In this document: one piece after another, positions 1 to 64,000 of the stretch
Numbering within the stretch: position 1 is the first letter of the stretch
How the letters are laid out: every line of letters starts with the position of its first letter
Source of the DNA: Macrostomum lignano
Lineage: Eukaryota
Length of the DNA: 64,000 bases
Direction of reading: 5' to 3'
Assembly: GCA_002269645.1 (NCBI GenBank)
Contig: NIVC01003458.1
Span: 1 to 64,000 of the forward strand
Program-made: the position numbers and the translations under genes
The notes under the pieces: model-generated
The model's input: the letters and a program-made list of their open reading frames with translations, nothing else
Told to the model about the DNA's origin: nothing
The model's database searches: none

Positions 1-654
1 GGGAATTTTCTTATCGGGGATTATAACTTAGATCTTAAGTCACTAAGTGCATTTTTTAAACTTTGATTAAAGCTTTGGATGGACTACATGTTCAAGGTGC
101 AAGGGTAAAAACTTTAAGCAATGTTTGTTTAAAACTGTATTTGACAACATGGCATCACCAAATCGTGCGCGCACCTTTATCAGAAAGGGTCCAGACTCCG
201 GAGGCAGAAAATGCATGCTCAGCAGCTACACTCGTGGGAGGATAATTAATGAATGAGACTGTTTTTATAATTGGAATTTTAATTTCTTGCAGATACATGT
301 AAATCACCATTTTTGTCCTGTCTAATAGGGAGTATTTTGTTATTGTGTGACACCCCCCCCTATGTGTCAGTGACTGACGCAGGATATAGTACTATGCCTG
401 CGTCAAATGCGTCAAGCCGTCAACGCAGACCAACACAATAGTCAGTAAGGCTTCTTTTTCCTGATGGTTTCTACGCTCGTACATTCAATTTGCTTGATTG
501 AAAGACTCAGTGAAAAAACATTCAAACGGGTCGCTAATTTCATAAGACTGAAATTTCACAACGCTGAAAATTCTGCATTCTGTGAAAAATGGCCAAGTGA
601 ATCCCAAAGTTGCGCATGTATGCTCCTAGTTTACTGCATTAAATTATTTGCCCA

Positions 655-3600
655 CATGGTTAGGCTGGGCACTGATATTGAGGAAAAAATTGCCACAAGA
701 CGGCACCTATGTGCCATTAAACTACTGCCTTTCTGTAGTTTGGAAAGCCCACTCATTAAAATTCATGTGCCTATCTTTGCTGTGTATGGCACTATATGTT
801 TCGGTACACTTTAAAACAAAATATTTTATTGCTCTAATAGAATTTTTGCTAATCAGATGATAATTATGAATAGATCACAAAGGACTTTGGGAGTAAATAT
901 TGCCCCATATCTGCTTGAGCAATAAAACGCTGCACCACAGGTAGCTTATGCTTATAATTGCAGTCATAAAGAGGAATTTATCAATAGTAATAACACAGTA
1001 GTATCTTATCTATAATTGCTTTGTAATATTTCTGCCAGGTGCGTTAACTTGGTTATCATACTGCTCAATTTACTTATAAAGGTTTGATCTAGTTCTATTT
1101 GATCTAAAACAAGCGAGTGCCTGAACTGAAAGAGCTGTTTGCATAGCTTGTACTGTCTACAATGCCAACGACAAAAAAAACTCATAACGAGAACAGGCAA
1201 AGTTTGTGCCTGCTCTGCTTGAGACGAGCTTCTGCGCTGATTTCTTCTTGCTCTAATTTCGAATCCGTGGCAGCCGACTTGTTCCAGGACTACGAGGCAG
1301 TGCGGCACTTTCTACCTGAAGGAGTTTGCCAGGGCTGCAGGCGCGTTTTATCGTCACTAAGAAGTCTGACGCCTCATGCTCTGCCACCGCGACCAGATTA
1401 CGAGAAGATAATAGCCGACATAAAGAGTCTGCCTCCAGCCACCAGAAGCAGACCGGATTGCAACTGCCAACTGTGCGAATTGGCTTGTGGCAATCACCAC
1501 AAAGGCAGCGATCCAAAGACGCCTTACACAACAGGTCCTGCTTGAGCCCCACCTGGTCGACCACGCGAAAGATCCCCAGCGCCAGCTGAAGGAGCAACGG
1601 CTGTGCTTTCCTGCTCATACTGTCATTCTCCAGTTGGGCGTGGCAAACAGCACAAATGCAACTCAACAGCTAAGGTGACTAACATCGAGCAAACAGTCAG
1701 CCCAAGGACAAGGGAGATGCTGGCCAGCAACTGCATTGCCGAAAAGACGGGTGGGTCGACGGCGGATTCGAATTCGATCACTCTGGCCAGACATCGAGGC
1801 GGCCATCCAATTCGAGTTGCTGTGCATGTTGCTCAAAACAGCAGTGCGAGCTTTCCTCCAACGAGGACGGACACTATGATGCACTTGAAAACAACTCTGA
1901 ATCTGAGCAACAATCAAGTGCTATAGGCTGCTCAAGTGCTTCGTGCTGGCGCGAGCTCATCTTGTGCAGTCGAGTCAAACTTGAAGAAAATTTTGGTACA
2001 GCAAAATCGAGCATTAGAGGATTACTTCGACATCCAGAATCTCCAGTTCTCGGAGCTGACCTCGACTGCCGCAACAGCCGACACTATTTGCCGCCCGACT
2101 GTTGTCTGCAACGACTCGGTCAAACTCATTGCACATGTTGCTCAGCAACGCAGTTTCAATGATTTTCACTGTCTGCTGGGTCTCGATGGTGGCGGCAGAT
2201 TTTTTAAAGTTTGCGTTTCGATAATTGGCTCTAACGCAAAACCCGAAATCGGAACTCGAGGAGCCAACAGCAGGAAATTCTGTGACACGGGTGTCAAGAA
2301 GATCCTGTTGCTTGCGATAGTCAACGACGTTCCTGAGACTTACGGAAATATTCAGGCTCTGCTCGAGGCGATCGCTGTCAACAAACTTCAAATCCCAGTC
2401 ACTGCAGATATGAAAGTTGCAAACATCATCTGCGGACTGCAACCTCATTCCTGTACACATCCGTGCCCCTATTGCGAAGCTCTGGCTCCTCTTACAGAAA
2501 ATGGTGTGCCAAGAACTCTTGGGAGAATTCGGCAGTTTGCTCAGCAGTTTCAAGCAGCTGGCCAAGTTCGTGCAAAGGCAAAGAACTTTAAAAACTGTGT
2601 CAACATGCCACTGCTACCAGGCGATGATGACAAAGAAGTTTTGATGCTTCTGCCGCCACCTGAGCTGCACCTGCTCCTTGGAGTCAGCAACCGACTGCTG
2701 GACAAGCTCAACGAAGCTTGGGGTGCGAATCGCGCGTTCGAGTGGGCTCATCAGCATGGCATTATTCGAGCTGATTACAGAGGTGGCATGATGGAAGGAA
2801 ACGCCTGCCGCCAGCTGCTCCGCAAATCACCGCAGCTTCACGCTGATCTGCCTCCACCATTACAGCCGTACGGGGCGTGTCTGATGGCGTTCGATCGGCT
2901 GGTCAGCAGCGCCTTTGGAACCGAATTGGCGGCAGACTTTGAAGAGGCAATTGAGAATTTTCGACTGGCCTACATGAGCTTAAGCTTGCCTGTCACCCCA
3001 AAAGTTCACGTTGTCTTTTGCCATGTTGGAGAGTTCTACCAGCGGACAGGGCAAGCGCTTGGCAGCTGCAGCGAGCAAGCAGTGGAGAGTGTTCACTCTG
3101 ATTTTGCCAAAACGTGGTCACGGTACAGCCTGCCAGCGCACCATGCTGAGTTTGGCCAAAATCTTTTGCGCGCCGTGGTTGCTTACAACAGCCACCACAT
3201 TTAATCCTGGTAACTCAGTTTTCTGCTTTACCGGTAAAAGAAATGGCAGTGGTTGTTAGTCTTACAGTAAAGTAGTATTCAAAGGACCCTATAAATTTAA
3301 AATACTAAAATTTTTGCAAGCTCCCGTACTTTAGAAAGCTTTCATACTTTTGCTACTTTATATGCTAATACGAGCGTACCTTGCAATATTATTGCAGAAA
3401 TGCATGTAGTTCTGGTTAATATTTGAGGAACTTGCTACACAAAAAGAATATAGTTATTTCGAAATTTTTCTATAAAACCCATGCTGTTTCCGAGTATTTA
3501 AATGTAAACAATTTGTAATGTTAGAAATCGTAAAATTATTTAACTTACTAACTTACAAGCTAGTTAACAAGTAAAACAAGCAATAATACTACACAAACAT

Positions 3601-3846
3601 TAACCTAAATAAACTTCTTGTAATCTTGTACTCTTTTTTGTACAAGTATACATTGAGTCTGTCACTTGCTAAAAATTTCTGCTTGTCTTATTAACGAGAG
3701 CAATTGTACACAGATTGTACACAAAGATAGGCACATGAATTTTAATGAGTGGGCTTTCTGAACTACAGAAAGGCAGTAGTTTAATGGTACATAGGTGCCA
3801 TCTTGTGGCAATTTTTTCCCCAATATCAGTGCCCAGCCTAACCGTG
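655..3846 (+). mobile_element. Chapaev-type (CMC superfamily) DNA transposon, full length, inactivated
   Basis: 125-bp TIRs at 655-779 and 3722-3846 with 6 mismatches. Termini are CA(T/C)GG...CCGTG. A 4-bp TSD CCCA lies at 651-654 and 3847-3850. The element encloses a transposase ORF. Confidence 0.9.
1162..3204 (+). pseudogene. Chapaev-like DDE transposase (~680 codons) with two in-frame stops
   Basis: Track ORFs 1162-1545, 1603-1926 and 1936-3204 share one frame, separated by TGA (1543-1545) and TAG (1924-1926). N-terminus: H-X7-C-X2-C (HNENRQSLCLLC), P-X3-C-X2-C and CxCxxC, plus a GRPR AT-hook. Core motifs: LGLDGGG, TADMKVANIICGLQPHSCTHPCPYCE, PPELHLLLG, GNACRQLL, TPKVH, SEQAVESVH. Confidence 0.88.
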
Positions 3847-3887
3847 CCCACTTTCAAAACTTTTCAGCCTACCTGCTGACTGCCCAT

Positions 3888-4640
3888 ATGGCTGGGAGGC
3901 CTAGAGCACCAACTACAATTGTGCAACCATGCACTAGCTGGCCCCTTACGGGCTGCTCCTTAACTCCCAGGCTTGCAAATGATGCCCAGATACTCCGGCC
4001 ATGCAACTACAGCAGCAAGATGGACTCTAGTTTATCAATGGCTACACCTGGTCATGCTCTACCTACAGGATGCAGAAAGCAGTTACAAAGGGCAGCTTCT
4101 TTGAGGGCAGCCATCTCACTGTCACCTAGCTGCTGGATTTCATCTACCTTTAGGCATGCAGCCTACCTATGCATCAGATTGAACCTCAGTGTCGCATTTC
4201 CTGCCAGACTACCACAGACTGGGCCAATTTCTATTGCAACATATGCTGCCAATACTTGCTCGACCATCCCATGGAACTTGGTGGCCTTTTGGAACTTGGC
4301 CACCAATGGGACTTGGTAGTGAGGTGGAGATAGATGAGTCAAAGTTTTTTCCACCGCAAGTACCAGCAAGGTGCCTACCATGAAGGTCATTGGGTTCTTG
4401 GAATGGTGGAACGTGGTACCAACAAAGTCATGATGGTGCTCATTCCAAACCGCACTGCTCAAACACTTCTGCCCATTATCCAGCAGCACATACTTCCTGG
4501 CACAAAGATACTGACTGATGGATAGCAGGCTCAAGACCAAATTTAGGGCAATGCACTGCACTAGCAATGCCCTGTTTGAGACCCACCTCAATGAGTACCT
4601 GTGGCGCCACCTTTTCCCAAAGGAGTTTAGGAACTTCTTA
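3888..4640 (+). pseudogene. Decayed Merlin (IS1016/ISXO2-like) transposase
   Basis: Translation shows GLLLNSQACK*CPD..GYTWSC..KGSFFEGSHL..FIYL*A..TDWANF..YLLDHPMELGG and VEIDESKFFHRKY..WVLGMVERGTNKVMMVLIPNRTAQTLLPIIQQHILPGTKILTDG*, then LFETHLNEYLWRH. It carries stops, frameshifts and an internal deletion. TIRs were not identified. Confidence 0.85.
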
Positions 4641-5237
4641 TATTATTATTGACACACTTTGGACTGCCTTCTAACTACTGTCAACTGTTGAAATATGTAA
4701 CTTTTCATTTTTTACCTGAAAAAAATTTAACACAGTAAACTAGGAGATTGCCAAAAATTTCTTATCATAAGCAATAGTGCTAGAAATTGTACCCTTGCCC
4801 AAATTGCACTTGCTAATTAGGGTAGTAAACATTATTTACTATGAAAGGCAATTAGCATAGCAAGAATGTAAAAGATAGCTACATTACTGGTTTTGGCCAA
4901 AGTTGTCATATTTGAGATTGTCACCTGCGGCTTATAGGAAAACAACTAAATTATCTAAATCATCATCATCTTAGTATTGGACAATGCTTCATTTACTAAA
5001 TTGTCATATTGTGTTGCATTGGCTACGCAAGGATCTTAGCTCATGGCAGCAGCGTGTTCTTGTTTGCCAACAGATTAAAACAATTTACAGTGAATAACTT
5101 AAGGCTTATTCAAAGTACCATCAAATGAGCCATCAAAACCATACAGTTAAATACAAAGGAATCAAATTAAACAAGCCTTTATAGGCCATGGAAATAATCT
5201 TGATTATGCATGTATATTATGTACCCTGTACTATGTA

Positions 5238-5498
5238 ACAAATAATGAAGTAGAAGGCTGGCATCGTTGGCTGAAGAACAGAGAAGGCCATGCAAAGCTT
5301 CCTCTGTATATGCTACTCTAGCTGCTATACAAGGAGGCCAATGTTGCTGCTATGCAGGCAGAACTAGTACTACAGGGCTCCAAAAGTCGCAACCATTGTG
5401 CAAAATACATTGAACTACAAATGCGAATCAGTGAGCTGTGGAGATTATACATAGCTGGGCAGCTGAGCATCCACAAATTCCTACATGCTTGCAGTTAG
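5238..5498 (+). pseudogene. MULE/Mutator transposase C-terminal relic
   Basis: TNNEVEGWHRWLKNREGHAKLPLYMLL*LLYKEA matches the TNNxxEGWH motif region of MULE transposases; in-frame TAG at 5319-5321. Confidence 0.65.
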
Positions 5499-7555
5499 CT
5501 TCAGCCTAAAGGATTGCAAGCTTTTGCTTAAACTTTTTAATTTGTAACATTTTTATCTACTGAAATTGAAATATGAAATTTGCTTTTTACATTGAACTAA
5601 TTTTATTGCATTATCATGCCTAGACTTATAAAAATGTCAGCTATAGTGCTATACAGTGTAGTTCATTTTTATCTTTGCGTTTTTACTTAATTGGCCAATA
5701 ATTGATACTTACATGTATATCAACAAATGAAATATAACTTAAAACTTGCATTCCTTGCTACTGCAGGCAGTTTTCTTTGCATAAATTAGTTTTGATATTC
5801 ATCATCTCTCTACTGTTTATTATATATTAGTCTCAGTAATCATGCAGCAATCAGCATTAATTGATATAGTTAATATAAAAATTACGAGTGCATGCAAGGG
5901 ATTTTTGCCTGAAGGTAGGAAAATCCTAAATTAATACACCCTTGCCTTTGGTCAAATTCGTCATATTTAAATGTTTAAGTCTTCCAGACTTGATGATGAT
6001 AAGTGTTACATGCGGACCTCACTCATCATCATCAGGTTAAGTTCAAAAAGAAAATAATTTATTTAAATAATTGCTTCTTTTAAAATATTGAAAAGTTCAC
6101 TTTTTAAAACAAAAAAATTAAAGGCTTTTAATAAACAAAAGAGTAAATATATTTTTGGTTGCAAATTAATGTTGATAAAAAGAAATGCCTTGCAAAAATT
6201 AGGAAGAACCGAGGAACATGTTGTTTTTATACTCTGCTTACTTTTCTGTGAATTTTGTAAAATCATTCCTGTGTAGTGTAGGGCCACTCCACTGGCTGAT
6301 TGTTAGCGCTTGATTAACCCGATGTCATCTTTATACTCTTCTTTAAGTTATTCATTATCATATTATAAGATTCGTGTTTTAAATTATAGCCGTATGGGCT
6401 AGTCTTAGGCTATGGCTACAGCAATTTTAAGAATCCAACCAAAAACAAAAAGATTTGAATGGTTTTTTGAACTAGGCGTCTAGGCCTAGCAAAATTAAGT
6501 AAATAATTGAAAAATTACAAATATGTTCTTATCAATTAATAATTAAAAAACCATACATATAGCTTTTGAAATTCAGGTGCAAATCCGAAAAATTCTTGTG
6601 GGAGGCAAGCTTTGCTTTACTAAGCACTATAAGTACCTATAACCCAATATTGTAAAATAGACCTAGTATAGTTGCAGGCCAAAAAAGTATAGCCAAAACT
6701 TTCTTGGCCTGGCCACTGCTAAGGGAGGGCCGGGAGAGCATAGCCTGTTTGGCCTACCTCTGGATCTGCCCTTATTGAAATTTTATCATTTTTCATATTG
6801 CAATTACAATTTTATTTTTCAATAAAATATAGAATATATCTCTAACAAAAAATAAAGCTGCTAAAAACTATGACAATTGATAGCTTTTAATTTAAATATA
6901 TATTGCAATAATTAACAGTAACTATTGCATATATCCAATATACTAAAAATGAGTTGTCTGTATGTGGCCTGTGGGTAGGTAGGTAGGTATGCGATAGATT
7001 TCAGAAAAATTGGCTCAACCAATTTTCTTCAAACTTGCACCATTCGATCAGAAATTTTCCTGGGACGGTACATGCATCTTGGCTAAAAAATTGCTCAATT
7101 TTAAAGGGATTAAATATTTGAAAAACTTGCTTTTTTGCAAAGGTCAAGCAGCTCTTTCGACCTAAAATTCATTGTAAGAATGCTAGAGAAAAAACTGACT
7201 GGCTGAATTCCAATTGTGATAAAGATTGCATCACAACAAGTTGAAAACAGTGCCGAAGAAATGCACACACGACTTGATTTAAATTGCGTAACCAATATTG
7301 CTAACTTAAATTGAGACTGATACTGGCTGACTGAGAAATTGATTATGTCATTACTTTTTACTTCAATTGACTTGCTAAAGAATTGAATTATAAGGACCAC
7401 AATTCACGTTCTCCAATTGAAAACAGATAGCCAAGATGTGAATAGACTGGAATGCTAATGTAGCAACCTGGGTTCGAATCTTAGTAGTGCAAAAAGATTT
7501 TTTTATCAAAACACCTTAAAAACACAACAAAACTGCTAAACATAATAGAAGCGCA

Positions 7556-10000
7556 ATGTCAAACATAGAAGAGCCACCATGTCAAACATTAAAGAGCCAA
7601 CATTTCGAATATAAAAGAGTTACCATGTCAAACATAAAATAAGCACTATGTCAAACATATATGTGACTCCATGTCAACCATTAAAAAGCCACCATTTCAA
7701 ACATAGAAGAGCCACTATGTCAAACCTAAACAAGCCACCATGTCTAACATTTAAGAGCCACCATGTCAAACATTTAAGAGCCATTATGTCAAACATTAAA
7801 GAGCCACCATGTCAAACCTAAACAAGCCACCACGTCTAACATTTAAAAGCCACCATGTCAAACATTTAAGAGCCACCATGTCAAACATTTAAGAGCCACC
7901 ATGTCAAACATTTAAGAGCCACCATGTCAAACATTTAAGAGCCACCATGTCAAACATATATGTGACTTTATGTCAAACTTTAAAGAGCCACCATTTCGAA
8001 CATTAAATAGCCACTTTGTCAAACATTAGAGAGCCGCCGTGTCAAACATAAAAGAGCCACCAGGTTAAACATTAAAGAGCCACCATGTCAAACAATAAAG
8101 AGCCACCATGTCAAACAATAAAGAGCCACCATGTCAAACAATAAAGAGCCACCATGTCAAACATAGAAGAGCCACCATGTAAAACATTTAGGCGTCACCA
8201 TATCAAACATCAAATAGCCACTTTGTCAAACATTAAAGAGCCACCGTGTTAAACATAAAAGAGCCACCGTGTCAAACATAAAAGAGCCACCATGTTAAAC
8301 ATAGAAGAGCCACCATTTCAAACATAAAAGAGCCACCATGTCAGACATTAAAAAGCCACCGTATCAAACATAAAAGAGTTACAATGTAGAACATTAAAGA
8401 GCCACCATTTCAAACAGTAAAGAGCCACCATGTCAAACATAAAAGAGCTACCATGTCAAACATTTAAGAGCTACCATGTCAAACATTTAAGAGCTACCAT
8501 GTCAAAACATAAAAGTGCAATCATGTCAAACCTAAAAGAGCCACCATGTCAAACATAAAAGAGCCACCATTTTGAACATTAAAGAGCCACCATTTCAAAC
8601 AGTAAAGAGCCACCATGTATAACATTTAAGAGTCACCATATCAAACATCAAATAGCCACTTTGTCGAACATTAAAGAGCCTCCGTGTCAAACATAAAAGA
8701 GCCACCATGTTAAACATAGAAGAGCCACCATGTCAAACATAAAAGAGCCACCATGTCAGACATTAAAAAGCCACCGTATCAAACATAAAAGAGCCACCAT
8801 GTTAAACATAGAAGAGCCACCATGTCAAACATAAAAGAGCCACCATGTCAGACATTAAAAAGCCACCGTATCAAACATAAAAGAGTTACCATGTGGAACA
8901 TTAAAGAGCCACTATTTCACTCAGTAAAGAGCCACCATGTCAAACATAAAAGAGCCACCATGTCAAACATTAAAAAGCCACCATGGTGAACATTAAAGAG
9001 CTACCATGTCAAACATTAAAGAGCTATCATGTCAAACACAAAATAGCCACCATGTCAAACATTGAAGAGACACTATGTCAAACGTATACGTGACTCCATG
9101 TCAAACATAAAAGTGCCACCATGTCAAACATAAAAGTGCCACTATGTCAAAAATTAAAGAGCCACCATGTCGAACATTAAAGGGCCACCATGTCAAACAT
9201 AAAAGAGCCACCATGTCGAACATAAAAGAGCCACCATGCCAAATATAAAAGAGCCACCATGCCAAATATAAAAGAGCCACCATGTCGAACATTTAAGAGC
9301 CACCATGCAAAACATAAAAGAGCAACGATGTCAAACATAAAAGAGCCACCATGCCAAACATAAAAGAACAACGATGTCAAACATAAAAGAGCCACCATGT
9401 CAAACATAAAAGTGCCATTATGTCAAAAATATACGGGACTCCATGTCAAACATTAAAGAGCCACCATGTCAAACATTAAAGAGCTATCATGTCAAACACA
9501 GAATAGCCACCATGTAAAACATAGAAGAGACACTATGTCAAATGTATACGTGACTCCATGTCAAACATAACAGAGCCTTCATGTCAAACATAAAAGAGCC
9601 ACCATGTCAAACATTAAAGAGCCACCATGTCGAACATTAAAGGGCCACCATGTCAAACATTAAAGAGCCACCATGGCGAACATTAAAGAGCCACCTTGTC
9701 AAACATTAAAGAGCCATCATGTCAAACATAAAAGAGCCATCATGTGAAACATATACGTGACTCAATGTCAAACATTAAAGAGCCACCATGTCAAACATTA
9801 AAGAGCTATCATGTCAAACACAAAGTAGCTACCATGTCAAACATAGAAGAGCCACCATGTCAAACATTAAAGAGCTATCATGTCAAACACAAAAGAGCTA
9901 CCATGTCAAACATAGAAGAGCTACCATGTCAAACATTAAAGAGCCACCTTTTTAAACAAAAAAGAGACCCCATTTCAAACATAAAAGAAGTGTCATGCCA
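7556..10000. repeat. ~2.4-kb minisatellite, 21-22-bp unit AAAGAGCCACCATGTCAAACAT(T/A)
   Basis: Directly visible tandem array inside the Helitron. Confidence 0.95.
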
Positions 10001-10059
10001 AACAAAATGGAACCATTATAAAGCTAAAGAAATTGTTGCACTAGCTACTTGTTCTCTGG

Positions 10060-10470
10060 TGGATGCTTGCTTTTTAAGGATGGATACTTGCTTACAGGGG
10101 GATGCTTGCTCTTGTGGGTGGAGGGTACTTGCTATCTGAGAGGGGGTTGCTAGATATCTATAAGGTATCTTTGTATCCAGGTTATGCTTGCTATCAGGGG
10201 TTGCTTGCGAACTGGGGGATGCTTGCAATCTGGGGGATGCTTGCGAACTGGGGGATGCTTGCAATCTGGGGGATGCTTGCGAACTGGGGGATGCTTACTA
10301 TCTGGGGTCTGAGGGAATGCTTGCTATCTGGGGATGCTTGCTATCTGGGGTTGCTTGCTATTGGGGGGATGCTTGCTACCTGGGGGATGCTTGCTACCTG
10401 GGGGATGCTTGCAGTCTGGGGGATGCTTGCTATTTGGGGATCGATGCTTGAATGCTGTCTGAGGATGCTT
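10060..10470. repeat. 18-bp minisatellite GGGGGATGCTTGCTATCT
   Basis: Directly visible tandem array near the Helitron 3' end. Confidence 0.9.
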
Positions 10471-12310
10471 GCTGTCTTGGGATGTTTTGTTTTTAGAGGG
10501 AATGTCTGTTGTTGTTTTTTGAAGGTTTTATTTCGCTGTCTATTTGTTATTTGTAAAGAACAAGGATTCTATCCAGATGTCCCCCATCGGGGGGCGAAGA
10601 TTGCTAGTCCAATATACTAAAAATTTAATTTAAAATTATAATCTATAATAATTTTAGGCCTATGCTATAGGCCTATGAATGCTAATTTAGAATAAAATAG
10701 AATAACAATTTTTTAATAAAAAATTGCAAAATTAAATTATAATAATAACAAAGATAAGGTCTTTGCCTTTTAAGTTTTTTTATCTATTGAAATTAGGCAA
10801 GCTGCATTTGTTTAGTATTATAAAGGCCTAGTATTATAAATTATAATTTAGGTTAATTTTTTTTTAAAATTTTACCATTTGCTTATATAATTTAACCTAG
10901 ATAACTAGGTTTTTGCAAAAAAGTGCAAAATTGCACCTTGTGCCTCATTTTAAGCCTGTGCAATTTTAGGTCTTAAAGTGCAATTTCTCTTACTTTAGAA
11001 AGGCAAGAAAGCTGGGAATATAGACGTACCTATTATTCTAAATACATTTTTATATATAGGTTATAACTTATACAATTTGAATTGATATATTAATTATTAC
11101 AAGCTAATTTCATATTTTTAAGCCTAAAGGGTAAAGTAGAAAGCAAGATTGCACCTACTTTTTTAATTTCAAGGTACAATTTTAAAATTCAGGGTGTATT
11201 AACTGTATACTCAGACTATCTATTGCAATTTTAGAATTTTTTGATGCTGTATTGCAGCTAGAGTTAAGGCAGATAATATTGCAGTGCAGTGCAATTTTGG
11301 GTAAACAGCAAGAGTAACTGATTGTCTTATTAAAAAGGCTAAGCCTATTACAATTTATAAATAGTATAGAGTCTATAACTTTAATTATACTTAGCATCTT
11401 TTTATTTTTTATTTCCAATCAATTTGAATTATATTTTTGTTTTTTCAAAACAATTTAAAAAAAGCATAATGATTGTTCCTTAGAATTTACTTCATAGCTT
11501 AAGCATATATATTTATAGTTTAGTTTGTTTATCCTAATTTTATTAATAAACTATAAACTAATAATTGTTTCTAGATACCTTGCCTTGACTTAAAAGGTCT
11601 AGTAACATTATCATAATCAGTACTAAGGTAATTCTAGGGCCTGTCTTTTTTAGTACTTCTTAAGCATATTAAAATATATAAATGCTATGCATAGGCACAT
11701 ATTACAAGGGGTATCCCAGAAGTAGTATCACCTTTGCTTGCTTCTACAAGTAGGGCCTATTAATATGTTTAAAAAGTCATATGCCTTAAAAGGTAGCAGC
11801 TTATTTTAGCTTTCATGCCAAGAAAGTCTGATTTTTATAAGTGCTTCTTGCTGTAAGCAGCATGCATTTGTTCATATACCCTTGGCTATAGAAATACACA
11901 CCATATAGTGCTTCTATGCTTACTTAAAAGAAAACCACAAATAGAGCTAATCAAGCACAAAGTTTCAAGACAGCAGCTGCAAGATTTGTTCCTATCATGG
12001 ACCCTAATATTCACTCTATAAAAAGGCAGAGACATGCAATTTTTTTTACTTTGGAGTCTTAGTCAAAAATGCCCTGAAATTCACAAAACCTGACCTTGGC
12101 ATTGGGACCATGAATGTGGGTCAAAAACCTCTGCGGTTCAAAAACAAAAACCTAACCTGCATTCACAATTGAATATATATAATAGAATAAAACTTAATCT
12201 TGCCTTAAAATTTCTACATTTTTATTTTAGGCAAAAATTCAATCCTAAAAAAGAGGACAATATGTCTTAACGTAAAATATCTATAGGCAATATATAAGTA
12301 ATTTGGGAAT

Positions 12311-12375
12311 TGGAAATTAAACCTGCAATCTTTTAGCTATGAGTTGAACACTCTTACCACTAGGCTAAAACCTCC
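12311..12375 (-). mobile_element. Degenerate tRNA-derived (SINE head) relic
   Basis: Minus strand carries a perfect A box TAGCCTAGTGG and a degenerate B box GGTTTAATTTCC at tRNA-like spacing; no intact cloverleaf. Confidence 0.45.
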
Positions 12376-12611
12376 TAACAACTTTATCCTGTCATTTTAT
12401 TTGTTTATTTCCATCTTTAGACTGAATCTTAGAATCTTAGACTTTAGCTTAGTGCAATAGCCTTTAGGAATTATTAGAAAATATGAAACTGTTCATATTG
12501 ATAGTTAATCAATGTCATTAACTGTTTTATGGAAATTTGATATTTTTGTCGCACTAATTAAAGTTTGCATTATATTGTTATTTCAGTAAAAGTTAAGCAA
12601 CAATTGCTGCA

Positions 12612-15320
12612 ATGCAAGCTCCAGTCCTATTGCTGATTGCTTTCCTAGGTGCTACTCAGGCATTTTACATTCCTGGAATAGCCCCTGTGGAATTTTCCAA
12701 AGATGATCATGTTGAAGTTAAGGTAAGCACTAAAATATTATTACTAAATCAACAGTTTTATCAGTCAGTTTTTGCTACCAACTCCATGTGCTTCAGTGAC
12801 CTACTAAACCCCAGTCCTTCAACTTCTACTAATCCTAAGCACGCTAAAGTGCATTGCAAACAAACTACATAGAAGTATCCCACCCTCTCGCATCGCAGGC
12901 GGTGAAGCTGACTAGCGTGAAGACCCAGCTGCCCTACGAATACTACTCGATGCCGTTCTGCACTCCGGAAAAGGGCTTCGAGTACAAAGCTGAAAATCTT
13001 GGCGAAATTCTCAAAGGCGACCGCATAGTGAACACGCCCTACGTATTGAAGGCTGGCAGGGATGAAAAATGTCGCAAGTTATGCGAGGTGCCGCTGCAAC
13101 CTGAGCAGGCCACTATGCTCACTGACCGGATCCACAATAAGTACACTGTGCACTTGATGGCCGACAATCTGCCAGTGGCCACCAAGTTCAAGATGCTGGG
13201 CACAGGGGAGACTCAATACGAACTTGGCTACAGACTCGGCTACGAGCTGAAGGACAAGGCCCAGCTGTTTGTGCACAATCACCTCAAGTTTATTGTCAGT
13301 TACAATCTGGACGAGCATCAGATGTATCGAATTGTTGGCTTCGAAGTTGAGCCGTCTTCAATCAAAGCCAGCCAAGTTAGCTTCGATCGCAGTTCCGGCG
13401 TCGATCGGTGCGTCTTCAAGGAGGAGGCCGGCAGCCGGTTGGAGCCTCAGCAGGTCACTAACACTCTGGATAAGGTCGTGTACACCTACGAAGTTGTCTG
13501 GCGCCCGTCTAAGGTGCCCTGGTCCAGCCGTTGGGATATCTACCTGACTATGCAAGACTTCCAGATTCACTGGTTCTCCATCATCAATTCGATTGTTATT
13601 ATCTTCTTCCTAGCCGGCGTTGTCACCATGATCATGGTGCGCACCCTTCGCCGTGACATTGCCAAATACAATCGAGACGACGACCTGGAGGAGACGCTAG
13701 AAGAGACAGGCTGGAAGCTTGTCCACGGCGACGTTTTCCGCCCGCCCAGACGGGCCCGCCTGTTGATCGCCCTGCTGGGCTCCGGCGTCCAGCTGTTCAT
13801 GATGTTTCTGTCCACCATCTGCCTGGCCGCGCTGGGCATGCTGAGCCCGGCTAGCCGGGGCAGCCTGATGACCGCGGCCACATTCTTCTACGTGTTCTCC
13901 GGCCTGGTGTCCGGCTATTTCTCGGCCAGGATGTACAAGACAATGAAAGGTGTACAATGGAAATCTGCCGCCCTGCTAACTGGCCTGCTACTGCCGGCTA
14001 TTGTGCTTGGCACCGGATTCTTTATTAACTTCTTTGTATGGGCCAAGGCCTCGTCTGGAGCTGTGCCATTTGGCACCATGGTAGCTCTGCTGGCCCTGTG
14101 GCTGTGCGTGTCCGTCCCGCTGGTCATGGCCGGCTCGTTCTTCGGCTTCCGCAAGCAGCCGTACGAGCACCCGGTTCGAACCAATCAGATCCCGCGCGCT
14201 GTGCCAGATCAGAAATGGTACAGCAACGTGCTTATCTCCATCCTAATCACCGGGATTCTACCGTTTGGCGCCGTGTTTATTGAACTGTTCTTCATCCTGA
14301 CCGCTATCTGGGAGAAGCAGTTCTATTATCTATTTGGTTTCCTGCTGGCCGTATTCATTATCCTCATTATTAGCTGCGCGCAGATCTCCGTTGTCATGAC
14401 CTATTTTCAGCTATGCTCAGAGGTTTGTAAACCCCACTTGTTCTTATCAACAGTCTATGTAAACTAGCGAATGCGAATAACTTCATTAACTATATGTATT
14501 GTTTCTTTAATTGCAGGATTATCATTGGTGGTGGCGCTCGTTTATCATCTCGGGCGGCTGCGCCTTCTACGTTCTGGTCTATTCTATCTTCTATTTTGTG
14601 ACCAAGGTGAGATGGCGTTTCGCGGCTGGGGTTGAAATACTTGCTTAAGAATAATAAAAGTAACAGTAAAGACTTATGGCAATACACCCTTCTACATTAT
14701 CCTTTTCAGTTTACACTGCTACATGCTACCCTCCCAGATGTTTAAACTGGGATACCCCTGCCCTTCCTGATCCTCCTGAGCCTCCCAAACCTCCCTGAGC
14801 CTCCCAAACCTCCCTGAGCCTCCCAAACCTCCCTGAGCCTCCCAAACCTCCCTGAGCCTCCCAAACCCTCAGTTGCTGGGCCAGCCTCCCAGATCCTCAG
14901 TTGCTGAGCCAGCCTCCCAGATCAGTTGCTGGGCCAGCCTCCCAGATCCTCAGTTGCTGGGCCAGCCTCCCAGATCCAGATCCTATGTTATTGGGCCCCT
15001 CCCAGTGTCAGTTGCTGGGCCAGCCTCCCAGAGTGTCAGTTGCTGGGCCAGCCTCCCAGATCCTCAGTTGCTGGGCATCATCCCGGATCCTCAATTGCTG
15101 GGCATCCATCCTAGATCCTCAGTCTGAACAAGCACTCATTGGTTGATTTTCCTTACCTAACACCTTTCAGCTGAGCCTCACAGACTTTGTATCCGTGATC
15201 CTCTACTTCGGCTACTCCATGCTGATGGTGATTGTGTTCTGGATCTTCACCGGCACAGTCGGCTTCTACGCCTCCTATTGGTTTGTCCGTCGAATCTACG
15301 GCGCGATCAAGATCGACTGA
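12612..15320 (+). CDS. TM9SF4: Transmembrane 9 superfamily member 4 (nonaspanin), 624 aa, 4 exons
   Basis: Exons 12612-12722, 12899-14422, 14517-14606, 15171-15320; all GT-AG, phase 0. Signal peptide plus [30 protein letters not shown] and a C-terminal IYGAIKID (KxD/E motif) typical of TM9SF4. Confidence 0.95.
14770..15125. repeat. Intronic minisatellites (19-bp CCTCCCTGAGCCTCCCAAA grading into 28-bp CCTCCCAGATCCTCAGTTGCTGGGCCAG)
   Basis: Tandem arrays in TM9SF4 intron 3. Confidence 0.9.
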
Positions 15321-16109
15321 AACAGTAGACTAGGAAGACGCGGGACCTGATCCCCCCTGTCTAATATGTGACGAACAATATTTGCCTGAATGTGACTCAA
15401 CTATATTTATTTAGAAGTTGTTATTGGTGAATCATTGACCTTTTGTTTATCAAACTATATTGTTAAAAAACAACAGAAAACTTTTGTGTGAGGTAGATTG
15501 TTAAATTTTTTTCTATTGTAACTTGCTGCTAATTTTCGTTGTCTGTTTTTTGCTTCTGTTTCTGGCAAAATTGAAAGAAATTTCTGTCTCTAATCTATTG
15601 CCTTCTGTGTTTTTTGCTTACGTTTTTTATTAGTGAGTAGTATGGCGATCTGGTTGTTTGTTTACTTTGTGCTTTTTTATTTAAAAAGGCAGTCAGTACC
15701 ACAGTTGCAGTGAACTAATATCTTGCTTTGTGTTAATACATCCTTTTACTTTAGTTAGTTTAATAGTAGACTATGCTATTGTTCAGTTTTTTGTGTAACA
15801 ATATCCGTTTATATAAGTTTCCTTAGTTAGTATTTCCCTATGACAGTACCATAGGTGATTTAATCATAACTTGGAAATGTTAATAATTAATGTCGATTTA
15901 CTTGTACATTATCTATTATTATATCTGTCGTCGGATGGCTCGTAATCGTTTGCTTTATTTTTATTTAAAGATTATCTGTACTCGTAGTATTCCAGACGAT
16001 AGTATACACTCAGTAACGTGTCAAAGTTCATGAGGAACTGAGATTGACAGGTTTAATCCAACTGTGACTTTGGGTTGATATCTGAGACAAGTTGGCCGCT
16101 GGTTTCTGG

Positions 16110-16548
16110 CATAGATAGATGGGCCATTCAGCACATTTGCGTGCAAGCTACTTTCAGTTCAGTAGTAAGTTAAACTGAAGCATTTAATGTATTTTAAAAG
16201 CCAAGGCTCATTTATTGGCTCTTACCCCCAGCTTAAACCCTCCGACCGCGCCTTTCCACCCTACCCCCTTCGCCCCGCCCCAATTTTAATTGCCTTTCTC
16301 GGAATTCCAACCTAAAGCGGCCATGTACATTTCAGTGGACTGGCTAATGTACATTTTTGCTGAACCAATTAGCAAGCTGTTTACGCCTGCAAGCTTGGGC
16401 TTCTAAACTTATCAAAGTCATTTCAGCTGGCTTTATTTTTTATAAAATTAGCTTATGTATCCTTTGCTACTGAACTGAAAGTAGAAAGCTGTTTTACTAA
16501 GTATGTATGTCTGAGTAGTGGCCCATCTAGTTATTTTAGTATCTGTGG
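16110..16548 (+). mobile_element. MITE family A copy 1
   Basis: TIR core TAGATGGGCCA(C/T)T..AGTGGCCCATCTAG with subterminal ACTTTCAGTTCAGTAG; clearly homologous to 21391-21800 and 59900-60347. Confidence 0.8.
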
Positions 16549-17054
16549 CTTCTGGCTGAAAACTTTAACATGTTGCTCTGTGTATTCACTATTATATATT
16601 TGACTACTATTGTTTAATTTTCAAATCAAGTCAATAGTAGATTTCTATCTCTCTTTTTAAATGGAAAACTCAAACCCATTCCACCCCGAAATGATATCGT
16701 TTGTTTTTTTGTTTTTATGCCTTACAAATACTGAGGCAAGTCTGTTTCGACTTCTGCTTCTGGAAGACTATACAGAGCTCAGTTCTAACAAATTGGTACG
16801 ATTAGAATTTTTTCTCAATTATGTTAATTTGAATTTTTGTTTTGTCATTGCCTGCCAATTTTCACTCGTAGCTCGAACACAATTGCGCATGTACGTACTT
16901 TATCTAGCTGGCAACAAAAAATTGCTGTGGATATCAAATTTTAGAATTTTGCTATAATACTAATAGTAGGCTTATAGAAGTTATCTATGAAAAAGACCTC
17001 TGTAGCAGGGAGAGTCCTTGCGTGTCCAACGAAAATACTATACTGTTTCCACAT

Positions 17055-17575
17055 GTGAAGCCACCGTATCCATATAGGAAGCCAGTGTATCCACATCTGA
17101 AGCCACCGTATCCATATAGGAAGCCACTATATCCACGTGGGAATCCATATGGGAAGCCACTATATCCACGTGGGAATCCATATGGAAAGCCACTGTATCC
17201 ATATCGGAAACCACTGTATCCATATGGGAAGCCACTATATCCACGTGGGATTCCATATGGGAAGCCACTATATCCACGTGGGATTCCATATGGGAAGCCA
17301 CTGTATCCACGTGGGAATCCATGTGGAGAGCCACTATATCCTCGTGGGATTCCATATGGGAAGCCACTATATCCACGTGGGATTCCATATGGGAAGCCAC
17401 TATATCCACGTGGGATTCCATATGGGAAGCCACTGTATTCACGTGGGAATCCATATGGGAAGCCACTATATCCACGTGGGATTCCATATGGGAAGCCACT
17501 GTATCCACGTGGGAATCCATATGGGAAGCCACTGTATCCACGTGGGAATCCATGTGGAGAGCCAATGTATCCATG
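17055..17575. repeat. 33-bp minisatellite GGGAAGCCACTATATCCACGTGGGATTCCATAT
   Basis: Tandem array; source of the GKPLYPRGIPY pseudo-ORFs. Confidence 0.95.
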
Positions 17576-18144
17576 CAAACTATGCTGCTGTAATAGGCTG
17601 CACGTTTTCGCACTCACTCTCCAATTAGACAGTTTAATAGAATACTTTGTGTCCCACTCTTTCTGTTTTGCTTTTGCGTTCGTCTTATACAGCATGTGCC
17701 CTTCGCCCTCCCCGAATCCTAGGCTTATAAATGCATCTTTGTTGGCATGTCAGACCTGTCTGCTCGGCAAGGTGAATTGCGCAGTAGGAGTTTTAGCTTT
17801 AACAGTACGAATATGTAACTATATATATGCGTTAGGGAATTTGGGTCTCCATATTTTTTATTCTTTATGAGTATACAGTGTATATCTATCTCCCCCTTTG
17901 TCAGAAAGTTTTGTCTCTTGCTTTCACACGTATGCGTTCACCGTCATCTCTCTCTCTCTCTCTCTCTATCCAACTATTTGGTGGTCTGCAAAAATATCTT
18001 AATAATAATGAACCGCGAGGGTTTGTTATGTCCTTAATAAGCTTATGTTTTAAACAAATGCATACATAAGCTATGATCACTATTTATCCTACTCTAATTT
18101 GCATTCTTTTTCATTATTTATTTTTGGTTTCGTGTGATGGCCTC

Positions 18145-18856
18145 TAAAATGGAAGCCTCTATCCATAGTGGAAGCCTCAATATCCATAATGGAAACCTGA
18201 ATATCCATAGTGGAAACCTCAATATCCATAGTGGAAGCCTCAATATCCATAGTGGAAGCCTCAATATCCATAGTGGAAGCCTCAATATCCATAGTGGAAC
18301 CCTCAAAATCCATAGTGGAAGCCTCAATATCCATAGTGGAAGCCTCAATATCCATAGTGGAAGCCTCAATATCCATAGTGGAAGCCTCAATATCCATAGT
18401 GGAACCCTCAAAATCCATAGTGGAACCCTCAAAATCCATAGTGGAAGCCTCAATATCCATAGTGGAAGCCTCAATATCCATAGTGGAAGCCTCAATATCC
18501 ATAGTTGAAGCCTCAATATCCATAGTGGAAGCCTCAATATCCATAGTGGAACCCTCAAAATCCATAGTGGAAGCCTCAATATCCATAGTGGAAGCCTCAA
18601 TATCCATAGTTGAAGCCTCAATATCCATAGTGGAAGCCTCAATATCCATAGTGGAAGCCTCAATATCCATAGTGGAAGCCTCAATATCCATAGTGGAAGC
18701 CTCAATATCCATAGTGGAAGCCTCAATATCCATAGTGGAAACCTGAATATCCATAGTGGAAACCTGAATATCCATAGTGGAAGCCTCAATATCCATAGTT
18801 GAAGCCTCAATATCCATAGTGGAAGCCTCAATATCCATAGTGGAAGCCTCAATATA
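18145..18856. repeat. 21-bp minisatellite AGTGGAAGCCTCAATATCCAT
   Basis: Tandem array ending about 90 bp upstream of the PSMA3 ATG. Confidence 0.95.
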
Positions 18857-18945
18857 GTGTAAGCCTCTGTAAACTATGGTAGATACATACTACTATTTGA
18901 CATACTACTACTTTTCCCTTTCATGCGGCGCGCCCACATCCAACA

Positions 18946-20943
18946 ATGAGCAGCATAGGAACAGGTTACGATTTGGACGTATCAGAGTACAGCCCCGAGG
19001 GCAAGCTATTCCAGGTCGAGTACGCGCACAAGGCTGTTGAATCCAGCGGCACCGCTGTCGGCATCTGCTGTCGGGATGGTGTCGTATTAGCCGTTGAAAA
19101 TATTGTCACGTCGAAGCTGTACGAGACTAATTGCAATCGGCGCGTGTTCCACATCGATAGGCACATCGGCATGGCCGCCTCCGGCCTGCTGCCCGACGCC
19201 AGGGCCGTTGCTAGGCACGCTCGCGAGGAGGCTGCCGATTATCGACAGGTAAGCCGGGTTATTTAGGAGCTTTAGAATCCGGCTAAATACCTAGAATTAA
19301 CCAGTAATCATAAGGGAGATCTCTGGAAATATTCCTGCTAGAAATCCTCCAGGAATACAAAGAATCTTCGGGTAGTCTGTTAGCACTTAGGAAATCTGGG
19401 GGAAATTTCTTGAAAGCTGGGGAATCTTTTGAGAAATAAGGAATTTTAAAAAGATCCGGAGGAAGGAGATCCGGAGGGAGATCCGGGAAATCCGCAAAAG
19501 ATCTGACAGAATCCTCAGGAGATCCGGGAGAATCCTCAGGAGATCCGGGAGAATCCTCAGGAGATCCGGGAGAATCCTCAGGAGACCCGGGAAATCCGCA
19601 AGAGATCTGACAGAATCCTCAGGAGATCCGGGGAATCCACAGGAGATCCGTGGAATCCTCAGGAGATCCGGGAGAATCCTCAGGAGATCCGGGAGAATCC
19701 TCAGGAGATCCGGGAGAATCCTCAGGAGATCCGGGAGAATCCTCAGGAGATCCGGGAGAATCCTCAGGAGATCCGGGGAATCCTCAGGAGATCCGTGGAA
19801 TCCTCAGGAGATCCGTGGAATCCTCAGGAGATCCGGGAGAATCCTCAGGAGATCCGGGAAATCCACAGGAGATCCGGGAGAATCCTCAGGAGATCCGGGA
19901 GAATCCTCAGGAGATCCGGGAGAATCCTCAGGAGATCCGGGAGAATCCTCAGGAGACCCGGGAAATCCGCAAGAGATCTGACAGAATCCTCAGGAGATCC
20001 GGGAAATCTTCGGGAGATCCGGGGAATCCTCAGGAGATCCGGGAGAATCCTCAGGAGATCCGGGGAATCCTCAGGAGATCCGGGAGAATCCTCAGGAGAT
20101 CCGGGGAATCCACAGGAGATCCGGGAGAATCCTCAGGAGATCCGGGAGAATACTCAGGAGACCCGGGAAATCCGCAAGAGATCCGGGAGCATCATCAGGA
20201 GACCCGGGAAATCCGCAAGAGATCTGACAGAATCCTCAGGTGATCCGGGAAATCTTCGGGAGATCCTGGGAATCCTTAGGAAATTCTCGGGAGATCCGGG
20301 GGGCTCGTTAAGATTTCCAAAGAAATTGCTACCCCAATAAATCTTAAAATGTCGTCTTGGTCAGTAAAAATATTAAGTAAAAATCTATCATTTGCTAGCC
20401 TATTAACTACAATACTACTAAGAAGTAGTTGAAGCAGATATTATTTTACCAACACCACACCAATAAACAACAATGTGTTATTCGCAGTCGCACGGTGAGC
20501 CGATGCCGCTATCCGAGCTGGCCAGCCGGGTCAGCAATCTGATGCACGCCTACACCATGTACAGCGCCGTTAGACCGTTCGGCTGCGGCGTCCTGCTGGC
20601 CGCCTTCGAGAACGGCCGGCCCCAGCTGTACGGAGTCGAACCGTCTGGCGTGTACTATAGTTACCATGGCTACGCTATTGGCAAGGCCAAGCAGAACGCT
20701 CGCACAGAGATTGAGAAACTAAAACTAGCCGAGTTGTCTGCCGCCAACGGGGTGAAAGAGGCCGCTAAAATTATTTACTCGTGCCACGACGAGGTCAAGG
20801 ATAAATATTTCGAATTGGATTTGTCCTTGACCTCGGCCGAGACAGCCGGTCGTCACGTGATAGTTACTGGGGAACAATGGACCGAGGCCAGTAACTATGC
20901 CAAGGCCGCACTGGAGGAGCACGACTCCGATGACGATGTTTGA
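18946..20943 (+). CDS. PSMA3: Proteasome subunit alpha type-3 (alpha7), 252 aa, 2 exons
   Basis: Exons 18946-19248 (donor CAG|GTAAGC) and 20488-20943 (acceptor TTCGCAG|). Motifs [40 protein letters not shown] and an acidic C-tail. Confidence 0.95.
19445..20300. repeat. 21-bp minisatellite GGAGATCCGGGAGAATCCTCA in PSMA3 intron
   Basis: Directly visible tandem array. Confidence 0.95.
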
Positions 20944-21390
20944 GCCTAGCCCGGTACTAATGAGTGACTTGAAAACTTATTACTATTATATGATGCTGTT
21001 TCAATGTGCTATTGCGGGTAGGAAAGCACTTGGCAAGTTGAATTCTGTGTGGGTTTTGTTTATCCCGAATCTTCATCGGTTGGCAATAGGTTAAATAAGG
21101 TCAAATTAATAAATAAACCGCTGTTTATATCCAGAGTCTACTGCTTACACCAGTGTCGACTTATGTTTCTGTAACAGGCTTCTACGTTCTCCTAATTTCC
21201 AAACTAGCCGTCTTTATAATAACATTATTCCTAAAAATATAATTAATGATCAAACCAGTTAGGGAGTATGAAAAAATACTAATGCAGCAATGGACGCCCT
21301 AACTCCTGTTTTTAAAAAAATAAAAACTGCAATCACGACGCATTGGATTTGTTTTGTTATTTTTGTGTATACTAAACAAAATTAAAAAGT

Positions 21391-21800
21391 CAGATGCTAA
21401 AATAACTAGATGGGCCACTCAGGCCATTTTACTTAGTAAAACAGCTTTCTACTTTCAGTTCAGTAGCAATGAAGAATACATAAGCTATTTTGTAAATATA
21501 AAGCCAGCTGAAACGACTATGATTAGCAACAATGTACATTGGCCAGTCCACTGAGCTGAAATGTACATGGCAGATTTAGGCTGGAGTTCCGAGAAAGGCA
21601 ATAAAAATTAGGGCGGGGCGAACGGGGAGTGTGGAAAGGGGCTGTTGGAGGGTTTAGGCTGGGGGGACGGGGGTAAGAGCCAATAAATGAGCCTTTGCTT
21701 TAAAAGTAATTAAAACAGCTTCAGTTTAACTTACTACTGAACCGAAAGTAGCTTACACGCAAATTTGCTGAGTGGCCCATCTGGTTTTTAGTAGCTGTGG
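21391..21800 (-). mobile_element. MITE family A copy 2 (inverted)
   Basis: Reverse-orientation homolog of 16110-16548 with the same TIR core. Confidence 0.8.
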
Positions 21801-22143
21801 TATTGAGTTTTGAGTGACGCAACTTGCACCACGCGACGCAGCGTTGGGCTGGGTGAGGAAGAGATTTGGAAGAGCGGGGGGGCGAAGATTGAATGGATTG
21901 AAGCTTCCGCCCGGTTTTAATTTTGTTTCAAGCATTTTCTACACTAAGATGGTTGGCCAGGTGACAGACGCTGGTCAAAAGACACTGCTCACTGGGGCAA
22001 AAGGTGGCGACTTTTCAATGTTGCTGAGTATACATAGCCCCCACAGCCCAGCTCAGACAAAATGGAACAATTGGATCTCGTAGTTTCATTGAAGCTCTCT
22101 CGATTGATACGATTGATTCGTTATTTTGTGACCAATTGACCAA

Positions 22144-22520
22144 TGAGCAGCTCAGCGGTAGACCCGTCTGAATCCTCTCACGCCACGACCCCTGGTTCGA
22201 TTCCGTGCGCAGCCACATTCGGGGCTCGTGTGCACAAAAATTGGCTTGTAGGGATCGGGGGGGGGGGTTGTCGTGCGATTCACACCCACGAGAGCCGGCC
22301 TTCAAGGCGCAGAGTGTACATAACATGCCTTGCCGATTAGGTCAGGGCCGCTGTACACCCTGTGTGAGCGTGTGTACACAGTATTGGCGCGCTTGTACCA
22401 TGTGCTTAGGAGTCAGCGGAGAATGGGTAGAACTGACTCGGCGCTGCATGGTTGCAGGAAGATGTCGCCGAAGGCGTTGCGCCAAGATGTCCGCACGCCT
22501 CCGGCAATGATTTATATTTT
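22144..22520 (+). mobile_element. tRNA-derived SINE-like element
   Basis: A box AGCTCAGCGGT (22149) and B box GGTTCGATTCC (22194). The body has a central segment shared with 31255-31340 and 53375-53440. The 3' boundary is approximate. Confidence 0.7.
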
Positions 22521-22849
22521 TAAAACCGCCAACTGAACGTTGCCAGAGCACCACCGACACTCCAGCTGCTCCCCGATTACTGTAAGCTCCTTGCCTCCAA
22601 CTAGGCCAAGATCGACCCGATCATGGCTCACTCATGTCCTCTGATCTGACTGCTGACTTTTCTGGCTCTCCAGACCAGCTGAAGAAAGTCAGATCGAGCG
22701 TTTACTGAGAAGGCGTTTCTTGACTCCTTGGACTCGTCCCCGCCCTCAATCCGGCCATTCAATTCCAGCTGTGCACGCAGCGATCTTCGGTTTCGCGGGC
22801 TGAGGCTCGGAACAGCTTCATCTGACCAGAGCGCCACAGAGGCAGCAAA

Positions 22850-24390
22850 CTATAGGAACTATGGAACTAAGAAAAATAAGGATACTAAGGAACTAAGGGA
22901 AGTAAGAAACAAAGGAACTACCTCGTAAAGATGCTAACAAACTAGTAAGAAAGTAGGAAATTAAGAAACTAAGAAACTAAGGAACCAGGGGAACTAAGAG
23001 AAACTAAGGAAAGTAAGAAACTGGGGAACTAAGAGATTTGGGAAACTAAGGAAAGTAAGAAACTGAGGAACTATAAGAGATTTGGGAAACTAAGGAAAGT
23101 AAGAAACTGGGGAACTAAGAGATTTGGGAAACTAAGGAAAGTAAGAAACTGAGGAAGAGACTTGGGAAACTAAGGAAAGTAAGAAACTGAGGAGCTAAGA
23201 GACTTATTTCGGCCCTCGGCCTTGGTTTAGGGGGGTGTACCTGGAGTGAGTGCGTACTCTGGACTGCAGTGTGGCTAGAACGGGACTTGAGCCCCCCGGT
23301 CGTACCCGCCCTGCAGGAAAGAATGACCATTCACGAAGGTGTACGGTAGAGCCTAGTTGACGCCAGCCCTGAGGCTGTGCACCGGGAAGCAGGTAGTAAG
23401 TAGCCTGCTAGTAGGGTTCAGGTGCTCTTCCGTCCTGTTTTTATCCCCAGTTTTATCTGTTTTATCTTAATGTAAGGCCTTTGACTGCCGCTCCAATATT
23501 CCGGAGTTATGAGCTCTGCCCTCCCTGCCCGGTCCATCCTGCGCTGTCCTTGGTCCATCTGCTGGCTCCTCTGGTTGTCTCCCTGCCTAAGTGTCTCTGG
23601 CTCTCATCCTGACAGTGGATTGGTGTCCTGGGTTGAATGTTCGTCCCGAATCGGGGATACCGGCTGAGTCCGGGTCCTCTTGCTCCTCGTGCCTCTTCCC
23701 GACCCCTTGGCCTGGCCTCCATTATTGAGCTGGATAGGCGATACCCTTGGGTTTGTAGCCGGTAGACGGTCTTCCTGCCTGGAGTCTCGCCCTCGGAAAC
23801 AAGCCTTCCAGACTCGCTCCAATAATTAAGCCCTTTTCCGTAGACTTCGGGGTTTCCCCGCTCTCGGACCGCTTTCAGTAGTAACCCAAGCTTTTTTCTC
23901 TAATTCCAATTTTTTCTGCGCACTCCCGAGGACTTGTCTGCTGGGTGGTGGCCTGGGTGAACTCGGTCCTAGCACCGTCCCTGATTCCACTTTTTGGGTT
24001 GGCGGTGTCTTGTACCGTAGGTTTGGGCTAGTAGCACCAATTCACTAGGTTCTCACCAGAGTCCTTAGCTCTGGTCCCAATCGTGGCCTCTCGGGCTAAC
24101 ATGCCCCTGGCAGTATGGCCCACAGTCAGATCCCTGCGGTAGAGCCCCCTTTCGGGCTGATCCGCGGTAAGCCCCTGGCTTTCCACCCCCGTTTAACAAC
24201 AACAAAGATGCTAACAAACTAGTAAGAAAGTAGGAAATTAAGAAACTAAGGAGCCAAGGAAACTAAGGAACTAAGAAAGCTAATAAACTAAAAAAAACTA
24301 TAGGAACCAGGGGAACTAAGAAACCTGGGAAACTAAGGAAAGTAAGAAACTGGGGAACCAGGGAAACTATAAGGAACTAAGGACTGAAGA
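22850..24390. repeat. A/G-rich AACTAAGGAAAGTAAGAAACT-type repeat interrupted by a ~1-kb GC-rich insert (about 23200-24204)
   Basis: Repeats on both sides. The insert ends in (AAC)n, followed by a copy of the ~48-bp segment also seen at 22928. Confidence 0.6.
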
Positions 24391-25779
24391 ACAGGCCAAG
24401 CTAACAGACCAAGTATCTGTATAGCTCTATTGAGTGCAGCAACATTTCTTCATTTAGGCGGCTGCTTTTAGTTACGAGTTCGTTGCTAGCAATTAATGTC
24501 TGCTATTTATAGACACCATTTACGGCTGCTTTTTCGGATAACAGGTTGGCTATCCTTCAATAGGAGCCGTGTGTGACTAACAGAGTTGTTGTCCTATAGC
24601 GGGAAGCCCTCTGAACATGTAAATCTATTCTCAAGTGAATCAGGGACTTCGTGCTTACCTAAGAGGCTGTATAGTCATGAAAAAACAACAATTTATTATC
24701 GCTGAGAAGACATCAATTCTAGATAATAACTGCTTAACGAGAGTTGGCTCAGCTCATTTCTTAATCACCTATTTATTGCTCTTGCTAATTTGATTATACG
24801 ATTTAAGCTTAGCTTTATAATCTATTTTGATTCCAAGATTGTTTTGCAGATGTGCCATTGGAACATCTGAAATATTTCCCAATGCATTTTTTATCTTGCA
24901 ATCCTCCTTTGGGGGTTCGGCAGCTAGTTAAAGTTAACAAACTCTGAATTATTTATTAAGCACTGACTGGAGGATTCCTAATCTATAATCTAATCTAATC
25001 TATCGATCCGATTCGAAAACTCGAAATTTTATAAGCTCGAACCAGCTTAATACCCCAACGATCATTTGAAGCAGAGGTTCGACGATTTTTTTACCCTAGG
25101 GAACACTTTCATGAAGCACTGCTAACTAGCAGTAGGGTTGTGCCATAGATAAACATAGATGTTGGGAGAGGATATGAGCTCTCTCAAGACGAGAGGGCTC
25201 AAATATCCAGAGCTCCTTGACGTAGGGCCAGTGAAGCGGCTTTTCGTGACTTCGAATTGTCTTTGAAAGACTGCTGTTTCTCAGAATTCTATGCGTCGCT
25301 GACTCTGCCCGGCAGCCATGAAGCGTTGCAATAGTAAAATTTGATTATCTGCATGGGCCGTTTACGAGAGGGACGTTCAACGAATCAACGAGATTGAACG
25401 TTTCTGGATTCATTCGGAAGCGCTGCTTGAAGTCACGCGATCTTTGAACTCTCCCGGCTGACGATTATCGACCGAGAGATCAGCTACTCGAAGCGCGTCG
25501 AATAGTGGAATCTGCATTCTTATAGCCGCCTCTCGTCGATGTTAAACTTTAACAGTTACAGTTTGCGTCCTTTGAGCAGAACTGCTACGCTCATGAAACC
25601 GCGAACTGGCAGTCTGCTAAAAATCAAGCCTTTCGACCATAGACATCGTTCAGAATCTCTCTCCTCTCTCCTCTATTCCTTCGGAAAGGGGGGAATCAGA
25701 AGAGAAGAGGAAAGAGAAGATCAGAGATGAAATGAGAGATGAAAGGAGAGGTTAGAGGAAAGAAGATGAGAGGGGAGCT

Positions 25780-25960
<181 letters not shown>

Positions 25961-26291
25961 GAAGAGAAACAAATCTTAAGCGGGCCGGATTTCTATTGTG
26001 AAGTTTTAAATGACCCGAGGGCCGGATGCTTTTATGCATCGCATTGCAGATCAATAAATTAAAAAAACACAACTTCCAGCAGTTTATTTGTGTATAGTAG
26101 TTTAAATCGATAGATTTAAATGATTTTTATTTTTATAAAGGTTAATGTTCGTACAAATTTGCCTGCGTTAATAATCACAATCTAGTTCTAGCTCGTATGC
26201 TCATTAGCCGCTTGTTTCTTGTTACAGTTTTAATGTCATTCCAGCTGTCCAGCGAGTCAGTGTATAAAATTGGTCTTTTTCGGCCTTTTGC

Positions 26292-26691
26292 TCAGCGGCC
26301 AACTCTGAAATGTTTAAAATTGTGTTTGGTTGGAATTGAGTGTCTATATATAGATTTAGCGACACTAGAAAATGATTGAATTGAAGCAATAAAATTCTCA
26401 CCTGAAATCGCTCGGGTTGTACGTGTTGGGCTTCAGCGAGGCCAACAGAGCTTTGTACATTTTGTTCTTATTGTCCGAGCGCCGCTGAACGTAGTTGGGA
26501 CTCCAGCTGTAGGCGTTGCCGAAGAATCCGGCCGGATCGCCAGCCAGCAGGAACGACGCAGGGCGCGGACGGGTCGACAAAGATCGCAGCAGCTCGGATG
26601 GCTCAGAGATGCGCATTGTGGAGCAGCTGGTGCTGAGCAGCAGCGTCATAACTAGCAAAGCCATGGACACGTTGATGATTGCAAATCGCAT
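26292..26691 (-). CDS. Putative secreted neuropeptide precursor, 100 aa, C-terminal ...DFRV-GR (amidation signal)
   Basis: Exon 1 is 26691-26402 (donor AG|GTGAGA), then a 97-bp intron, then exon 2 at 26304-26292 (acceptor TTTCAG|A GTT GGC CGC TGA). Hydrophobic signal peptide, RR dibasic site, and a 27-aa peptide ending in Gly-Arg-stop. Confidence 0.72.
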
Positions 26692-27139
26692 TGTGCTGCT
26701 GGATGCTGGCTAGTAGAGAATTATCGATCCTAGAGACTAAAAAATCTTTTCGAGTGCAGGTTAGTCGAGTGCAACTATAGTTTCTTGGCGCAACTTCTGT
26801 ACTGCTGGGTGCTAGGAGGTATTTATACCCATGTCGCATGCAGAGCAATAGACGCGCTACTCTGTTACAAACATCGAACGGACCAACGGGATCTGATTGG
26901 TTCAGCAACGTGAAGTTCCTCAAATACTCGTACAAATGCAGTGTGTGCAGGATGGATTCGAATCAACAAAGATGAATACACGTGTGCTTGGGCCAGTCTA
27001 CATGTTCTCGATTTAATTAATGCATATAAAACTTCTAAAAACTTTAGCTTTACATGTGCATGTATAGTATGCATTATTTTCGATTTCGTTATAAAAATGA
27101 ATAACGACCGGTATGGCGGGGGGCGCAAGCGCCGTGATT

Positions 27140-27482
27140 AGACCGCGGTGACCAGCGAGGCCCCTATGGCAGTAAAAGAATTCATACAAGGCTTGTGCGC
27201 CCAGCCCCCGCCAGTAGTCGGCAGGTTCACAGAGGAGGCATCGGCAACCCTCGTTCGGCCGGAATCTCGGAAGAAGGGCGAGGTTCACGGATGTTGTCCG
27301 GGTGGACAGCTCGTCCATCCGCTGGGGGTGATCGTGGTGTTTTGTGCAGCGCCTTCTTGTAGAGAAGTACATGTAGGACAGAAGGTGATGTGATGCTCCG
27401 CGGTCTCATCTCCTATGCTACAGAAAGGACAGGTGGGAACCGTTTTGCAACGAGATATGTCTCTGGAAGAATCCTTGGCCAG
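27140..27482 (-). mobile_element. 5'-truncated non-LTR retrotransposon 3' end (R1/LOA/I-like)
   Basis: Minus-strand translation [14 protein letters not shown]../..[21 protein letters not shown], the ORF2 C-terminal CCHC knuckle with one frameshift, followed by a GC-rich 3' UTR. Confidence 0.7.
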
Positions 27483-28267
27483 TTAGGGCCATCACATCTG
27501 CCTGAGGTCGGTTCTGCTAATTGAGATCAGATAATCAGAGAGACTTTCTTGTTCAGGTTGTCACTGGTTAGATAATTAGCTAAGGTAGAAATATCTTTGG
27601 TTGAATTGACCAGATGTCCACCACGATATGAGTACGCTATCTGTAAGTGATCAGTAAGTGATCAATAAGTGAAAAACTACTGCAGACTAAAGCATCGTAT
27701 AACTATTAGCCCTTGGATCATTTGACTCTCTGGCGTGACCCCATTTCTTAATTTTCAAAGATACATTTAGAAGTATAGTACTTGAGTTTGGGGAGCTTAA
27801 GGGTTTGTGGTTGAGCCTAGCGTTGAGGCGATGCTACTTATCCTAGCGCCACAATCAAATCCATAGCTCGTAAATCCCAAGCAAAATCTCAAAATACTGA
27901 TATCTGATACCTACTGATACTGATATAATTACATTATAATCGTCATCTAGTGTCTCCGCTATCTCTGCTTTGACTGTGTTATCTTGAGCTTTCTGTTGTC
28001 TAAAAATTGCGGCCTAATTTTTGTTAAGATGACCACCTAAATTTAACATTAGTTTCGTAGAAACTAACGTAAAAATGCGACTTGTTGAATGAATTGAATT
28101 GAATGTCAGATGAATAAGTACTTTGCTATTTGAAGCCAAAATCTAATATATATCTACTCTCGCCGTTTGCTACAAAATTGTTTCAAATAAAATCTTTGTT
28201 TTTACCTTTTACTTTTAGCAATAGCAGTTAGCATTTCTTGAATGGGTTTTGGCACTGCAAAAAAATA

Positions 28268-30201
28268 ATGGTTGCGGAATTTCCTGTTGCTAAACTTCTG
28301 TACCTTGCTGTTCGACAGCTTGGAAAACCAATAGCCAATTTTTTTAAGGAACGAGCAAAATCGAGCTCATTCTTCCGGAATTACATTTGTATACCACCTG
28401 CACAGTGTAAGTATGATCTTTAAAATCTGCTTTGAATTTGACTAAGCAATATATGCAGTATACCTGTTAATAGAAATCTAATTAGTGATTATTAGTGATT
28501 GTGACGAATATTCAAGAGTAAAAAGAATACATAAAAACACATAATAATTAGTGATGAACACATAGAACCTTGATTATGATCAATGACAAACTGGCCAATG
28601 TTTGATCTTATATTTTTTCTCAAATGGATGGTAGTAGTATAATAATCACATGTAACTAATAAGCCAACAAAGTAACAAATCAGGTTGGGATGGCTTTGGA
28701 GGTTATGATCTTATAGGATAGTAATTAGATTAGGTGCAATTCTAGATCTGGCAAGTAACATTCATTAATAATACATGTAATAATGAACTTGTTTGCAGTA
28801 AGACTAATAACCAAGCTCCCAATAACTGTCCTTCCAAAGCCATATAGTTCAAAATGTTAAATAAGGTATTGCCAACCCAATAAAAAAGTATTGCTAACCA
28901 TCATCAGTATATATAAAAATACAACTTAATACATATTAAATATAGGCCTAAAAATACCAAATTACCAAAATACCAAAATTACCAAAATACACATTAAATT
29001 TTCCCAGTGAATATCAACCAAAGAACTAAGGATACAAAGGAACTGTCAATGTCACAGCTTAACAATGCCATAGCTAAAGGGGAGGATAGCCATCTTTCCT
29101 TTGGCAAAGATTGCAAAAGACTAAGTAAATTTTGGAAAAGGGCAAACAATGATATTTTTATCGTTGTTTGCCCTTTTCTTTTGATCTATACTAAGTAATA
29201 AAATCCTAGAATCTTAGTATACTTGCATAAACACTAAAAAGATATATATACTAAAAAATTAAGCTACTTTTTACTTTATTGGAGGCATTTTCTTTATACT
29301 AGTTTTTTTCAAAAAATAGTGATATGAGTTTAAACTGCTTAAAAGTATATATATTATTAAATAGTTAAAATAGTATTTAATAGTATATTATTTTTTAAAA
29401 ATCTATTCCCTTCTTATTATAATATTAGGTAATAAAATATATAACAGCATATAAATGCATATGTAGGCAAGGCAAGCACAAAAATTGTTTTAGCTGGTAT
29501 TAGCCTATCTTGTAATTTTGCTAAAATTTTTGCATGTATATAAGCTTGGTATACACATATTTTTATTGCAAAACAGGAATTGGCAAACTCTGGCCTATTG
29601 GCCACATGTAGCCAACTTAAGGTTCAAGTCTTTTCTTAGTTTTTTTTCCTCTCTCCTTTCCTTTCTCTTATCTCTCCTCAGATATTCCCTCTCCTCCCTC
29701 TTATCTGGCCTACAATCATGAGCCAGACTCTTTATCTGGCAAATTATATTTTTAATGTACACATGTCTTAATTCTTGTTCTTCAACAACTGGCTTTCTAC
29801 ATGGGGGTTGATTTTTGACAAACTAGAAATTTCATATCTGAATATCTACAAGCATTCCAATTTTAACTTCCGCATCCTCAGTGCACCACTGGTACGACAC
29901 CCGGCTCAAGATGCAGGCACTGGGTCTTGGCAAACCAAAGGCTGTTACTAAGCTCAACCCAGAACAGGCTGTGGACACCGGGGCCACCATTCTTGGCGAG
30001 GCTGTCATCTACCTGATCGCCGCGGCCACCATTATTGCTGAATATCAGCGACAGTCGCGCAGAGACAGCGCCAAGGAGGAGCTGGCAAAACAGAGGGTGG
30101 AAGACTTGGTGAATTCAGTGCATGAGCTCACAATGATAGCTGAGACCAACGCTGCTCAGCTGAGAGAGCTGGAGCGGCGAATCCATGCTAAGAAGCGGTG
30201 A
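28268..30201 (+). CDS. OPA3: OPA3 (optic atrophy 3) mitochondrial protein, 152 aa, 2 exons
   Basis: Exons 28268-28406 ([32 protein letters not shown], donor T|GTAAGT) and 29882-30201 ([18 protein letters not shown]..coiled coil). The intron falls at the same point as in vertebrate OPA3. Confidence 0.93.
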
Positions 30202-30454
30202 ATTGATACAAATTTGCTATATGTATTAGCAAGTCTGCTTTCTAGTGCTGGCCAATCTTGATATCAGCTCGTGCTCAAAGCTTATTCCATTCACCGCTTC
30301 AGCCATGGGATAATTTGACGAAACAGTGTCTTGTCTCGAAGTACAGGATCTGGTTTACAGTATAATTATGTGTGTGTAATTTGCTAAAGATTGATATCTA
30401 CAACACCGATAAAATTAGTCACCACAAGTCCTATTAAAATTCACACAAAACTGC

Positions 30455-30745
30455 AAGTCTCGCTAAAGATCACGAGAAGTGAAAGTCTAAAGATCACGAA
30501 AAGTGCAAGTCCCGCTAAACATCACAAAAAGTGCAAGTCCCGCTAAAGACCACGAAAAGTGGAAGTCCCGCTAAACATCACGAAAAGTGCAAGTCCCGCT
30601 AAAGACCACGAAAAGTGCAAGTCCCGCTATACATCACGAAACGTGCAAGTCCCGCTAAAGACCACGAAACGTGCAAGTCCCGCTAAAGACCACGAAACGT
30701 GCAAGTCCCGCTATAAAGACCACGAAACGTGCAAGTCCCGCTAAA
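30455..30745. repeat. 28-bp minisatellite AAAGACCACGAAACGTGCAAGTCCCGCT
   Basis: Direct. Confidence 0.9.
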
Positions 30746-31254
30746 ATTTGCAAAAAAACTGCAAAATCCTGCAACCCCTGGCGACCCATTTGTCTCCCCA
30801 TCCTATGTCTGCACTAATTAGCTGTCGCACTTACTTGAAGTATTTTTCATTTTGCTCTCTTGCGTTTCTACTAATAGTAGTGCGATTTTCTGCTAGCATA
30901 TATTTTTCGATGCTTATTTGTCGAACTCTCTCAGAACTGTTGGTCGCGTAGCAATTGTAGCAATTAGTGTGAAATAGAATAATTGTAAAGAGTTACTGAG
31001 CAATGAGCATGTTGTAGTTGATTTTCTTGTAATTCGATTTTGGATAAAAATCACTAAGTCTAAATAAATTCGGATATTGCGAATTGACGAGCTCGCGTCA
31101 GGCCATGCTGTGGGCTCTGAGTTTGGCACTTTGTATTGGTCCAAATTTCGCAATATCCAGGTCTTCAAGTTTTTAAATTTGCTATTGCAATTTTTAAGTG
31201 GATTTTGCAAGGATTTGTCTTTCTTAGCTTTCATTTTACAAAACTTCTTGGCTG

Positions 31255-31340
31255 GAGGGATGTCGTGAGATTCCCACCCATGAGGGCCAGCCTCCAAGGT
31301 CATGCCTGAAGTTTAGACAGTCAGGGCCGCTGTACACTCT
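31255..31340 (+). mobile_element. SINE central-domain fragment
   Basis: TGTCGTGAGATTCCCACCCATGAGGGCCAGCCTCCAAGG..CATGCCT..GTCAGGGCCGCTGTACAC aligns by eye to 22268-22360. Confidence 0.6.
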
Positions 31341-32134
31341 TTCTTCTGTCTTCTGACGAATACACGAGGAAATTTCACGACTTTAGTCTTCTGTGGCCTT
31401 GCTTCGTTCTCAACTCCTCCAATTGTAATGAATTGGGAAGTGTGGGGTCGGGGAAAGAATTTAATATCCTGCATCTGAGTTCCCACTCGGTCTTTCAGAG
31501 TTGAATTCTGAAATGCAATTTGGTTTTCTAATCTTTTTTGTCCAAGAGTTTCAGAAAAAAATTTTTGTTTGAACGCACGCGGGAAATCTGGCGCTTCCAA
31601 GTTCTGATTGTCACACCTGAGGCCCTCGCCGTCCATCTGTGGCAAATGAAGTTTTTCTTTTTTTCGATTAAATCCGGCATGAAAGCCCCTGAGATCATGC
31701 GCTCTGACCTCCCCAGAATTGAATTGCCATTCAGCCACTGCCGCCTCCTCCCCATTCAGTCCTGTTAATCTTCTCATTTGTGTTCGCCATCTGTTCCGAA
31801 GTCGTTTGAACTGGGCTAATAAAATTTCATCTCAGCCTTCCTGTTTTGAAGGACTCCTGGGACGGGATGGGAATGTGGACTCCCGGCCAAGGACTCCTGG
31901 CAGCTAAAATATATCTGGACTGGGAACAGGGTTCCAAGGCTGATCTTCAAATTTATTCTGTTCTCAAATTTAGCTTACATGTCAATTCTCGCTGCTGAAA
32001 CTTTATACTAGATCATGTACTTTTTTACATTACTGGAAAATTTCCAAGAAGTTTCCGGCTAAGTGCAGCCTTTCCCTCGATGCTAAACTAGACGTAAGCC
32101 ATGAGCAGATGCTGCATGTGCTCATGATGTAGTA

Positions 32135-32400
32135 CAGTACGCATGCAGGCACGAACTCGCACGCAAGCTCACAGGGTGTACATATGGAACATGGACAACA
32201 AACTGAAGGGCGCTGTCGCGTATGCTGTGGTGACACACAAGCTCTGGATGTGGTTTCACCATCAGCAAATCCGGTCGAGAAAATCCCATTTAGTCTCCAG
32301 CTCGATTTCGAAGAAAGCCGAGCGCAGCGTCCTTCTACTTCAATGGCTGTCCGTATGTACAACCCTGTGAGCTTGCGTATGAGTTCGTGCCTGCGTACTG
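32135..32400. mobile_element. MITE (Tc1/mariner-like CAGT..ACTG termini), ~50-bp TIRs
   Basis: CAGTACGCA(TGCA)GGCACGAACTCGCACGCAAGCTCACAGGG and its reverse complement ending at 32400. Left flank TA, right flank TG. Confidence 0.7.
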
Positions 32401-33765
32401 TGCTCAAGACTGAGCAGTCAACGGTCTCCAGCTCCAGCTCATTTTAGTCATATATATCTTTACGTGCTTTATCTGCAATTTTCTGCAATATGGTTGCGTG
32501 AAACTGCTAGCTCAGGTTCCAGTCCGGGTGTTGGTTTTTTGAAGATCCTTGATCCTTGCCATGCGTTATTCACCCCCCCCCCCTAAAGAAGACGCGAGTT
32601 CTCTGAGTTGCCATACGCGACCCCAGCCGTTTGTGCTTCATCCCAACCACTCCCTTCGTTCTCACACTGTCCTCTGAGCATTGAAGTATTCAGCTTTGCA
32701 ATTGGCTGTTCCACGCGACACCTTCGGCCTATCCGCGCCTGCCTCCACTCCCGTCGGGCCGGCCGCTCGCCTTCTTCTCATCCCACCAGTTCCTTTCCGC
32801 GCTTCTCTTCCCAGCTGGCTCTTCGGAGACAAAGCCTTTTGAGAGAGAGTCGCAATTGCTTTCAGAAGCCGCTCTCACCACCAAGTTACTGTGCTGACTC
32901 CGCGAGATTTGCGCTACCGCCGGTGCGATCTGTCTAGAGGTGAGCCACACAGAGTCACTGTTTGCATTTAATAAATTTTAATTAAATAAGCTTTGCTGTC
33001 CGTTTGGGTGGTCTCGAATATAGACAATCTTCTAGCGATGAAAGTTTGCTGATATCCGCCAGCATTTCAAAGCAGTGTTCTCAAATTAGCAGAAAATTTT
33101 GTCGATTAAAATGCCTTTCATATCCACCCATAGGCTGACTGCTGTTTACCGCATGGCTGCACCCAATAGTGCAGCTCTTTGGAAGCAATCGATGCTATTT
33201 TGTAGTCTCCATCCCCCAGTAGTTGCCATGTGCAGCCGACAGCTTTGCACAGGGTTGGCGGGAGCATGGAGAAGGTACTCGCAGACTGCGGTGAACCCTA
33301 GCTTTATCTGACGCGAGATGCCAATCCAGTTGATGAGAAAGCCCGTTGTTATATTATCGCGCGCAAACCATGGAGACACAGATAGCCGGGTATTGGCAAA
33401 CGACTGCGCGAATGAATGTTGTCACTGAGAGCGCGGGAGTTATGCTTATTAGATGAGGAGCGCTCACTGCTCTGCTCTAGGGAGTAGCTAAATTCTTTCT
33501 TCATCCTCCCATCCCAGTTTCCGTCAATTTTATTCTTTTTGTCTACTCAGCCAGCACTGCTCATCTACTGTAAAATGTTATTGTATATATTGCCTATAAG
33601 TTTTATTGCCTTCGACTGGGCAATTCAAGTGCCGCATCTGGGTAGCAGCTACAGTCGTGAACTTTTATTCATGACTCTATTTCAGTCATGGACAGCTGAA
33701 GCAGAGGGCCGCTGCGCTCGCAAACCGTGCAGATTTCGCTGCGAACTGCACTGGCGAGGTGGGAA

Positions 33766-34163
33766 GTTTCCAGTTCTTCAGCACTGAATTCCCAATTTCT
33801 CACCTGCTGGACTTCCGAATTGCAGATGCAGCCAGCAGGTGTTTTGTCAGAGCTGCGCTCAAAAGTTTATCAAGCTGCTTTTTCATGAACTGCTGCCGGA
33901 GACCGGCAAGCAAGCAAAGTTGCGGCGAGATTGCAGCTGCTCCTGTCTCTGCAGTGTTTTGTCTGGACGGATTTGTCTATGGCCAAACCCCAGTCAGCGC
34001 TGCGCAGAACTGCAAATCTTTGCGGAATCATTTTAGAAACACAGCAAAAATGCTTTTTAAACTTTTCTCCACCAACTTGTGAGCGCAGCTCGGACAAAAC
34101 ACTGACTTTCGGACAGTTCGGACAGTGACTTATTGGGAATTCAGTGCTGAAAATACTGAAAAC
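33766..34163. mobile_element. MITE family B with ~100-bp imperfect TIRs
   Basis: TTCAGCACTGAATTCCCAAT..GTGTTTTGTC(A/C)GAGCTGCGCTCA occurs inverted at both ends; a partial second copy lies at 59668-59790. Confidence 0.7.
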
Positions 34164-34329
34164 CGGCAGCCTCCTGCCGACGGTGTCGACATTCTGCTCA
34201 GTTTGTACATGATTTCAGCAAAAGTATAGACAAGTCAAACTTCATCAAGCTTCATTATTCTAGTTAAAAAATTCTATGTTTGTAAAATTATTAGAAAGGT
34301 ATATTATTATATCTACGAGCTATTCACCA

Positions 34330-34620
34330 TTACCCAGAAATTTCCAATACAGAATTAAAGCGCACCCCATCACAGCTTAGATTATCAAAGCCATAAACCA
34401 GCCTGCTAAACGATGAGGACTGCGAGACTGATGGGACCTGTCCAAAGTGCCATCCATGTTGGGGTAGAAAGTGAAGTTCAATTCCTGTTCAAGTGCAGCT
34501 GGAACTTTTAGAGTGCTCTCTGTGCTAAATTTGACCAGGAAATCTCGGATTAATTGAGAATAAAAAAGCTGTCTACAGTGGATAAAGTATTTTACCTAAT
34601 GATTCAAGAAGATTAGAGAA
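34330..34620 (+). mobile_element. Degenerate LINE (L2/Crack-like) ORF2 C-terminal fragment
   Basis: Translates to RIKAHP.., DGTCPKCIHVGVESEVQFLFKC and IKKLSTVDKVFYLM, resembling the C-terminal cysteine knuckle region. Confidence 0.45.
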
Positions 34621-34949
34621 CATAATGGGAATTCTAGCAAAATTTATCAAAGAGATGATAACCAGCTAGAATTCAACCCCTGAGTCTTCATATGTTTTTT
34701 ATTCATTAAATTTTCTCTTTCTTTTTTTGGTATATAAATTAATTCGCCTCAAATGATATTATAAAATATACAAATCAACTCTCTCTCAGAGTGTGCGTTT
34801 TCTAATAATAATAACAGTATTATTAGTAGCAATATCGATGGACTTATAAATATAGTTAATGTAGACGGGTTGCTTTCACCAAAGCGAAACTTCACAACCG
34901 CTAAAAAGACATGCCTGCCGTTCATGAAAGTGAGTGCAAAATTTTCAGC

Positions 34950-35390
34950 GTTTGTGAAGTTTCGCGGTTGTGCAGTTTCGCGATTGTGAAGTTCCGCGGT
35001 TGTGAAGTTTCGCGGTTGTGAAGTTTCGCGGTTGTGAAGTTTCGCGTTTGTGAATTTTTGCGGTTGTGAAGTTTCGCGTTTGTGAATTTTCGCGGTTGTG
35101 AAGTTCCGCGGTTGTGAAGTTTCGCGGTTGTGTAGTTTCGCGGTTGTGAAGTTTCGCGGTTGTGAAGTTTCGCGGTTGTGAAGTTTCGCGTTTGTGAATT
35201 TTCGCGGTTGTGAAGTTCCGCGGTTGTGAAGTTTCGCGTTTGTGAAGTTTCGCGGTTGTGAAGTTTCGCGTTTGTGAAGTTTCGTGGTTGTGAAGTTCCG
35301 CGGTTGTGAAGTTTCGCGTTTGTGAAGTTTCGCGGTTGTGAAGTTTCGCGTTTGTGAAGTTTCGTGGTTGTGAAGTTCCGCGGTTGTGAA
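34950..35390. repeat. 16-bp minisatellite GTTGTGAAGTTTCGCG
   Basis: Direct. Confidence 0.95.
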
Positions 35391-36344
35391 ACCCACTCCT
35401 TCAAATAATCTAGCTTAATAGACTTAGTAGCCTATAGTACAGTACAGCTACTCAACTAGTGTCCTGTGCTCAGTTGAGATGCAATTTTGCCGATTCTCAC
35501 GCTCTAGACACGCATCAGGTGACCGATTTAAATAAACTAGTTTCTAAGAAAGCGTGTCTGCGCATCAGCTTCAACAAATTTAGGTTGGAATGCACCGCCG
35601 CTGACCTCGAAATTGACGAAAAGTACAATGATTGGTTGCTATGATTGACTCCGGATTGTATGATAGTGCAACTAGTGAGCTGCTTCCGTCACTGTCTTGA
35701 AAAACGTCTCTCCTAGCAACAGCATCTGCCTGCCCCAACATTAGTTTCCAATATTGAGCAGGTGTTTTCCCCCGCTAATCCGTGTGTCATCCTGCAACCA
35801 GTGGCATCCGGCATGGATTCCTGCAGGACATCTGTCACGGCTCACAAATCTGTCTGTGTGCTCAGGGCACCGGCGCTCTGTTTGTTGTGTGCTGAAATAA
35901 TGCAAAACACACACAGACACAGGCACACACAAAGCCAATTTGAGTAAATGCAAATTGGGAGAAAAAGGCCCAATACCAATATATTGGGGACCTAAGACCG
36001 AAGATAATGCCAGGAAAAACTAGCAGGCTAAAGAATTGGGAGGGAAGAGAACAGCTCAACTTTGAGCTGAGTTCTTTTCAGTTCTTCCCGGCTGAATCGT
36101 ATCAGATGCCGAGAATTTTTGTGGCTGGGGTTGTGGAGTGAGTTCAGCAACTATGCATCCTTGTGTACTCAGCCGTGTGAGCCAGAGCAATATGATTTTT
36201 TTATTTTTAGTGTAGCAGAAAAAATGCAATACAGTTGAAGGAGTCGCAGTTCCCTTAGCTTTGCTCCGCAGTGCAAATACTGATAATTACTGAGGACTGT
36301 GGTGCGCTGAAGGATAAAGTGCTCAAGTTTATGAGTCCACGATT

Positions 36345-36975
36345 TCATGAGTGAATTCATGAGTTTATGATTTAAGTTTATGAGTGATTTTGAGTAAGTT
36401 CATGAGCTTAGTCCATGATTTGAATTCATGAGTGAGTTCATCAGTGAGTTCATCAGTGAGTTCATCAGGGAGTCCATCAGTGAGTTCATCAGGGAGTTCA
36501 GGATTTGAGTCAATTATTTGAGTTCATGAGTGAGTTAATGAGTGACTTTATGAGTGAGTTCATGAGTGAGTTCATGAGTGAGTTCATGAGTGAGTTCATG
36601 AATGAGTTCATGAGTGAGTTCATGAGTGAGTTCATGAATGAGTTCATGAGTGAGTTCATGAGTGAGTTCATGAGTGAGTTCATGAGTGAGTTCATGAGTG
36701 AGTTCATGAGTGAGTTCATGAGTGAGTTCATGAGTGAGTTCATGAGTGATTTCATGAGTGAGTTCATGAGTGAGCTCATGAGTGAGCTCATGAGTGAGTT
36801 CATGAGTGAGTTCATGAGTGAGTTCATGAGTGAGTTCATGAGTGATTTCATGAATGAGTTCATGAGTGAGTTCATGAGTGAGCTCATGAGTGAGTTCATG
36901 AGTGAGTTCATGAGTGATTTCATGAGTGAGTTCATGAGTGAGCTCATGAGTGATTTCATGAGTGAGTTTATGAGC
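36345..36975. repeat. 12-bp minisatellite GAGTTCATGAGT
   Basis: Direct; same unit inverted at 50720-50955. Confidence 0.95.
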
Positions 36976-37985
36976 GAGCAAACCGGTGTTTCATTCGGCT
37001 GAATTGAAGCGAAGAGCAAAAGCCCTTGTCAACTCAAGATCTCGTCAGTCGCCGAATCTGGAACTCAATCAGTCGGGATGCTTTTAAAGCTTTATTTCTC
37101 CTTGCATCCTTGAGAAGGATTCCCCTTTAAAGCATTGCTTGATTTCTGATTTTTGAAGCATCTTATCGGCTGCTGAATCAGGAATCTGAAATTCGATGCC
37201 CTATTTTGCTGCTCGACATCAACTACAAGGAAAAATCTGTTGTTCTAGATTGATGTCTACGTCTGCCACACCCAGTTCGGGTCCCGCGGAGTCGCAGCTG
37301 AATATCAAAGCTGGACAAATAAACAGCTTGGAAAGTTGCGCGCCAGACAAACTTGAAGGCAGCTGGGGGACCCGTCAATTTGACCCCCCCCTTCCCTCGT
37401 CAGAGAGTTCGGCTCAGGAATTTCTTGAGAGCGGATCGCCCTCCCCTCAATCAGGGCCGCTGAAACTGCATGGACGAGGAGTGATAGTGGCCTAATGATC
37501 GCTGGGGAATCCACTGCCTGCACGGGGGTACCGCAGACTGAAGACCAATACGAGCGTAGAGGATAGAGGGAGAGGGAGAGAGAGAGAGAGAGAGAGATGG
37601 GGAGAGAGACGGAGGCGACCTTGGTGCTCCGCATCTCGGGTCGCAATGACAGATGAATTTGCATTTTTCCAAGGCATTTTGGCCTCTTCAACCTCCTCAC
37701 GGCTGCCTCAAAGCAGGGCAATTGCAATGATTGCACTCCTCTCTTGCTCTTCGTTCTTTTCTTTCTTCTGCCTTCTGCTTCGTTCTATATATAGGGGTGC
37801 AGCACTCGAAGTCGAACATTTCCCGCTGATCTTTCTGAGCTCCCCCCATCCACCTCTCCTGGGATCTTGTAAGATCTGCAGCTAAATCTGGAATGCCGCT
37901 GCTTCAATACCGAAGCTGCAGGATTGATCAAAACCGCTGCTACTATGATAGAAAAATTACAGGGCCCTGCGTGTTGCATGGCGTC

Positions 37986-38508
37986 ATAAAATCAGGTTTA
38001 AAACAGTTCAGGGGCGTAGTCATGGGTGTGGGCCCCATAAGTTCATTGCGCCCCGCTGCAGCGGCTTTGACGCCCCTGGTGCTGAAGCCTCTGGTGATAA
38101 AGCCCTTGGTGCTAAAGCCCCTGGTGCTGAAGCCTCTGGTGATAAAGCCCTTGGTGCTAAAGCCCTTGGTCCTAAAGCCACTGGTGCTAAAGCCCCTGGT
38201 GCTAAAGCCCCTGGTGCTAAAGCCCCTGGTGCTAAAGCCACTGGTCCTAAAGCCACTGGTCCTAACGCCCCTGGTCCTAAAGCCCCTGGTCCTAAAGCCA
38301 CTGGTCCTAAAGCCCCTGGTCCTAAAGCCACTGGTCCTAAAGCCACTGGTGCTAAAGCCCCTGGTGCTAAAGCCCCTGGTGCTAAAGCCCCTGGTGCTGA
38401 AGCCTCTGGTGCTAAAGTCCCTAGTGCTAAAGTCCCTGGTGATAAAGCCCTTGGTGCTAAAGCCCCTGGTCCTAAAGCCCCTGGTGCTAAAGCCCCTGGT
38501 GCTAAAGC
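37986..38508 (+). repeat. Unique ~90-bp head plus 15-bp minisatellite AAAGCCCCTGGTGCT (copy 1)
   Basis: The head contains a 70-bp CAGGGGCGT..ACGCCCCTG inverted-repeat unit; a second copy lies at 40581-40788. Confidence 0.85.
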
Positions 38509-38701
38509 GCTATCGCGAGAAAACACTCGCAACTAAACTAATCTTCAGCGCACGGACAATCAGATCAATTTCTTCTTTAAAGTAGTAGATCGTCCCCGAA
38601 CATTTCAAGGTGAGCCTGCAGTGGATACCAGCCGTCCCCTACGAGCCGAAGCGAGTGAATCAAACCAATCTAAGCTGCTTGTCTCCGGCTCGCCTGCCTG
38701 A

Positions 38702-53861
<15,160 letters not shown>

Positions 53862-54129
53862 ATTTGAGACTGTGAGCGCATGAAATGCTAGCCGGCCGTT
53901 AGACTTCATCGTTGAGATGCCCCCCCCCCATTAATGACTCACCAAATTGGTCGCACCGTTTGCCCAGTGTGTATTATATATATAAATATAAAATATGCAT
54001 CGATTTTTCTGGCACAGTTTGAAAAAAATACATATAACTTATTTAGCTGGGTCCGCTCAGCTGACTTGCTGCATCTGTCAAGCATTGATGCGATTGATAA
54101 TCTATGATTTATGGCTCTGTTGATGGAGT

Positions 54130-54860
<731 letters not shown>

Positions 54861-56402
54861 AATGGCTAACTAAACAACATGATGCACTGACAATCGAGAG
54901 TGCACTCTGAAAGACTCTTTGATTAAGAAGGAAAGGTTACAAAAGACGAACAGATGGCTCGAACAGGCAACTGAGAGAGCTTCGAAACCACAGAGAAATG
55001 CAGTTCTCAAACATCCCGTTCTCTCTAACGCAGCAGCCTCGGTAAGCCTTGCTGTTTTCGCCCGCTGTTAAGATGAAAGCGGGGCAAAAACATCTCAATG
55101 ACAAGGTTGATATGGCGAATTTACTGCGTGCCGTCTAGGCTAATTTGATCTTAATCACAGATTTAATGCGTTTTTTGTGATCATGCAATGTCGAAGGTTT
55201 GCTACGAAATGCATATTGCAAAATGCATAAAATCATTGTAGCTATTATAGAATAAGTTTTATAAGGTCAAGGACTATTGAAAATTAATTGTTTTACACTC
55301 TAAATTATGTGCATTAGAAGCAGAAACTGTCATGATTATTGATTGATTGTTGAGGCTGCAACACCTGTCATTTTGAGAGACTCTGGGAAATGTAAGATTT
55401 GTTGGCAGGAGTAAATTGTCGTACCCTCTGCTTGCTTCTTATTGGCTGCTTGGCCACTAAAAAACCAGCACTGTAAGCTGTACAATGCCTCTGTGTACAT
55501 CAAGACTCCTTCCCCTTGTATTGGCTTCTTATTGGCTGACTATTGGCTGGCTGCTTCTTATTTAGCCATCACCTCACTGTACAGTGCCTAGCGGTGTACG
55601 TACATTTAAATTCCGTCCCCTGCTTATTTCTCATTGGCTGGTCAACTTTGAGCATGACATATGGCCGTCAAAATGATCCGTTGTCGCTTTTGAATAACTC
55701 AGTTCAGTTGAATTGGCAAATAGCTAAAAATAACCTTCGATTTTATTTAGATTTCTCGAATTTCATCTGAATAAAACTGTATCCATATATAGTAATTCGA
55801 TGGATTCAACAAGCATACAATATCTCATTCGATTCGTCAAGCATCAAGTAGCAATTACGAGCGTAGACCTGCCGTTTTGTTTACTGCTTTAGTCCCAGGA
55901 ATTTTCTCCAAAAAAATTTCAATCAACTGCCGCTAATCCTCTACAGCTCTCTCGTTCCCATCGAGACAGAGCGCTTCCCTCACACCTCTTGTTTATTCGA
56001 TGATTGCTTCCTTGCAAGATTTAATGGCCCGCATAACATTTCTATCTCACAGTTGCGCTGAAGACAATAAAAGCTCAGAAATTTGAGAATGGTTGGAAAC
56101 AGTTGCAGAATAGGAAGCATTGTATCGGGGGGAGCCCGTTGCCGTTGTACGGAAATGGCACGAAGCTTTATTGCTCAGAGATCCGATGTTGTATTGGAAA
56201 CGATTTTGAGATTTTTTACATTAGGGCTGTAGCAGCGTGCCAGAGTTGAATCAGTGTGGAATAAGAGGCAGTTTTCAATCTTCGAAAATTCTTTTCAAAA
56301 GGCCTTCCCTGAATTGCTGTATTTGCTACCCCTTTTGAGAAGCACACTTTCTATATCGAATAGAGGACGAAAACAATAGAAAAAAAACATACCCTATTCA
56401 GA

Positions 56403-57118
<716 letters not shown>

Positions 57119-57419
57119 CAGACAAGGCATACAACTGCAGACAGCTGTTACGCACAGTGATTAAACATTCTGAGTAGAATCAAGCAACTAATTCCAAGTG
57201 TCACCGGCACTCAGGGGAGCCGCAGTGGGGGTTGCTACAGTTGCTGCAGTTTTAGCGAGAAAATTTTTTTTGCCTGTAAACGCGATTTGCATTTCTGGGT
57301 CAGGCTGAGTTCTCTCTTGTATTTTAATGAACAACAGTTGAAGAAAACGGGGCACGCTTTGGTCTGTTAGTGAAATTGGCGGCAAGATCACTCACTGTTA
57401 ACTTTGTTTCACCACATTC

Positions 57420-60400
57420 TCACTGCAGCTTCTGCGGCTGCGACTGTCTCAGGCCGGCCTTGGCCGCTCGTTCGGCGTCCCAGCGCATGGCCAGCAGCTG
57501 CACCGGGGCGCACAGGAACAGCGTCAGGCCCGAGGACAGCCAGAACCAGAATGCAAATGATGGATAGCCAGTCTGGTAGTCGGACCATATTAGGTAGAGA
57601 ATCCAGGTGAGTAGATAGGATCCACCTGGAGTTGGAATGGTTACCGCCGTAGGGAATCGGTGCAAAATTATATTGTTGACTTTTTGTACACTTTTTATTG
57701 TGAGGAGTTAAGAATGACCTGGGTTTTGGGGTGTTGGCCGAGGGACTGGGGTTTATGGGGTGTTGGCTGAGGGACTGGGGTTTATGGGGTGTTGGCTGAG
57801 GGACTGGGGTTTATGGGGTGTTGGCTGAGGGACTGGGGTTTATGGGGTGTTGGCTGAGGGACTGGGGTTTATGGGGTGTTGGCTGAGGGACTGGGGTTTA
57901 TGGGGTGTTGGCTGAGGGACTGGGGTTTATGGGGTGTTGGCTGAGGGACTGGGGTTTATGGGGTGTTGGCTGAGGGACTGGGGTTTATGGGGTGTTGGCT
58001 GAGGGACTAATAGTAAATATAGAATGCTTCATGGCGAAAATAAAGCGGATTATTTTATCTCCTAAACTGCAATCTAGCGTCCTATTAGCCTACTCAAACT
58101 CTAAGCCAGCAGGTCATAGAAGTTTTCATTCAAATGGGGTCAGTGTAATGCAAATAAAATTTTCTCATGGCTTCATCTGGACCCATGCACCCTCCGATCG
58201 CAGCCTCTCTCTTTGCAGGCAATAGCTATATTTTTCTTATTCTTTTGGCAGAATTTGTCATCGTTGTCCTGTAATAAGCTCAAAATCCTAATAGTTTAAA
58301 CTCCAATTACTCTCATGACAGCTGTTCCAGAAACTGGGACAGTTAGCACTGAGTAGATCCCCGATTTATTTTCTTTAGGATTCTCAAGTGGAACACACAT
58401 CACTATTAATAGCTATAATTTCATTTTTATGAATGACTAGACAGTCTAACTTTCAGTCCGACTTTGTCAGCTGTGCTAAATGCAATTTATGATCGACTTG
58501 AACTACTGAAGTGAGTGGCAACTGAAGAGTTTCTAAGAAAAAAAGTTCATACACAAGAATCACGGATAATTAAAGTGAAAGGGCGCTACACTAGCGTATC
58601 TTTTCGTGCGAAATGCATTAGCTGGATTATTTACTGCCGAGATTCTCCCACCGAGATTCTCCCACCGAGATTCACCTGCCGAGATTCTCCTGCCGAGATT
58701 CTCCCACCGATATTCTCCCACCGAGATTCACCTGCCGAGATTCTCCTGCCGAGATTCCCCTGCCGAGATTCACCTGCCGAGATTCTCCCACCGAAATTCT
58801 CCCACCGAGATTCCCCTGCCGAGATTCCCCTGCCGAGATTCCCTTGCCGAGATTCCCCTGCCGAGATTCTCCCACCGAGATTCTCCCACCGAGATTCTCC
58901 CACCGAGATTCACCTGCCGAGATTCTCCCACCGAGATTCTCCCACTGAGATTCTCCCACCGAGATTCTCCCACCGAGATTCTCCCACCGAGATTCTCCCA
59001 CCGAGATTCTCCCACCGAGATTCTCCCACCGAGATTCTCCCACCGAGATTCTCCCACCGAGATTCTCCCACCGAGATTCCCCTGCCGAGATTCTCTTGCC
59101 GAGATTCTTCTGCCGAGATTCCCCTGCCGAGATTCTCTTGCCGAGATTCTCCCACCGAGATTCACCTGCCGAGATTCTCCCACCGAGATTCCCCTGCCGA
59201 GATTCTCCCACCGAGATTCTCCCACCGAGATTCTCCCACCGTGATTCTCCCACCGAGATTCCCCTGCCGAGATTCTCCCACCGAGATTCTCCCACCGAGA
59301 TTCTCCCACCGAGATTCTCCCACCGAGATTCTCCCACCGAGATTCTCCCACCGAGATTCTCCCACCGAGATTCTCCCACCGAGATTCTCCCACCGAGATT
59401 CTCCCACCGAGATTCTCCCACCGAGATTCTCCCACCGAGATTCTCCCACCGAGATTCCCCTGCCGAGATTCTCTCACCGAGATTCTCCCACCGAGATTCC
59501 CCTGCCGAGATTCTCTTGCCGAGATTCTTCTGCCGAGATTCCCCTGCCGAGATTCACCTGCCGAGATTCTCCCACCGAGATTCACCTGCCGAGATTCTCC
59601 CACCGAGATTCACCTGCCGAAATTCCCCTGACGAGATTCTTCCGCAATCGGGGCTGCTTTACGAGCTAGATGGGAAGTTTTCAGTTTTTCAGCACTGAAT
59701 TCCCAATTTCTCACCTGCTGGACTTCCAAATTGCAAATGCAGCCAGCAGGCATTTTGTCCGAGCTGCTCTCAAAAGTTTATCAGCTTTCAGCTTAGAAAA
59801 TTATTTGAAGGCTGAGTTTTGCAGTACATGAGGGACTGAGAGACGCAATAATAGAGATCGTTTTTAAGACAGAACGAATGTTCTCATATTAGTAACACTC
59901 ACAGATACTAGAAGAACTAGATGGGCCACTCAGCACATTTGCGTGCAAGCTACTTTCAGTTCAGTAGTAGGTTAAACAGAAGCATTTTAATGTATTCTTA
60001 AGCCAAGGCTCATTTATTGGCTCTTATACCCCCAGCTTAAACCCTCCAACCGCGCCTTTTCACACTACCCCCCGCCCCACCCCAATTTTTGATTTTCTCG
60101 GAATTCCAGGCTAAAGATGCCATGTATATTTCAGTGGACTGGCTAATGTACATTATTGCTGAACCAATTAGCAAGCTGTTTACGCCTGCAAGCTTGGGCT
60201 TCTAAACTTATCAAAGTCATTTCAGCTGGCTTTATTTTTTAAAAATAGCTTATGCATTCTTCTTTGCTACTGAACTGAAAGTAGAAAGCTGTTTTAATAA
60301 GTATATATGCCTGAATAGTGGCCCATCTAGTTATTTTAGTATCTGTGGTAAAACCTGCCTGTTTTATTGCTGTACTGAGTGTCGGGCTAATTTGTTTAAC

Positions 60401-61863
60401 AATTTTACATACCTGCAGCGATAAACAGAGCAAAAATGGTCATCATGAGCTGCTTGTTGAGCTTTAGCCGGGGCACCAGCAGCTCCAGCAGGACCGCCAG
60501 CAGGACCGCCAGCAGCAGCAGCAGCGAGAGGACAATTAGTAGCAGCACAATCACTGCGAAAGCTGATGGCGATGCAAGAGAGCGAGGCTTGAATTACTAC
60601 TGCTAGTCAAGTATGAGTAGCAGTGGATGCACGTTTTTATCGTTTTTAAAATGCAGATACAAAGCAAACTTTAAAAAATAAAGATAAGAAACTACGAGTA
60701 TATGTTCACTGAGAATTGTTGAAGGTTTCATGAAGCAGGAGACCACTAAGACCAATCAGGAAACCATGACTAAACAGGAAACCACTGACCAATCAGGAAA
60801 CCAGTATGACCAATCAGGAAACCACTATGATTAATAAGGAAACCAGTATGACCAATCTTGAAACCACTATGCTCAATCAGGAAACCAGTATGACCAATCA
60901 GGAAACCACTATGATTAATAAGGAAACCACTATGACCAATCAGGAAACCAGTATGACCAATCAGGAAACCAGTATGACCAATCAGGAAACCACTATGATT
61001 AATAAGGAAACCACTATGACCAATCTTGAAACCACTATGCTCAATCAGGAAACCAGTATGACCAATCAGGAAACCACTATGATTAATAAGGAAACCACTA
61101 TGACCAATCAGGAAACCAGTATGACCAATCAGGAAACCACTATGACCAATCAGGAAACCACTATGACCAATCAGGAAACCACTATGACCAATCAGGAAAA
61201 CACTTTGACTAACAAAGAAACCACTATGACCAATCTTGAAACCACTATGCTCAATCAGGAAACCAGTATGACCAATCAGGAAACACTATGACCAATCAGG
61301 AAACCATTATGACCAATCAGGGAACACTATGAGCAATCAGGAACCCACATGACCAATCAGGAAACCACTATGACCAATCAGGAAACCACTATGAGCAATC
61401 AGGAAACCACTATGATTAATCAGGGAACCACTATGAGCAATCAGGAAACCACTATGATTAATCAGGGAACCACTATGACCAATCAGGAAACCACTATGAC
61501 CAATCAGGAAACGACTATGACCAATCAAGAAACCACTATGAGCAATCAGGAAACCACTATAAGCAATCAGGAAACCACTATGAGCAATCAGGAAACCACT
61601 ATGAGCAATCAGGAACCCACATGACCAATCAGGAACCCACCAATGCAGCACCATCCAGCTGACATGCCGCACTCACCAGTGCCATTATCGTAGACCCAAG
61701 GCAGGCCGCGGTGCCACTTGCAGCTGGCATTGGTGCTGCACTCGCCCATGCGCCAGAAGTCGAGCGCGGCCGCGGCCACGGTTGAGGTGAAGCAGCCGAT
61801 GCAGCCGGCAACCAGCAGCCAGCGGAGCAGCCGAGACTTGGCCGAGCGAACGCCTGCGCCCAT
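57420..61863 (-). CDS. Claudin/PMP22/EMP-like four-transmembrane protein, 189 aa, 3 exons
   Basis: Exons 61863-61641 (donor G|GTGGG), 60553-60413 (acceptor TTCGCAG|, donor G|GTATGT) and 57625-57420 (acceptor CTCCAG|). Both introns are phase 1 and join into an open 570-nt frame. Four hydrophobic segments, a Trp after TM1, a Cys-rich ECL1 with HRGLPW and N-glycosylation sites, and a GYPSFAFWFW TM4 lead-in. Confidence 0.75.
57735..58007. repeat. 29-bp G-rich minisatellite GGGGTTTATGGGGTGTTGGCTGAGGGACT
   Basis: Direct. Confidence 0.9.
58636..59640. repeat. 14-bp minisatellite CCGAGATTCTCCCA
   Basis: Direct; abuts the partial MITE B copy. Confidence 0.95.
59900..60347 (+). mobile_element. MITE family A copy 3 (best preserved)
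   Basis: TIR CACAGATACTA(G/A)AA(G/T)AACTAGATGGGCCACT at both ends; body homologous to copies 1 and 2. Confidence 0.8.
60742..61640. repeat. 21-bp minisatellite ATGACCAATCAGGAAACCACT
   Basis: Direct; fills most of intron 1 of the claudin-like gene and starts at its donor site. Confidence 0.95.
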
Positions 61864-62249
61864 GGAGCCGATCTCGGGTCGAGTTCGGAGAGAGAAGAAA
61901 AACTGAGAAATTACTCCAAGGCTTCTTCACTATTTAGTAGTGTTGCACTAATCAGGCGGTTTGTGAGAATTTTCGCACGGACCAACGCCCCTTTATGAAC
62001 AACAATGCATTGAAGTAGATTGTAAGTTCTTTAGTACCATTGCTGTCTGCAGTGGGCTCAGCTGTGCCCATGTCTTGTTGCTGGTAAGAAAATTGAGCAA
62101 AATTTTAACAAGGATGATAGCGACTGAGCTTAACACAGAAGTATGCAAGGCATGTTTCTTCCTTATTTGGGGCCAACCAGTAGAGCAGAGACTGGCATCT
62201 TTGACGTCACAAACGCAGATTAATACAATTTTAATTGACTTGCGTTTCA

Positions 62250-63225
62250 CGAGAGAGAGAGGAGATGAGAGAGGAGAGAGGATGGAGAGAGAAGAGAAAG
62301 GAGAGAGAAGAGAGAGGAGAGAGGAGAGAGAAGAGAAAGGAGAGAGAAGAGAGAGGAGAGAGGAGAGAGAAGAGAAAGGAGAGAGAAGAGAGAGGAGAGA
62401 GGAGAGAGAGGAGAGAGGAGAGAGAAGAGAAAGGAGAGAGAAGAGAGAGGAGAGAGGAGAGAGAAGAGAGAGGAGAGAGAAGAGAGAGGAGAGAGAAGAG
62501 AGAGGAGAGAGAGAGGATGGAGAGAGAAGAGAAAGGAGAGAGAAGAGAGAGGAGAGAGGATCGAGAGAGAAGAGAAAGGAGAGAGAAGAAAGAGGAGAGA
62601 GGAGAGAGAAGAGGGAGGAGAGAGGAGAGAGAAGAGAGAGGAGAGAGAAGAGAGAGGAGAGAGAAGAGAGAGGAGAGAGAGAGGATGGAGAGAGAAGAGA
62701 AAGGAGAGAGAAGAGAGAGGAGAGAGGATGGAGAGAGAAGAGAAAGGAGAGAGAATAGAGAGGAGAGAGGAGAGAGAAGAGAAAGGAGAGAGAAGAGAGA
62801 GGAGAGAGGAGAGAGAAGAGAAAGGAGAGAGAAGAGAGAGGAGAGAGGAGAGAGAAGAGAAAGGAGAGAGAAGAGAAAGGAGAGAGGAGAGAGAAGAGAA
62901 AGGAGAGAGAAGAGAGAGGAGAGAGGAGAGAGAAGAGAAAGGAGAGAGAAGAGAGAGGAGAGAGGAGAGAGAAGAGAAAGGAGAGAGAAGAGGGAGGAGA
63001 GAGGAGAGAGAAGAGAGAGGAGAGAGAAGAGAGAGGAGAGAGAAGAGAGAGGAGAGAGAGAGGATGGAGAGAGAAGAGAAAGCAGAGAGAAGAGAGAGGA
63101 GAGAGAGAGGATGGAGAGAGAAGAGAAAGCAGAGAGAATAGAGAGGAGAGAGAGGAGAGAGAGGAAAGAGAGGAGAGAGGAGAGAGAGGAGAGAGGAGAG
63201 AGGACAGAGAGGACAGAATAGAAAT
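62250..63225. repeat. Polypurine (GA-rich) higher-order low-complexity array
   Basis: Direct. Confidence 0.95.
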
Positions 63226-64000
63226 CGGAGAGGAGGAACGATAAGAGAAAAGTGAGAAAATGGTTAGAGATACAGGCGAGAAGCGCAGCAAATACGAGAG
63301 TGATTCGTAAATGGGTAAAACAAGGACAAGCATTGGAAGCATTAAATAGCGCAATTCTAGTATAAGTATCAGTTAGACACAAAATCCTTCAGCAGGTGCA
63401 CAGCGGACTTACAAAGTTTATTTGATTCGTCGCAATTTCAAACACAAAATAAACTGTTTATAAAGACATCTCAGTTACAACATGCACTCGGTGAAAACGG
63501 AAAGCATCCTAAACGGAAACAATAAGAGCTATTAGCGCTGCTTTTTAGTGGAGGCTCAACGGCTGCAATCCTCTTACCAATCTTGTTTGGCCATCGAGCT
63601 CTCAGCTTTGCAGTTAAATCTGATTCACGCACGATAATCAAGCAACAGTAGTCACATGCTATCTAGTGATGGGACAGAGACTGTCCTGTGATTCTACAAT
63701 GGAACAGAATAACGTTGGTGCAGCTGGTGGTTTGGGGGGAGGACAGGGGTTGATTCCAATGCAAAAAAAATTTTGTGACATTTCTAAGAACAAAAATAGG
63801 GAAAATTTACAGTTAAATACGCAGCCGTGCACAGTGGCGCATTCGAGGGAATTCTGGGGATATTTTACAGAGCTAGTGAGGCATTCACAAAGCAGCACAC
63901 ATACAAACGTGTAGAGTTTGTATTAGTCTGAATCTCAGGCTGAGCACACACTGTAGGAGTGAAGTTTTGCCGTTTTTTCCTAATTTGGAAATTATTTTCT

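What the first reader, a model, noticed from the sequence alone, without database searches (positions are those of the whole stretch)
26292..26691. Hidden amidated neuropeptide gene completed by a 13-nt terminal exon
The track ORF stops at ..NPSDFR*. A canonical 97-bp intron (AG|GTGAGA..TTTCAG|A) splits the Arg codon and adds V-G-R-stop. The result is signal peptide, pro-region, RR, then SDNKNKMYKALLASLKPNTYNPSDFRV-amide (27 aa). A phase-2 intron in the penultimate Arg codon of an R-X-amide is the known hallmark of NPY/NPF genes, yet this peptide lacks the RPRF/RQRY motif and I cannot assign it to a known family. It is a candidate novel or highly derived neuropeptide.
Basis: partly seen in the sequence, partly recalled or inferred. 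Interest (0 to 1): 0.75.

Follow-up and report, generated by a model that had tools for sequence, protein, structure and literature searches.

The report
Orphan amidated peptide precursor, flatworm gene
This is a real, already-deposited but unnamed two-exon gene of the flatworm Macrostomum lignano that looks like the precursor of a 27-residue amidated signalling peptide; it has the intron position typical of NPY/NPF genes but no sequence similarity to them, so its family is still open.

Summary
On the minus strand, a 290-nt first coding exon (26691..26402), a 97-nt GTGAGA…TTTCAG intron (26401..26305) and 13 terminal coding nt (26304..26292) give a 100-aa product ending …NPSDFRVGR*.

It is not "hidden". 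The window is the start of Macrostomum lignano contig NIVC01003458.1, and the spliced protein is deposited as PAA51342.1 (BOX15_Mlig023917g3, "hypothetical protein"). That annotation is built only from transcripts. Two syntenic copies elsewhere in the assembly keep the splice sites, the RR site, the peptide and the G-R tail unchanged.

The layout fits an amidated secretory peptide precursor: signal peptide, 45-aa pro-region, RR, 27-aa peptide, Gly-Arg-stop. The intron lies between nt 2 and 3 of the Arg codon before the amidated residue, which is the published NPY/NPF hallmark.

Every sequence test for NPY/NPF membership fails:
- No Pfam hit.
- hhalign probability 0.24% against planarian NPYs.
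- A C-terminally anchored score no better than shuffles.
- DFRV where the family has RPR[F/Y/L].

An exhaustive HMMER search of 1.84 billion proteins found no true homologue. Expression site, the peptide itself and its receptor are untested.

Verdict: a lineage-restricted candidate regulatory peptide of modest interest. There is roughly a 25% chance that it is a strongly derived NPY-superfamily paralogue.

The parts
26822..26827 (-). TATAAA box of the putative core promoter, 136 nt upstream of the ATG; a CCAAT motif lies about 70 nt further upstream
   Evidence: position; sequence. The box is unchanged in the two paralogous copies; nearby substitutions are at 26833, 26837 and 26846. Its role as a promoter is inferred.
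26620..26691 (-). Start codon and predicted signal peptide (residues 1-24, MRFAIINVSMALLVMTLLLSTSCS). Small residues at -3/-1 allow cleavage after residue 22, 23 or 24.
   Evidence: hydrophobic core, KD 9-mer mean up to 2.9. AF2 helix over residues 2-24. No dedicated signal-peptide predictor was available.
26485..26619 (-). Pro-region (residues 25-69, TMRISEPSELLRSLSTRPRPASFLLAGDPAGFFGNAYSWSPNYVQ)
   Evidence: AF2 gives low confidence here and no beta structure. The similarity of residues 53-69 to prokaryotic cadherin-like repeats is chance amplified by tandem repetition.
26479..26484 (-). Dibasic R70-R71, the predicted prohormone-convertase cleavage site
   Evidence: codons CGG CGC. Identical in all three copies. 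Cleavage is inferred.
26402..26478 (-). Exon-1 part of the predicted mature peptide: residues 72-96 plus the first two nt (AG) of the Arg97 codon
   Evidence: The only two differences among copies in this part are synonymous (L83, P93). AF2 predicts a helix over residues 65-85, with pLDDT about 82 for residues 71-80.
26305..26401 (-). 97-nt phase-2 intron, GTGAGA...TTTCAG. If it is retained, the reading frame stops at once (AGG TGA), giving a non-amidatable ...SDFR end.
   Evidence: Splice sites are identical in the three copies, with one substitution in the intron (26383). The transcript-based GenBank CDS requires this splice.
26292..26304 (-). Terminal 13 coding nt: third base of Arg97, then Val98, Gly99 (amide donor), Arg100 (basic residue removed by carboxypeptidase) and the TGA stop
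   Evidence: Invariant in the three copies.
26083..26291 (-). Probable 3' UTR with polyadenylation-like signals: ATTAAA at 26234, AATAAA at 26131 and 26088
   Evidence: Which signal is used was not determined.

Best explanation
This is a small, transcribed, two-exon gene of Macrostomum lignano (Mlig023917). It has three near-identical syntenic copies and encodes a 100-aa secretory prepropeptide.

Inferred processing:
1. Signal peptidase removes about 24 residues.
2. A PC2-type prohormone convertase cuts after R70-R71.
3. A carboxypeptidase removes R100.
4. Peptidylglycine alpha-amidating monooxygenase converts G99 into the C-terminal amide.

The predicted product is SDNKNKMYKALLASLKPNTYNPSDFRV-NH2 (27 aa, monoisotopic [M+H]+ 3113.62). 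It has an N-terminal helix and a Pro-containing flexible tail ending in aromatic-Arg-hydrophobic-amide. It most likely acts as an extracellular signalling peptide (neuropeptide or peptide hormone) through a G protein-coupled receptor.

Splicing is required for amidation, because the unspliced message stops right after Arg97. By sequence the precursor is a lineage-restricted orphan. It cannot be filed in NPY/NPF or any other described family, although its intron position and phase are those of NPY/NPF genes.

Shown here: gene structure, the transcript-based gene model, the motif layout, the three conserved copies, and the absence of homologues. Inferred: each processing step, secretion, amidation, cell type and receptor.
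For: - Sequence anatomy.
- The exact spliced protein is deposited as PAA51342.1, plus two paralogues, with the same coordinates on the contig.
- The Mlig_3_7 GenBank annotation derives only from RNA-seq and transcript assemblies plus TransDecoder (PMC5730564), so a transcript with this junction exists.
- The three copies keep the splice sites, RR, peptide and GR. The 6 CDS differences comprise 4 synonymous and 2 non-synonymous changes, and both non-synonymous changes lie outside the peptide.
- The arrangement is unique among the 110 ORFs of the window.
- AF2 shows no globular fold (pTM 0.23) but a helix over the N-terminal two-thirds of the peptide, as expected for a processed peptide rather than a domain protein.
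- M. lignano has a nervous-system PC2 homologue that is essential for development (PMC4490696).
- Planarian NPY-family precursors show the same layout of N-terminal spacer, dibasic site, peptide and G-basic-stop (npy-10, npy-8).
Against: - There is no direct evidence of expression site, secretion, cleavage or amidation. No paper or supplement mentions Mlig023917.
- No orthologue was found outside M. lignano, so conservation of the processing sites across species is untested.
- The three copies are only about 2% diverged. The intron (1/97) is as conserved as the CDS (6/290), so purifying selection is not demonstrated.
- The 45-aa pro-region is long for a single-peptide precursor.
- A signal-peptide predictor and a cleavage-site predictor were not available.
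Confidence: 0.55

Rival explanations
1. It is a true but strongly derived member of the NPY/NPF superfamily. Flatworms have expanded this family (11 genes in Schmidtea). On this reading, the paralogue kept the family's diagnostic phase-2 intron in the penultimate Arg codon, the Arg-X-amide end and the helix-plus-tail shape. It lost the RPR[F/Y] signature and all other sequence similarity. It would act on an NPY/NPF-type receptor or a descendant of one.
For: - The intron lies between nt 2 and 3 of the Arg codon preceding the amidated residue. This is exactly the feature that Collins 2010 and Yanez-Guerra 2019 describe as conserved across Bilateria and use as an orthology criterion.
- Planarian npy-11 is an accepted 'atypical' member without the C-terminal aromatic residue (RPRL-amide).
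- Planarian npy-7 and npy-10 also end within a few codons of the intron (…RPRYG*, …RPRYGKR*).
- Several planarian members have an N-terminal spacer and a dibasic site before the peptide.
- A helix followed by an unstructured C-terminal tail is predicted.
Against: - No hit to Pfam PF00159 or to any other family at E up to 10.
- hhalign against 9 planarian NPY prohormones gives probability 0.24% and aligns only an RPR in the pro-region.
- The C-terminally anchored BLOSUM62 score against 14 family cores is -15.9, whereas members score +25 to +54 against each other, and 25% of shuffles do as well.
- The end is DFRV, so the Arg at -4 and the Pro at -3, which are invariant in the planarian set, are both absent.
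- The peptide is 27 aa rather than about 36-40, and it follows a 45-aa spacer.
- The intron argument suffers from ascertainment, because the finding was picked for having an intron at the C-terminus. The CDS also has only 2 MAG|R sites.
Confidence: 0.25
2. It is a secreted amidated peptide that is not a neuronal or hormonal signal. For example, it could be a gland, epidermal, reproductive-tract or host-defence peptide (cationic, helical, amidated) that acts outside the body or on membranes.
For: - The peptide has net charge about +3 to +4 (5 K/R against 2 D, with an amidated end) and a predicted helix.
- Lineage-restricted, fast-evolving small secreted proteins are common among reproduction-related genes in Macrostomum (theme of PMC7336406 and PMC5977470, listed).
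- No homologues were found outside the species.
Against: - Amphipathicity is only moderate: the maximum hydrophobic moment is 0.48 over 11 residues, and mean hydrophobicity is near zero.
- The gene ID does not appear in the supplementary tables held for the Macrostomum reproduction-gene study. This is weak evidence, because the files may be incomplete.
- The single dibasic site plus a Gly-basic end, with an Arg-X-amide terminus, is more typical of regulatory peptides.
Confidence: 0.12
3. It is a transcribed young or orphan ORF with no peptide function. On this reading, the signal-peptide-like start, the RR and the G-R end are fortuitous, and the CDS was called only because it just reaches the ORF caller's length threshold.
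For: - There is no homologue anywhere and no domain.
- The product is exactly 100 aa, which is TransDecoder's default minimum (my own knowledge of the software; its use is stated).
- The three copies are too similar to show selection.
Against: - A hydrophobic N-terminus, a dibasic site, a Gly-basic-stop created only by splicing, and a TATA box at a suitable distance occur together once among 110 ORFs in the window.
- Non-synonymous changes avoid the peptide, though the numbers are small.
Confidence: 0.08

Closest known systems
NPY/NPF superfamily prohormone genes, especially the flatworm ones (Moniezia expansa npf; Schmidtea mediterranea npy-1 to npy-11, including the 'atypical' npy-11)
   Same: - A phase-2 intron between nt 2 and 3 of the Arg codon that precedes the amidated C-terminal residue.
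- Arg at the penultimate position.
- A Gly amide donor followed by basic residue(s).
- In some planarian members, a terminal coding segment of only a few codons (npy-7, npy-10) and an N-terminal spacer plus dibasic site before the peptide (npy-3, -4, -8, -10).
- A predicted helix followed by a flexible tail.
   Different: - No RPR[F/Y/L] motif; the end is DFRV.
- No detectable similarity to the conserved Y/L-rich helix, whether tested by Pfam, by hhalign or by the anchored score.
- The peptide is 27 aa, not about 36-40.
- The spacer is 45 aa, against at most 14 aa in the planarian sequences read here.
- The receptor is unknown.
Flatworm FMRFamide-like peptides (FRFamide/YIRFamide types, e.g. 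planarian npp-4 and spp-11)
   Same: The C-terminus has an aromatic residue, then Arg, then a hydrophobic amidated residue (F-R-V-NH2 against F-R-F-NH2 or I-R-F-NH2). The comparison of motifs rests on the family names and on general knowledge.
   Different: FLPs are short peptides (about 4-12 aa) and are usually encoded in several copies per precursor. Here there is a single 27-aa peptide ending in Val. No sequence hit was found.
PRXamide peptides (CAPA/periviscerokinin FPRV-amide, pyrokinin, neuromedin U; planarian ppl-1)
   Same: The peptide ends in R-V-amide, as insect CAPA peptides do. All 'RVamide' literature hits are of this PRV-amide type.
   Different: The Pro before the Arg defines that family, and here the end is D-F-R-V. 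No Pfam hit was found. This resemblance is recalled from memory and was rejected on the motif.

Membership tests
NPY/NPF superfamily | [quoted passage not shown] | tested here: met
   AG|GTGAGA...TTTCAG|A splits Arg97, and V98 is the residue before Gly99. The feature is defined in PMC2953531 and bioRxiv 10.1101/712687. Caveats: the finding was selected for a C-terminal intron, and the CDS has only 2 MAG|R sites.
NPY/NPF superfamily | C-terminal R-X-R-[F/Y]-amide (RPRF or RPRY in flatworms; RPRL in the atypical npy-11) | tested here: not met
   The C-terminus is D-F-R-V-(G). R54, P55 and R56 are invariant in the alignment of 9 planarian members, and here only the last Arg is present.
NPY/NPF superfamily | Sequence similarity to the family core (Pfam PF00159, or the Y/L-patterned helix before the C-terminus) | tested here: not met
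   No Pfam family at E up to 10. hhalign probability 0.24% against the planarian NPY profile. The anchored BLOSUM62 mean is -15.9, against +25 to +54 among members, and 25% of shuffles score as high or higher.
NPY/NPF superfamily | Gly amidation signal followed by basic cleavage residue(s) right after the C-terminal residue | tested here: met
   V98-G99-R100-stop, invariant in the three copies.
NPY/NPF superfamily | One long peptide (about 36-40 aa) that follows the signal peptide directly or after a short spacer | tested here: inconclusive
   Here the peptide is 27 aa and follows a 45-aa spacer and RR. The planarian members read here have spacers of 0-14 aa, and some yield shorter products.
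NPY/NPF superfamily | PP-fold-like shape: an amphipathic helix followed by a flexible C-terminal tail | tested here: inconclusive
   Single-sequence AF2 predicts a helix over residues 65-85 and then mostly coil. The hydrophobic moment is moderate. This shape is not specific to the family.
NPY/NPF superfamily | Activates an NPY/NPF-type G protein-coupled receptor | not testable with these tools
   This needs receptor expression assays.
Amidated neuropeptide / peptide-hormone precursor (generic kind) | N-terminal signal peptide | tested here: met
   The start is M-R, followed by a 17-residue hydrophobic core and a small-residue c-region, STSCS. AF2 predicts a helix over residues 2-24. This is a crude test; no SignalP was available.
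Amidated neuropeptide / peptide-hormone precursor (generic kind) | The peptide is flanked by a basic convertase site upstream and by Gly plus basic residue(s) downstream | tested here: met
   R70-R71 upstream and G99-R100 downstream.
Amidated neuropeptide / peptide-hormone precursor (generic kind) | Processing sites and the peptide end are conserved in related species | tested here: inconclusive
   Only within-genome copies about 2% diverged are available, and all their sites are identical. No orthologue was found in 5.8 billion clusters or 1.84 billion representatives.
Amidated neuropeptide / peptide-hormone precursor (generic kind) | Expression in neurons or endocrine cells that have PC2 and the amidating enzyme; the peptide is detected | not testable with these tools
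   No expression or peptidomic data were found for Mlig023917. A PC2 homologue exists in the M. lignano nervous system.
Cadherin-like / Ig-like repeat proteins (the long hits of the exhaustive search) | A significant match to one repeat unit, and a beta-sandwich fold | tested here: not met
   The full-sequence E-values of 2e-14 to 8e-4 come from summing 4-14 repeats. Every single-domain E-value exceeds 8e3 at library size. AF2 shows no beta strands.
BBE (berberine-bridge) domain protein (UniProt automatic name) | A match to the BBE domain model | tested here: not met
   No Pfam family at E up to 10. The name appears only as an automatic UniRef label.

The most novel reading that the evidence does not exclude
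The gene is a genuine descendant of the bilaterian NPY/NPF gene that has lost every sequence signature of the family (…DFRV-NH2 instead of …RPRF/Y-NH2). It keeps only the diagnostic phase-2 intron, the penultimate Arg and amidation. That would show that intron position can outlast peptide sequence as a marker of neuropeptide ancestry. It would also point to hidden NPY-superfamily diversity in early-branching flatworms, possibly with a co-diverged receptor.
Probability: 0.25. Interest if true: 0.6.

Novelty: new member of a known kind. Interest (0 to 1): 0.38.

Why it matters
Macrostomum lignano is the flatworm model in which transgenesis works, yet I found no catalogue of its neuropeptides in the literature I could search.

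If the prediction holds, this would be a lineage-restricted regulatory peptide that can be studied with the tools already available in this animal: a promoter reporter, RNAi and peptidomics.

It is also a test case for how much weight the "NPY intron" criterion can bear when the sequence signal is gone. That question matters for neuropeptide orthology calls across animals.

A practical side point: the product is exactly 100 aa. Shorter peptide precursors are therefore probably missing from the deposited M. lignano protein set, and the species' peptide repertoire may be under-annotated.

Tried and rejected
1. Insect origin, which was my first guess from the composition. Rejected by the exact protein match to M. 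lignano.

2. Long repeat proteins P0004-P0008 as homologues. Rejected: they are cadherin-like or Ig-like repeat proteins that match a 17-residue stretch of the pro-region. Each single stretch is non-significant, and the score is summed over tandem repeats.

3. The UniProt label "BBE domain-containing protein". No Pfam support.

4. NPY/NPF membership by sequence. It failed the Pfam scan, hhalign against 9 planarian NPY prohormones, and an anchored score with shuffle controls and positive controls.

5. The "STRPRP" in the pro-region as a relic NPF end. It is only a 7-column hhalign match (P = 0.25), no Gly-basic follows it, and there is no intron there.

6. Finding M. lignano NPF genes for comparison. 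The profile search returned planarian, annelid, insect and vertebrate members but none from M. lignano. This is probably because precursors under 100 aa are not in the protein set. The M. lignano genome cannot be scanned with these tools.

7. Expression data. There was no mention of Mlig023917, FRVamide or similar terms in the full texts or in the held supplements of two M. lignano papers. No M. lignano neuropeptide catalogue or cell atlas was found.

8. Key flatworm neuropeptide surveys (McVeigh 2009, Koziol 2016) are not held in the library.

9. Planarian and schistosome prohormone tables. No peptide ends in FRV-amide; the only "RVamide" string belongs to the short RRVV-amide family.

10. 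Selection analysis. The copies are too similar (6 CDS differences) to be decisive.

11. Extra copies in the window. None found.

12. Fold search. Not run, because the model (pTM 0.23) is too poor to give meaningful matches.

Full report
**1. The observation**

- An ATG at 26691 opens a 97-codon ORF that, read unspliced, ends …NPSDFR* (26398..26691).
- The last two bases of exon 1 (AG, at 26403-26402) are followed by GTGAGA.
- 97 nt further on, TTTCAG precedes A GTT GGC CGC TGA (26304..26292).
- Splicing gives a 303-nt CDS and a 100-aa product ending …SDFRVGR*. The junction is phase 2, inside Arg97.
- Read unspliced, the frame stops immediately (AGG TGA), so the amidation signal exists only in the spliced message.

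The pattern is not a forking-paths artefact. I scanned all 110 ATG-ORFs of at least 60 aa in the window for any GT…AG (40-300 nt) that would append X(1-3)-G-[KR](1-2)-stop. Two ORFs passed the lax test. Only this one also had strong splice sites and a signal-peptide-like N-terminus.

A TATAAA box lies 136 nt upstream of the ATG. ATTAAA/AATAAA signals lie 57, 160 and 203 nt after the stop.

**2. Where it comes from, and whether it is "hidden"**

The spliced protein has an exact match in public databases: PAA51342.1, BOX15_Mlig023917g3, "hypothetical protein", from Macrostomum lignano. Two more copies exist, g1 and g2, at 99% and 98% identity.

The annotated CDS range on contig NIVC01003458.1 is 26292-26691, identical to the finding's coordinates. 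The window is therefore the first 64 kb of that contig.

The GenBank annotation of this assembly (Mlig_3_7) was produced only from RNA-seq and transcript assemblies (StringTie, TACO, a de novo assembly), with TransDecoder calling the ORFs (PMC5730564). A 100-aa CDS that requires the 26402/26304 junction is therefore indirect but real transcript evidence for the splice. I could not inspect the reads themselves. The gene is not hidden. It is deposited, unnamed and uncharacterised.

**3. The three copies**

All three loci are syntenic, each lying next to an OPA3-domain gene. They differ by about 2%. This fits the known duplicated genome of the DV1 line.
- Splice sites, the 13 terminal nt, R70-R71, the 27-mer and G99-R100 are identical.
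- Of the 6 variable CDS positions, 4 are synonymous: S39, P44, and L83 and P93 inside the peptide.
- The other 2 are non-synonymous: V14A in the signal peptide and T40A in the pro-region.

This agrees with constraint on the peptide. However, the intron (1/97) is as conserved as the CDS (6/290), so the copies are too young to demonstrate selection.

**4. Anatomy and the inferred mechanism**

| Residues | Feature |
|---|---|
| 1-24 | Charged start (M-R), 17-residue hydrophobic core, small-residue c-region |
| 25-69 | Pro-region |
| 70-71 | RR |
| 72-98 | SDNKNKMYKALLASLKPNTYNPSDFRV |
| 99-100 | G-R, then stop |

Single-sequence AlphaFold2 finds no globular fold (pTM 0.23). It predicts helices for the signal peptide (residues 2-24) and for residues 65-85, followed by a Pro-containing tail that is mostly coil.

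The peptide has 5 K/R and 2 D residues, and only moderate amphipathicity (maximum hydrophobic moment 0.48).

The most economical reading is a classical amidated regulatory-peptide precursor. The steps would be signal-peptide removal, convertase cleavage after RR, removal of R100 by a carboxypeptidase, and amidation at the expense of G99. The product would be …DFRV-NH2 ([M+H]+ 3113.62). Every one of these steps is inferred. The only supporting fact from the organism is that a PC2 homologue is expressed in the M. lignano nervous system and is essential for development (PMC4490696).

**5. Relatives elsewhere**

- The word-indexed search of 5.8 billion clusters found only the gene's own cluster.
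- The exhaustive phmmer search of 1.84 billion representatives returned the gene itself plus five long proteins (692-1990 aa), with E-values from 2e-14 to 8e-4.
- Those five are cadherin-like or Ig-like repeat proteins. Their repeat motif (…GxxFxGNxFSWTPxYTQAG…) resembles residues 53-69 of the pro-region.
- Re-scoring shows that every individual stretch has an independent E-value above 8,000 at library size. The significance comes only from summing 4-14 tandem repeats. AF2 shows no beta structure either.

These hits are chance. The precursor has no detectable homologue outside M. lignano. That is common for small peptide precursors, but it leaves conservation untested.

**6. The NPY/NPF question**

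- Collins et al. [quoted passage not shown] They accept npy-11, which lacks the aromatic end, as an "atypical" member because it shares that organisation.
- Yanez-Guerra et al. 2019 place the intron between nt 2 and 3 of that codon across Bilateria. They use its absence to exclude echinoderm look-alikes.
- The M. lignano gene has exactly this position and phase.
- Some planarian members also share the very short terminal coding segment (npy-7 …RPRYG*, npy-10 …RPRYGKR*) and an N-terminal spacer plus dibasic site (npy-3, -4, -8, -10).

Every sequence-based criterion fails.
- No Pfam family matches at E up to 10, including PF00159.
- hhalign of the precursor against nine planarian NPY prohormones gives probability 0.24%. 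It aligns only an RPR in the pro-region.
- In an ungapped comparison anchored at the amidated residue, against 14 family cores (planarian, annelid, insect, mammalian PP), the peptide scores -15.9 on average. Members score +25 to +54 against each other, and 25% of shuffles match or beat the observed value. Allowing shifts does not help.
- The end is D-F-R-V, while R-P-R is invariant in the planarian set. Even npy-11 is RPRL.

The intron evidence is also weakened in two ways. First, the finding was selected precisely because an intron sits at the extreme C-terminus. Second, the CDS contains only two MAG|R proto-splice sites, and Arg97 is the only AGR codon among nine Arg codons.

I therefore do not file the gene as an NPY/NPF member. 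I keep "derived NPY-superfamily paralogue" as the main rival, at about 25%.

No M. lignano NPF could be recovered for comparison. A likely reason is that the protein set lacks precursors under 100 aa. This product is exactly 100 aa, which is TransDecoder's default minimum (my own knowledge of the software).

**7. Other families considered**

- Flatworm FMRFamide-like peptides share the aromatic-Arg-hydrophobic-amide end. They are short, though, and usually multi-copy.
- CAPA/PRX-amide peptides end in PRV-amide, but the defining Pro is absent here.
- None of the 51 planarian prohormones, nor the schistosome ones listed with them, yields an …FRV-amide peptide.
- No paper in the searchable library mentions Mlig023917 or FRVamide, and I found no M. 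lignano neuropeptide catalogue.
- The two main flatworm surveys (McVeigh 2009, Koziol 2016) are not held. A prior description there cannot be excluded.

**8. Verdict**

This is a real, transcript-supported gene with the full layout of an amidated secretory peptide precursor. It is restricted, as far as can be seen, to M. lignano. It shows NPY/NPF-like gene structure but no NPY/NPF sequence.

It is a new, unnamed member of a well-known kind (candidate regulatory peptide precursor), not a new kind of system. Interest is modest, because what is missing is exactly what matters: expression site, the peptide itself, orthologues and a receptor. All of these are readily testable in this transgenic model species.

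Noticed in passing
window 7538-9988, 39553-40583, 41728-43644, 44964-46541, 47348-48485, 54130-54873, 56403-57118, 58637-59640, 60736-61640, 62251-63217: The window is dense with long tandem satellite arrays. Examples: a 23-bp unit x106, (ATAGATAG)n x129, a 38-bp unit x50 and a 40-bp unit x39. Many of the long 'ORFs' in the mechanical list run through these arrays.
   Followed up: no
window ~28268-30201 (+): An OPA3-domain gene (152 aa, PF07047) lies divergently upstream of the peptide gene. It is syntenic in all three copies of the locus.
   Followed up: partly
window ~18928-20943 (+), with arrays at 18150-18855 and 19477-20294: A proteasome alpha-subunit gene (258 aa, PF10584/PF00227) lies downstream. 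A 21-bp tandem array (x40) sits inside its annotated range, presumably in an intron.
   Followed up: no
window 25781-25956: A (GA)n/(CT)n microsatellite of about 90 units lies immediately beyond the 3' end of the peptide gene.
   Followed up: no
window 26485-26535 (pro-region residues 53-69): PAGFFGNAYSWSPNYVQ resembles the GNxFSWTPxYTQAG motif of prokaryotic cadherin-like repeat proteins. The exhaustive search gave E-values down to 2e-14, but only through summation over tandem repeats. This is a useful warning about repeat-inflated E-values.
   Followed up: yes
whole gene, 26292-26691: The product is exactly 100 aa, which is the default minimum ORF length of the caller used for this annotation. 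Shorter peptide precursors are therefore probably missing from the M. lignano protein set. That would explain why a planarian NPY profile found no M. lignano NPF.
   Followed up: partly
UniRef entries A0A1I8GCV1 / A0A1I8H1X6 / A0A1I8GCT0: UniProt's automatic name for this protein, 'BBE domain-containing protein', has no support in a Pfam scan at E up to 10.
   Followed up: yes
window 26853-26866 and 26260-26268 compared with L001: Copy g1 (L001) has a 14-15-nt deletion in the promoter-proximal region, upstream of the TATA box, and a 9-nt deletion in the 3' UTR. The CDS and intron have no indels in any copy.
   Followed up: no
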